DNA of 64,000 bases from the human T2T-CHM13v2.0 reference genome, Homo sapiens. The stretch is taken from the NCBI RefSeq assembly GCF_009914755.1, contig NC_060928.1; one strand, written 5' to 3'. The translations under genes were made by a program, and so were the position numbers. The notes below the pieces were generated by a model. The model did not search any database. It was not told where the DNA came from and saw only the letters and a program-made list of their open reading frames with translations. This document shows positions 1-64,000 of this stretch, piece after piece (the first letter of the stretch is position 1; each line of letters begins with the position of its first letter).

Positions 1-71
1 TTTTTTTCTTCATATAATGACTCTTTTTTTGGTGGGGGGATAGATACACAGTAATGGCATTGCTGTATTGA

Positions 72-388
<317 letters not shown>

Positions 389-2130
389 TCAACAGTGTTT
401 TATAGTTCTCCTTGTACGGACATTTTATCTTCCTGGTTAAGTATGTTCTTAGGTATTATATTTTTTTGCAGTTAAAAAAGTGATGGAATTTTTAAATTTG
501 ATTCTCAGCTTGGATGTTATTGCTGTATAACTGTGCTACTGATTTGTGTATATTGATTTTGTAACCTGAGATGTAACTAAATTTGTTTATCAAATCTAGG
601 AGTCTTTTGAAGAAATCTTTAGAGTTTTCTAGGTATACAATCATATCATAAGTGAACAGTGATAGTTTGACTTCATCTTTTTCAACTTGGATGTCTTTCA
701 TTTCTTTTTTTTCCCCTGATTGCTCTGACTAGGACTTCCAGTTCTATATTGAATAGAAGTGATAAAAGTGGGCATCCTTGTCTTGTTCCAGTTCTCAGAG
801 GGAATTTCAGCATTTCCCCATTGAGTATAATGTTGGCTGTGAGTTTGTCCTATATGGCTTTTATTACTTTGAGGTAAGTCCCTTCTATGCCTAATTTGTT
901 GAAGGTATTTATTATAAAGCATTGCTGCATATTATCAAATACTTTTTCTGCATCCATTGAGATGATTATGTGGCTTTTGTTTTTAAATCTGTTTATGTGA
1001 TGTATTCCATTTATTGACTTGCATATGTTAAAACATCCCTGTATCCCTGGGATGAAACTCACTTGACCAGGATGTATTATCTTTTTGAGGTGCTATTGGA
1101 GTCAGTTAGCTAGTATTTTGTTGAGAATTTTTGCATCTCTGTTCATCAGGGATATTAGTCTGTAGATTTTTTTGTTTTTTGTTATGTCATTTATTAGTCT
1201 GTAGTTTTGTTGTTGTTGTTATATCATTTTCTAGATACTGGCTTCACAGAATGATTTAGGAAGAATTCCCTCTTTCTTTATTTTTGGGAATCATTTCAGT
1301 GGGAATAATTGATACTAATTATTCTCTGAGTGTGTGGTATAATTCAGCTCTGAATTCTTCTGGACCTGTATATTTTGTTGTTGGTGGTAATTTCTTTAAT
1401 TTCTAATTCAATCCCACTGTTACTGGTCTGTTCAGGGTTTCTACTTCTTCCTGATTTAATCTAGAAGGGTTTTATGCTTCCAGGAATTTATCTATTTCCT
1501 CTAAATTTTTTAGTTGTGTGTGTAACAGTGATCATAGTAGCCTTGAATAATTTTTTGGATTTCTCTGGTATTGGTTGTAATACCTCCTGCTTCATTCCTA
1601 ATTAAGCTTGTTTGGATATTCTCTCTTATTTTCTTGGTTAATCTCACTAATGGTCTATTAATTTTGTTTATCTTTTCAAAAAACCAGCTTTTTATTTCAT
1701 TTCACTTACCTTTTGTATTTTTTGTTGTAATTTCATTTAGTTCTGCTCTGATCCTTCCTATTTCTTTCTTTCTGATGGCTTTGGGTTTAGTTTGTTCTTG
1801 TTTCTAGTGTTTCTTGAGTTGTGACAATATAGATTGTCAATTTGTGCTCTTTCAGCCTTTTTGATGTAGGCATTTAATGCTATGAACCTTAGTCTTAGCA
1901 CTACTTTTGCTGTTTCCCAGAAATTTTGATCACTCTGTCACTATTATCATTCATTTTAAATAATTTATTAATTTCCATCTTGATTTTTACCCAAAAATCA
2001 TTGAAGAGCAAATTACTTAGTTTTCATGTATTTATATAGCTTTGAGGGTTCTTTTTGGAGTTGATTTCCAGTTTTACTTCACTATGGTCTAAGAAGATAC
2101 TTGATATGATTTTGATTTTCCTGATTTTAC
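389..2130 (-). mobile_element. L1 ORF2 fragment (older primate L1)
   Basis: Minus-strand ORFs 492..701 and 850..1062 give L1 RT motifs ([17 protein letters not shown]; [11 protein letters not shown]). Boundaries are approximate. Confidence 0.85.
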
Positions 2131-2730
2131 AGAGAACAATTTTACTGATTTATTTATCAGATCTAACAATTTTTAAATGAAATCCTTGGGTTTTTCTAGA
2201 TATTATACTATGTCAAATGCAATGAAGAATAACTTGACTTATTTATTTCCAATTTGAATGCACTTTATTTTATTATTATTATTTTTTGCTCCTAATTGCA
2301 CTAACAACATCTTCTGGTATTATGTTATATAAGAGGACTGACAGTGGGCATCTTTCTCTTGTTCCAGTCCCTAGGAAACATTCTTTAATTTTTTTCTTGT
2401 TCAGTATGATTTTAGTCATGGATCATATATGGCCTTTATCATTTTGGAGAATGTTTCCTCTAAAGTCATTTTGATGGTTTGGTGATCTAAAACCATTATA
2501 ATTTATTATATAGGGATTTGGATTTTTATGGGCTTTTTTTAGCATGTACTGAAATAATCCTATAATTCTTGGATCTGTTAATACGGTGGGTCATGTTTAC
2601 TGATTTGCATGTATTGAAACATCCTTCCCTCCTCCCTTGCACGAATTCTGTGTTACCCTAGAAAATTATCTTCTTAATGTATTATTAGTTTGGTTTGCTT
2701 GTATTTTTTGAGGACTTTTGCATCTACACT

Positions 2731-5336
<2,606 letters not shown>

Positions 5337-5862
5337 ATACTCATCAGTGATACTGGCTTGTAGTTTTATTGTTTTGTTATGCCCATGCTTTGTTTTTGTG
5401 TAAGAGTAACATTATCCTCATAGAATGAGTTTGAATTATTCCCTTTTTTTTTTATTTCTCTTTTTCTTTTCTTTTTTTTTTTTTGAAAAGGTTGAGTCAG
5501 ATTGGTATCAAGCTGTTACATGTTGGGTATAATTCAAAAGTGGGATCATAAGTTTCTGAACCTTTTTATTTTGATGAAAGACATTTTATTACTTCAATAA
5601 CAGCTTCAATCCCTTGCCCATTATTATTTGTTTGATGTTTTCAACCGCTTTATAGTTCAATCTTAGTAAGTTTTGAGTCCAGAAATTCATATATTTCTTC
5701 TAGGTTTACTATTAATTTATCATAACAATTCTAATAGTTTTGTATTATTTTGGTCTCAGTTTTTATGTCTCTTCTTTTTCCATTTCTGATGGTTTTTATT
5801 TGCATCTTGTCTATGTTTTTCTTGCTTAACTTAGCTAAAGGTTTGTTAACATCATTGATCTT

Positions 5863-6595
5863 TGAAACAAGTCAGGGTCACTGGTCTGGTTGTCTAAGGT
5901 GTTATCAGAGCTTGTGATCTCAGGACCAAAAAAATTAAGAAGCGTGGTTACAAAGGGTGAGGTTGGAGCAAAAATTTAATAACAAAAAAACAAAGCTCTC
6001 GGCAGTGGAGAGGGTTCCCTGATGGTTGCTGTGTTACGGTTGTATTCAAAAGCTCTTATGAGGAACTGCTTTCATCTCTGTAACTGAGTAACTTTTCTTA
6101 TCTATAAAACTGCCTGCATAGTTTCATCTCTGTAACTGAGTAACTTTTCTTATCTATAAAACCGCCTGCATATCTCCCAGTTATTCTCTGTCATTGTGGA
6201 TATGTCTCCAGGAAAGCACAAAGTGCTGTTTCTTGCGTTTGTATAATGATGGGTTTGTTTTAGGTACACCCCCCTCCTCTCTTTGCAAATTCCCATGGAG
6301 CCCACTGTGTACATGTCTGAAAAGGGGAGGACACTTTTTCCTGGGAGCTTACTAATCATACAAAGAGCAAAGGGTTTCTATGCTGGACATTGCATGCCTT
6401 GCCTGCTTATCTGTGGCTTATCTGTGCAGGTGCACTGTAGCTGTGATTTTTTTTTTAGGCAGGCAGCTTCTGCAGTCTGAGTTTTTCCCCAAGCTGCTCT
6501 ATTTTTCCTGTAGTTGTGAGTTTTCAGGAAGGCAGCATTTTTGAGGACCAGCCTTAATTGTTTACTTAACTGATTTTCTCTTTTCTTCTCCATCA
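5863..6595 (-). mobile_element. ERV1-class solo LTR (MER50-like, ~730 bp)
   Basis: TG...CA termini and 4-bp TSD tctt (5859-5862 / 6596-6599), interrupting L1. Family name is from memory. Confidence 0.75.
6070..6172. repeat. Tandem duplication, 2 x 51 bp (period 52)
   Basis: tttcatctctgtaactgagtaacttttcttatctataaaac(t/c)gcctgcata at 6070-6120 and 6122-6172, with one mismatch. Confidence 0.95.
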
Positions 6596-8200
6596 TCTTC
6601 ACAAAAAAACAACTTTTTGTTTCATAGATCTTTTGTATTGTGTTTATTTTAGCCTCAAATTTATTTAACTGTGTTCTGGTCTTTATAATTTCTTTCTTTC
6701 TATTAGCTTTGGGTTTGGTTTGTTCCTGCTTTTTTAGTTCTTTGATGTATAGTATTAGGTTATTTGAAGTCTTTCAACTTTTTTGATACAGATGTTTGTT
6801 ACAAGAAACTTTCTTCTTACAGTTTTTTTGGCCATCTTCCATAGATGTTGGTATGCTGTACTTCCATTTTCATTTGTCTCACAAAATTTTTAAATTTTCT
6901 TCTTAATAACTTCATTGACATGTTTGTCATTTAGCAGTATGTTTAATTTCCATGTGTTCATGTCTGTTTTCCAGATTCTTCTTTTAATTTATTTTTTGTT
7001 TTATTTCATTGTGGTCAGAAAATATACTTCATATGATACTTGTGTTTTTGAATTTGTACAGGCTTGTTTGGTAGCCTATCATAGAATTAAGGGAGACATT
7101 TTTTGTGCTAATAAAAAGAATGTCTATTCTACAGCAATTATGTGAAACTTTCTGTATATGTCAGTTAGGCCCTTCATATCTAGTGTGTACTTTAACTCTG
7201 ATGTTTCTGTGTTGATTTTCTTCCTGGATAATCTTTCCATTACAGAGAATGGGGTGTTAAAGTCTCCTACTATTGCTGTGTTGCATGCTAGTTTTGCCTT
7301 TAGGTCTGTTAATGTTTGCTTTACATGCTTGAGAGCTCAGGTTTTGGTAAGTATAATGACTAAATCTTGCTAAACTGACCCCTTCATTATCATGTAGTTA
7401 CTGTCTTTGTTTTTTGTTTTTTTTTTCCCGTCTGATTTGTAATCTGTTTATAACTACACCTGTACTTTTCTGGTTTCTAGTTGCATGGAATATATTTTGC
7501 CATCCCTTCACTTTCAGTCTATGTATGGCTTTATAAGTGAAGTGGGTTTCTTTAAGGCAGCATGATTCTTTATTCAGCCATTCTATGTCTTTTAACTGAG
7601 AACTGAGACAATTTACATCCATTTTTATTATTGACAAGTAAGGCTTACTAGAGCCATTTTGTTGATTGTTTACTGTTTGTTTTTAGACTCCTCTCTTCCT
7701 TCCTTCCTGTCTTTCTTCATAATTAGGTGATTGTCTCTGGTAGTATATTTCAAGTTGCTGCTTTTTAAGTACATCAATGATAGATTTCTTAACTGTGGTT
7801 ACCAGTAGACTTACAGAAAACCATTTTAGAGATATGGCATGTTATTTTAAAGAGATCACAACTTAGATTGCAAATAAAATTATAAAATAAATAAGGGCAA
7901 AAGTCACAGAAAATGTATATACTTTAACTCAATCACCTACCCATTTTGACTCATAGTTATCTTGATTTACATATTTGTATATCATCTGTTTCTTAACCGG
8001 TTGCTATAGTTGTTATGTTTTCTGGGATAGGTGAAATGCAGAACACAAATTCAGTACTAGCTTATTCTGGGTTTTTGCATGTACTCAATTTTACCACTTG
8101 TTTTTATACCTTGAAAAGTTACTTTTTGCATGATAGTGTTTTACTCTTTCTGACTGAAGAGCTCCCATTAGCATTTTTTGCAAGATGGGTCTGGTGGTGG

Positions 8201-10134
8201 AGTCTCAGGACTTTTCCTTAGTTCAGCTAAAGATGGGATCCTTGTCTGTCCCATGGCCACAAAAATTTAGGCTCACAGATGGTTTGAATGTCGAGGACTC
8301 TGAAAGGCCAGAGTCCCCCTGCTAGAGTGCTTCCTGCCCAAAGCTTGAATCCCAGCTTCCACACAGAAAGAGGAGGGGCCTGGCTCTTCCCCACTGCAAA
8401 TGGCACAAACTTGCTGAGGTTCCACCCCAGTGAACATTCTTCTCAGTGTTCAAGCTCTTTGGAGATTCCCTGGGGACCACCTCCTACCTGGCTGTCTCTT
8501 TCCCCCTTGTAAAGAAGTACATCTGAATGCTATTTGAAAGAGCATAAGGAAGATCAATCTTTACTGCTTCCTGCTGACAAGGGGTGCTGTTTTTGGGAAA
8601 TGGTGGTCAGAGCTCACTCACAGGCCTATCTAAGAGTTCCCCCAGCAGAAAGGGCCATTGTCAGAGACTCTGCTTGCATTATTGTTTGGAGTTTGATGCC
8701 CTGAAGGCAAGAACAGACAAACTAGGTTATTAGAAAACATGTATCAAAATGAAACAAGGGGAGGAGTAAGGATAGCTCAAAAATTCTGAGGCCTTTTATC
8801 ACTTTGCACAGGGAGAGAAAGGCCAAAAGCCAGACTGGTAAAATACCCTTTTGCTGGCATGTTGGTCTTCTGGGTTCCCTTCTTCTGGGCCCAATCTTTA
8901 GCCAACCAGCTTAAGGTTTGGAAAGTTAACTCTTTCCAGTTTGGAAGATGCATCTGAGGGGAATGTCCCAGAATACGGAGACATAATTACCTATCCGTGA
9001 AGAGAGAACAGAGGAGAAGAAAGGAAAAAGAAGGCACCTTTTAAAGAAGTCCCAGGGGGTCATGATGCATTCAAAATGGGTACAGACTGAAGGTGAATGG
9101 CTACTCACCTAGGAAGAGGGTGGCAGGTGTCCCTAGTTCTCTTCTCTTTCTAGCAGATACCTGGGGTACATGAGGGAGAAAGAGCATCCTCTTTTCTTCT
9201 TCCGTCCTTGCTTCCCCGAGTGCTGGTAACCTTGGTATGTGCTGAAACAGGTGTCAAAGCAACATGCACCCATGAACCAGTGGGGCCTAGGGGGTGAGAA
9301 CATTCACTCTTACCCACTTACCCACATACACCCTATCTCCCCTGCTTTCAGTAGTCTGGGAGTCCCTAGACCTCATCTATGCCATGGATACTAACAAGGC
9401 TTTTATCCATGAACCAGGGAGCTTGGGCTTCACTTAATTGGCAGGAAACAGCCACACTCACCTGCACTGTGCATTTTGTTGCACAAAGTAGGGGCTTATC
9501 CTGCCTTAGGGACTGACTCTTTTTCAGGTTTGATATCTGCATGTTTTCCTTGGCCTGGCTCTTATAAAACCCCACCCAGGAACTGGGTTTTCTCCTGCCT
9601 GTCTGCGTGTGTGTTATGTGTAATGTCTGCAGAAAGAGCTCTAAATGATTTTGGCCTGAAAAAGACAAACACTTGCATCTAATATTTTTTAAAGAGAAGT
9701 TAAAAACTGTGGTACCGTTCAGTTCACGTGACTTTAATCTTTGAGAAATAGGAAGAGGCTTAAAGATTAATGGTAAAAAGCAGATGTCATTACAGTGTAA
9801 ATAGGTGGACTAAATAACGCAATGGTGTCTTTGTCCATCTCAGGGCCATGAAAATTTAGGCTGGCAGATGGTTCAACAGGTGAGTAAAGCAGGGTTTTAT
9901 TGGGTGAAAAGGAAAAAAAAAGGGGAAACAGGGATCTTCCACAAGGCTGGAGACCCCTGCCAGAGTGCTTCCCACTAGCAGCTTGAATCCCAGGTTCCAC
10001 ATGGGATATTTGCCGGGCTCCTCCCTGTTGCAAACAGTGCAAAATTCCTGAGGTTCCACCCCAGTGCACATTCCTCCCAGTGCACAGGCTTGTTGGAGAT
10101 TCTCTGGGGACCTCCTTCTCCTCTGACTAGCTCA
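8201..10134 (-). mobile_element. Internally deleted ERV1 (MER4-group, MER61-like) provirus with two LTRs
   Basis: Direct repeats at ~8201-8498 and ~9822-10134 (share cctgaggttccaccccagtg- and ttggagattc-like blocks). Polypurine tract as ttcccccttg at ~8500. 4-bp TSD gtgg (8197-8200 / 10135-10138). Confidence 0.8.
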
Positions 10135-11491
10135 GTGGTCAATTCTATGTTTTGTTTGCCTGGTAAATACTTCATCTCTCATTTATATTTGATTGATAAT
10201 TATTTTTGTTTCAATATTTTTTGGTGGCATCCTTTTGTGTTGAGCACTTTGAAAACATCATTCCAGTCCTTCCTGGTCTGTATAGTTTCTTTTGGGAAGT
10301 CTATCTCCATAAATATTGGCGCTGTTTTATATGTTATTTGCTTTCACTTGCTGATTTCAATCTTTTTTCTTTAATGTATTTTTTTTTGTCCTTTGTGACT
10401 TTGATTATTTTGTTAATTGGGGTAGTCTTATTTGGGTTTGCATTGTGTTCTAAGACCTTTCTGTACCTGGACATTTTATGTTTCTCAAGTTTTGAAAAGT
10501 TTTTTGTTACTATTTTTTTGAATGAGCGTTCTACCCTTGCTCTTACTCACATCTCTCTTGAACACCAATAATTCTTAGACTGGGTCTTTTGAAGTAATTT
10601 TCTATATTTTGTAGGTGGCACTTGCTTTTTTATTCTCTCTTGACTTTTTAAAAATAAAATAACGAGTCTTAGAGCTCACAGATTCTTTTCTGGGCTTGGA
10701 TCATTCTGTGGTTTAAGACCTCTAATGGATTTTGAATTCAGCAAATGCATTTCTTAGTTCCAAGATTTCTGATTGATTTCTTTGTATTATTTTAACCTTT
10801 TTGTTAAATTTCTCGGATAAATTTCTGAAATAACTTCCTGTGTTAACTTAGACATTACTAAGTTTTCTTAAAACTGCTATTTTGTATTCTGGGTCAGAGA
10901 GCTCAGAAATTGGGTTATCTTATTAGTGTCAATCACTAGATTTTTGCATTGTCCTTTTGGAGAGGTCCTGGTTCCCTGTTCTCTGTTGTTTCTTGTGAAT
11001 ATATGCATGCCTTTGCATTGAAGGATTATTTGTTCCATTTTTTTTCTGTCTTTTTTTAATGGAATATATTTGCTTAGAAAATCTTTACCGAAAAGTCACT
11101 GCATTCACTTTAGTTCTAGGTGACATGTTAAGCCCAGGTTTACCTCAGCTCATGTGAATGATTAGAGCTCTGCCTGTCCCAAGTGATGGGGGTTCCAAAT
11201 GGATTATCCTGGAAGTGTGAGAACACTGCCTAAGGGCTTGTTCCCAGTATACCTAAAGAACTTACATCCTACAGCATGCTGTTGCTAAGCAACTACTCTG
11301 ATTTGAGGTCAATTTTTGGCTGAGTTACGGAGAAGAGTTTCCATGTCTAAGAGGTTGGTAGTCCTGCCTCTCTTTTTTGTCTCTGCCTGTCCTCAGGAAT
11401 GTTTCTCCCTTCATGCACTCATAACATTTCCACTGGGTTAAGGAAAGACAGGTCTACCAGGGAACTTGATAAGATGGGGAAGCTTAGTGAC

Positions 11492-11899
11492 CATATCAGT
11501 TTGTCTTTCTCTCATTTATATAAAAATTACTTGACATTGAGTAATTTATAAAGTAAAGAGGCTTAATTGCCTCACATTCTGTATGCTATACAGGAAGCAT
11601 AGTGGCTTCTACCTCTCAGGAGGCCTCAGGAAGCTTGCAATCATAGTGGAAGGCAAAAGGGCAGTCAACACCTCATATGGCCAGAGCAAGAGGAAGGGAG
11701 TTGTAGGAGGTGCTACACACTTTTAAACAAACAGATCTCTTGAGAATGCTGTTACAAGAACAGCACCAAAGGGATAGTGCTGAATCATTCATGAAAGATC
11801 CACCTGATGATCCAATCACCTCCCAGAAAACCCATCTCCAACACTGGTGATTACAACTGAAAATGAGATTTGGGTGGGGACACAGATCCAAATCATATT
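11492..11899 (-). mobile_element. MaLR solo LTR (MSTB-like)
   Basis: Contains gtaatttataaag..agaggcttaattg, caggaagcat, and tgagatttgggtggggacacagatccaaa, all characteristic of MST LTRs. Confidence 0.8.
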
Positions 11900-12752
11900 G
11901 TAAATCATGAATTGGAGATAGATATTCTGCGTTTTTGGTGCAGAGCAGAGTTGCAAGTTAGGGGCATTATTAATGTAGACATAGACATATAATTCCCCTA
12001 CGTAGTGTCTACTCAGACTTTTTCTACTTTTATGACACTGGGAAATGTGTTATCCTCTTAATTAAGCTTTTGGTTGTTGTGGTGTAGATCTCAGTGCCAT
12101 ATGTTTGTTTTGTTTTGTTTTGCATGAAGAAAAAAAGGCTGCTTGTCTCTACTCTGCCATTTTGGAACCAGAAGTCTCTTGCTCCGTATATTCTTAATAA
12201 ACGTTTCTTATCAGATATATGAATTAGAACTTTTTAAATTCTACTTATCATCAGTACACTTTTTTGATGGTGTCCTTTCAAGAACAAACATATTCATTTA
12301 TAAGAATATCAGTTTATCCATTTTAACTTAGTTTTTTGTGACTTTGTTGCCTTGTCCTAGAAACCATTGCCAAATTGAAGATAGAAAAGATTTACTTTTT
12401 CTATTCTGGGTTTTGTACTTCTGTTTGTTAACTTTGGGTTGTTGATGTATTTTAAATTAGTTCTTTATGTGTTGTCAGAGAAAGTGTATCTTGTTTTTTT
12501 GGCCTTTGGATAATCAGTCTCCCAGAAGTATTTGTGGAAAATATTGTTGTTTTCCTATTCAATAGTTTGACGTCTTTCTCAAAAATTAAGTCACCACTGT
12601 GTAAAAGGATTTCTGGATTCTAAAATCTGTTCCATTTATTTATATGGTGATCTGTGTTCCTGTGTCACACTCTTATAACTATTGATGATATGTTGTTGGT
12701 TGAAAATCGGAAATGCAAGGACTAAATTATTTTTCAAAATATTACTGGTTAT

Positions 12753-12810
12753 TGAGATTGTGCCACTGCACTCCAGCCTGGCCACAGAGCAAGACTCTGT
12801 CTCAAAAAAA
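12753..12810 (+). mobile_element. 5'-truncated Alu (last ~50 nt plus A-tail)
   Basis: gagattgtgccactgcactccagcctggccacagagcaagactctgtctcaaaaaaa. Confidence 0.9.
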
Positions 12811-12812
12811 TT

Positions 12813-12863
<51 letters not shown>

Positions 12864-12965
12864 GTGTGTGTATATATATATAGTGTGTATATATATAGTG
12901 TGTATATATATAGTATATATACACACACACACGTATGTGTATGTGTGTATATATATATATATATC
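12811..12965. repeat. (TA)n/(TG)n/(CA)n compound microsatellite
   Basis: Directly visible, following the Alu tail. Confidence 0.95.
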
Positions 12966-13162
12966 TCGCTATTTTTTGGTCTCCTGTATATCTATATTAA
13001 TTTAGAATGAGCATGTTTATTTCTGTAAAGAACCCAGCTGGGAATTTAATATGGATTTTGGTTAATTTGTTTATTAATTAAGATTTTCAATTGAGGAATA
13101 TGAGATTTTATTTATTCATTAAGAATTTTATTCCTCAATATTTAGTAACTTTTACAATTTAA

Positions 13163-13475
<313 letters not shown>

Positions 13476-13871
13476 TAAGTTTTGCAATTCTTTTAATGTT
13501 TTTCCTGTTTTTTTAAAATAATTTTTGATTATATTTTATGTAGGATTTTTGAACATGTTATTTTCTTCTGTATTGTTCAATTATGTAACAATACAATTAA
13601 TATTTGAAGGTTGACCGTTAGTCCTAAAAATGTGCTTATTTTGTTGTTGATCTAATATTTTCTAGGAAAGTCTAAGATATTCTTTACATAAGGTCATGCC
13701 TTTTGTCAACAAAGAGAGTGTACTTATTTCTTACCTTCTAATAAGGATTATTTTTGTTTTGTGTTACTTCCTATTTGCTTTGGCTGGAATCTCCAATATA
13801 ATGTTGAATAGAAGTAATAAGAATGAATGTCTAGTCTTTTCCTTATTTTAGAAAAAAATGAGTTAATCTTC

Positions 13872-16001
13872 ATAATAGGTGTCTCCAGACAAAAAGAGCC
13901 ATGTATGAATACACACACATTAGTACACACCTATGAGGGAGGATTTTATTGTAGGAATTTGCTTAGGCTGAGAAATATTATGATATACACTTACACACTT
14001 TATATTTAGGAAAGCTGATGCTGTAATTCAATCTGAGACTGAAGGCCTTAGAACTAGGAGAAATAGTTGTGTAATTATTTGTCTGAGGATGATGGCCTTA
14101 GAACTTAAGGAGCTACAAGTGGGGTTTACTAGTGCAAACCCTAGTGTCCAATGGCCCAATATCCAGAAGCCTCAAATAAAGAAGGCAGAATAATATTAAT
14201 GTCCCAGCCAAAGAAAAGAGAAATATTTGTCTTCTTCTGCCTTTTGCTCTATTTGGGTTCTTAACGGATTGGATGATACCTGCCCACAATCATGAGAGAT
14301 ATCTTTAGTCAGTCTACTGATTTAAATACTAATCTCTTTTTAAAGTATTGTAACGTTTGTCACAGAATCATAAAAATATCTATCCTAAAATTCATACAAA
14401 CCCCAAAATAGCCAAATAAATCATAAACTAAAAGAAGAAAGCCAGAGGCATCAAATTACCTAATTTCAAAGGATATTAAAAGCCTGTAGTAACTAAAACA
14501 GCATGGTAGTAGTACAAAAACAGAGACATAGAGCAATGGAACAGAATAGAGAACCAAATAATAAAGCCACACACCTACTGCCACCTGATTTTTAATGAAG
14601 TCAGGAATAACAAGCAATGAAGAAAGAACCCTCTATTCAATAAATGATGCTGTGATAATTGTATAGTCATATGCAGAAGACTGAAATTTGACCTCTTCCT
14701 TTCACCACATACAGATATCAACTCAAGGTGTATTAAATACTTAAATGTAAAATCTAAGACTATATAAATATGAGAAGAAAACCTCAGAAATACCATCCTG
14801 GATACAAGCCCTGGCCAAAGTTTTATGACAATTACCCCAAAAGGAAATTGTAACAAAAAAAAAATTGACAAGTGAGACCTAATTAAACTAAAGAACTTGT
14901 GCACAGAAAAACATTCAATAACATAAACAGATAACCTACAGAATAGGAGAAAACATTTCAATACTATGCATCCAACAAAGGACTAATGTTTAGAATCTAG
15001 AAGGAACTTAAACAAATTAACAAGCAAAAAAGAAAAATCCCACTAAAGAGTGGCCAAAAGAGAACAGACACTTCTCAAGAATAAGTACACATGGCCAACA
15101 AGCATATGAAAAAATACTCAACATTACTAATCATCAGAGAAATGAAAATCATAAAAACCACTATAAGATACCATCCCCCCTAGTCAGAATGAATATCATT
15201 AAAAAGCACAAAATGACAGGTGTTGGCAAGATTAGGGAGAAAAGAGGATGCTCATACACTGTTCGTGGGAATGTAAATTAGTTCAGCCACTGTAGAAAGC
15301 AGTTTGAAGATTTTTCAAATAACCTAAAATAGAATTACCATTTTACCCATCAATCGCATTACTGGGTATATACCCAAAGGACTGTAAGTTGTTCTACCAG
15401 AAAGACACATGCACACCTACGTTTATCAACAGCATCACAGTACTATTCATAATAGCAAAAACATGGAATCAATCTATATGCCCAACAATGGTGGCCTGGA
15501 TAAAGAAAATATGGTACACATATAAATGATGGAATACTATGCAGCAATGAAAAAAAAACAAAATCATGTCTCTTGAGCAACACAGATGCAGCTGGAATTC
15601 ATTACCCTAGGCAAATTACCACCAGAAAGGAAAACCAAATACCACATATTCTCAGTTGTAAGTGGGAACTAAACATTGAGTACCTATGGACAAAGAGAAA
15701 GGAATAATAGGCAATGGGAAATATGTGAAAGTGTAGAATGAGAGATCTATGAGAATCAAAAAACTACCTACCAGGTACTGTATTAACTATCTTGGTGATG
15801 AAATAATTTTTACACAAAAACCCTGTGACATGAAATTTACTCATGAAGAAGTTGACACTTTAACCTTCTGAACCTAAAGTAAAATTTAGAGGAGGAAAAA
15901 TGAAATGCTCTCACAGATAAATCCAGAAATAATTTTTTTTTTTTTTAGCTATTTGGTAATCTCTTAAACCAGTCAAGTTGACACATAAAATTAACCATCA
16001 T
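13872..16001 (-). mobile_element. ERVL LTR (MLT2-like) split by an L1
   Basis: Left part ~13872-14340 (ggtgtctccagac...aatctcttt). Right part ~15902-16001, ending gtcaagttgacacataaaattaaccatca. Confidence 0.75.
14345..15900 (+). mobile_element. 5'-truncated L1 (L1PB/L1MA-like 3' end)
   Basis: ORF2 C-terminal motifs (aaacagcatggtagtagtacaaaaacagagacatagagcaatggaacagaatagag) followed by 3' UTR. Confidence 0.85.
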
Positions 16002-17340
16002 AGTTGTGCAATTATTTTTTGTGGCATTTATATTGTGCAATATATTTTATGGCATTTTCAGTGCAATTGTATTATTTTATATTGGATAATTAGAATTATG
16101 TAAATATATTGATTTTTATATATCAATCTTTTATCCTGACAAGGTTATTTATTTGTTTTTGATCTAATATTTTATACTAGATTTATTAAGATATTCTCTA
16201 TGTAAAGTTGTATCATGTACTGACATATGTAATTGTATTAACTTCTTTTTCAATATGCATGTTTCTTATTTTCTGTCATTGTCTAATTGCCTTAGCTTAA
16301 ATATACAATGGAATATTGTCCTAAAATGATAAATAGATCTCTTCATCTTGTTTTTTATCTTAGGTAGTATTTCACTGATACACATAATAATAGTTTTAGA
16401 CTTTTCATAGCTGTCTTTTATCAGTTTCATGACATTTAACATCATTCTGGTTTTATTGAATATTTTTATTTTTTATTATAAGTCTATTTCTATTTTCAGT
16501 TTCTGTCAATTGCATATCATAGTTAGTGTCTTTTGAGAGATTTGCTCATTTTATTGAGTTATATGATTTGTTGGTATGCATTTGCTCCTAGCAATGTACT
16601 GTAATATTTTGTATTTCTGTATAGTGTGTAGTAATGTGTAGTCTTTCATATCTGATTTTAATAATGGGAGTCTTCTCTTTTATGAGAGGTAAGTCTACAT
16701 AAATACTCTTTGTTTTATTTAATTTTGTTAATCTTTTGAATGTACCAAATTTTGGTTTTATTTCCTTTGTTGTTTTTATTCTTTCATTTGCTTATTTTAG
16801 CAATAATCACTATTTCTTTTCTTCTGCTTTGGGGGGTTTGTTCATTTTTTCTAGTTCCTTAAAGTATAAAATTGCATATTAATTAAAAATTTTTGTCTAA
16901 TTAATGTAGGCATTTTAAGGTCATAAATTGTCCTCTAAATATTGCTTTTTAATAAATTTTGGTGTATTTGTTTTTAATATTCTTAAACTTTGTTCTGTTT
17001 TCTTTTGATTTTATCTTTGTTATTTTGAATTATGTTGTTTAATGTGTAATCATTTGTGAATTTCTCAATTTTTTAAAACTGCTGACATTGAAGGTTATTC
17101 CTTTGTATTTTCAGAAAATAACACATACTATTTCAATCCTCTTAAACTTATTGAGGCTTTTCCGGTCAAGTGATGATTTGTTTTGGAAATATTAATATGC
17201 ACTTGATAATATTAAATATGTAGCTGCTTTTTGGAGTGTGTTATAGTTGTGTGTTAGAGCTAGAAGATTTATAGTGTTCTTCTAGTATTCTATTTCCTTG
17301 TTGATCTTTTTTTAAATTTTTGTGTATTTTTAAGAGTGAA
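16002..17340 (-). mobile_element. Ancient L1M ORF2 fragments
   Basis: T-rich, degenerate antisense L1 motifs. Confidence 0.55.
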
Positions 17341-17617
17341 ATAGAGGGGGTGGGCCAAGATGGCTGATTAGAAGCAGCAGTGGTCCATGGCTCTCATGGA
17401 GAAGAATGAAAACAGTGAATAAATTCTGCAACTTCAACTGAGGAATTAAGGTTCTCAAATTGGGACTGACTTAGCAGTTGGCACAACTCAGAGAGTGAGA
17501 AAAAGCGGAGTGGGATGACAGCCCACCCCAGAGTGCCACAAGCCAGGGGAGTCCCTACCCCCAGCCAAAGGAGGTATCTCTACTGGTGATACCTCCAGGT
17601 GTGTGAGAGACCGAGGC

Positions 17618-18052
17618 TGTTGCTGTCAGTTGCTATGGGATTGGGTGAAGGGGGATGAATGGAGAAATGAAGACAAAGACAAAAAGATCTGTTTTAAAAG
17701 AAGGTGTCAGGGGCTCCTTGCTTCTAGTGAACAAAGGCTTTGAGCTTCTACAGCCCTTCATATTTATTAGGTGAAAAGAGCAGGGAGGAAGAGGTAATGG
17801 TTGGTCAGCTGCTTGATTTATCACAGGTACACATAATTTCTTTCTTTGTACAACAGGCTTCAGATATTCCTACAGATAATCACAAGGAACACTGTGCTTG
17901 GGGTGTGATTGCCCTCAGCACTCCTTCTGGGGGCAGACATAGTCATCAGTTTTCCAACATCCTGCTTTCATGAGAACAGTTTTCTGTTTGCTCATATAGC
18001 CTCCAGTGGTATGCTGAGTTGGTCACGACCCTCATTCTTTTGGCCTGTAACA
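17618..18052 (-). repeat. 3' LTR (LTR3A-like)
   Basis: TG..CA termini. Minus strand begins tgttacaggccaaaagaatgagggtcgtga, preceded by the polypurine tract (plus strand tctccctctttttg). Confidence 0.9.
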
Positions 18053-20810
18053 TCTCCCTCTTTTTGTTTTTTCATTAATTGAATAAAGGTAATTGCAGGT
18101 TCTGCAGCTCTCAATTGCCATTTGGTGGTCCACCTGATTTTGAAGACTATGAACAAAAAACAGAAACATAATAACATTAATCCAATAGTAACAACAAAGA
18201 CATTGAGTTGCTGTTTGCGGTAGGTCCAAGGGTTAAGGCTCTCTAAACCTTGTTGGAATTCTGCCCAAGCTTTTAAACAGGGCTGAAACACTTGAGTTTG
18301 CTTATCGAAGTTAAGGATTTTACTTTGTAAATCATTAATATCAAAAGTAACATTGGATGTGAAAGCTCCCTGTAAATGGGCCTTTACAAGGCTCCAGGAA
18401 TATTCACTTTGGTTATATTCCAAATTGGTCACACAAATATGAGTATGATTAAAATGACAATGCAATTGCTGATGCAACTGCAAACTTTGTTATTTGTTCT
18501 CCTAGCCAAAGAACAGTAGCCTTTAACATTGCCACCTCTGTTCATATTTCAGCGTTAATTTTATTTTGAAGCATCCATGCCTGGCCAGCTGTGCGTGTCC
18601 AATTTTCTACATATTGAGCTGTTTGAATAGAGCGATGCATTGCTACTGAGGACATCACAACAGAGGTTATCAATGTAACTAAGGAGACTATAGCAACAAT
18701 TATCATGCCTAAGGCTCTACGAGCACGATGAGTAAGCTGAGTAAAAAAGAGTTTTATAAGATGTAAAATGGGGGTGGCCACCCAAGGTTCAGACAGATTT
18801 ACAGGAATCCATAATCTGGGAATGCAACCTAGAATTATTAGGGTGGATATATCATGTGTCTGTATTGTGCTTTGATTAAGGCAATGATAAAGTTGACAGG
18901 AATCACAAGTCGACTGGGCATCATCCACCTGGAGTTGGTCCTTTTTTGCTACTAAGAAAACGTAAGAATTAAAGCACAAATTATAAATTGAGTGGTAATA
19001 TTTTCTACCATGATCATATTAAAACTGCATTTAGCACTGTTATTATTATTGAATAATGTCCCAACTCAAATGCTGCCATTAATAAATGGGAGTGCTGTTT
19101 TGCATATCGAATTCTGGATTGGACCTCTCTTTCCTTGAGAATGCCATTGAGGCAAAGGTGGGCTAAGGCCTGCGCCATGCCAAGTAATTTGCGCAGCAGA
19201 TTCGGATTGAATCCCAATGTGACGTGGCAAAGAGATGTTAAAGTTTTGCCACCAGTGGCAGTGAAGTTCATGCCATGAGGTCTGATGCTCATCTCTCCCA
19301 ACCAAGTGACCATGGGGACCCCAGTCAATAATGTCTCCCATCAGCATGGACTGTTGTCTAGCTAGGGAGCCAAGACACTGGGTCCAAGGAGGGGAGTTAG
19401 AATTATCAAAGGGAACCCATTCTGTATAATTAATACAATTTGGGCGATGAGACCAGGAGTGATTAGTAACTGCACTAGAAATATTAATAGAGCTGAGGCC
19501 CAATAGGCACAAATATTTTCTTTTTTTTACTATTATACTTTACGTTCTAGGGTACATTTGCACAACGTGCAGGTTTGTTACATATGTATACATGTGCCAT
19601 GTTGGTGAGCTGCACCCATTAACTCATCATTTACATTAGGTATATCTCCTAATGCTTTCCTTCCCCCCTCCCCCCACCCCATGACAGGCCCCAGTGTGTG
19701 ATGTTCCCCTTCCTGTGTCCAAGTGTTCTCATTGTTCAATTCCCACCTATGAGTGAGAACATGAGGTGTCTGGTTTTTTGTCCTTGCGACAGTTTGCTGA
19801 GAATGATGGTTTCCAGCCTCATCCATGTCCTTATAAAAGACATGAACTCATCCCTTTTTATGGCTGCATAGTATTCCATGGTGTATATGTGCCACATTTT
19901 CTTAATCCAGTCTATCATTGATGGACATTTGGGGTGGTTCCAAGTCTTTGCTATCGTGAATAGTGTTGCAATAAACATACGTGTGCATGTGAGGAAAGAC
20001 AATTTTGAAACCAAAGTTTGATTTTGGAAAGCCTTTTTAGTATATTTAAAGCATTTGATATTGTAAAACAGAATTCCAAATTACTATAAGTCATTTATTT
20101 TGCCAAAATGATGACTCAGAAACGTTAAAGAAGCAAAAACCTTTTATAACTCTTTTGAATTTAGTTAATATATTCACATAGATAACCTATTCTGCAAGAT
20201 TAATTTTCAGAATTTTTCTACCACTTGTTTGAAACTTCAGCTTTTTCCTAATTTGAAAAGCCAGGTGTCAGGAAAGACAATTTTTTAAATTATACTTTAA
20301 ATTCTAGGGTACATGTGCACAATGTGCAGGTTTGTTACATTTGTATACATGGTTGCGTGGCACATATATTTTCTATGGTAACTCAATCATGCCTGGGATT
20401 AAATTGCAAGGAAACTGCAGTTGAGTGATGTATCCTGGGTGATGCATAAAGGAAGTCCCTCCAATGGAGCAGTATAATTGATACCATTGTCCTGAGAGTC
20501 TAATTGCTCTGTGTCAGGGGGAGTTAAGGGTCCTGGTGCCCATACTCCTTGATCATGATATAACTCAGGAGGATTGCCAGTCCAGAGTACCGGTCATACT
20601 ACTGGGAGGTTAAGAACATATGCCCAATATGTTTTTGCCTCTGCACAGGGAAAACATACTGCACAGGATATTACAGCTGACATGGCCATAAACTTGGAGT
20701 TAGGGGTTTTTGCCTCACCCTGACGCTCTAGCAGTTTCTCAGCTTTTTGTGTGGTTTTCTTGATCTGTCCCCATGTCTTTGCATTCAGATTCAACTGGCT
20801 CATGGCTCAT
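17992..20810 (-). pseudogene. env: HML-6 env remnant (SP-SU-TM), disrupted
   Basis: TWGQIKK signal region (20594..20803). Furin site and fusion peptide RARR/ALGMIIVAIVSL (18542..18979). TM CHFNHTHICVT (17992..18483). Frameshifts and an L1 composite insertion are present. Confidence 0.88.
19521..20358 (-). mobile_element. Composite L1PA insertion: L1 3' end (470 bp) + ~290 bp foreign segment + second L1 3' tip (~70 bp)
   Basis: Outer TSD ggcacaaatattttc (19506-19520) / ggcacatatattttc (20359-20373). Inner direct repeat aggaaagacaatttt (19992-20006, 20270-20284). Confidence 0.9.
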
Positions 20811-20829
20811 ATTGGAGGAGCTGGGCCCA

Positions 20830-23333
20830 TGGTTGGGATCCATGGGTCCCTCCAGTCTCCCATTCCATGGTCACATACATGGTGGGGGAACCCACACAGT
20901 TTGTCCATGTCCTGTAAAAACATAAGCATACCCTCATCCCCACGTTAGTAAATCTACTGGGCCTTTCCATTGCCCTTCTTCTGGGGACTTCTATAATACC
21001 TTTAGGTAAACTTTTTTCCCTTTAACATTTGCCACTGTCATTCTGCCGGAGTCTTATTATCTGTAACAGGAGCTAAAAAATTTAAAGTAAATAAGGCTAA
21101 ATGTAATTTTATTTGAGGTGGTAGCTGGTCTCCTACTCCCCCTTTTTGTTTTTTTCAACATACACTGTATGTTAGTTACATCAATTACATTAATAAATGT
21201 AATGCATGTTTGATGTGCCAGCTCTATAATGCCTTGTCCTCAGGGATTGTAAGGAATTCCTGTCTTATGAGTAATTTCCCATAACTATAAAAAATTTTGA
21301 AAAGCATGACTAACATAAGCAGGTCCATTGTCAGATTTTATTGGTTTAGGAACACCCATATGGGCGAATGACAATAAACAATGCCGCTGTACATGGCCAG
21401 CTCTTTCTGTTTGACACGTAGCATGTAACATATGAGAGTAAGTGTCTACAGTCACATGAACACAGCTAAGCTTGCCAAAGGCTGCTATATGTGTAATACC
21501 CATTTGCCAGATTTCATTTGGAGCTAAGCCTCGTGGGTTACATCCTTTTATGGGTATATCACCAGGGACATACTGGCAAGTGGGACAGGCTTGCACAATA
21601 GCTCGAGCCTGGCTACGAGGCAGATGAAACATACAAGTAAGGGTGAGGTGTTTTGATGCAATAATGTATGAAAGGCTTGAGCTTGCTGAAACACAGAGTC
21701 AATCAATTTATCTGCTTTGTCATTGCCTACAGATAGTGGTCCAGGAAGTTGTGCGTGAGAGTGAATATGAGAAATATGTAAAGGAGCAGCATAAGAATGA
21801 ATAACTTGCTGAAGTCTTAGAAACAAGTTAAACAGCTCTGGTTCTAGGGTGCTTTTAATAGTGGCAGTCTCAATGTGACTGGCTACATTTACAACATAGG
21901 CTGAATCACAGACAACGTTAATAGGAGTTGAAGCAGTGAGCTGTAAAACCTCAATAACTGCCATTAATTCTGAGTGTTGAGCTGAAACTCCAGAGGTTTT
22001 TATTGTTTGAGTATGCTTAGGTCCATAAATAGCTGCTCAGCCTTTGGAAGAGCCATCAGTGAAATAAGTCTGGCCACCTGGAATAGGCTTGTGATAAGTA
22101 ATCACAGGGAGGATAAAAGGGTGAACTTTACAAAATTGCAAAACTTGCCTGATGGATAGTGGTTGTCTATTATTACTACAAAATCCACAAGAGCAATTTG
22201 CCAAGCAGTCAACATTTCCCATGCTGCAGCCTGTTGTTGGAAATCCAAGGGAACAATAATTTTGTCTGGGTCATATCCTGTAAACATTTTTGATCTATGC
22301 CTATCCATAGTTATAAGTTGAGTAATTAAAGAAAGATAAACTTGTAAAGATTTTACTGTTTGATTGGATAGAAAAAGCCATTCTATTACCATTACAAACT
22401 TGTCTATAAATGGGCCCAAAAGTCCTATTGGAGAGTAGGGGGTTGGAAGAATAAACAGAAGCAAAGGCTTTTGTGGCTGTAGCCAGGAGGCATGTCTTCA
22501 CTGAAGCATTTGTTCTACAAGCTGTAATTCAGCTTCTGCCTCCTTAGTAAGTTGCCAAGGAGAGTCTAATGAAGAATCTCCTTGGAGGGTCTGATAAAGG
22601 TGTTTGAGTCGATAAGTAGCAATACCTATCATCAGGCGCAGCCAATTAATATCCCCTAACAATTGTTGGAAATCTTTCAGTGTTTGTAATCTGTCCCTAC
22701 GGAGAGTTACTTTCTGAAGTCGAACACTTCTTTCAGTAACAATAGTGCTTAAGTACCGATGTGGGGAGGTTGTTTGCACCTTTTCTGGAGCTATTTTGAG
22801 ATTCCATTTAATCAAAGCCTGTTTTGTTTCTCTGAATAACTGATGTAAAATTTGATCTGTAGGAGTGGCCAAAAGAATATCCTCCATATAATGAACGATG
22901 TAAGCAGTAGGAAACATATTCCGAGGCTCCTTTAATGCCTGTCCTACAAAATGCTGACATAGCACAGGACTGTTAAGCATGCTTTGTGGTAAAACTTTCC
23001 ATTGATAATGAGAACCAGGTTGTCTTTGATGGATAGAAAGCACAGAGAAGGCAAATCGAGGCTTATCCTTCTCGTGGAAGGGTATAGTACAGAAATAATC
23101 TTTAAGATCTATTACTAAGAGAGGCCAGTCCATTAAAATGGCTGCCGCGGATGCCAGACCTTGCTGTAATGCGCCCATTGGTTTAATTTGTGCATTAATG
23201 ACTCTTTTGGAATTGCAAATACTGGTGAATTCCAGGGACTAACTGACTCTTCGATATGTTCTGCATCCAATTGCTCTTTTACTAGCTGATAGAGTTGAGT
23301 TAGTTTCTCCTGTGATAGGGGCCATTGATTCAT
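20830..23333 (-). pseudogene. pol: HML-6 pol remnant (RT, RNase H, integrase)
   Basis: [33 protein letters not shown] and YMED (degenerate YMDD). RNase H YFTDGSS and VVCDSAY. IN CPTC, IWQMGITH and KSDNGPAY. Multiple frameshifts. Confidence 0.92.
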
Positions 23334-23689
23334 AGAGGCATGGGTGGGACAACAGATTCTTTTAAATTTTTAGACTCAGAACATGACTCCTGCTGTCCAG
23401 CAGAATAAGGAGATAATGGCAGACAGACAGTAAGAAACAAACTCCAAGTGGAGAAATCAGAAGGGTCAACTTTAAGACCTTTTTGATGAGCTCGTTTTAA
23501 TCCTTCTCCTATTCTGTTCCAAATTTCCACATCGAGAGTGCCCATCTGTGGAAACCATGGGTTATGTACAGTGACCTTCTTCAGCATCTTAGTTAATGTT
23601 TGAGAACTAACCTGAGCACCAGATTGTTTAAGTAAAACTTTAAGCAACTGCACATAATGTTGCTCCTGAATAGATAGATTCTGCCCCAT
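23330..23689 (-). pseudogene. gag: HML-6 gag N-terminus (matrix), 119-aa open frame truncated by a deletion
   Basis: MGQNLSIQEQHYVQLLKVLLKQSG...HNPWFPQMGTLDVEIW is a betaretroviral MA with the Gly2 myristoylation site. It abuts the start of RT directly. Confidence 0.88.
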
Positions 23690-23834
23690 GTTACCCTGAT
23701 TCAGAAAACTTCCCATTCCCAGTACCTCTTTAGGGCACTAACCTTATATTAGCTGCCAGTAGACTTGTCCCAAGGTTTCTTGCTCATCTGGTCAGTTTCA
23801 CTTTCTCTGCTCCAGCAGACCTTCTTTGCTCATG

Positions 23835-23852
23835 TCCCTGTCCTGGGCACCA
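23835..23852 (-). promoter_or_regulatory. Primer binding site, tRNA-Lys-like
   Basis: Minus strand tggtgcccaggacagggac, 2 nt after the 5' LTR, versus the Lys3 PBS TGGCGCCCGAACAGGGAC. Confidence 0.8.
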
Positions 23853-23854
23853 CT

Positions 23855-24279
23855 TGTCACTGCCAGTTGCTACAGGATTGAATGAAGGGGGATGAATGGA
23901 GAAATGAAGACAGAGACAGAAAGATCTGTTTTAAAAGAAGGTGACAGGGGGCTCCTTGTTTCTAGTGAACAAGGGATCTAAGCTTCTACAGCCCTTCGTA
24001 TTTATAAGGTAGAAATAGGAGGGAGGGAGAGGTAATGGTTGGTCAGCTGCTTGATTTATCACAGGTACACTTAATTGCTTTCTTTGTACAACAGGCTTCA
24101 GATACTTCTATAGGTAATCACAAGGAACACTGTGCTTGGGGTGTGACTGCCCTCAGCACTCTTTCTGGGGGCAGACACAGTCATCAGTTTTCCAAATCCT
24201 GCTTTCATGAGAACAGTTTTCTGTTTGCTCCAGTGGTATACTGAGTTGGTCAGGACCCTCATTCTTTCAGCCTGTAACA
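23855..24279 (-). repeat. 5' LTR (LTR3A-like)
   Basis: Direct repeat of 17618-18052 with a ~10-bp deletion near 24230. Confidence 0.9.
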
Positions 24280-24677
24280 GAGGGTATTAGAGTCTGGATT
24301 GAACCGTAGCAAACAGCAGTAGCCCTATAGAAGGAGGGCTTGACTGTTAAAAGAAAAACAAACAAATAGAAAGCTACAGCAACAACATGAACAAAAAAAA
24401 AAAAAACGCCCATAAAAAACCCGTTCAAAGGTCAGCAACCTCAACAAAGTTGAGAAAGAATCAATGCAAAAACGTTGAAAATTTAAAAAGCCAGAGTGCC
24501 TCTTCTTGAAATGATTGAAACAACTCTCCAGCAAGGGCACCTAACTTAGCCAAGTCTGAGATGGCTGAATTTACAAAAGTCAGCTTCAGAAGGTTGGTAA
24601 TAACAAACTACACTGAGCTAAAGGAGCATGTTATAAAACAAGACAAAGAAGCTGAGAATCATAATAAAACAATACAG

Positions 24678-24965
<288 letters not shown>

Positions 24966-27900
24966 TTACAGGAGCTCAAACCCAGAATTGCTCATTTAAA
25001 GAGGAACATAAATGACCCGATGAAGCTGAGAAACACAACATGAGAACTTCACGACACAATAACAAGTATTGATAGCCAAATAAACCAAGCAGAGGAACGA
25101 ATCTCAGAGTGTGCAGACTATTTTTCTGAAATAAGACAGGCAGACAAAAATAGAGGAGAAAAGAATGAAAAGGAATCAACAAAACCTCTGAGAACTATGG
25201 CTCTATATAAAAATACCTATGATTGATTGGGGTACCTGAAAGAGATAGGGATAGTGGAACCAAGTTTGAAAGCATACTTTGAGATATAATCCAGGAGAAT
25301 GTCCCCAACTTAGCAATACAGGGCAACATTTGAATTCAGAAAATCCAGAGAACCCCAGCAGGATGCTCCATGAGAAAATCAACCTCAAGACACATAATCA
25401 TCAGATTCTCCAAGGTCACAATGAAAGAAAAGTGTTAAGAGCAGCCAGAGAGAAAGGCCAGGTCACCTACAAAGGAAAGCCCATCAGACTAACAACCTGT
25501 CATTGGAAACCCTACAAACCACAAGATATTTGGGACCAATATTCAACATTCTTAAAGAAGAGAATTTGTAACCCAGAATTTCATAACCAGACACACTAAG
25601 CTGTATAAGTGAAAGGGAAATCATATTCCTTTCAGACAAGCAAATGCTGAGGAAATTCATCACCACCAAGCTTGCCTTTCAAGAACTCCTGAGGGAACTA
25701 CTAACTATTGAAAGGAAATACCGTTACCAGTGACTACAAAAAACACACCAAGGTACACAGACTAGTAACACTATAAAACAACCATGTAAACAAGTCTGCA
25801 AAATAGCCATCATGATGACAGGATGAAATTGACACAATATTAACCATAAATGTAAATGGACTTAACGCCTCAATTAAAAACACAGAATGGCAAGCTGGAT
25901 AAAGAGTCAAGCTCCATCAGTATGTTGTCTTCAAGAGACCTATTTCACATGAAAAGACACACATAGGCTCAAAATAAAGGGATGGAGGAAAATTTACCAA
26001 GCAGAGGAAAACAGAAAAAAAGCAGTAGTTACAATTTTTGTTCCTGACAAAACAGATTTTAAACCAACAAATATTAAAAAAAAGACATTACATGATGATG
26101 AGTTTTCAATTCAACAAAAAAGCTAATTATTCTAAATATATGTGTACCCAATAAAGAAGCATCCAGATTCATAAAGCCAGTTCTTAGAGACCTCCAAAAT
26201 GACTTAGACTCCCACACAATAATAGTGGAAGATTTTAACACTCCACTGACAATATTAGACAGATCATTGAGACAGAAAATTAACAAAGATTTTCAGGACC
26301 TGAACTCAGCTCTGGATCAAGTAGACCTAATAGATATCTAGAGAACTCTCCAACTGAAAACAACAGAATATACATTCTTCTCATGGCTGCACGGCACTTA
26401 CTCTAAAATTGATCACATTATTGGAAATAAAACACTCCTCATCAAATGCAAAAGAACTGAAATCATAACAAACAGTCTCCCAGACCACAATGCAAATAAA
26501 TTATAACTCAACATTAAGAAACTCAATCAAAATCACAAGACTATGTGGAACTTGTACAACATGCTCCTGAATGACTCCTGGGTAAATAATAAAATTACGG
26601 CAGAAATTAGGAAGTTCTCTGAAACTAATGAGAACAATGAGACAACATACCAGAATCTCTCGGATGCAGCTTAAGCAGTGGTAAGAGGAAAAGTTAGAGC
26701 ACTAAATGCCCCATATCAAAAAGCTACAAATATCTCAAGTCAATGACCTAACATCACAAGTAAAAGAACTAGAGGACCAAGAGGAAAACTTCCCAAAGCT
26801 AGCAGAAGACAAGAAATAACCAAGATCAGAGCAGAACTGAATGAGATAGAGACACACAAAATCCTTCAAAAAACTCAAGGGATTCAGGAGCTGTATTTTT
26901 TTTTTTTTTGAATAAAAGTTAACAAAATAGACCGCATCTGCACTAATAAAGAAGAAAACTTAAAAGAATTAAATAGACACAGTCAGAAATGATAAGGGGG
27001 ATATCACCAATGACCCCACAAATATACAAACAACCATCAGAGAATACTTTAAAAATCTTTAGCACATAAACTAGAAAATCTAGAAGAAATGGATACATTC
27101 CTGGATGCACACACCCTCCCAAGTCTGAACCAGGGAAACATTAAATCCCTGAATAAACCAATAATAAGTTCAAAAATTGAGGCAGTAATAAATAGCCTAC
27201 CACCACCACCAACAACAAAAATCCCAGGATCAGATAGACTTACAGCTGAATTCTAACAGAGATACTATTTCTTCTGAAACTATTCCAAATGATCGTAAAG
27301 GAGGGACTCCAACATCAACAACAACAACAACGACAAAACTTCAGGCCAATATCCCTGATGAATATCAAAGCAAAAATCCTCTAAAATACTGACAAACCAA
27401 ATCCAGCAACACATCAATAAGTTTATCTATCACAATCAAGATGACTTCATCCTCAGAATACAAGTTTGGTTCAATGTACAAAAATCAATAAATGTTATTC
27501 ATCACATAAACAGATCTAAAGACAAAAAACACATGATTATCTCAATAGATGCAGAAAAGGCCTTTCATAAAATTCAGCATTTCTTCACATTAAAAACTCT
27601 AAATTAACTAGGCATTAAAGGAACATACCTCAAAATAATAAGAGCCATTTATGATAAATACACAACCAATATCATACTGAATGGGCAAAAGCTGGAAGCA
27701 TTTCCCTTGAAAAACAGCCCAAAACCACAGTGCCATCTCTCACCACTCCTATTCAACATTTTATTGAAAGTTTTGGTCAGGTCAATCAGTTGTGAGAAAT
27801 AAATAAAAGTTATTCAATCAGAAGAGTGGAAGTAAAATTATCTTTGTTTGCAGATAACATGATTCTTTATCTAGAAATCCCATTGTTTCAGTCCAAAAGC

Positions 27901-29556
27901 TTCTTAAACTGAGAAGCAACTTCATTAATCTCAGAATACAAAATCAATGTTCAAAAATTGGTAGCTTTCCTGTACACCAACAACAGGCAAGCAAAGAGCC
28001 AAATAGTAAATAAACTTCCATTCACAATAGCTACCATGAAAATAAAATATCTAAGAATTCTACTAGCAAGGGAAGTGAAGAACTTCTTCAAGAACTACAA
28101 ACCACTGCTCAAGGAAATCAGAGAGGACACCAACAAATGGAAAAACATTCCTTGATCATGGGTAGGAAGAATCAATATCATAAAAATGGCCACACTGCCC
28201 AAAGTAATTTATAGATTCAATGCTGTTCTCATTGAACTACCATTGACATTCTTTACAGAATTAGAAAAAAAAAAAACTATTTTAAAATGTATAAGGAACT
28301 AAAAAGTCAGTAGAGCCAAGACAATCCTAAGCAAATAGAATAAAGCTGGAGGTATCATGCTACCTGACTTCAAACTATACTACAAAGCTATAGTAACCAA
28401 AACAGCATAATACTTGTACAAAAACAGACAGGTAGTCCAATGGAGTAGAACAGAGACCTCAGAAATTACACCACACATCTACAACCATCTGATCTTTGAC
28501 AAACCTTGTAAAAACAATCAGAAAAGGGTTTACTATTTAATACATAGCTCTGGGAGAACTGGCTAGTTGTATGCAGAAAATTAAAACTGGACCACTTCCT
28601 AATACTTTATATGAAAACTAACTCAAGGTGGATTAAAGAATTAAATGTAACAACAAAAACTTTAAAAACCCTAAAAGAAAATCTAGGTAATACCATTCAA
28701 GTCTTAGGAACAAGCAAAGATTTTATGATGAAAACACCAAAAGCAATTACAACAAAAGAAAAATGGACAAATGGGATCTAATTAAAGGTCTCCTGCACAG
28801 CAAAATAAACTATCATCAGAGTGAACAGACAACATATAGAAGGAGAGAATATTTTTCCCAGTTATGCATCTGACAAAGTACAATTTCAGTTACTTTGCTT
28901 TATTTGAAAATATTTTCCCTAAATCAAAATCTTATCCCTTCCTGAATATTTGCAACATTCCTTATATTTCTCACTTTTAGAAAGTATTTATCTTCTAAGT
29001 GCCTACTCCTGAACTTGTTTTGCAGATTGCCTTGTAATTCAGGCAAGTTGTATTTTGAAAAAAATCTCACCAGAAATTTCCATCAAAGTAGAATTAAGAA
29101 GGAAAAGATGCATGTGACAAAATAGACAAACATGTTTTTATTCTATTAATGGTCTGTTAACCTGCAATGAGGTAAATCTTTCTTAAAAGGATATTCAAAC
29201 CCAGTTTCTGAGAAAATATTGCCTGCAGAGTGTCAATATTGTTCAATGTTTTTATTGTCGTTGAGTGCATGCATTACGTGTCACCCAGATTCCCCTTTTG
29301 GGAATATAGAAATTACTTTCCAGCTGATGAAGTGATGAACAACTGACATACCTCACCTATAAGCTCTCTCTCTCAGTACAACCCTGCTGAAAGCTATCTA
29401 GCATATAGTGACCTTTCCAAGACAGCCCATATCCAATGCCTGGTCACATGTAGGACTCTAAAGGCCCATTCTCCCCTTTTCAGTTTGGACCAACTCTGAA
29501 GGCCTAACAGCTTCAGAGCTCCCAGTGGGTGAGACAAAAGCTATGCTGAGACTGCA

Positions 29557-29902
29557 TGTCTTAGCATGCTCAGGGTGCTATATAGAAAAATACCATACAT
29601 TGGCTAGCTTACAGACAACAAACATTTATTTGTCACAGTTCTTGAGGCTGAAAGATTCACCATCAAGATGCTGGTATTGGGCATTCCTCCAAGATGGCAA
29701 CTCGTCACCATGTCTTAATGGGGGAAAGAGATGAATGAGTTATTGTGAGCATATTTTTCAAAAGAATTAATTCCATTAATGAGGACTCTGCCTTCATGAC
29801 CTAAACACCTCCTAAATGGTTCTATCAGCTAATACAGTAATTTTGGTTATTATAATTATAACTTATGAATTTTGGGGGCATTCAGACATTCAGACCATTG
29901 CA
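29557..29902 (-). mobile_element. MLT1A/B-like MaLR solo LTR
   Basis: tgtcttag...cagacattcagaccattgca with 5-bp TSD ctgca/ctgaa. Confidence 0.8.
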
Positions 29903-30424
29903 CTGAATTATGTCCTAATTTGTTCCACTGTCCAATCCTGCTTCCTACTTTTTCACAGATGTTATTTCCAGGAAAACTCTCTAATTATCTCCCTCAAAAA
30001 ATATTCAGCTTAGAATCTACTTCTTCAAGGCACTGAGCATTTGATAATATGTACCAAGAGAGGTCAGAAAAAAAGAACAGACAAGAAAATGAGATTGTAG
30101 AGTTGGATTATTCACTACCAAGTGTAATGAGAACCCTATCACTATTGGTACAGAGAACACAAATAGCCCCTGGAATGTGACAATTTAAATTTTTCATACA
30201 TTCAGTAATGGTAAATTATGATGGAAATCTTTTGAGGGGAAAACATTAGTTATTAGGATATATCACATATTTATCAATATGGGAACAGTAGAAATTATGA
30301 TCACAATACAGGCAAATGTTTTTTTCCACAGAGTTAAGGCTTGGGAGAAAATAATAGAAGAGTGAGGACTAATAACCATCAAATTAAGGCAAATGGTGAA
30401 AGCCAGAAATGTCTCCTTGGAAGT

Positions 30425-30889
30425 GTTACTGGAAAAAGGGGTCTTGATACAGACATGAAGTGAAGGTTCTTGGATTCCACACAGGAAGGAATTCAAGGTG
30501 AGTCACAGAGTACAGTGAGAAAAGATAGTTTATTAAAAGCTATGACATTACACAGTAGGGCATCCTCAGAAGGCAAGGAGTTGAATGCAACACCTTTGTT
30601 TTAAGTTTTTCTTATATAGAAGTCTTGTATCTGTAAAGATTAATTAAGCTGTATCTAGTCGTGGGTGGTCAGACAACAGGACAAAATTGATTATTCTATT
30701 TATTCCAAGAAAACTATCCTTGACACTTTCCTGTGTGAAAATATCAAAACATGACTGTTATTATCTTGAAAGCATATATCGTTATGAATATTGGGACATC
30801 TGGACTCTTCATTGCAGATGTGTGTGTTTATAGGGAGCTGAACTTAAAATCACATTACTCTGACTCTCCTACACTCCTGATTCCCTAAC
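30425..30889 (-). mobile_element. ERV1 (MER4-group) solo LTR
   Basis: Starts tgttactggaaaaaggggtcttgatacagac, typical of MER4-group LTR ends, and ends ctcctgattccctaac. Confidence 0.7.
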
Positions 30890-31239
30890 TGCAGCATATA
30901 CAGAGACTCTCACTTCATGCAGAAGCACCTGGTCCCCATCACCAAATGAATCTGAATCTTAAGTCCAGGACTGAATTTTAAAAATAAGACCAGTTCAGTT
31001 CTAGCTGAATTCCCAGCCTAGTCTGATCACTAACCAGGTTTAGGGTCTCAGTTTCGATACAGTGAAATTATAAGACATTTGAGAAATAATTCATTGTAGT
31101 TAAAATCTTCAGTATCTACACTCCCCTGAACTCTGAATCTGCAAAAGTAGTCCATTCCTTTCTGTTAAGGGATAGCATTTTTTCATTGTTTGAAGATGAT
31201 ATAGTGTCCTCTTCCTTGCAGGACAGTTTATGTCCCACC

Positions 31240-33430
31240 TATGATTTGTGCTTGGTATGATTTCAATTATTTTAAGTCATTCAGGCTTGCTTCATGAGAA
31301 AGTTTGTTGTTGATCTTACAATATGTTCCATGTAAAAATGAGTGGAATGTATATTACGTGGTTGTAGGGTGGAGTGTTCTGTAGAGCTTTAGGTCCAATT
31401 GGTCAAGCATCAAGTTTAAGTCCAGAGTTTCTTTGTTAGGTTTTTGCCTCAATAATCTATCTAATGCTGTCAATGTGGTGTCAACTCCTGCCACTATTAC
31501 TGTATGATTGGGTAAGTCTTTTCATAGGCCAAGAAGTACTTGTTTTATAAATCTGTCTGCACCAATGTTGGATGAGAACATATTTTGGACAATAAAAACT
31601 GCTTGTTGGATTGTATCTTTTATTATTAGGTAAAGCCATTCATTGTCCTTTTAAATTTTTATTCACTTAAAGTCTGTTTTACATAAGAATAGTAACTCCT
31701 TCTCTTTTTCATTTTCTGTTTGCAGGATAGTTTTTACTGTACCCTTTCATTTCGAACCTATGGTATAATTACAGGTAAGATGGGTCTATTGAATACAACA
31801 TACTCTTGTGTCTGGCATATCAGACACTCTATGTCTTTTAAGTGGTACGTTTAGCCTGTGTACATTCAGTGAGAGTCTCTGTATATGCTGCAAGGATAGT
31901 ATTAATATTTGTGATTTTGATCCTTTCATGGTGTGTTTAGCTGGTTATTATACAGACATGACTACGTAGTTTCTTTATAGTGCCTGTGGACTATGTGTTT
32001 AAGTGTGCTTTTGTGGTAGAAGGGGTAATTCTTTTGAATCTATAAGTAGCATGCCCTTAAAGACTTCTTACACTGCTGGTCTACTAGAAATATATTCTGT
32101 CGGCATTTGCTTGCCAGAGAAGAATTTTTTTTTCTCTTTCCATTAGTAAGTTTAGTTCAGGAGGATACAAAATTGTTGGTTGGAATTCCTTTTCTTTAAG
32201 GACACTGAAAACAGGCCCCAAGTCTCTTCTGGATTATAAACTTCCTTGAGAGGTCTGCTGCTAGCTTGATGGGATTAACTCTGTAGGTGACCTGCTCCTT
32301 CTTGAAGACTGGTTCTTCAAATCAACCAGTCATACAAAAATAAAGAAAAAAAAATTAAGAAAAATAAAGAAAACCTCTGAGAAAATACAATTATCTAAAA
32401 AGACCAAATCTCTGACTCATTGTCTTTCCTGAGAGAGAAGTAGAGAGAATTAGCAACTTGGAGAATATATTTGAGGATATAGTCAGGTCTACTGGGGCTC
32501 ACTTGGGGAGAAGTCTGGTAGGACAACAGGCCACACCTTCACTGAAACAACCCTGTGGAGGAACCTACACAAGCCCGTGCATTTGTGTGCCCCAGCTCTC
32601 CAAGACTGCAGAGAGTGTAGTCTCCTTCCTTGTTCAAGTGATGAGCATAGCCACCAGCAGTGCACTTCTAAGCTGCAGGCTACAGCCCTGGGGCACTGGG
32701 ACCCTGTTTGTAGCTCACTGCTGTGGTCACTTGGGGTTGGATTTTGGGTGCAGTGTAAAACCTGAAGGGCTTCCAAAGTGCCAGAATGCATTCAGATGGA
32801 GCAAAGCACTCAAACTGGCAAACAGAGGCTGTACTGTGTACAAGCTTCTATGGGGCAGCCAGAGAGGGGCCATGGGGTTGAGGGTTCTGGTGGGCCGGTA
32901 TTCCTGCAGAACATATGTGTCACAGTTCCATTTGAAAGTAGGTTCTCCTCTCTCCCCATTGGTTAGCTAAGGCCAGAACCTATTAGAAATAGATGTGCAT
33001 GGTATGTGGGCACTTATGGTTGGGCTCCACCAGAGGTGACCTATGCACAAAGGTCCCTGGCTTTTTGTCTGCAGCTTCATCTCTGTGTAATCTCTGGGAG
33101 ACCCCTCTGCCAGTCCACATGTCCCTGAAGGTATGGAGCCCCATCTAGCCAGGATTCCAGATGTCTACAGTGAGAGGGAGCTATCTACTAGTCCTTTCAC
33201 TCAGGTCTTCCCTAGAAACTGTTCAGGGCAGAGAATCAGCTGTATTAAGGCACCCCATTCAGTGTTCTCAGCCTTCTTCTGCTTCAGCCTCAGTGACTAT
33301 TCCTTTTCTCCATCCACATTCAGCATTTTCTCTCCAAAGATCTGTTCAAATTATGATGATATGATAAAAAACCTGGTGTTCCCCTGGTGGCAGTTGCACA
33401 TCCTGACTGCATCTAGTTGACCATCTTGAA
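31240..33430 (-). mobile_element. L1 5' portion (5' UTR, ORF1, endonuclease) with an internal inverted block
   Basis: Antisense EN/ORF1 at 31240-32300, sense ORF1 piece at ~32303-32487, and 5' UTR ending catctagttgaccatcttg. Confidence 0.7.
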
Positions 33431-33439
33431 CACATCCCT

Positions 33440-36400
33440 GTGTATATATTCTTTTGAGAATTCTCTCTTGATGTCCCTTGCCCATTTTTTTAATGGAGTT
33501 GCTTGTGTATGGTTTGTCAATTTGTTTAAGTTCCTTACAGATTTTTGATATTAGACCTTTATCAGATGAGTAGCTTGCAATTATATTCTCCCATTCTGTA
33601 AGTCATCTGTTTATTCTGTTGATACTTACTTTTGTTGCACAGAAGCTCTTTAGTTCAATTATGTTCTATTCTCTTGATTTTATTCTAGGATTTTATACTT
33701 TTAGGATACTGTACTAGCCTGTTGTCATGCTGTTAATAAAGACATACCTGAGACTGGATAATTTATAAAGGAAAGAGGTTTAATAGATTCACAGTTACAC
33801 ATGGCTGGGGTGGCCTCACAATCATGATGAAAGGCAAATGAGAAGTAAAGTCATGTATTACATGGAAGCAGGCAAGGGAGCCTGTGTAGGGAAACTCTCC
33901 TTTATAAAACTGTAAGATCTCAAGAGACTTATTCACCGTCATGAGAATGTGCTACCATGATTCAATTACCACTCACCAAGTTCTTCCCACAACATTTGGG
34001 AATTATGGGAGCTACAATTCAAGATGAAATTTGGGTGAGGACACAGCCAAGTCATATCATTCTTCCCTTGGCCCCTTCCAAATATCAGGTCCTCACATTT
34101 CAAAACAAATCATGCACTCCCATCAGTTCCCCAAAGTCTTAGTTGATTTGAGCATTAACTCAAAAGTCCACAGTCCAAAGTCTCATCTGACATAAGGCAA
34201 GTATTTTCTGCCTATGAGTTTAAAAATCAAAAGCAAGTTAGTTACTTTCTAGATACAATGAGGATACAGGCATTGGGTAAATAACACTCCTAAATGGCAG
34301 AAACTGGCCGAAACATAGGGGCTACAGGTCCCATGCAAGTCCGAAATCCAGGTAAGGCAGTAAAATCCAAGGGGCAGTCACCTCCAAAATGATATTCTCT
34401 GACTCCATGTCTCACATACAGGTCACACTGATGTAAGAGGTAGGCTCCCATGGCCTTGGGCAGCTCAACCCCTGTGGCTTTGCAGGGTACAGCCCTCCTC
34501 TTGGGTGCTTTCATGGGCTGGCATTGAGTGTCTGTGGCTTTTCCAGTTGGGTGGTCCAAACTGTTTGTGGATATATCATTCTAGGGTCTGGAGGATGGTG
34601 GCCATCTTCTCCCAGCTCCACTAGGCAGTGCTCTGGTGGGGACTCTGTTTGTGTGTGTGTTGGGGTGGGGGGCTGCAGGGGGTTGCTCACACCACACATT
34701 TTCCTTTCATACTGCCCTAGCAGAGTTTCTCTGTGATGGTCTCATCCCTACTGCAAACTTCTACCTGAACATCCAGGCATTTCCATACATCTTCTGAAAT
34801 CTAGACAGAGGTTCCCAAGCCTCAATTATTGATTTCTGTGTACCCACAGGCTCAATCCCACATCAAAGCTGATAATCTGCCAAGGCTTGGGGGTTGCCCC
34901 ACTGAAACCATGGCTTGAGGTCTACCTTGGCCCCTTTTAGCCACAGCTGGGACACAGGGGACCGAGTACTGAGACTGCACAAAGCAGCAAGGTGCTGGGC
35001 CTGGCCTACAAAACTATTTTTTCCTTCTAGGCCTCCTAGCCTGTAATGGGAAAGGCTGCAGCCAGGAACACCTCTGACATGCCATAGAGACATCTTCTCC
35101 ATTGTCTTGGTTATTGACAATTGGTTTCTAATTACTTATGAAAGTTTCTGCAACTTGAATTTCTCCTCAGAAAATGGGGTTTTCCTTTTATATCATATCA
35201 CCAAGCTATGAATTTTCCAAACTTTTATGCTCTGCCTCCCTTTTCAACATAAGTTCCAATTCCAAACCTTATCTTTGTGAATATGTAAAACGGAATGCTT
35301 TTGTCTGTACCCAAGTCACCTCTTGAATACTTTGCTGCTTAGAAATTTCTTCCACCAGATGCCCTAAATCATCTCTCTCATGTTAAAAGTTTCACAAATC
35401 TCTAGGGCAGGAGGAAAGTGCCACCAATCTTTGCTAAAACATAACACAGTCACCTTTGCCCCAGTTACCAACAAGTTCGTTATTTCCATCTGAGACCACC
35501 TCCGCCTGGACTTTATTGTCCATATCACTATCAGCATTTTGGTGAAAGCACTCAACAAGTCTCTAGAAAGTTTCAAACTTTCACACATATTTCTGTTTTT
35601 TCTTCTGAGTCCTCTAAACTGTTCCAACCTCTGCCTGTTACCTAGTTCCAAAGTTGCTTCCACATTTTCTGATATCTTTACAGCAGTACCCCACTACCTA
35701 GTATCAATTTACTGTATTAGTCTATTCTTATGCTGTTAATAAAGACATACCCAAGGCTAGTTAATTTATAAAGGAAAGAGGTTTAATGGGCTCAGAGTTT
35801 CACATAACCAAGGAGACCTCACAATTATGGCGGAAGGTGAATGAGGAGCAAAGCCACATCTTACATGGCAGCAGGTAAGAGAGGTTCTATAAACTCCCCT
35901 TTATAGAACAATTAGATCTCATGAGACTTATTTACTATCACCAGAACAACATGTAAAAGACCCACCACTATGATTAAATTACCTCCCACTGGATCCCTCC
36001 CACAACACATGTAAATTATAGGTGCTACAATTCAAGATGAGATTTGGGTGGGGACACAGCCAAAGCATATCAGTTAAACATTTACATCTTTAACCCATCT
36101 TCAGTTGGTTTTTGCGTATGGTAAAAAGAAGATATCTAGATTCAGTCTTCTGCATATGGCCAGCCAGTTATTTCAGCACCTTTTGTTGAATAGTGAGTTG
36201 TTTCTCCATTGCTTGTTCTTATTGACTTTGTTTAAATCAGATGACTGTAGGTGTACTGCTTTATGTCTGAGTTCTTTAACTGGTTCCATTGGTCTATGTG
36301 TCTATTTTTGTACCAGAACCATGCTGTTTCAGTTACTGTAGCCTTGTATTATAGTTTGAAGTTGGGTATTGTAAGCCTCTGGTTTTGTTGTTTGTTCTTA

Positions 36401-37910
36401 GAACTGTTTTAACTTTTGGGCTACTTTGGTTTCACAGGAATTTTAGAAATTTTTTTTTCTAATTTCATTGAAAATGTTCATGGTAGTTTGATAGAAATAG
36501 CACTGAATCAGTAAAGTATTTTGGGCAGTATGGTCTTTTTAACAATATTAATTTTTCTATAATTGAGCATGAAACATATTTCTTTTTGTTGGTATTGCTT
36601 CTAATTTTGTCAACAGCATTTTGTAATGTTTGGGTAGAGATTTCTCACTTCCCTGGTTAGCTGTATTTCTAGGTATCTTATCTGTGGCTGTTGTAAATGG
36701 TAGTGCATTCTTGATTTGGCTGTCAGATTGGAGGTTGTTGGTATAAAAAAATGTTACTGATATTTGTACACACATTTTGTCTCCCAAAACTTTGCTGAAG
36801 TTGTTTTTCAGAAGTGGGAGCTTTTGGACAGGGGCTTTAGGGTTTTCACTGTATAAAATGATAACTCTGTGAAGAGAGATAGTTTGTCTTTCTCTCTTTC
36901 TATTTGGATGCCTTTTATTTTTCTCTTTTACTCTGGCTAGGACTTCCAATACTATACTGAATAGCAGTAGTTAGAGTGGCCATCACTGCCTTTTTCCAGT
37001 TCTCAAGAGGAATCCTTTGAGCTTTTGCTCATTCAGTATGATGTTGACTGTGGGTTTTCACAGATGGCTCACACTATTTTTGAGTATTTTTATTTAACTC
37101 ATAATTTGTTCAGGGATTTTTAAAATGAAATTGAGATCAAACAATCATTAAAAAACATCAACAAAACTGAAAGTTTGTTATCTGAAAGAGTAAATAAGAT
37201 GGATAAATCACTAGATAGACTAAAAAAGAATAAAAAAGGGATGATCCAAATAAACACAATCAGAAATGACAAAGAGAAGATCATCATTGACCCCAGGAAA
37301 AACAAACTACCTGCAAAGATCATTATGAATATCTCTATGCACACAAACTTAAAAACCTAGAAGAAGCAGATATATTTCTGGACACTTACATCATCTCAAA
37401 GTTGTACCAGGTAGAAATAGAAATCCTGAAGTGACCCAAAATGTGTTCCAAAATTGAATCAGTAATATAAAGTCCAGCAAACATAAAAGGCCTGAATCAG
37501 AGAGATTCACAGCCAAATTCTTTTATACATATAAAAAGAAATACTAGCCATCCTACTGAAGCTATTTCAAAAAATTGGAGAGGAGGGCCTCCTACTTAAC
37601 TCATTCTATGAGGCCAAGATTGCTCTGATACCAAAACCTGGCAGAGACACAGGAAGATAAGAAAATATCATGCCAATATCCATCATGAACATGGACACAA
37701 AAATCCTCAACAAAGTACTAACTAATAGAATTCAGCAGCACATCAAAACCTAACCACCACAATCAAGTAGGCATTAATCCTAGGATGCAAGATTGGTTAA
37801 ACATATGCAAATAAATAAATGTGATTCTCCACATACATAAGACTAAAAAGAAATACACCACAATCATTTCAATAGATGCAGCAAAGGCTTTCAAAAAATT
37901 CAACATCACT
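33440..37910 (-). mobile_element. L1 ORF2 with 5' inversion (sense block 37119-37910), interrupted by THE1
   Basis: Minus-strand ORF2 remnants (36557..36949). Strand switches at ~37118. Plus ORF 37175..37360 is L1 ORF2. Confidence 0.82.
33710..36072 (-). mobile_element. Complete THE1 (THE1B/D-like) MaLR element
   Basis: LTRs at ~33710-34060 and ~35712-36072. The internal region is homologous to 3088-4660. Confidence 0.92.
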
Positions 37911-38799
37911 TTCCTTTTTTATTTTGAAGCACTCTCAAAGGAAACAATTTAATACTTCTGCTCAAACTTCAGGAGATAGTGGTAACAGACTACTACTAAG
38001 ATATCTCCATAATCTTGGGAAAGACTGTGGCTACTACAAAATGAAGCTTGTGTGCTGGAACTCCCTTGACAGTGAATGAAAGAGGGAATCAGAAGGCTTA
38101 TGACAGTGGATACATTAACATAGACATCCTATACCATGTTGGAAATCTATAGAATGTTTGCTGAAGTTATAATGAATGTTCAATATGTCTACCCTCTGAG
38201 GGCTAGGTCCTTTTGGACTTACCAAACCAATCTCACTGATATGATTTATGATCAGATATTGAAATAATAGAGACCTTCAGAAGGCAGATGGTCAAAATAA
38301 ACAAGAGCACTAAGACTGGGGTGTTATCCAGAAAGACCTAATTTATGAAAGCTGTGTATATAGTAACAGAGAAGATAGCACTAGGGGCAAAATAGATAGG
38401 TGAGCAAGGGAATTTCTCAATCTATAATACCAGAAGAGTTCAAGAATGGATACTAAAAAGTTGAGGGCAGCTGTCCTCACTAGAAATCACAGTAAATTGT
38501 CAAGGGTCTGGACCTAAGTGTGTTTTCAGACCTGAAATTTATTGACTGAAGAAGACACCAGTGGCTCCAGGGGAAAAAAAACAGTAAACTGTAAAACCAA
38601 GGAAACTTACATGCTACTGATTCCATAATTTTTTTTTTTTTCCTGAAATGGAGAGTGGCATCCCTAGGATAACTGATGATTTCCTCAGCCTCCAAAATGC
38701 ATAATTTTTTAGATCCACTTTGTCTTTAGAAAACCGTGAAATTGTATCATTGGTGTCTGGATACAAGTCATTTTAGTGGAAAAAGCCAAGTGGATTCTC

Positions 38800-39290
38800 T
38801 TTGCATTAGTTTCCTGGCTTCTTAAAACAGAAGTTATTCTCTGTTATTCTTATCTCTCTAAGCCAGAAGGTCAAAATCTGTGTTCTCAGGGTTCATTTGT
38901 TCTGGAGGCTCTAGGAGGGAAACAACCAATGCCTGTCTCTTGGCCTTTATTGGTTACCAACAATTCTTGGAATCCCGTGGCTTGTGACTTCTCTCCAACT
39001 TCTGTTTCCTCAGCATCATCTTTTCTTTTCTTTCTTACTAGTTTTATCCTGCCTTTATTCTTTTCAAAAGAAACTGTGTCTTGCTATATTGACTTGGCTG
39101 ATCTTGAACTCCTGGCCTCAAGGGATCCTCCTGCCTTTCTCCTTATAAGAATATCTGTCATTGGATTTAAAGCACATCGTAAATCCAGAATAAACTTGTC
39201 TTGATTTTCTTACTTTACTTACATCTGCAAAGATCTTTTCTCCATTAAATTCACTTTAATAGATTCTGGAGGTTACTCACTGCACACATT
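38800..39290 (-). mobile_element. MLT1-type LTR with embedded Alu monomer fragment (~39065-39135)
   Basis: cttaaaacagaagttattctc, tctggaggctctaggaggg and acatctgcaaaga are MLT1 motifs. cttgaactcctggcctcaagggatcctcctgcct is Alu. Confidence 0.65.
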
Positions 39291-39339
39291 TTTGGCAAAG
39301 ACATCTATTCAATTCACTATATGCATGCAACTTCTTCAT

Positions 39340-39600
39340 TCCTCCATTACCACAGATGTCAGGTGACCAAGAAAATGGAAAATAATATTGCATTACATGC
39401 CTGGGGATTGTGAAAATTAAAGACCTTAAAGGTTTAAAGGATGCAGGATGATGGGCTCCATTACATCTTTGATTAAAAGTCTGACCACTGCAAAATCCAA
39501 CAGATCCTAGAGTCTGGTAGTGGACTCCTGCAATTTCCACCAAGTAGTTGCTCCACTGGCATCCCCTGTTCCAGATGGAGTACCTTTGCTAGACCACATG
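39340..39600 (+). mobile_element. ERVL pol (RT) remnant
   Basis: aaataatattgcattacatgcctggggattg...aaggatgcaggatgatgg...gttccagatggagtacctttgctaga resembles ERVL RT. Confidence 0.55.
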
Positions 39601-41452
39601 AAAATTCATATTATTAAAATGTCTGTACTCCTGACAGTGATTAATAGATTTACTGCAATCTCTATTAAATTCCTATGGTATTTCTTATAGAATTGAAAAA
39701 ACTTAAAATTTATATGAAAACACAAAAGACTGTTAATATGCAAACATGATTTTTTTAAAAATGCACAGAATGATCTTATATATTGCTTTTAAGAAAGCAA
39801 CTATAAGACTTTATAGAAAAAATACTTTCTTTTATAGGTTAGAACTGAATCTACTCAGTTTTATTCAAGATTAAATCTGTCCACTTCTTCTTCACCTCAG
39901 AATGTTAACGTTTTTATAGGATTATTCAAAAGTACCTTAATTATGCCCTGTTCTGCATGCACAATCCAGGAGACAGTAAGTTCAGAGAATTATAGTCCAA
40001 CTTGTTTGGACTGACTTTTGTTCCAATTTTGGGGATTGGCTTTTGGTCGTTCATTTCTTCTACGGTCAAAATGTAAGTGGACTCATTTTGATCCATGTCA
40101 TCTCTCTCGAAAGAAATATGCTGTTTCCAAATTTTAAACTGAACTTAGCTTGGAAAAGAAGGCCTAGTAACAGAGATAGGAGTTGTCATTATATCTCTAG
40201 CTATCATTATATAATGAAAGCCAGACTTTGTCAACTCACTCTTTTACCAGAATTTTAAACTCCCTAATAGATGATTGAAGTGATAACATGATTTCCTTTA
40301 ATGCTGCTCACAGACTTCCCACTTTATTTAGAAAATTCATTATTATAGAGCCTGGGTGATGGATAAAGTAAGGCATTCACTTGTTTTTCTTATGTTATAG
40401 ACAGAAGCTGGGTTTCGGTCCATAATATCAAAATGTCATCTGTTATTTATATTGACATAACTTTCTGAAAACAGTGCAAGTCAAGATTTGCAGTGTTTAA
40501 TGAAACCTGAATTTTGAAATTTTACCTCCTTTTGTGGGAAATAATTTTAAGAATCAGATATAGAGTTTAAAATTTAAAGTTCTGTCGGATCTAGGAAAGA
40601 TTATTTTGCTATATTTGTGTTTCTCTCTGTGAAATTTTTGATCACCAATTCCAATAAAAACCACAATAGCATTTTCTCCAGAGATTTCAATGAATTCTTT
40701 GATTTCCTGTAAAGAAATAATTTGTACATCAATAAGAGAAATGCATCATATAAATTTCAAAAATAGATGCATATAATTTTAATAGCTTTACTGAAGGAAG
40801 AACAATTGATATACAAAAAACCTGCAAGTATTTTTACTTATATATTTATATTATTTATATATATATAAATTGATGGGTTTTGACATATACATGCACCTAT
40901 GATGCTATCATTACAACAATGAAGGTAATAAACATATCCATCACCTACAAAAGCTCTCTTTGTCACTCTTTGTTTTTGATAGTAATAATGCTTAACATGA
41001 GATTGACCCTCTTAACACATTATTAAGTGTACAATACCGTGTTGTTAACTATAGGCATTATATTGTAGAGCAAATTTCTATGCTTATTCATAAACATAAG
41101 TGAAACTTTATACCCACTGAACAACAGCTCCCCATTTCTCTCTCTCCCAAACCCCTGGAAATCACTATTTTATTTCTGCTTCAATTAGTTTGCCTATTTT
41201 ACTTAACTAATATAAGTGGAATCATAAAATATTTGTCCTTTTTTTATTATTATACTTTAAGTTCTAGGGTACATGTGCACAACGTGCAGGTTTGTTACAT
41301 ATGTATACATGTGCCATGTTGGTGTGCTGCACTCATTAACTCATCTTTTACATTAGGTATATCTCCTAATGCTATCCCTCCCCCTTCCCCCAACCCCACG
41401 ACAGACCCCGGTGTGTGATGTTCCCCTTCCTGTGTCCATGTGTTCCCATTGT

Positions 41453-45280
<3,828 letters not shown>

Positions 45281-45379
45281 TTATGATGTTAGCTGGTTAT
45301 TTTGCTCGTTAGTTGATGCAGTTTCTTTCTGGCATCGATGGTCTTTAAAATTTGTCATGTTTTTGCACTGGCTGGTACC

Positions 45380-46400
45380 AGTTGTTCCTTTCCATGTTTA
45401 GTGCTTCTTTCAGGAGCTCTTGTAAGACAGGACTGGTGGCCACAAAATCTCTCAGCATTTGCTTGTCTACAAAGTGTTTTACTTCTCCTTGACTTATGAA
45501 GCTTAGTTTGGCTGGATATGACATTCTGGGTTGAAAATTCTTTTCTTTAGGAATGTTGAATATTGGCCCCCACTCTCTTCCGGCTTATGGAGTTTCTGCT
45601 GAGAGATCCACTGTTAGTCTGATGGGCTTCCCTTTGTGGGTAACCCGACCTTTCTCTCTGGCTGCCCTTAATATTTTTTCCTTCATTTCAACTTTGGTGA
45701 ATCTGACAATTATGTGTATTTGAGTTACTCTTCTTGAGGAGTATCTTTGTGGCATTCTCTGTATTTCGTGAATTTGAATGTTGGCCTGCCTTGCTAGGTT
45801 GGGGAAGTTCTCCTGGATAATATCCTGCAGAGTGGTTTTCAACTTGGTTCCATTCTCCCTATCACTTTCAGGTACACCAGTCAGACATAGATTTGGTATT
45901 TTCACATAGTCCCATATTTCTTGGAGGCTTTGTTCATTTCATTTTACTCTTTTTTCTCTAAACTTCTCTTCTCGCTTCATTTCAGTCATTTGATCTTCAA
46001 TCACTGATACCCTGTCTTCCAGTTGATCGAATCAGCTACTGAAGCTTATGCATGTGTCACATAGTTCTCCTGCCATGGTTTTCAGCTCCATCAGGTCATT
46101 TAAGGACTTCTCTACACTGGTTATTCTAGTTAGCCCTTTGTCTAATCTTTTTTCAAGGTTTTTAGCTTCTTTGTGATAGGTTCAAACTTTCTCCTTTAGC
46201 TTGGAGAAGATTGATCATCTGAAGCCTTCTTCTCTCAACTCTTCAAAGTCATTCTCCATCCAGCTTTGTTCCATTGCTGATGAGGAGCTGTGTTCCTTTG
46301 GAGGGGGAGAGGCACTGTGATTTTTATAATTTTCAACTTTTCTGCTCTGTTTTTTCCCCATCTTTGTGGTTTTATCTACCTTTGGTCTTTGTTTATGGTG
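45380..46400 (-). pseudogene. L1 ORF1, disrupted
   Basis: ORF 45585..45905 LQDIIQENFPNLARQANIQI...KGKPIRLTVDLSAET. Confidence 0.9.
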
Positions 46401-49400
46401 ACGTACAGATGGGATTTTGGTGTGAATGTCTTTTCTGTTTGTTAGTTTTCCTTCTAACGTTCAGGACCCTCAGCTTCAGGTCTGTTGGAGTTTGCTGGAG
46501 GTCCACTCCAGACCCTGTTTGCCTGGGTATCAGCATCAGAGGCTGCAGAACGGCTAATATTGCTGAACAGCAAATGTTGCTGCCTGATCGTTCCTGTGGA
46601 AGCTTTGTCTCAGAGGGGTACCTGGCCGTGTGAGGTGTCAGTCTGCCCCTACTGGGGGGGTGCCTCCCAGTTAGGCTACTCAGGGGTCAGGGACCCACTT
46701 GAGGAGGCAGTCTGTCTGTTCTCAGATCTCAAACTCTTTGATGGGGAGACCACTACTCTCTTCAAAGCTGTCAGACAGGGACAGTTAAGTCTGCAGAGGC
46801 TTCTGCTTCCTTTTGTTCAGCTATGCCCTGCCCCCCAGAGGTGGAGTCTACAGAGGCAGGCAGCCCTCCTGAGCTATGGTAGGCTCCACCTTGTTCCACC
46901 TTCCTGGCCGCTTTGTTTACCTACTCAAGCCTCAGCAATGGCGGGCACCCCTCCCCCAGCCTCACAGCTGCCTTGCAGTTCAATCTCAGAATGCTGTGCT
47001 AGCAATGAGTGAGGCTCCATGGGCATGCGACCCTCCGAACCAGGCATGGAATATAATCTCCTGGTGTTCCATTTGCTAAGACTGTTGGAAAAGCGCAGTG
47101 TTAGTGTGGGAGTGACCTGATTTTCCAGGTGCCATCTGTTACAGCTTCCCTTGGCTAGGAAAGGGAATTCCCTGATCCCTTGTGCTTCCTGGGTGAGGAG
47201 ATGCCTGGACTTGCTTTGGCTCACACTCCATGGGTTGGTTGCACTCACTGTCCTGCACCCACTGTCTGACAAGCCCCAGTGAGATGAACCCAGTACCTCA
47301 GTTGGAAATGCAGAAATCAACCATCTTCTGTGCCGCTCATGCTGGGAGCCATAGACTGGAGCTGTTCCTATTGGGCCATCTTGGAACTGCCCCCCATATT
47401 AGTCCTTCTTGAACTTGCTTAATTCACTTAGCATAATACCCTCTAGGTTCATCCACATTGTCACAAATGGTACCTTTTGTCAAACCTTGGCAACTGAATT
47501 GACATTTCTACTGCTTCCATATACAGAGAAATTATACTAACTGAACTTGTGAAAATAATTTATTGATATTAAATTAAAATGCTCATGAATAGTTTTTGAA
47601 TTCTTGTAAGATCAGATATGGAGAAAAATCTCAAATTTGTCTTTATTTTAATGAATGAAAAATATTTATGATTTTGAAATAATTAGCAATGGGAAACTAA
47701 TTAGGAAAATTGAGATTTTTAGATTGTTCTACTGTTTTGATTATTATTGACATAACATAATATATCGTATATTTCTATATTTACTTTAAAATACATGTTT
47801 ATATATACATATATATATATAGACAGAGCCATCGTGAGTAAATTAGTGTGTATGTGTAGTGGGGGTGTTTGTGTTTTCTTTAATGGATACTCTAGCAGCA
47901 GTTATCTAGTGTATGTCATGTACTAATTAATATTGCATCCCAGAAACAAATCCTAAAACTGCTTTAAATTTGTATCTTTTCTCTCTCTTCTTTCTAAGAA
48001 AGAAATGTATATATGGAACAATACTCTCTGAATTTGTTTCATTTTAGTATACCACATGATAGTGTGGTGAAGGAGTGTGAGGACAGGCAGACAGAGATGG
48101 GAGAAATGGAGAGACAGAGAGAGAAAGAAAGAAAGAAAGAGACAGAGAACTTATTATAGTGAAGCCTTATTTATCTTTGTATCATGAGGGGCTAGCTCAG
48201 GACCTGGCATGAATGGAGCTTATAAAGTGTATATTAAAATAAATAGGCCACTTATGACATGGGTTAAGTCATTCATATTCCAAATTTAATGTAAGAGGTT
48301 CGTTCTAGCATAAATATATATCTTAGGCTTTACAATAAAGTAAAATATTGTTACTTTTATACATATGATATAGGTTTAATTTTGAGAGCACGCACAATAT
48401 TTATTTAAAAATGCTCCTTAAATAAATTTAAAAATATATTTCTACATGAATATAATGTAACATTACCAATTTTATTGAGTCTCTGTTTTTTTCTTATAAA
48501 AAGAACTTACAATGATAATACATAAGTAAAACTGTAATAATTATACCTACTAGACACATAAAAGCTTTGAATTGAAGAAAAATTTTACAATAATCTGTGT
48601 CAGGTTATGATTTAAATTTAGAATTACTGTATTCTAAATTCTCAAACAGAGATCATCAATATTTTTTAGTTATGGTACTGAATTCAATAGAACTTTAAAT
48701 GTACATCATGTATGTGAGCTGACATAGAGGAATCATGATTAAGTAAATCAAAATAGTATTAATGTTCAATGACATGTGGTAGAGAGAAATATTTGATTTT
48801 TAAGTTAGAATTTAGGCATTCAAAACAGGAATCACAGGAATAACAAAAGGACATAACTCTGAACTATGCACACCAGATAAGCATAAAATTTATTTTGCAA
48901 ATGTTTTTGCAGTTTAGTCCTTTGCATCAGTTTATATTGTGGGAAAGTAAGGGAGCAAGAACAGCTGAAATGATATAACACATAAAAATATCAGATAATT
49001 TTTATTGTAAACAGATATAAGCTGAATTTGAAAACAAAATTGATAAGAAATTAAAGAGGAATATATTTCCCACTTGTTCCTTTCATATATAATCCAAAGC
49101 CTAAAATTATGATTCTTTATAGAAATATCTTCCTGCTTTTCTGTCATTTGTCAAAAGAAGAATAAAATCAATATTTATTTTTAGGGCTACATTACTGCAT
49201 CATGAACCTAAACTTAATTCTGACTCTAGAAACCAAGTCAAACCATCAAGAAATGTAAACCATGAGCAAATGAGAATAAATGCAATAAAATCACATCCAA
49301 TATAAAAGGCACGGAGATACTACAAAGAGTAAGAAACATCAGAAAGGGTTTAGGTGAAAATATAATAAATATTCCTTTTCTAAAATGTTGTGGTAGTAAT

Positions 49401-49590
49401 AGTTTATTACTTAATCTACAAAAAATATTGTCAGTATTTCCATACTTACCGAAATGAGTATGATACCTCAGCCTCACTCCTTCAGTATCTTTTTAAATCT
49501 ATTACCGTACTACAGTATCATTTCAACAATGTTAAATATTTAATCACAATTTAAATATTAAATATTAATGATAAGGATAATAATCCTTTA

Positions 49591-50287
49591 CTATGACCTA
49601 TACTATTCATACCGTTCTGGAAATATAACATATAATACCAGCAGATCGCAAGTTAGATAGACCAAAACCCTCTCAAAACCAAGAACAAACAAACAAAAAA
49701 TACAAAGCAAAACATTTAGCCTCTGCATTTAAGGCATGTTTTTCATCAATCCTGATGTGCTGCCGGGAATATACAAAGAAGAGGTGAGACATCTGGGATT
49801 CCCATGGGAAACCAGAAACGAATATATAAATGAAATGTTGAGAAGCCCAGCCATCAATTCTCCATAGTAAGCTAAAGGGTCAGCAAAACAAATAAACTTG
49901 GCTGCCTACAGCCTGCTGAGTAACTCCTTATTTTTATTTGCCTGCCACACCATGAAAGACTCTGCAGTTCTAAAGAAGCTTTGTAGAGAAAAGCAAAGAT
50001 ATCTTCTGTGAGGGTTTCTTAGTTTACTGAAAGTAGGAGAACCTTCACATTAAAAGGAATCAGCATGATCAAGCAGAAGGCTTGGTGGAGGTGCTAACAT
50101 GGTTATCTCATATCCATCAAGTTGGAGTTTTTCTAGAATAACTTTTAAATTGAGTGACTAAAATTCATGGGCCAGACAAGTACTTTCCCAAACTTTCCAG
50201 AGTCAAAGAAACACAGATTCAGCAGGAAAAAAAAAACAAAACCAAACACACACACACACACACACAGAAGACATTCACAGTTTTCAT
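49591..50287 (-). pseudogene. Decayed UDP-glucuronosyltransferase family 2 exon 1 (signal peptide plus aglycone-binding domain)
   Basis: Manual minus-strand translation across frameshifts: MKTVNVF-(TG)n-LLNLCFFDSGKFGKVLVWPMNFSH/NLKVILEKLQLDGYEITMLAPPPSLLLDHA/IPFNVKVLLLSVN*ETLTEDI...SW.../NKELLSRL*AAKFICFADPLAYYGELMAGLLNISFIYSF...LYIPGSTSGLMKNMP*MQRL...FPERYE*Y. The ~700 bp length fits UGT2 exon 1. Confidence 0.9.
50246..50266. repeat. (CA)n microsatellite inside the former signal-peptide codons
   Basis: Directly visible, adjacent to an A-run at 50227-50236. Confidence 0.9.
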
Positions 50288-50406
50288 GACCAACTCTTCC
50301 TTTAATTTACCCTTGGTTTAAAATAAGTACAGCAAGCTCATAAGCCAGATTCATCCTAAATGTGTTTCATGCTTTAATTTCTCAGTCAATTGATGGTGAA
50401 TGAGTC

Positions 50407-50415
50407 TGGACTTTG
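50407..50415 (-). promoter_or_regulatory. Candidate HNF4 site upstream of the UGT exon 1 relic
   Basis: Exact CAAAGTCCA (plus strand tggactttg) about 120 bp upstream of the ATG. Motif match only. Confidence 0.4.
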
Positions 50416-50803
50416 GACAGCCTACTTATTCCAATAGTCAAAGTGGAATATAGCTGTCCTCATGGAAAAGATCATCAAATTAAGCAATATAGCACAAATT
50501 ACATAAAAGCTTTCTAAAATAATTTTATATAATAGGAATTTATGCACTTAAAATTAAATACAACGGAAAGGATTTCTGGTTGAGTCTAAGAAAGTTTTCC
50601 ATGAGATCTTAATTGTTCTAATAAGAAGATTTGGATTCTCTTCTTTAGATTTATTGGAATGTTCATTTGGACATCTTATTTATTTTCACTTTGTTTATCT
50701 TAATGTTGGGATAATAGAAAGCATAGATATTGAGAATGCATACTCTACTATTGGTATTTTTTTTGTCAAAATGTATAATTTATTTTGAAATGTTAAATAG
50801 TGC

Positions 50804-51105
50804 TTATGGGCTGAGTCATGGCTCATTACTCAGAATTCATTTGTTTGTGTTCTAACCCCAAGTACCTCAGAATAGGACTACATTTGGAGACAGGGCCATT
50901 ATGGAAAAAACTAATATAAAATGAGGGCATATAGAGAATATCTTATATGGACATAAGGACAAACACAGAGAAGGAAGTCCATGTAAAAACACTGAAGGAA
51001 GGCAACCATCTACAAACCAATCATAATGGCTTTAGAAGAAACCAACTCTGTTAATCACACTTTGATTACACACTTCTAGCCTCCTGAATGTGAGAAAGCA
51101 TGTTC
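50804..51105 (+). mobile_element. MLT1B-like LTR
   Basis: ttatgggctga...aaccccaagtacctcagaat...atttggagacagggcc...ttctagcctcc. Confidence 0.75.
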
Positions 51106-51121
51106 CTTGGAGAGAAGCACA

Positions 51122-51280
51122 ACACACTGATCATTAGAGAAATGCAAATCAAAACCACAATGAGATACCATCTCACGCCAGTCAGAATGGTGATTATTAA
51201 AATGTCAAGAAACAATAAATGCTGGTGAGGCTGTAGAGAAATAGGAATGCTTTTACACTGTTGGTGGGAATGTAAATTAG
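51122..51280 (+). mobile_element. Short L1PA ORF2 fragment
   Basis: ctgatcattagagaaatgcaaatcaaaaccacaatgagataccatctcacgccagtcagaatgg. Confidence 0.85.
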
Positions 51281-52544
51281 AGCTAGGTCTTTGAGATTAT
51301 GTTGATTAATTGATATCCAATACAAACCAAGTTCAAAGTAGATGAGTAGTTAGAGAGAGGGTAAAAAATGGAGAGTTAAAAATTAATAAATAATAAAGCA
51401 GTCTAGATGGTATACACACTACTTTTAAGGGAGCTTTTTTTTGAAGTTTAGTGAAACTTATGTAACTTTTAAAAATTTCAATTTTATTTGTAACTTCTGA
51501 GTGATTGGTTGTGTTAAAAAAGTTACCATACAATTTCCCATCTTAACAATTTTTAAGTTTGCAATTCAGCAATGTTAAAGTATATTTACATTTTTGTGCC
51601 ACAGGTTTCTAGAAAATGTTCATCTTCGAAAACACATTGAACAACATACCATTTTCCCTTTACTCCAGCCCCTGGTATCCACTATTCCACTTTCTCTTTC
51701 TATGGGTTTTACTACTTTTGACACCACATGTCAGTGAAATCACTTATATGTGTATTTATCTTTTTTTGACTGGCTTATTCAACTTGTTATAACATCCTCA
51801 AGCTTCATCAATGTTGTCACATACGATAGAATAGAATTTTCCTTTTTTACAAGCTAAAAAAATCATTCATTTCATTTATATACCATGTTTTCTTTGTCCA
51901 TTCATCCATCCATGGACATTTGTGTTGCTTTGCTCTCTTGACTATTGTGAATAATGTTGCAAAGAACATGGATGTGCAAATATGTCTTTGAGATCCTACT
52001 TTTAATTATTTTGGATAAATACCTAGAAGTAACATTGTTGGGTCATATGGTAATTTTATTTTATTTTATTTTTTTGAGGAACCTCCATACCTTAACTATA
52101 CGGGTGTCACCATTTTTCATTCCTAACAATAATGCACAAGAGCTCCTATTTATATATATTATCTTCAATACTTTTTGTTTTCTGGGCTGTGTGTGTGTGT
52201 GGGGGGGGGGGTGTGTGTGTGTGTGAATATATGTATTCAAAAATATTTTGAGGTGGCTAATGGTTATGATGTGATAGTTCATTGTAATTTAGGTTTACAT
52301 TTCTCTAATAATTAGTGATGTTAAGCATCTTTTCATATGCTTTTTGGCCATATGTCTATATTTTCTGAATAAATGTGTATTCAAGTCTTTGAATTATTTT
52401 AATTGAATTTTTGCTATTAAATTATAGGGAATTGTCATATATTTTGAATATAAAACACTTAGCTGATAAATTATTTACCAATATTTTCTTTCTTGCAACC
52501 TATTTCTATGGCATCAGTTGTAATGTCTTCTCTTTCTTATTTCT

Positions 52545-52838
52545 TTTTGTTTTTGGCTTGGTCTTTGTTGTGTCTCCAGGCTGCAGTGCAGCAGCAGCAC
52601 CATCTCAGCTCACTGAAACCCTCACTTCCTGAGTTCAAGCGATTCTCTCATGTCAGCCTCCTGAGTAGCTGGGACTACAGGTGCATGCCACCACACCTGG
52701 CTAATTTTTGTAGTTTTAGTAGAGACAGGGTTTCACCATGTTGCCCAGACTGGTCTCCCACTCCTGGGCTCAAGCAGTCAGCCTGCCTCAGCATTCCAAA
52801 GTGCTGGGATTACAGGCATAAGCCACCATGCTCAGCCT
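52545..52838 (-). mobile_element. Alu (AluJ-like)
   Basis: Antisense Alu containing ctcctgggctcaagc; diverged. Confidence 0.88.
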
Positions 52839-53162
52839 GATTTTAATTATACAACTATTCGCTTTTTTTAATCAAGAAAACAATTTCTTGATTTTGTTGA
52901 TCTTTTCAAAAAAAGAAAGCAATAACTCAGTTTTGCTGATTTTTCTCTATTTTCTATTGTATTTATTTCTGCTGTAATCTTTATTACTTTTTTCTTTCTG
53001 ATAATTTTGGTCAGTTCTTTGATATGTAAAGTTAGATTGCTTTAGATATTTCTTCTTTTTAACATAGGCATTTATTACTATAAACTATTTTCATAGTATT
53101 GTTTTTGCTACATTTGTAAGTTCAGGTTCCTTTTTTCACTTCTTTTTGTGTATCTTCTACAG

Positions 53163-53384
53163 CAAGCTTGTCCAACCTGCAGCCTGACAGGTGCATGCAG
53201 CCCAGGACGGCTTTGAATGTGGCCCAGCACAAACTTGTAAACTTTCTTCAAACACTGTGATTTCTCTTACGATTTTTTCCCAGCTCATCAGCTATGGCTA
53301 GTGTTAGTGTATTTTATGTGTGTCCAAGGGCAATTCTTCTTTTCCCAATGTGGTTCAGGGAAGGCAAAAGATTGGGCACCCTTG
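53163..53384. mobile_element. MER30 (hAT-Charlie non-autonomous DNA transposon)
   Basis: Imperfect TIRs caagcttgtccaa / ttgggcacccttg, 8-bp TSD ttctacag / ttctatag, ~220 bp. Confidence 0.85.
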
Positions 53385-53434
53385 TTCTATAGGTGTATTT
53401 TGTGGTTACCAGGAGGATTGCATGAAGTATTTTA

Positions 53435-53590
53435 TAATAAACATTATATAATAAAACAAATTTAAAAATAAATAAATAAAATATAAATAAAATAAAATAT
53501 AAAATTAATTTTATATAATTATAAAATAATTACAAATTATAAAAATAAAATATAAATAAATATTAAATAAAATAAACATTTTAAAATAAC
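53435..53590. repeat. AT-rich low-complexity tract
   Basis: (AAAT/AATA)n-like run. Confidence 0.85.
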
Positions 53591-56500
53591 AGTTCATTTT
53601 AAACAAAAAACCCTTTAATTATACATGAAAAGTCTATTCCTTTACATCTCCCATTCCTACTTTATGTTAGCAATATCACTAGTTGTATATTTTGTGTTGT
53701 GTCCCAATTAATATAAATGTAATGTTACTTTTATGCTTTTCTCTTTTAAATTGCATATCAGAATTAAAAGAAACTTGTGAAGCAACATTAAAAACTTATG
53801 GGATTTTATATTTAATTACATATTTATCTCTACCAGAGAAATTTATACTTTTACATTCATTCATTTTGCTACCTAGTCTCCCTCATTTCAACTTGAAAGA
53901 CTCCTTTTTGCTTTTCTGTAGGACAGGTGTGGTAATAATTACCTTCTTCAACCTTTTTTAAACCCGAGAAAATATTCAATTTTCCATTATTTCTGAATGA
54001 CAGGTTTGCCAAATGAATGTCTTGTGTGGTAGGTTTTTTTTTTCTTTTCTGATTTTTCTTTCAACACTTTGAATATGTTACATCACTTACTTTTGGTTTA
54101 AAAAGATGTCTGCTGGTATCTTGTTGATAATACCATGTGAGTTCCCTTTTATGTCATGATTCATTTTTCTTCTGCTTCCGAGATTCTTTCTTTGTGACTT
54201 TTGAAAGTTTGATTATGATATTTATTGATGCAAAATTTTTGAATTGATCTCAGTGTACGGTAGTTGTATTTTAAAACAATTCTATGTCCATATTCTTCCT
54301 CAAATTTGGGAATTGTCTGCCTGCCATTATTTCTTTAAATAGACTTTTTATCTCAATCTTTTCCTCTTGTCCCATGAGGGCTCTCATAATGCATAACTGG
54401 TCAGGTTAACAATGTCCCATAAGCCTCCGGCTTTCTTCATTTTATTATGAGATTCTTCTTGCTCCTCTCCCTTAATAGCTTGAAATGGCCAATATTTCAA
54501 ATTCATGAATTATTTTTTTCTAGCTGAACAAGTCATCTATTGAATTTCTCTAGTAAATTTTTCAATTTAGTTATTGTATTATTTACCTCCAGAATATCTA
54601 TGTGGTTGTTTTCTATAATTTTTGTGTCTTTGTTGATACTTTTATTTCATATATGTATTATTTTCCTGATTTTTAAAAACTTGTCTATGTTCTTTTAGTT
54701 AATCGAGCATCTTTAATTATTTTTGAAATTTTTGATAGGTATTTAAGATATTTTGAATTTTTTGACAGGTAATGGATAGATCTTTGTTCATTCAGGATTG
54801 AAAAAAGGTTTACTTTGTTCCTTTAAACAGGTCATGCTTTCCAATGTCTGCATGTTTTGCATTTCTTTGTTTAAATTTTGAGATTTAAAGAAACACCCAC
54901 ATCTCCCAGTCTTTATGTACTGGCTTAGTGTAGGGAAATACCTTCATCTATCACCCCTCCTAGAGATTCTGGGAGTTTTGTGAACCATTCCAAGAGCTGT
55001 AGCCTCTCCAGGCTTTTGAATGTAATTACTAAGTTAAATCCAGTTTTTGTTTGTTTGTTTGTTTGTTTTCAGGATTTTGTAATATTTTACTTCACCTGTT
55101 GTCATTCTGTAGTAATAATGCAGCTCTTCTGGTACTGCCCTAAACTGCCCCACTGCCTTTATTCCCAGGCATTCAAATGCTGGGGTTTCTATAGGTGATT
55201 TAAGCTCAGTGACAGAAATCAGACCCTTGGGAAGTCTCTAAGGAGCCAGAACATTAGACCACATTTCAATTAGAGCACTAGAATATTCTGAATTTGTCTA
55301 TATATTTACATTTACCAGTGACTTTTTATATTTTTATTTGTTACATGTTAGTGTCCTTTTCCTTTAGAGTGAAAAATACCCTTTGCATTTCTTCTTAAAC
55401 AGGTTTCGTGTTGGTGAATTCTCCTAGTTTTATTTGTCTTGAAAAGTCTTTATCTCTTCCTCATATATGAAGAAGTGCTTTGATGAGTACAGTATTTTTG
55501 GATTAAAGGTTTTTCAAATTTTTGATTACTTCAGCATTTGGCTATATTATCCCACTCTCTTCTTGCCTGCAAGTTTGCTTTTTTTTCTTTCTTTCTTTTT
55601 TTTTGTTTTCACTGAAAATTCACTGAAAACCATTTGGTAACACTATTGAATGTGTTATGTTTTGTTGTTGTTGTTTTGTTTTGTTTTTCTATCTCTCCTG
55701 CTGCTTTCAGTATTGTTTTTGTTCTTTGATTTTTGGTAATTTGATTATAATGTGCTTTGGGAATTACTTTCTGCGTTGAATTTGTCTGGTGTTGTCCAAG
55801 CTAACTGTTCCCAGATATTATTGTCTTTCTCCAAATTTGGAAAACATTGAGTTATTATATTGAGTTTGTTTTCTAGTCCTTTCTTTTCTCATATCCTCTA
55901 GAAACTTAAATTATGTGGAGGTAGTTCCCTTCATAGTGTCATAAAATTTCTGTGGCCGCCATTCTTTCTTTTTACTTTTATCCCTCTGATTGGGTAATTA
56001 CATGTTTTCTTTCTTTGAGCTTACTGATTCTTTCCTGTTTGATCAAGTCTACTGTTAAAGTTTTCTAATGAGTTTTTCAGTTTAACAATTTTATCCTGCA
56101 TTTCAAGGATTTCATTTTTTTATTATTTTGATTTCTTTCTGAAATGTCTAATATTGTGTCTGCATTATTTTCCAAGTTTCTTTTAGTTTTTTGATTATGG
56201 TTTATGTGATTCCTGAACTTTTCAAAGAGATTTATTTTGAATTTGTTGTCAGATATTTAAGCATCTTCGAATCTTTTTGTGCATTATTGAAACTTGATTG
56301 GTTTCTTTTGGAGATGTCATATTTCCCTGTTTTTTTTTTTTTTTTTTTAACAATACTTGCTGTTTACATTGATGCCTGCATATTTAAGAAGATGGCCACT
56401 TGATTCAGCTTTTTAATGTGTTATGCAGTGGTGTTAAAATATTACTGCTTAATACCAGAGCTGAATCACTACCCTGAGCATTCTTTCTGTTCTGAGGATG

Positions 56501-57644
56501 GCTTATATTTGATAGCAGAACCTAAATAGTGCATTAGAGCTAAATCTCTTCCATGCTGTTGTTTTCCTGTCTGGGGAAGACTTATCATGACCATGAAAAC
56601 ACAATGCTGCACCAGAACTTAAACCCAAAGCCGTAATAATTTCCGGGTTGGGGAAGGCTTAAGAAATAACTAGAACTTAGTTACTTACCTGATAGTTGTT
56701 TCTGGGTCAGAGAAAGGCTCTGTATGATCACCTGGGTTATTTGTAAAATCTGACCAAAGATTCTAGCCTTCCCCTGGATTGTGCCTCCTGTACTACTGTA
56801 GTGCTGGCTAGCCCCCCCATCAATGTGAATTCCCTGTTGATAGGAACACAAAGCGTCTGCCAAGATCTGTTTGCCATTTGCTGTGATTAGTGCTTCTGCT
56901 CTTTGCTTCCAATTCAACCCAGGTGGTTCAGTCCTTCTGACACTCCTAATACCTCCTGTGGGATGGAAAAAAGAAGATTTCTCACAATGATTCACACCCT
57001 GACATGGGGACTGAGCGTCCACCTGCAATTATTTTCTTCCACCTGGGTAATTGCAGGTACAGGGAAGTTTTCTGTGAGTGGTGCTATTTTGGTTTGGAGA
57101 ATGGGTTGATGCAGCACAAATGACCTTTCTTCTTTCTGGTCATGGATTTTTTAATTTCCATGAACCAATAAGATTTTTCACCTTTCTCCTGAGCTCCGGT
57201 GCATTCAGAGTGGTATTTTTATATTTGAATAGTTGCTAGTTGTACTTTTAAGATGGATTGATGCTAGAGGTCTTCAGTTCCACCATCTTGCTGATGTCAC
57301 TACTCAAAAATATTTTTACATGTTAGGAAATTATTTTGTTTTTAGGATTTTGTGTCTACGTGACACAGACATGAAAAGAGATGTACTCTTATCACTGAAA
57401 CTTTTCGTATACTGTTTTGGTTGTGTGCATTTTCTAGTCATGAATGATTATTTATTTAAGCCATATGTTTTACACATAGACTTTCTTAAAAAGAGACTAG
57501 ATGGTTCTATGTGTCAGAATATAGAGACAGAATATAACTACACACTAATAATTTCTCAACTCTTTATTTTAGAAGTGTAAATAACCTTTATTTTAATATT
57601 TTTCATATTACACCTCTGTAATGCAGAGAAATTTTTATCTTCAG

Positions 57645-57776
57645 GAAATGGAAAATTTTGTCCAGAGTTCATGGGAAGATGGTATTGTGGTGCTTTCTCT
57701 GGGGTCACTGTTTCAAAATGTTACAGAGGAAAAGGTTAATATCATTGCTTCAGCCCTTGCCCAGATCCCACAGAAG
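57645..57776 (+). pseudogene. UGT2A3P: UGT2A3-like exon 3 (132 bp, open)
   Basis: tcttcag|[44 protein letters not shown]|gtcagt. Confidence 0.95.
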
Positions 57777-59076
57777 GTCAGTAAAACCTCCAATCCTGAT
57801 AAGTAGCTATTCACATAATGAGAAAGTATAGCTTTTGCCTACTGATCCTTGCTGTTACTGGAAACAACACTCTTGATTGTGGTTTGTTTATAATAAAATA
57901 GAAATAATAAATTAAGCCCCTACATCTTATTTTACAATTTGAAATCTAAAGGCATGTGCCAACTGTTCCAAAATAAGTTCTGACATTTATTATTTCCAAG
58001 GACCAGAAAAAAGAAAACTGATAAAAAAAAGATAAAGAAGAATCAGTCTCAATCTCAAGAATATCCTTCTCATATTTGAGTGCATAAAAACTGTATTCAT
58101 GGTACTTTTGCATAGAAATAAAAGCTCAGCTTAATGTAATCTTTCTCAATAATTAGAGTTTTTAAGAGGTAAATGTCAATTGCAATTATATTATAGTAAC
58201 TTAATTATTTAAGTAATGTAATTATTTATAATACTCAACTGATTTTAACTTTGTTACTACTATAATTCCAGAATTTCACACTTTAGATAGTGCTATATAT
58301 AAACTATCCAAAAGATATTTTACTTTCTATTTAGCTAAAATACATCAAACTCAATAAAGGCAAGTACACTAATTAGGAATGTGAAATCTTGTAATTTTAA
58401 TTACAAAATTATCTGTTAAGTAGTTTGAAAAATCTGTGCCATCATTTCTTTTCAAATGTATGACATTTTTTATAGGTTTCCCACAATTAAAAATTATTGA
58501 AAACAGGTACAATCCCAAAGAAAATTTATCATTGAACAACGGAACATAAGTAATTCTCTAGCTTATACTTCTTCAATAAAACAGTTAAATATAAGAAAGC
58601 AGAGGTCAGAAAGAAAATAGAGAAGAAAAGACAACTGATTATCCAAAACACACACAAAATTGAAAGCAAATTTTATCTGCGGGGAATGGTAAATTTGATG
58701 GTAGAAGTAGAATAGTTCCATGGTTTAAAATGACATAGGGATCATGTACTTATAAAATTTTTAATTCTTATTAGAAAATTGAGTAGCCAGTGCTGAATTA
58801 CTTTTTAATTATTCACTGATATTCTCATTTTCAGATATTTTTGATTGATAATAAAATAATAATTGTATACTTAATAGGCAACAAGTACACATTATCTGAA
58901 AAGACCTTTGTAAAATGTCCTACTATATCTTTTAGTGTTTACACAGTACGTCTACATACCCCTGTCTCAACCATCACCTGAAGTACAATGAGTGTATAAT
59001 TTATAACTATATCTACATACTTAGAATGCTAATGTCCTGTAGTTCAATCTGTGAAGTACATGTGTTTCTTCCATAG

Positions 59077-59165
59077 GTGTTATGGAGGTACAAAGGAAAA
59101 AAAACCATCCACATTAGGAACCAGCACTAAGCTGTATGATTGGATACCCCAGACTGACCTTCTTG
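59077..59165 (+). pseudogene. UGT2A3P: UGT2A3-like exon 4 (89 bp; +1 frameshift)
   Basis: ccatag|[29 protein letters not shown]|gtaggc. A8 run at 59097-59104; the canonical UGT2 exon is 88 bp. Confidence 0.93.
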
Positions 59166-59557
59166 GTAGGCCTATGAGAAAGTAAAAATATGAACTAGAT
59201 GAGGAAAAATGAATAAATGTTAAACAGTGAGCAAATTCAGCAAATATTTAAAATTATAAAACTTTATTTTACTTATACTTTTGAAGCAGATATAATTAAA
59301 GGATTGACTAAAATTGTATAGATAGACTCACACTTTCTATTGTTAAGATGAGAGTGACAGGAAATTCAGGAGGAATTAATGCCTCTTTTTCTGAAGATAG
59401 AAATGATCTTTACTAGCAATGCTCCATGTGCTCACCTTCTAAAGAAAATGCTGTACGCTTCAGTGAGTTATCTCATAATTCCCATCTTTGGTGCTGAAAT
59501 TATTTTAAAAATTCATAATAAAATATCTCACCATTTCTCATTCAATTTGCATACAAG

Positions 59558-59775
59558 GTCACCCCAAACCAAAGCTTTTATCACTCATGGTGGAATGAAT
59601 GGGATCTATGAAGCTATTTACCATGACGTCCCTATGGTGGGAGTTCCCATATTTGGTGATCAGCTTGATAACATAGCTCACAGGAAGGCCAAAGGAGCAG
59701 CTGTAGAAATTAACTTCAAAACTATCACAAGCGAAGATTTACTCAGTGTTTGAGAACAGCCATTAACAATTCCTC
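59558..59775 (+). pseudogene. UGT2A3P: UGT2A3-like exon 5 (218 bp; two -1 deletions)
   Basis: UGT signature [31 protein letters not shown] with donor gtaagt. The canonical exon is 220 bp. Confidence 0.93.
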
Positions 59776-60226
59776 GTAAGTACTACTGATTGTAAAGACT
59801 GATCTAACATTGATTATGTTATACATTATGCCAGGAAATGTTAAATATAATCCTGGTAGACATTTTAAGGGATTTTCCTCCGCAATATTAAGTCATTAAT
59901 CACCTTGGTATTGGAATAGTCCTGGATATTATAGTTCATAGTGTGTCAATCTTCATGGAAATATTAGGTTTAAGTTAACAACTGGCTTACTAAACTTTTA
60001 TTCACCTCTTTGTTTTACCCCATTTTGTTAAGAATATACTCTTTTTCAGTCTCCCCACTATATCTGTTTAATGCTATGCAACCAATAATGTTCACGTCAC
60101 AACCAGCATCAATCTTTTACCCAACAAATTTTTAGCTTGCATAACATATACTACAGTTTATCTACCTGTCTTTTATGAAAACAAAACTACAACTTTCTAA
60201 TTTCTATGTGTGTTTTTGCCTTCCAG

Positions 60227-60506
60227 TTACAAGGAGGATGCTATGAGATTATCAAGAATTCACCATGATCAACCCATAAAGACCCTGGATAGAGCAGTCT
60301 CCTGGATTGAGTTTGTCATGTGCCACAAAGGAGCCAAGCACCTGCGATCAGCTGCCAACGACCTCACCTGGTTCCAGCACTACTCTATAGACATGATTGG
60401 GTTCCCACGTGCCTGGGTGGCAACTGCTATATTCTTGGTCTCATGATGTTGTTTATTTTCCTCTCAAAAATTTAATAAAACTAGAAAGATAGAAAAGAGG
60501 GAACAG
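60227..60506 (+). pseudogene. UGT2A3P: UGT2A3-like exon 6 coding part (premature TGA at 60444-60446)
   Basis: ttccag|[40 protein letters not shown]...[27 protein letters not shown], then CAG at the ancestral stop position. Confidence 0.94.
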
Positions 60507-62664
60507 ATCTTTCCAAATTTAGGGAAGACCTGATGGGGTAATCCTGTTAATTCCAGCCACAAAGACTTTAGTGAAAACATGTTCCCTTCCTATTTTCATA
60601 CTATCTATTCTGATATTTTATCTTAGCTAAGTAGCCTAGAATTCCACGATCATGAAGTTGTGAGTATATCTTATTGTTGCATTGTATTTTCCTAGGTGTC
60701 CTTACTCTCTTCTGTCACTTATTAACACAAGGACATTAATACATCTACATTTTCCTATTTCTGATATCATGGTTTCCATGATGTCATCACTTCTATAACC
60801 TTAAGTGATAGGGTGACCTTCAGTATGCTGATTCCTGGTGTTTGCACAAACACATGGATGTAAAGAAGTAAAAAATGTAAAATTCACGAAATTCAGTAAA
60901 CCACACAAATCAGTTAAGCATTCTATGCCTTAGCTTGTTATGAGAAACATAATGATTTTTATTTTTCAATTTAAATAAGCCCTTCTACATACCCAGCATT
61001 ACTGATCTCAGACAATGAATTGCTAAAAATGACAATAGAGCATTACACTCAGAATAGTTTGCTATATTTCCACATACCTCATCTAGATGTCATGGCCTAC
61101 ATTTCTGCCATCACTCAACCAACATTTTTTGTGTGCTCTTGATGATAAATAGACAGTCCTCAAATAATAAAAGAAACTAATAATTTCTTACATAGAGAAA
61201 ATGTCAATAAGATATTCAAGGTAACCAGATTATTTTGAGATAAGTAACCATTAGAAATATGTGGTTTTAATTGCTGATTTTATAAAATTTTAGTTGATGG
61301 TACACTTAATAAAGAAGATTTAAATGTCTATTCTTTAAAAATGATGAATACTTATAATTCTTATCTCTATAATCAAAAGTCTAATTAATGTAGAAAAATA
61401 AAGAGATGCTTGCTCTGAAAGTAAGATCAGTATACGGTTTTTCAGTCTCAATCTTCGAGAACTGCAAATTCATCAAGTAATGGCTTACATGGCAAAAATT
61501 TAAGGTATTAGAATACCTGCTTCACAAATAATAGTATGTATTAAATATTTAGATATGTAAAGCTGTATACTAAACTAAATATAGTTTAATAATCTTTACA
61601 CAAATTAAGCAATTATGTTACACTTTTTATTTTGTTTACTGTTGTATAACCTTAGTGACATGCTTATTTATATTTTAATTTAAGGACTTGATTTATTAAA
61701 TAAATAAATTGGCTCAACTGGATTTTTGAAAATGTTGAAATTGTTACACATGTTGATAAGGTATATATATAAATTAATTCCAGTTTTAAAATGACTATAT
61801 AAAAAGAAATATAAGTATTGTTCTTCTGTATGTACATAATTAAATGTAAATAAAAATATTTACTATGTTTTTAACACTTTTTAAGTTTTTACACTGATAC
61901 GTTTGACTTTTAAAATATTATTATAATCTAGGAAAAGCTGATTATAGCTCTTTTAAGTCTCTGTAATTAAATACAGTAATTGATTAACATGCTCTGACAG
62001 GTGAGAAGCCATTTCTGGAGTTGATCCTGCTGACACTCTGGGACTTTTTAGCTTGGACACTCATTGTACGTGGGACTCCCTTCCTCTCAAGAGCTGTTGC
62101 TCATAAGACTCTCCTTCATCAATCTGGCATTGCCTTTTAATATCAGTTGCAATCAGAATCCAACTGGCCTTGTAGTTGTAATATGTTCTATCTTAACCAC
62201 CACTTTCTTACCAGGAGTCTGCCCAGGTTTGTTCTCTCATTCCCGTAAGAAGCTCCCAGCATAGACATTCTAAATTTCAGATCATTAAGTTATTAACAAA
62301 GCTTTGGACCATGTTCACTTTAGGCTGAGCATAGTGTGAGGAGATGTAAATTAAATTATAATCCTATATGTGCGTGTTATAAATATTAAAGTGTATAAAT
62401 TAAATAACACATTCTAAGTGTCCAACAAGGGTCAAATAAATGATACAAAGTCACCATATCAATGCTATTTGATCTCATCTTATTTCAGAAATTTTCTTGT
62501 AATATCCTCTTTGGTTTTTTATATCAATTGTTGCAAACAAAGAAAAATCTCAAAGGAATTTTTAATAATTACCTAGAGCCTCACTTCTAGACCTAACAAC
62601 TAAAAGCAAATTGCCATATTTTTATCACATAGTCTTTAAAATTTGCACATGGCGTGGTGGCAAA

Positions 62665-64000
62665 ATTGATGTTTTAAAGGTGGCAGAGCAGGAATGCCCT
62701 GTCCCTGTTCCCCATGCAGAAAGAGACTTAACAACATCATATAGACCAATTTGCCATGGTGATAATCTCAGAAACCAGTGAAAAGGTTGCAGCACCTCAG
62801 AAAAGAGCAAAGCCAAAAAGAATTTTATTTTAATATCTAGGAAATGTTGTACCATATACTCTCAATAGATCCTTCTCTAGACCGTACAGCATTACACAAT
62901 CAGGAAAAAAATCTTTAGTCATAACTTTTCCCATAGGAGTGAAAGAAGCGAGAAATGTGGTCTAATGTTCTGGCTCCTTAGGGGACTTCCCAAGGATCTG
63001 ATTCCTGTCACCGAACTTAAATCACTTATAGAAACCCCAGCATTTGAATGCCTGGGAATAAAGGCAGTGTGGCTGTTTAGGGCAGTACAAGAACAGCTGC
63101 ATTATTACTACAGAATGACAACAGGTGAAGTAAAATATTACAAAATCCTGAAAACAAACAAACAAACAAAAAACCCGATTTAACTTGGCAATTACATCCA
63201 AAAGCTCAGAGAGGATACAACTCTTGGAATGGTTTGCAAAGCTCCCAGGATCTCTAGCTGGGGTAATTGATGAAGGTTTTCCACTACACTAAGCCAGTAT
63301 ATAAAGACTGGGAGATGTGGATGTTTCTTTAAATCTCAGAATTTAAACAAAGAAATGCAAAACATGCAGACACTGAGAAGCATGACCTATTTAAGGGAAC
63401 AAAATAAAGCTTTCATTCCACCCTCAATAAACAAAGATTTATTAATCACCTGTCAAAATATATTAAATACCTATCAAAAATTTCAAAAATAATTAAAGAT
63501 GCTCGATTACCTAAAAAAACACAGACAAGTTTTTAAAAATCAGGAAAATAATGCATATATAAAATAAGAGTATCAACAAAGACATAAAAAGTATAGAAAA
63601 GAACCAAATAGAAATTCTGGAGGTAAATAATACAATAATTAAATTGAAAAATTTACAAGAGAAATTCAATAGATGACTTGATCAGCTAGAAAAAATAATT
63701 CATGAATTTGACAATATTGGTGACTTGAAACTTTTAAGGGAGAGGAGCAAAAAGAATGTGATAATAAAGTGAAGAAAGCCTGAGACTTATGGGACATTGT
63801 TAACCTGACCAGTTATGCATTATGAGAGTCCTCATGGGAGAAGAGGAAAAGATTGAGACAAAAAGTCTATTTAAAGAAATAATGGCAGGCAGAATATTTC
63901 CCAAATTTGAGGAAGAACACGGACATAGAATTGTTTTGAAACACAACTACTGTACACTGAGATCAGTTCAAAAATTTTACACCAATAAATATTATAATTA
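62665..64000 (+). mobile_element. Old L1M 5' UTR and ORF1 remnant
   Basis: aaggtggcagagcaggaa start, then A-rich ORF1-like gaaccaaatagaaattctggag...aatatttcccaaatttgagg. Confidence 0.7.

What the first reader, a model, noticed from the sequence alone, without database searches (positions are those of the whole stretch)
19506..20373. Circularly permuted L1+flank insertion with two nested TSD pairs inside HML-6 env
Seen: within one 15-bp outer TSD lie L1 3' end (19521-19991), aggaaagacaatttt, ~260 bp of non-L1 sequence, aggaaagacaatttt again, and a second copy of the L1 3' tip (20285-20351). The inner 15-mer abuts both the L1 truncation point and the L1 poly-A end, as a donor-site TSD would. 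However, the flanks lie between the L1 copies instead of outside them, giving about 1.1 turns of a ~760-bp unit. Inference: this could be reverse transcription around a circular template, retrotransposition of a transcript from a tandemly duplicated donor, or a template switch. The middle segment looks like MER4-group ERV internal sequence, with a probable junction near 20254.
Basis: partly seen in the sequence, partly recalled or inferred. Interest (0 to 1): 0.72.

Follow-up and report, generated by a model that had tools for sequence, protein, structure and literature searches.

The report
Permuted L1-plus-flank retrocopy in HERV-K env
A single old LINE-1-driven insertion copied a lost donor site (a short L1 fragment sitting inside another endogenous retrovirus) for about 1.1 turns, so the donor's flanks ended up between two L1 copies; it is a rare, clean fossil of a reverse transcriptase jumping back or running round its template.

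Summary
An 837-bp block (19522-20358) sits between a 16-bp target-site duplication in the env region of a HERV-K-like provirus. In 8 of 8 related proviruses the two flanks are contiguous.

The "non-L1" middle is not unique DNA. It comes from the internal region of a roughly 5-kb, non-coding LTR element family ("X"). X copies carry the 15-mer once. Relative to X the middle is permuted: 20251-20284 lies downstream of, and overlaps, the part matched by 19988-20250.

The 15-mer starts at a TTTT/G nick site. Two other X copies carry an Alu at exactly this site with the same 15-bp duplication.

No donor junction survives in T2T-CHM13. The permutation junction (20250/20251) lies in a short imperfect microhomology and has no GT-AG signals.

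I favour an ORF2p template jump (0.4). The rivals are a tandemly duplicated donor (0.3) and a circular RNA (0.15). Primate orthologs and the repeat family names could not be tested. It is a new variant of a known kind, of moderate interest.

The parts
19506..19521 (.). Outer target-site duplication, copy next to the L1 A-tail (3' copy in L1 sense)
   Evidence: 15 of 16 identical to 20359-20374. It is present once at the matching place in 8 of 8 related proviruses.
19522..19528 (-). A-tail of the insertion: 7 A on the minus strand, 8 if position 19521 is counted
   Evidence: Read directly. It abuts the outer TSD at a T-rich site, TTTTCT/A on the + strand.
19529..19991 (-). 5'-truncated L1 3' end, 463 nt (copy 1)
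   Evidence: Collinear with genomic L1 3' ends (92.4-95.5% over about 470 nt in 26 of 29 closest relatives). It differs from the majority state of the 29 at 25 of 468 columns, or 5.3%.
19992..20006 (-). Inner 15-mer, copy 1. It is native ERV-X sequence and acts as the 5' TSD of the donor-site L1.
   Evidence: Exact repeat of 20270-20284. It is contiguous with 20007-20250 in X-family copies.
20007..20250 (-). U244: 244 nt of ERV-X internal sequence lying directly upstream (in X sense) of the 15-mer
   Evidence: 82-86% identical to 9 X copies. It corresponds to about nt 1564-1803 of a 4950-nt X element, sense strand.
20251..20269 (-). D19: 19 nt of ERV-X lying directly downstream (in X sense) of the 15-mer
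   Evidence: 20251-20284 matches L002 at 33 of 34 and G000:C4:68392359-68392392 at 34 of 34, in native order with the 15-mer.
20270..20284 (-). Inner 15-mer, copy 2. It acts as the 3' TSD of the donor-site L1.
   Evidence: In sense it is preceded by the L1 tip plus AA. In X copies the site reads TTTC|AAAATTG in sense, which is TTTT/G on the nicked strand.
20285..20351 (-). Second copy of the L1 3' tip: 65 nt plus 2 A
   Evidence: 63 of 71 identical to 19524-19594. It is 90-99% identical to other genomic L1 tips.
20352..20358 (-). 7 nt between the L1 tip and the outer TSD. Probably further L1 with a small deletion, otherwise filler.
   Evidence: Alignment, judged by eye. Weak.
20359..20374 (.). 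Outer target-site duplication, 5' copy in L1 sense
17623..24279 (-). Host: HERV-K-like provirus with internal deletions. LTRs are at 17623-18052 and 23860-24279.
   Evidence: LTR pair 89.6% identical over 431 nt. Pfam Gag_p10, RVT_1, RVT_thumb, RNase_H, rve and a weak HERV-K_REC match lie on the minus strand of 20375-25000. GP41 is at about 18141-18501.

Best explanation
What it is (about 0.85, mostly shown). This is one L1-endonuclease / target-primed reverse transcription event. It inserted 837 nt into the env region of a HERV-K-like provirus and made a 16-bp target-site duplication.

The template was not an L1 mRNA. It was a transcript of a donor locus that no longer exists in this genome. 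At that locus a 463-nt 5'-truncated L1 had inserted, in sense, into the internal region of a non-coding LTR element (family 'X', about 5 kb). That earlier insertion duplicated the 15 bp AAAATTGTCTTTCCT at a TTTT/G nick site.

Read on the minus strand, the insert is:
[L1 tip-AA-15mer-D19] [U244-15mer-L1(463)-A7-8]
This is the donor unit read for 1.10 turns.

How the permutation arose (0.4, inferred). Reverse transcription started at the A-run at the end of the donor L1. It copied the L1, the 15-mer and 244 nt of upstream X. ORF2p then jumped to the part of a read-through transcript of the same locus lying 3' of the L1, most simply the 3' overhang of the same RNA molecule. It landed 19 nt beyond the downstream 15-mer, within a short imperfect microhomology (T[C/T]A[G/A]AT). 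It then copied D19, the 15-mer, the short A-run and about 65-75 nt of L1 a second time before the 5' end was joined to the target.
For: - Single event: a 16-bp TSD, and in 8 of 8 related proviruses the flanks abut, overlapping by 11-16 bp in 7. An A-tail abuts the TSD at a T-rich site.
- Donor model:
  - X copies carry the 15-mer once (8 of 9) or in a more diverged form (1 of 9), never twice.
  - U244+15mer and 15mer+D19 are each contiguous native X sequence.
  - The 15-mer starts at TTTC|AAAA in X sense.
  - Two other X copies (L031 on C8, L032 on C11) have an Alu at exactly this site flanked by the same 15-mer.
  - All pieces are in one orientation, and that orientation is X sense, so an X-LTR-driven transcript could run into the L1 and use its poly(A) site.
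- Same source for both L1 pieces is compatible with the data. Copy 1 is 5.3% from the majority of its 29 closest relatives, which predicts about 7.5 differences between two 71-nt copies. 8 are seen.
- Jump:
  - The junction at 20250/20251 lies where X copies read ..TTTTCAGAT.. on the D side and ..GTTAGAT../..GTTAAAT.. on the U side.
  - No GT follows D19 in the 9 X copies.
  - Purified human ORF2p makes template-jumping concatemers, 'copy of template1 + copy of template2' (PMC10830420, passages read).
Against: - No donor was found, so the donor's structure is inferred only from the copy. The top-scored hits for both donor junctions were plain L1 matches. A 27-nt pattern across the 15mer/L1 junction, allowing <=3 mismatches, hit only this locus in 3.1 Gb.
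- The two L1 tips share no derived base (0 columns), so there is no positive proof that they come from one L1.
- Priming at an internal, short A-run of a read-through RNA is disfavoured by the reported need for a 3' poly(A) tract (recalled, and cited in PMC4897178).
- An intermolecular version needs two transcripts of one rare locus in one RNP.
- The microhomology is imperfect, and it was read from relatives, not from the donor.
- A microhomology junction fits a DNA-level tandem duplication equally well.
Confidence: 0.4

Rival explanations
1. Tandemly duplicated donor. At the donor locus the roughly 758-bp unit (U244-15mer-L1-A-15mer-D19) had been duplicated head to tail at the DNA level, by a microhomology-mediated tandem duplication or by a mis-aligned strand transfer during replication of the X element. 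One ordinary polyadenylated transcript ran through both units and ended at the second L1's poly(A) site. L1 proteins retrotransposed it in trans, and it was 5'-truncated 65-75 nt into the first unit's L1.
For: - It needs only standard steps at the retrotransposition stage: a true 3' poly(A), one template and plain 5' truncation.
- A junction in a short microhomology is typical of tandem duplications.
- L1 poly(A) signals are leaky (recalled), so read-through of the first unit is plausible.
- All structural facts fit this model as well as they fit the template jump.
Against: - It requires a rare structural variant at the very locus that was then retrocopied.
- No such tandem array was found in T2T-CHM13. 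No second X-derived match to the middle segment exceeds 88% identity, and there are no junction matches.
Confidence: 0.3
2. Circular RNA template. A roughly 758-nt RNA circle holding the L1 fragment and its X flanks was formed by joining D+19 to U-244. The join was made by RNA ligation or non-canonical back-splicing. The nicked target primed on the circle's internal A-run, and ORF2p ran 1.10 turns round it.
For: - The product is exactly what rolling-circle copying gives: start at the A-run and pass it once.
- Human L1 RT performs rolling-circle reverse transcription on a roughly 1-kb circular RNA in vitro (PMC11331410, passages read).
- CircRNA-derived pseudogenes with non-collinear junctions are described in mouse and human (PMC4897178, whole text read).
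- RNA ligation before L1 retrotransposition is proposed for U6/L1 chimeras (bioRxiv 10.1101/2025.02.02.635956, passages read).
Against: - In the 9 X copies aligned, D19 is followed by GA/AG-type bases, not GT. The D19 end looks like an acceptor (TTTTCAG) rather than a donor.
- The circle's A-run would have been short: 2-6 A in the copied version.
- The circRNA pseudogenes of PMC4897178 mostly lack A-tails, and the paper says nothing of target-site duplications. Here there is an A-tail and a TSD.
Confidence: 0.15
3. No donor-site L1 at all. One cDNA was made by three template switches between an L1 mRNA and a transcript of an intact X element. The order was L1 3' end, then X at the 15-mer, then X 34 nt further downstream, then the poly(A) end of an L1 mRNA. 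On this view the repeated 15-mer is just the overlap of two X segments.
For: - It would explain why no donor junction exists in the genome.
- The second L1 tip is joined through only 2 A plus the 15-mer's AAAA, which could act as microhomology to a poly(A) tail.
- The two tips share no derived base.
Against: - It needs three switches.
- The overlap of the two X pieces is bounded on one side exactly by a TTTT/G nick site. On the other side it is bounded by the position where the second nick fell in the Alu insertions at the same site in L031 and L032. That is expected for a real TSD and is a coincidence otherwise.
- The L1/15-mer junction shows no usable microhomology. A switch at the shared GACAC would give two extra bases that are not there.
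Confidence: 0.05
4. Stepwise build-up in place: two or more independent insertions into the provirus, or a later local duplication.
For: None beyond the presence of two L1 pieces.
Against: - One TSD pair encloses everything, and there is only one terminal A-tail.
- The related proviruses show one clean empty site (8 of 8).
- D19 occurs nowhere else in the block, so a local duplication cannot have made it.
- The 15-mer is not host sequence.
Confidence: 0.02

Closest known systems
L1-mediated chimeric retrocopies made by template switching or RNA ligation (U6/L1 type; catalogued in bioRxiv 10.1101/2025.02.02.635956)
   Same: - One TPRT event with one TSD pair.
- An L1 3' end sits at the 3' side.
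- Foreign sequence lies 5' of it in the same orientation.
- ORF2p jumping is shown in vitro.
   Different: - Here the 'foreign' RNA is the same donor transcript read again, so the product is a permutation and not a fusion of two RNA species.
- It carries a nested donor TSD.
- The main text of that preprint has 0 occurrences of 'circular' or 'non-colinear'.
L1 3' and 5' transduction
   Same: - The left piece (L1 tip-A-TSD-downstream flank) looks like the start of a 3' transduction.
- The right piece (upstream flank-TSD-L1) looks like a 5' transduction driven by an outside promoter.
- Offspring that carry the parent's TSD are normal for transductions (recalled).
   Different: - The two pieces are in the wrong order.
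- The 3' flank ends after 19 nt without a poly(A) of its own and runs straight into the upstream flank.
- The donor L1 is a 463-nt fragment that cannot drive its own transcription.
CircRNA-derived pseudogenes (Dong et al. 2016, PMC4897178)
   Same: - A non-collinear junction sits inside a retrocopy.
- More than one turn was copied.
- The authors themselves note that RT passing between close 5' and 3' ends of a linear RNA could give the same picture.
   Different: - Those junctions are exon-exon back-splice junctions. Here there are no splice signals.
- Those copies mostly lack A-tails, and their mechanism is called mysterious. Here there is an A-tail, a TSD and a T-rich nick site.
Twin priming (5'-inverted L1 insertions)
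   Same: A rearranged L1 insertion within one TSD pair.
   Different: Twin priming inverts the 5' part. Here every piece is in the same orientation.

Membership tests
L1 endonuclease / TPRT insertion | Target-site duplication of about 7-20 bp enclosing the whole insert | tested here: met
   16 bp, 15 of 16 identical. In 8 of 8 related proviruses the flanks abut, overlapping by 11-16 bp in 7.
L1 endonuclease / TPRT insertion | A-tail at the 3' end, abutting the TSD | tested here: met
   7-8 A on the minus strand at 19521/2-19528.
L1 endonuclease / TPRT insertion | T-rich nick site of the TTTT/A kind | tested here: inconclusive
   The outer site reads TTTTCT/A on the primer strand. It is T-rich but not the canonical form. 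The inner donor site reads TTTT/G.
L1 endonuclease / TPRT insertion | Orthologous empty site in species that split off before the insertion | not testable with these tools
   No primate genomes are held. Only paralogous proviruses could be used.
L1 3' transduction | The flank downstream of the L1 poly(A) ends in its own poly(A) next to the TSD | tested here: not met
   D19 is followed by U244, not by an A-tail.
CircRNA-derived pseudogene (back-splice type) | The non-collinear junction coincides with GT/AG-bounded exon ends | tested here: not met
   In 9 X copies no GT follows D19. This was tested on relatives, because the donor itself is not available.
CircRNA-derived pseudogene (back-splice type) | Non-collinear order of the parent sequence within one retrocopy | tested here: met
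   20251-20284 maps downstream of, and overlaps, the family positions matched by 19988-20250.
Twin-priming L1 inversion | 5' segment inverted relative to the 3' segment | tested here: not met
   Both L1 pieces and both X pieces are on the minus strand.
HERV-K (HML-6) provirus as host | Betaretrovirus-like gag-pol-env order, with the insertion lying in env | tested here: met
   Gag_p10, RVT_1, RVT_thumb, RNase_H, rve, IN_DBD_C and a weak HERV-K_REC match lie 5' of the insertion on the minus strand, and GP41 lies 3' of it. The LTR pair is shown.
HERV-K (HML-6) provirus as host | Assignment to the HML-6 group by similarity to a reference | not testable with these tools
   No Dfam or Repbase reference is on hand. 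The LTR length of about 430 bp fits my recollection of LTR3 only.
ERV internal sequence ('MER4-group') for the middle segment | Part of an element with LTRs (TG..CA), a primer-binding site and a polypurine tract | tested here: met
   Roughly 330-bp LTR pairs in 3 of 4 long copies (c1, c5, c18). In copy c1 there is a PBS-like 18-mer 4 nt after the 5' LTR and a purine run before the 3' LTR. There are no Pfam domains.
ERV internal sequence ('MER4-group') for the middle segment | Family name | not testable with these tools
   No repeat library is available.

The most novel reading that the evidence does not exclude
The template was a covalently closed RNA circle of about 758 nt, made without canonical splicing (for example by RNA ligation of a processed fragment of an ERV/L1 chimeric transcript). 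L1 ORF2p primed on its internal A-run at a nicked target and rolled 1.1 turns round it. That would make this a germline, TSD-flanked fossil showing that the L1 machinery can retrotranspose circular RNAs, and it would give circRNA-derived pseudogenes a mechanism.
Probability: 0.15. Interest if true: 0.75.

Novelty: new variant of a known kind. Interest (0 to 1): 0.45.

Why it matters
Retrocopies that are non-collinear with their parent are rare, and their origin is called 'mysterious' in the one paper devoted to them (PMC4897178).

This locus is unusually legible:
- The nested TSD fixes the donor's structure.
- The outer TSD, A-tail and empty sites fix the event as a single L1-driven insertion.
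- The junction can be placed to within a few bases.

It therefore shows that L1 machinery in the germline of a primate ancestor produced a copy of more than one turn of a template. The signature [L1 tip-A-TSD-downstream flank | upstream flank-TSD-L1-A] can be searched for genome-wide. Such a search would ask how often ORF2p jumps back onto, or runs round, its template.

For the locus itself the event has no evident consequence. It lies in a dead provirus in the UGT2B cluster.

Tried and rejected
- Naming the middle segment by protein domains. Six-frame read-through translations of two X copies gave 0 Pfam families. An apparent L1 ORF2 stretch at the start of L004 turned out to be the flank of that one truncated copy and not part of the family.
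- Looking for the donor.
  - A search with the middle segment gave no non-self match above 88% (40 of 621 candidates scored).
  - Searches across both donor junctions were swamped by plain L1 hits, and none spanned a junction (40 of 2133 and 40 of 785 candidates scored).
  - A 27-nt junction pattern hit only this locus.
  - The A-run + 15-mer + D pattern gave 4 non-self hits: 2 native X copies and 2 Alu-bearing X copies.
- Different sources for the two L1 tips. The second tip matches some genomic L1s at 96-99%, which suggested another subfamily. In an unbiased set of the 29 closest relatives of copy 1's body, those variants are rare: AAATTC in 1 of 29 and CATTTGT in 1 of 29. The high matches were therefore selected from a very large family, and the test cannot tell the sources apart.
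- Canonical back-splicing was rejected on the family alignment.
- Twin priming, plain 3' transduction and stepwise insertion were rejected on structure.
- Whether the two Alu-bearing X copies are independent hits stayed open. The Alus are 77.7% identical and the X flanks 76.3%.
Full report
**1. The observation**

- A 16-nt direct repeat lies at 19506-19521 and 20359-20374 (15 of 16 identical).
- A T-run at 19521-19528 is followed by the reverse complement of an L1 3' end, up to 19991.
- The 15-mer AGGAAAGACAATTTT occurs at 19992 and 20270.
- A second copy of the last roughly 65-70 nt of L1 lies at 20281-20351 (63 of 71 identical to 19524-19594).

The 15-mer occurs exactly twice in the 64-kb window. 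The only other match, with 2 mismatches, is at 40593.

The L1 piece is collinear with genomic L1 3' ends. It is 92.4-95.5% identical over about 470 nt in 26 of its 29 closest relatives, and the other 3 align over 410-441 nt.

**2. The host and the outer duplication**

Pfam scans of read-through translations place several betaretrovirus-type domains on the minus strand of 20375-25000: Gag_p10, RVT_1, RVT_thumb, RNase_H, Integrase_Zn, rve, IN_DBD_C and a weak HERV-K_REC match. GP41 lies on the minus strand at about 18141-18501.

A 431-nt LTR pair (17623-18052 and 23860-24279, 89.6% identical) bounds the provirus. The block therefore lies in the env region of a HERV-K-like provirus, in the same orientation as the provirus. 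Assignment to HML-6 could not be tested by name.

I searched the genome with the left flank (31 matches). I then compared 8 of the returned related proviruses with both flanks. In 8 of 8 the left flank (to 19505-19520) and the right flank (from 20359 or 20362) abut. In 7 they overlap by 11-16 bp, so the outer 16-mer is present once, and in L041 they lie 4 nt apart. The block 19522-20358 is therefore one insertion with a true target-site duplication. Its A-tail abuts the duplication at TTTTCT/A.

**3. The middle segment is a repeat**

A search of the whole assembly with 19992-20284 gave 61 matches from 621 candidates, of which 40 were scored. Apart from the locus itself, identities were 73-88% for long matches. 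The middle is therefore not unique flank DNA.

The nine best loci are homologous to each other over their whole 3.2 kb. Four copies fetched at 16 kb each show homology over roughly 4-5 kb, and three of them (c1, c5, c18) show terminal direct repeats of about 330 bp.

In copy c1 (G000:C1:170570141-170575090) the repeats begin TG and end CA. A PBS-like 18-mer follows the 5' LTR after 4 nt, and a purine run precedes the 3' LTR. No Pfam domain was found in two copies.

I call this non-coding LTR-element family 'X'. I could not name it because no repeat library is on hand. The sense strand of X corresponds to the window's minus strand, which is the same orientation as the L1 pieces.

**4. The middle is permuted relative to X**

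Window 19988-20250 aligns to one continuous stretch of each of the 9 copies. Window 20251-20284 aligns to the stretch that overlaps the end of that match by 15-19 nt and continues beyond it. For example, in L002 19988-20251 matches 1761-1501 while 20251-20284 matches 1776-1743.

The alignment shows the native order in X sense:
...GAGTTAGAT/AGGAAAAGC...[U]...CAGTTTC | AAAATTGTCTTTCCT | GACACCTGGCTTTTCAGATAGTCC...

The window, read on the minus strand, is:
outer TSD - L1 tip - AA - 15mer - D19 | U244 - 15mer - L1(463) - A7-8 - outer TSD

Of 9 ordinary X copies, 8 have the 15-mer once (<=2 mismatches), 1 has only a more diverged version, and none has it twice.

**5. The 15-mer as a donor-site duplication**

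In X sense the 15-mer is preceded by TTTC, so the opposite strand reads TTTT/G at its border. This is close to the usual L1 endonuclease site (knowledge of the family; the sequence is).

I searched the genome for an A-run joined to the 15-mer and D. There were 4 non-self hits. Two are native X copies. The other two (L031 on C8, L032 on C11) are X copies with an Alu inserted at exactly this position and flanked by the same 15-mer on both sides.

Whether these are two independent hits or descendants of one Alu-bearing X copy is open. The Alus are 77.7% identical and the X flanks 76.3%. Either way, this exact 15 bp has served as a TPRT target-site duplication at least once elsewhere.

The simplest donor is therefore an X copy carrying a 463-nt L1 in sense orientation between two copies of the 15-mer. 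The window holds that unit (758 nt) for 837/758 = 1.10 turns.

**6. The donor is not in the assembly**

- No X-derived match to the middle exceeds 88%. A donor should be about 90% identical, given the 5.3% divergence of the L1 piece from its relatives' majority.
- Searches across both donor junctions returned only plain L1 matches among the scored hits.
- A 27-nt pattern over the 15mer/L1 junction, allowing <=3 mismatches, hit this locus alone in 3.1 Gb.

The searches score only the best candidates, so the absence is likely but not proven.

**7. Are the two L1 pieces one L1?**

They differ at 8 of 71 positions. Copy 1 differs from the majority of its 29 closest relatives at 25 of 468 columns (5.3%). 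Two copies of one source would then be expected to differ at about 7.5 of 71 positions by now, which fits the 8 seen.

No derived base is shared (0 columns), so identity by descent is allowed but not shown. The 96-99% matches of the second tip to other L1s come from picking the best among a very large family. In the unbiased set its variants are rare.

**8. The permutation junction**

The junction lies at 20250/20251. In the X copies the D side reads ...TTTTCAGAT... The U side reads ...GTTAGAT..., or in L005 ...GTTAAATTAGG..., which is identical to the window over 15 nt.

The crossover therefore lies in a short imperfect microhomology. No GT follows D19 in any of the 9 copies, and the D19 end resembles a splice acceptor rather than a donor. 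Canonical back-splicing is not supported. This was read from relatives, not from the donor.

**9. Mechanism**

Shown:
- One TPRT-type insertion.
- A template derived from an L1-in-X locus.
- Non-collinear order.
- A junction in microhomology.

Inferred: how the second pass arose.

I favour a jump of ORF2p from U-244 to the part of a read-through transcript lying 3' of the L1 (0.4). Purified ORF2p makes concatemers by template jumping (PMC10830420, passages).

A tandemly duplicated donor (0.3) needs only ordinary retrotransposition, but it also needs a rare variant at the donor.

A circular RNA (0.15) is enzymatically possible. L1 RT does rolling-circle synthesis on a roughly 1-kb circle in vitro (PMC11331410, passages). 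It would link this case to circRNA-derived pseudogenes (PMC4897178, whole text). However, it lacks splice signals and would need priming on a very short A-run.

A three-switch model without any donor L1 (0.05) and stepwise assembly in place (0.02) fit poorly, for the reasons given under rival explanations.

**10. Comparison and novelty**

The closest described kinds are these:
- L1 chimeric retrocopies (bioRxiv 10.1101/2025.02.02.635956; abstract, outline and passages read; supplements closed).
- 3'/5' transductions.
- CircRNA-derived pseudogenes.

My literature searches found no description of an L1-plus-flank retrocopy permuted in this way, nor of this locus. One search found 12 papers. One search found 10. 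One search found 510 papers at 3 of 4 terms, of which I saw the top 10 listings. One search found 5 papers (3 listed). These searches cover only the held open-access library.

I rate it a new variant of a known kind. The machinery and all the single steps are known. The product is unusual and unusually well documented by its nested duplications.

**11. Limits**

- There is no repeat library, so no family names.
- There are no primate genomes, so no orthologous empty site and no dating by phylogeny.
- The donor is absent.
- Ages in years rest on recalled substitution rates and are not given as results.

Noticed in passing
L031 2929-3263 (G000:C8:~91806928-91807262) and L032 1772-2094 (G000:C11:~40248271-40248593): Two other copies of the X LTR-element family carry an Alu at exactly the same internal site, flanked by the same 15-bp duplication as the inner 15-mer here. 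This is either a recurrent L1-endonuclease hot spot or a sub-lineage of X that spread with an Alu inside.
   Followed up: partly
window 8206-10070: A fragmentary, rearranged copy of the same X family lies about 10 kb from the insertion (73-82% identical to copy c1, with one piece inverted). It lacks the region that was copied into 19988-20284, so it gives no evidence of being the donor.
   Followed up: partly
window 17623-24279: The host HERV-K-like provirus is short: about 5.8 kb without the insertion. Gag_p10 lies almost next to RT, so it has internal deletions. Its LTRs are 89.6% identical, similar to the divergence of the inserted L1, so the insertion came not long after the provirus.
   Followed up: partly
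window 20052-20373: NCBI's repeat masking, quoted in the hub's note, covers 19505-20051 only. The rest of the block (ERV-X fragment, second L1 tip) is unmasked although it is all repeat-derived.
   Followed up: no
window 15000-15800: The + strand translations show the C-terminal end of an L1 ORF2 (another, older L1 3' part). It matches 19713-19991 in inverted orientation at 71%. It is unrelated to the finding.
   Followed up: no
G000:C4:68392010-68392392: An X copy 3.8 Mb away on the same chromosome matches D19+15mer at 34 of 34, but the rest of the segment at only 81-85% and in native order. It is not the donor.
   Followed up: partly

What the first reader, a model, noticed from the sequence alone, without database searches (positions are those of the whole stretch)
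49591..50287. Hidden fossil exon 1 of a UGT2 gene unlike human UGT2A/2B: possible relic of a lost UGT2 subfamily
Seen: no ORF is listed here, but manual minus-strand translation gives a collinear UGT2 exon 1 (MKTVNV...GKVLVWPMNFSH..NLKVILE..EIT...ADP..GEL.A.LLNI...YIPGSTSGL...QRL...FPE..E.Y) with several stops, small deletions and a deletion of roughly 20 codons. Knowledge/inference: motifs such as PSLLLDH-IPFNV, NKELLSRLxAAKF and PGSTSGL differ from human UGT2A1/2A2/2A3 and UGT2B as I recall them. They resemble the UGT2E1/'UGT2C1-like' genes of carnivores and ungulates. This would make it a unitary pseudogene recording loss of a detoxification enzyme in the primate line.
Basis: partly seen in the sequence, partly recalled or inferred. 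Interest (0 to 1): 0.8.

Follow-up and report, generated by a model that had tools for sequence, protein, structure and literature searches.

The report
Dead UGT2C/2E first exon in humans
This stretch is the decayed first exon of a detoxification-enzyme gene of the UGT2C/UGT2E type, which rabbits, horses, cats and colugos still use and humans lack, and several similar relics lie in the same human gene cluster.

Summary
Window 49594-50287, minus strand, is a collinear UGT2 first exon with 4 in-frame stops, 4 frameshifts, a 22-codon deletion and smaller indels.

- Read frameshift-aware, the relic is 64% identical to colugo "UGT2C1-like" (score 470). It is 36% identical to human UGT2B7 and UGT2A3 (scores 154 and 132). 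Shuffled DNA scores 27-35.
- In a maximum-likelihood tree it sits inside the UGT2C/2E clade (100/100), sister to colugo. Translating it with a 2B7 or 2A3 guide does not move it.

- It is not single-copy. There are four more first-exon copies and two fragments in the chr4 UGT2 cluster.
- Two stops and a 6-codon gap are common to all five full copies, so the gene was dead before it was duplicated.
- No 2C-type exons 2-6 were found.
- The copy lies in one arm of an inverted duplication flanking a UGT2A3 pseudogene.

No RefSeq row covers it, and no paper in the library describes it. It is a new pseudogene member of a known subfamily, of moderate interest.

The parts
49594..50287 (-). Relic of a UGT2C/UGT2E-type first exon (copy F1). 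In the intact enzyme this exon encodes the signal peptide and the N-terminal, aglycone-binding half.
   Evidence: Frameshift-aware alignment to colugo UGT2C1-like P0190: 128 of 201 aligned codons identical, score 470. Placed in the 2C/2E clade in the tree.
50285..50287 (-). Former start codon (ATG; reads MKTVNV...).
   Evidence: Aligns to residue 1 of the colugo, bear, rabbit and cat 2C1-type proteins.
50234..50260 (-). 9-codon insertion in the signal-peptide region, a (GT)n run.
   Evidence: Position, (GT)n run. Absent from copies F2-F5 in the DNA alignment.
49906..49908 (-). TAG stop at guide residue 141, where intact proteins have Q (SRLQAAKF). Present in all five copies (TAA in F5).
   Evidence: intact residue.
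49603..49605 (-). TAG stop at guide residue 235, where intact proteins have Y (WDEYY). Present in all five copies.
49729..49731 (-). TAA stop at guide residue 207. Present in F1-F4; F5 has TAT.
50019..50021 (-). TAA stop at guide residue 82. It is in frame only in this copy, after an extra A; F2-F4 carry the same triplet out of frame.
49945..49949 (-). Site of the 22-codon deletion and an adjoining frameshift, specific to this copy.
   Evidence: F2-F5 keep about 60-77 more bases here.
49675..49716 (-). 14-codon T-rich insertion, present in F1-F4 and absent from F5.
47396..54207 (.). Arm of an inverted segmental duplication that carries the relic. The other arm is C4:72232003-72241377, just beyond the window, and carries copy F2 on the + strand.
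   Evidence: Megablast pieces of 87.7-90.1% identity in inverted orientation.
57642..60503 (+). Context, not part of the relic: exons 3-6 of a UGT2A3 duplicate (LOC100422026), lying between the two inverted arms.
   Evidence: tblastn gives 73-100% identity to capuchin UGT2A3 per HSP. Sister to capuchin 2A3 at 100/99 in the C-terminal tree.

Best explanation
Window 49594-50287 (-) is an unprocessed pseudogene fragment. It is the dead first exon of the primate counterpart of UGT2C1/UGT2E1 (the 'UGT2B-II' clade of one preprint), a UDP-glucuronosyltransferase subfamily for which no human or other primate protein turned up. It most likely does nothing now.

Shown:
- It is of the 2C/2E type.
- It is one of five first-exon copies (F1-F5) plus two fragments (F6, F7) in the chr4 UGT2 cluster.
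- All five full copies carry the same two stop positions and the same-length 6-codon gap.
- No copy has a 2C-type exon 2-6 next to it.
- F1 lies in one arm of an inverted duplication that flanks a UGT2A3 pseudogene.

Inferred history:
1. An ancestral UGT2C/E gene lay downstream of UGT2A3 in the same orientation. This order is seen three times: Y-F5, LOC100422026-F2, and unit-B UGT2A3P-F4.
2. It was knocked out (Q141 to stop, Y235 to stop, in-frame deletion) early in or before primate history.
3. Its first exon was then carried along as a passenger when UGT2A3-containing segments were duplicated. The first duplication has K2P about 0.26-0.31. A later burst, including inverted copies, has K2P about 0.09-0.10.
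4. The 22-codon deletion, the (GT)n insertion and one extra base are later, private decay of this copy.
For: Presence and significance:
- Searches show the fragments and lesions. Score is 470, against 27-35 for 6 shuffles.

Subfamily:
- Profile A1 of the relics against 1,835,955,588 representatives gave 28 proteins at E<=0.001. The top three scored 158.6, 108.2 and 93.2 bits; the next scored 82.9.
- The named one is bear 'UGT 2C1-like'.
- The consensus of the copies is 58-61% identical to bear, rabbit UGT2C1, colugo and cat proteins, with scores 504-552. It is 30-35% identical to human 2B7, 2A3 and 2A1/2, with scores 107-159.
- F1 alone: 128/201 identical to colugo, against 65/179 (2B7) and 64/178 (2A3).
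- Careful ML tree of 48 rows and 246 columns: F1-F5 form one clade (100/97), inside 2C/2E (100/100, branch length 0.62), sister to the two colugo proteins (91/96). Human 2B (97/100) and 2A3 (96/87) are separate.
- Guide-bias control: F1 translated with a 2B7 or 2A3 guide is still inside 2C/2E, SH-aLRT 100.

Copies:
- One search found F2, F3, F4 and F5. One search found F6. One search found F7.
- Common lesions: stop at residue 141 (TAG in four copies, TAA in F5); stop at residue 235 (TAG in all five); equal length at the 6-codon gap and at the residue-37 frameshift.

Unprocessed and orphan:
- No exon-2 match lies beside any copy, and there are no minus-strand exons 2-6 below F1 in the window.
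- No human exon 3-6 groups with 2C.

No living primate member seen:
- By my count of the table, 84 of the 120 listed rows are at least 53% identical to the bear N-domain.
- About 65 of those carry species names. All are carnivores, perissodactyls, artiodactyls/cetaceans, rabbit or colugos.
- The 6 primate rows are UGT2A1/2/3 at 35-42%.

Literature, passages read:
- UGT2C/2E is the eutherian subclade UGT2B-II (bioRxiv 10.1101/2021.08.20.457063).
Against: - Only the first exon is found. The rest of a 2C-type gene is missing from the human genome, so 'a whole gene that died here' is inferred from the intact 6-exon-length proteins of other mammals.
- The frame-corrected translations depend on a guide protein. 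This was controlled, but the DNA alignment of copies is MAFFT's and F5 is gappy.
- The stop at residue 141 differs by one base in F5 (TAA against TAG), so a parallel hit or gene conversion cannot be fully excluded.
- F6 (31 codons, 24 of 30 identical to colugo) keeps residues that fall in the 6-codon gap of F1-F5. Not all human relics therefore descend from the one dead ancestor inferred here. A second 2C-type gene may have existed, or F6 split off earlier.
- Dating rests on assumed neutral rates that I recalled rather than computed.
- No other primate genome was available. The absence of primate 2C proteins comes from a word-filtered search that lists only 120 of 142 hits.
- The sister position to colugo has 91/96 support and is not starred.
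Confidence: 0.9

Rival explanations
1. It is a heavily decayed first exon of a human-type UGT2B or UGT2A3 gene, for example the missing exon 1 of the neighbouring UGT2A3 pseudogene LOC100422026 turned around by an inversion. Its oddness would then be only neutral decay.
For: LOC100422026 lacks exons 1-2 in the window and lies 7 kb away (hub table). NCBI names some carnivore UGT2E genes 'UGT2A3-like' (PMC9658400).
Against: - The relic is 36% identical to human 2A3 and 2B7 but 64% identical to colugo 2C1-like.
- The sister UGT2A3 pseudogene in unit B still has its own 2A3-type exon 1, 84% identical to human 2A3, as well as flanking relic copies.
- The tree excludes it from 2A3 and 2B with starred branches. 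This holds with 2B7- or 2A3-guided translation.
Confidence: 0.02
2. The window copy, and perhaps all copies, never belonged to a complete gene at these places. They are exon-1-only passengers of segmental duplications, and the true ancestral UGT2C/E locus has been deleted or is one of the older pieces (F5, F6, F7). The gene may then have died by deletion of exons 2-6 rather than by the common stop codons. This refines the main reading rather than opposing it.
For: - No 2C-type exons 2-6 occur anywhere in the genome.
- F1 and F2, and F3 and F4, are inverted pairs inside duplicated arms.
- F3 and F4 differ by K2P 0.015 only, which suggests recent duplication or conversion.
- F6 lacks the 6-codon gap.
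Against: Two stops and an in-frame gap are common to copies that differ by K2P 0.26-0.31. Point lesions therefore predate the oldest duplication that can be seen. Which lesion came first cannot be ordered with these data.
Confidence: 0.45
3. The relic has been kept because it now serves as something else: a regulatory element or a non-coding RNA exon of the UGT2 cluster.
For: None direct. Five copies survive and remain alignable.
Against: - The copies diverge from each other by K2P about 0.09-0.10, and the surrounding non-coding duplicated arm is 88-90% identical. There is thus no sign of extra conservation.
- Lesions accumulate freely: private deletions and a microsatellite.
- No RefSeq functional element or transcript is listed here (hub table).
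Confidence: 0.04

Closest known systems
UGT2C1 (rabbit) / UGT2E1 (cat) and the 'UGT2C1-like' genes of horses, rhinos, pigs, ruminants, camels, whales, bears and colugos (subclade 'UGT2B-II')
   Same: First-exon sequence: 58-64% amino-acid identity across about 200-224 aligned codons. Collinear from the start Met to the ...FPEWDEYY end of exon 1. Subfamily motifs are present. Same clade in the tree. Same chromosomal cluster type, the UGT2 cluster.
   Different: Broken by stops, frameshifts and indels. Only exon 1 is present, in several copies. No C-terminal UDP-sugar-binding half, so no enzyme can be made.
Named human UGT2 pseudogenes (UGT2B24P-UGT2B29P, names recalled and seen only in search listings) and RefSeq's LOC100422026 'UGT2A3 pseudogene'
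   Same: Unprocessed pseudogenes within the same 4q13 cluster, produced by segmental duplication.
   Different: Those that I examined are of the 2B or 2A3 type:
- LOC100422026 groups with 2A3.
- The pseudogene downstream of UGT2A3 groups with 2B.
- LOC100422189 is 2B-like.
This relic belongs to a subfamily with no living human member. I could not check the sequences of UGT2B24P-29P.
UGT1A6 and UGT2B31 pseudogenes of cats and other carnivores
   Same: Loss of a detoxifying UGT recorded by a pseudogene (PMC9658400, passages read).
   Different: Those are lineage-specific losses of single genes with all exons still present. Here a whole subfamily is gone and only first exons remain.

Membership tests
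UGT2C/UGT2E subfamily (UGT2B-II) | Groups with UGT2C1/UGT2E1 proteins, to the exclusion of UGT2A and UGT2B, in a phylogeny | tested here: met
   12 2C-type proteins plus 5 relics form one clade at 100/100; the same holds with other guides (SH-aLRT 100).
UGT2C/UGT2E subfamily (UGT2B-II) | About 60% or more amino-acid identity to subfamily members, and less to other subfamilies (nomenclature rule, recalled, not from a call) | tested here: inconclusive
   Exon 1 only: 58-64% to 2C1-type proteins against 30-36% to human 2A/2B. The contrast is clear, but the value sits at the threshold, the sequence is decayed and only half a protein is available.
UGT2C/UGT2E subfamily (UGT2B-II) | Complete gene with its own exons 2-6 encoding the UDP-glucuronic-acid-binding C-terminal domain | tested here: not met
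   No exon 2-6 match beside any copy. No human C-terminal exon stands out as 2C-type. The three candidate pseudogenes group with 2B or 2A. It is therefore a relic of a member, not a member gene.
UGT2C/UGT2E subfamily (UGT2B-II) | Lies in the UGT2 cluster | tested here: met
   The window is chr4:72168001-72232000, between UGT2B15 and UGT2B10 (hub table).
Pfam UDPGT (PF00201) | Match to the family profile above the curated cut-off | tested here: not met
   0 of 6 single-frame fragments matched at E<=10. The region was not among the 86 scored genome matches. The intact relatives found with the relic's own profile carry PF00201.
Unitary pseudogene | Single-copy dead gene with no functional counterpart in the genome and a working ortholog in other species | tested here: not met
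   Working relatives in other mammals: yes. No functional human 2C-type gene seen. But it is multi-copy: F1-F5 plus F6 and F7.
Unprocessed (duplicated/genomic) pseudogene | Homology stops at the exon boundary, with no fused downstream exons and no retroposition hallmarks | tested here: met
   The alignment ends at the last residues of exon 1. Exon 2 is not adjacent. The flanks are co-duplicated over about 7 kb. A poly-A tail was not looked for.

The most novel reading that the evidence does not exclude
Humans, and probably all primates, once had a UGT2C/UGT2E detoxification gene next to UGT2A3. It was knocked out by nonsense mutations around the origin of primates. Its dead first exon was then copied at least five times by the same segmental duplications that built the human UGT2B/UGT2A3 cluster. 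These relics are, as far as I could see, unannotated and undescribed. They give dated, orientation-bearing markers for reconstructing how the pharmacogenetically important 4q13 cluster was assembled, and direct proof that the subfamily was lost rather than never present.
Probability: 0.5. Interest if true: 0.55.

Novelty: new member of a known kind. Interest (0 to 1): 0.45.

Why it matters
UGT2 enzymes clear steroids, bile acids and many drugs, and species differences in them complicate the use of animal models.
- The papers I read say only that humans and rodents 'might not have' UGT2E/2C equivalents. These relics turn that absence into a documented loss.
- The lesions common to all copies can be traced across primates to date the loss.
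- The relics also mark the duplication units (UGT2A3 copy plus 2C exon 1, often as inverted pairs) that shaped the copy-number-variable UGT2B cluster.

The finding is tidy and useful for UGT nomenclature and for annotation (GENCODE, HGNC, RefSeq). It does not change how the enzymes are understood.

Tried and rejected
1. Pfam on the six single-frame fragments found nothing.
2. A word-indexed protein search with the window's longest in-frame piece gave 104 candidates, none at E<=1. The decayed sequence shares too few exact words.
3. The same tool with human UGT2A3 exon 1 returned mostly UGT2A3 orthologs and bird UGT2s, and no 2C-type protein. One rhino hit that looked promising (P0021) proved to be a fusion of 2A1, 2A2 and 2A3 first exons.
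4. Alignment A2 tried to add the N-terminal fragments to the profile. MAFFT misplaced them, so A2 was discarded and A1 was used.
5. Hypothesis: the pseudogene just downstream of the real UGT2A3 (exons 3-6, C4:72355912-72365739, minus strand) is the missing 3' part of the 2C gene. Rejected: it groups with human UGT2B at 100/100 and is 85% identical to UGT2B4.
6. Hypothesis: the older pseudogene Y upstream of F5 is 2C-type because of its tail sequence. Not supported: it falls, unresolved, in the 2A clade at 94/95 on a long branch. That tree has flaws. Three rows (serow, owl monkey, vole) were cut at a different point because the protein models are shorter, and they cluster artificially. The pig '2A3' row groups with pig 2C, so it is probably a chimeric model.
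7. A search of the own genome with the profile was not accepted. DNA searches with F5 and F6 were used instead. The flanks of F6 are common interspersed repeats.
9. Literature searches found no description of a human 2C/2E relic: 'UGT2E1', 'UGT2E', 'UGT2C1'+'pseudogene'+'human', 'UGT2C'+'primates', and the named UGT2 pseudogenes. The library lacks most subscription journals, the preprint's supplements are closed, and I did not open the supplements of PMC9658400.

Full report
**What is in the sequence**

The window is chr4:72168001-72232000 of T2T-CHM13, between UGT2B15 and UGT2B10 (hub table). On the minus strand of 49594-50287 the three reading frames together spell a collinear UGT first exon. 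No single frame is open. Pfam sees none of the six fragments at E<=10. The region was not among the 86 scored PF00201 matches of the genome.

I wrote a frameshift-aware protein-to-DNA aligner. With it the relic aligns from its ATG (50285-50287) to the last residues of exon 1.

Lesions relative to an intact guide protein:
- Four in-frame stops: 50019-21, 49906-08, 49729-31 and 49603-05.
- Four frameshifts.
- Deletions of 22, 6, 1, 1 and 1 codons.
- Insertions of 9 codons, seen as a (GT)n run, and 14 codons (T-rich).

Six shuffles of the same DNA score 27-35, against 470 for the real sequence.

**Which UGT2 it is**

Against human first exons taken from the same genome, the relic is about equally far from all of them.
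- The consensus of the copies is 33% identical to 2B7, 35% to 2A3 and 30% to 2A1/2, with scores 107-159.

A word-indexed search with the longest in-frame piece failed. A UGT2A3-seeded search brought only 2A3 orthologs and bird UGT2s.

I then aligned unchanged single-frame translations of the copies (alignment A1) and ran the profile against 1.84 billion representative proteins.
- 28 proteins scored E<=0.001.
- The top three scored 158.6, 108.2 and 93.2 bits, and the next 82.9. Single N-domains of bird and turtle UGT2s had given about 40-54 bits locally.
- The 108-bit hit, P0123, is 'UDP-glucuronosyltransferase 2C1-like isoform X3 [Ursus arctos]'.

A search seeded with its N-domain gave 142 hits at E<=1e-20, of which 120 were listed.
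- By my count, 84 listed rows are at least 53% identical.
- About 65 of these carry species names. All are bears, cats, dogs, equids, rhinos, pigs or peccary, ruminants, camels, cetaceans, hippo, rabbit ('UGT2C1 precursor') or colugos.
- The six primate rows are UGT2A1/2/3 at 35-42%.

Frameshift-aware identities:
- Consensus: 136/224 to colugo, 132/219 to rabbit UGT2C1, 128/222 to bear and 127/219 to leopard cat, with scores 504-552.
- The window copy alone: 128/201 to colugo (score 470), against 65/179 to 2B7 and 64/178 to 2A3.

**Tree**

The careful maximum-likelihood tree had 48 rows and 246 columns.

Rows:
- 12 of the 2C-type proteins, picked to span orders.
- 8 UGT2A3.
- 4 UGT2A1/2.
- 9 UGT2B, of which 7 are human.
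- 2 marsupial and 5 non-mammal sequences.
- 3 human UGT1A as outgroup.
- The five relics.

Results:
- The relics form one clade (100/97).
- That clade sits inside the 2C/2E clade (100/100, stem length 0.62).
- It is sister to the two colugo proteins (91/96, not starred). That is where a primate ortholog should fall.
- Human 2B (97/100) and 2A3 (96/87) are separate clades.

The relic translations had been made with a 2C guide, so I repeated the tree with F1 translated under a 2B7 guide and a 2A3 guide. Both rows still fall inside 2C/2E with SH-aLRT 100 (quick tree).

**It is not alone**

A DNA search of the genome with the relic found four more first-exon copies in the cluster:
- F2 at C4:72238397-72239189 (+), 20 kb to the right and just outside the window.
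- F3 at 72675373-72676125 (-).
- F4 at 72702731-72703481 (+).
- F5 at 72593923-72594332 (+).

Two fragments were found later:
- F6, 31 codons at 72608719-72608811 (-), with 24 of 30 identical to colugo residues 185-215.
- F7 at 72411173-72411382 (-), 90% identical to the 3' part of F5.

K2P distances:
- 0.090-0.098 among F1, F2 and F3/F4.
- 0.015 between F3 and F4.
- 0.256-0.311 between F5 and the rest.

State of the lesions across the five full copies in the DNA alignment:

| Lesion | Copies |
|---|---|
| Stop at guide residue 141 | All five (TAG in F1-F4, TAA in F5) |
| TAG at residue 235 | All five |
| 6-codon gap and residue-37 frameshift region | Same length in all five |
| TAA at residue 207 and the 14-codon insertion | F1-F4 only |
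| 22-codon deletion and (GT)n insertion | F1 only |

The simplest reading is that the gene was already dead before the oldest duplication that can still be seen. F6 keeps residues that lie in the 6-codon gap of F1-F5. It therefore either split off before that deletion or comes from a second 2C-type gene. This is unexplained.

**Surroundings**

Full-length UGT2A3, UGT2B-like and UGT2C proteins find only two things in the window:
- the relic; and
- on the plus strand, exons 3-6 of a UGT2A3 duplicate at 57642-60503, which is RefSeq's LOC100422026.

There are no minus-strand exons 2-6 below the relic, and no exon 2 beside any copy. The relics are therefore orphan first exons of genomic, unprocessed origin.

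The relic lies in a roughly 7-kb arm (window 47396-54207). This arm is repeated in inverted orientation at C4:72232003-72241377 with 88-90% identity. F1(-) and F2(+) thus flank LOC100422026.

The same layout recurs at 72.67-72.71 Mb. There F3(-) and F4(+) flank a second UGT2A3 pseudogene, which still has its own 2A3-type exon 1, 84% identical to human UGT2A3.

An older unit at 72.58-72.60 Mb has a 2A-like pseudogene (Y) followed by F5 in the same orientation. It matches the window at 71.5-72.3% DNA identity.

So 'UGT2A3-type gene, then 2C first exon downstream on the same strand' occurs three times. I infer that this was the ancestral order.

The real UGT2A3 locus shares homology with the window unit for about 4.4 kb past exon 6. 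It then runs into exons 3-6 of another pseudogene. I tested whether that pseudogene, or Y, is the lost 3' half of the 2C gene. The answer is no:
- The first groups with human UGT2B (100/100).
- LOC100422026 and its sister group with capuchin UGT2A3 (100/99).
- Y falls, unresolved, in the 2A clade (94/95, long branch).

That tree has known flaws, listed under Tried and rejected. A genome-wide search with colugo 2C1-like also shows no human exon 3-6 that stands out as 2C-type.

**Timing (inferred)**

These figures use neutral rates of roughly 1.2-2.2e-9 per site per year, which I recalled rather than computed.
- K2P of about 0.09-0.10 puts the F1/F2/F3-4 burst some 20-40 million years back.
- K2P of about 0.26-0.31 puts the F5 split some 60-130 million years back.

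Three observations point to a loss early in, or on the stem of, primates, independent of the rodent loss:
- the sister position to colugo;
- the lesions common to all copies; and
- the lack of any named primate 2C-type protein, although tarsier, lemur and galago UGT2A3 proteins are in the same database.

This is not shown. No other primate genome could be searched here.

**What is known**

Two papers in the library treat the subfamily.
- PMC9658400 (passages read). [quoted passage not shown]
- The preprint 10.1101/2021.08.20.457063 (passages read). It calls UGT2C/2E the eutherian subclade UGT2B-II.

A sika-deer genome paper reports UGT2C genes induced by tannin (PMC10372904, passages read).

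None of five literature searches found a description of a human relic of this subfamily. The RefSeq table supplied with the finding has no row for F1. The first listed feature after the window starts at window coordinate 87035, so F2 (70397-71189) has no row either. I could not consult GENCODE, HGNC or the closed supplements.

**Verdict**

This is the dead first exon of a UGT2C/UGT2E-type gene, a subfamily with no living human member. It is better described as one of a small family of co-duplicated relics than as a unitary pseudogene.

It most likely has no present function. Its value is historical:
- It documents the loss of a detoxification subfamily.
- It supplies markers for the assembly of the 4q13 UGT2 cluster.

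I rate it a new (pseudogene) member of a known kind, of moderate interest.

Noticed in passing
window 57642-60503 (+), with L033:4962-5738 and L034:344-3196: LOC100422026 is a true UGT2A3 duplicate with exons 3-6 only. A sister copy at C4:72.686-72.694 Mb keeps a 2A3-type exon 1, 84% identical to human UGT2A3, with stops. The two are sisters and group with capuchin UGT2A3 at 100/99.
   Followed up: partly
L031:2950-3850 (window coordinates about 86950-87850, outside the window; RefSeq LOC100422189): A second, different fossil first exon lies 1.3 kb upstream of UGT2B10. It is UGT2B-type: 51% identical to UGT2B7, 48% to a wallaby UGT2, 35% to colugo 2C, with about 10 frameshifts.
   Followed up: partly
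L038:4912-5265 and L039:177-4739 (C4:72355912-72365739, minus strand): Directly downstream of the real UGT2A3 lie exons 3-6 of a UGT2B-type pseudogene, 85% identical to UGT2B4 and inside the 2B clade at 100/100. Homology between the UGT2A3 locus and the window's duplicate ends just before it.
   Followed up: partly
L041:9719-9811 (C4:72608719-72608811, minus strand): A 31-codon 2C-type fragment (F6) is better preserved than F1-F5 (24 of 30 identical to colugo). It retains residues that fall in their common 6-codon gap. Its flanks are common interspersed repeats. Its relation to the other copies is unexplained.
   Followed up: partly
L013 (C4:72743445-72744704), the UGT2B first exon at 72743745-72744404 (+): In this assembly the open frame reads Ile where the paralogous UGT2B first exons have the initiator Met. 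I labelled the locus '2B28' from its position only. It may be a start-loss allele or a pseudogene.
   Followed up: no
L032 and L035 (F3 and F4): The two inverted copies F3 and F4 differ by only K2P 0.015, while all other pairs of the young group differ by 0.09-0.10. This suggests a recent inverted duplication or gene conversion between the arms.
   Followed up: no
P0096 (pig 'glucuronosyltransferase', UniRef): Its N-terminal half groups with UGT2A3, but its last 242 residues group with pig UGT2C at 100/100. It is probably a chimeric gene model.
   Followed up: no
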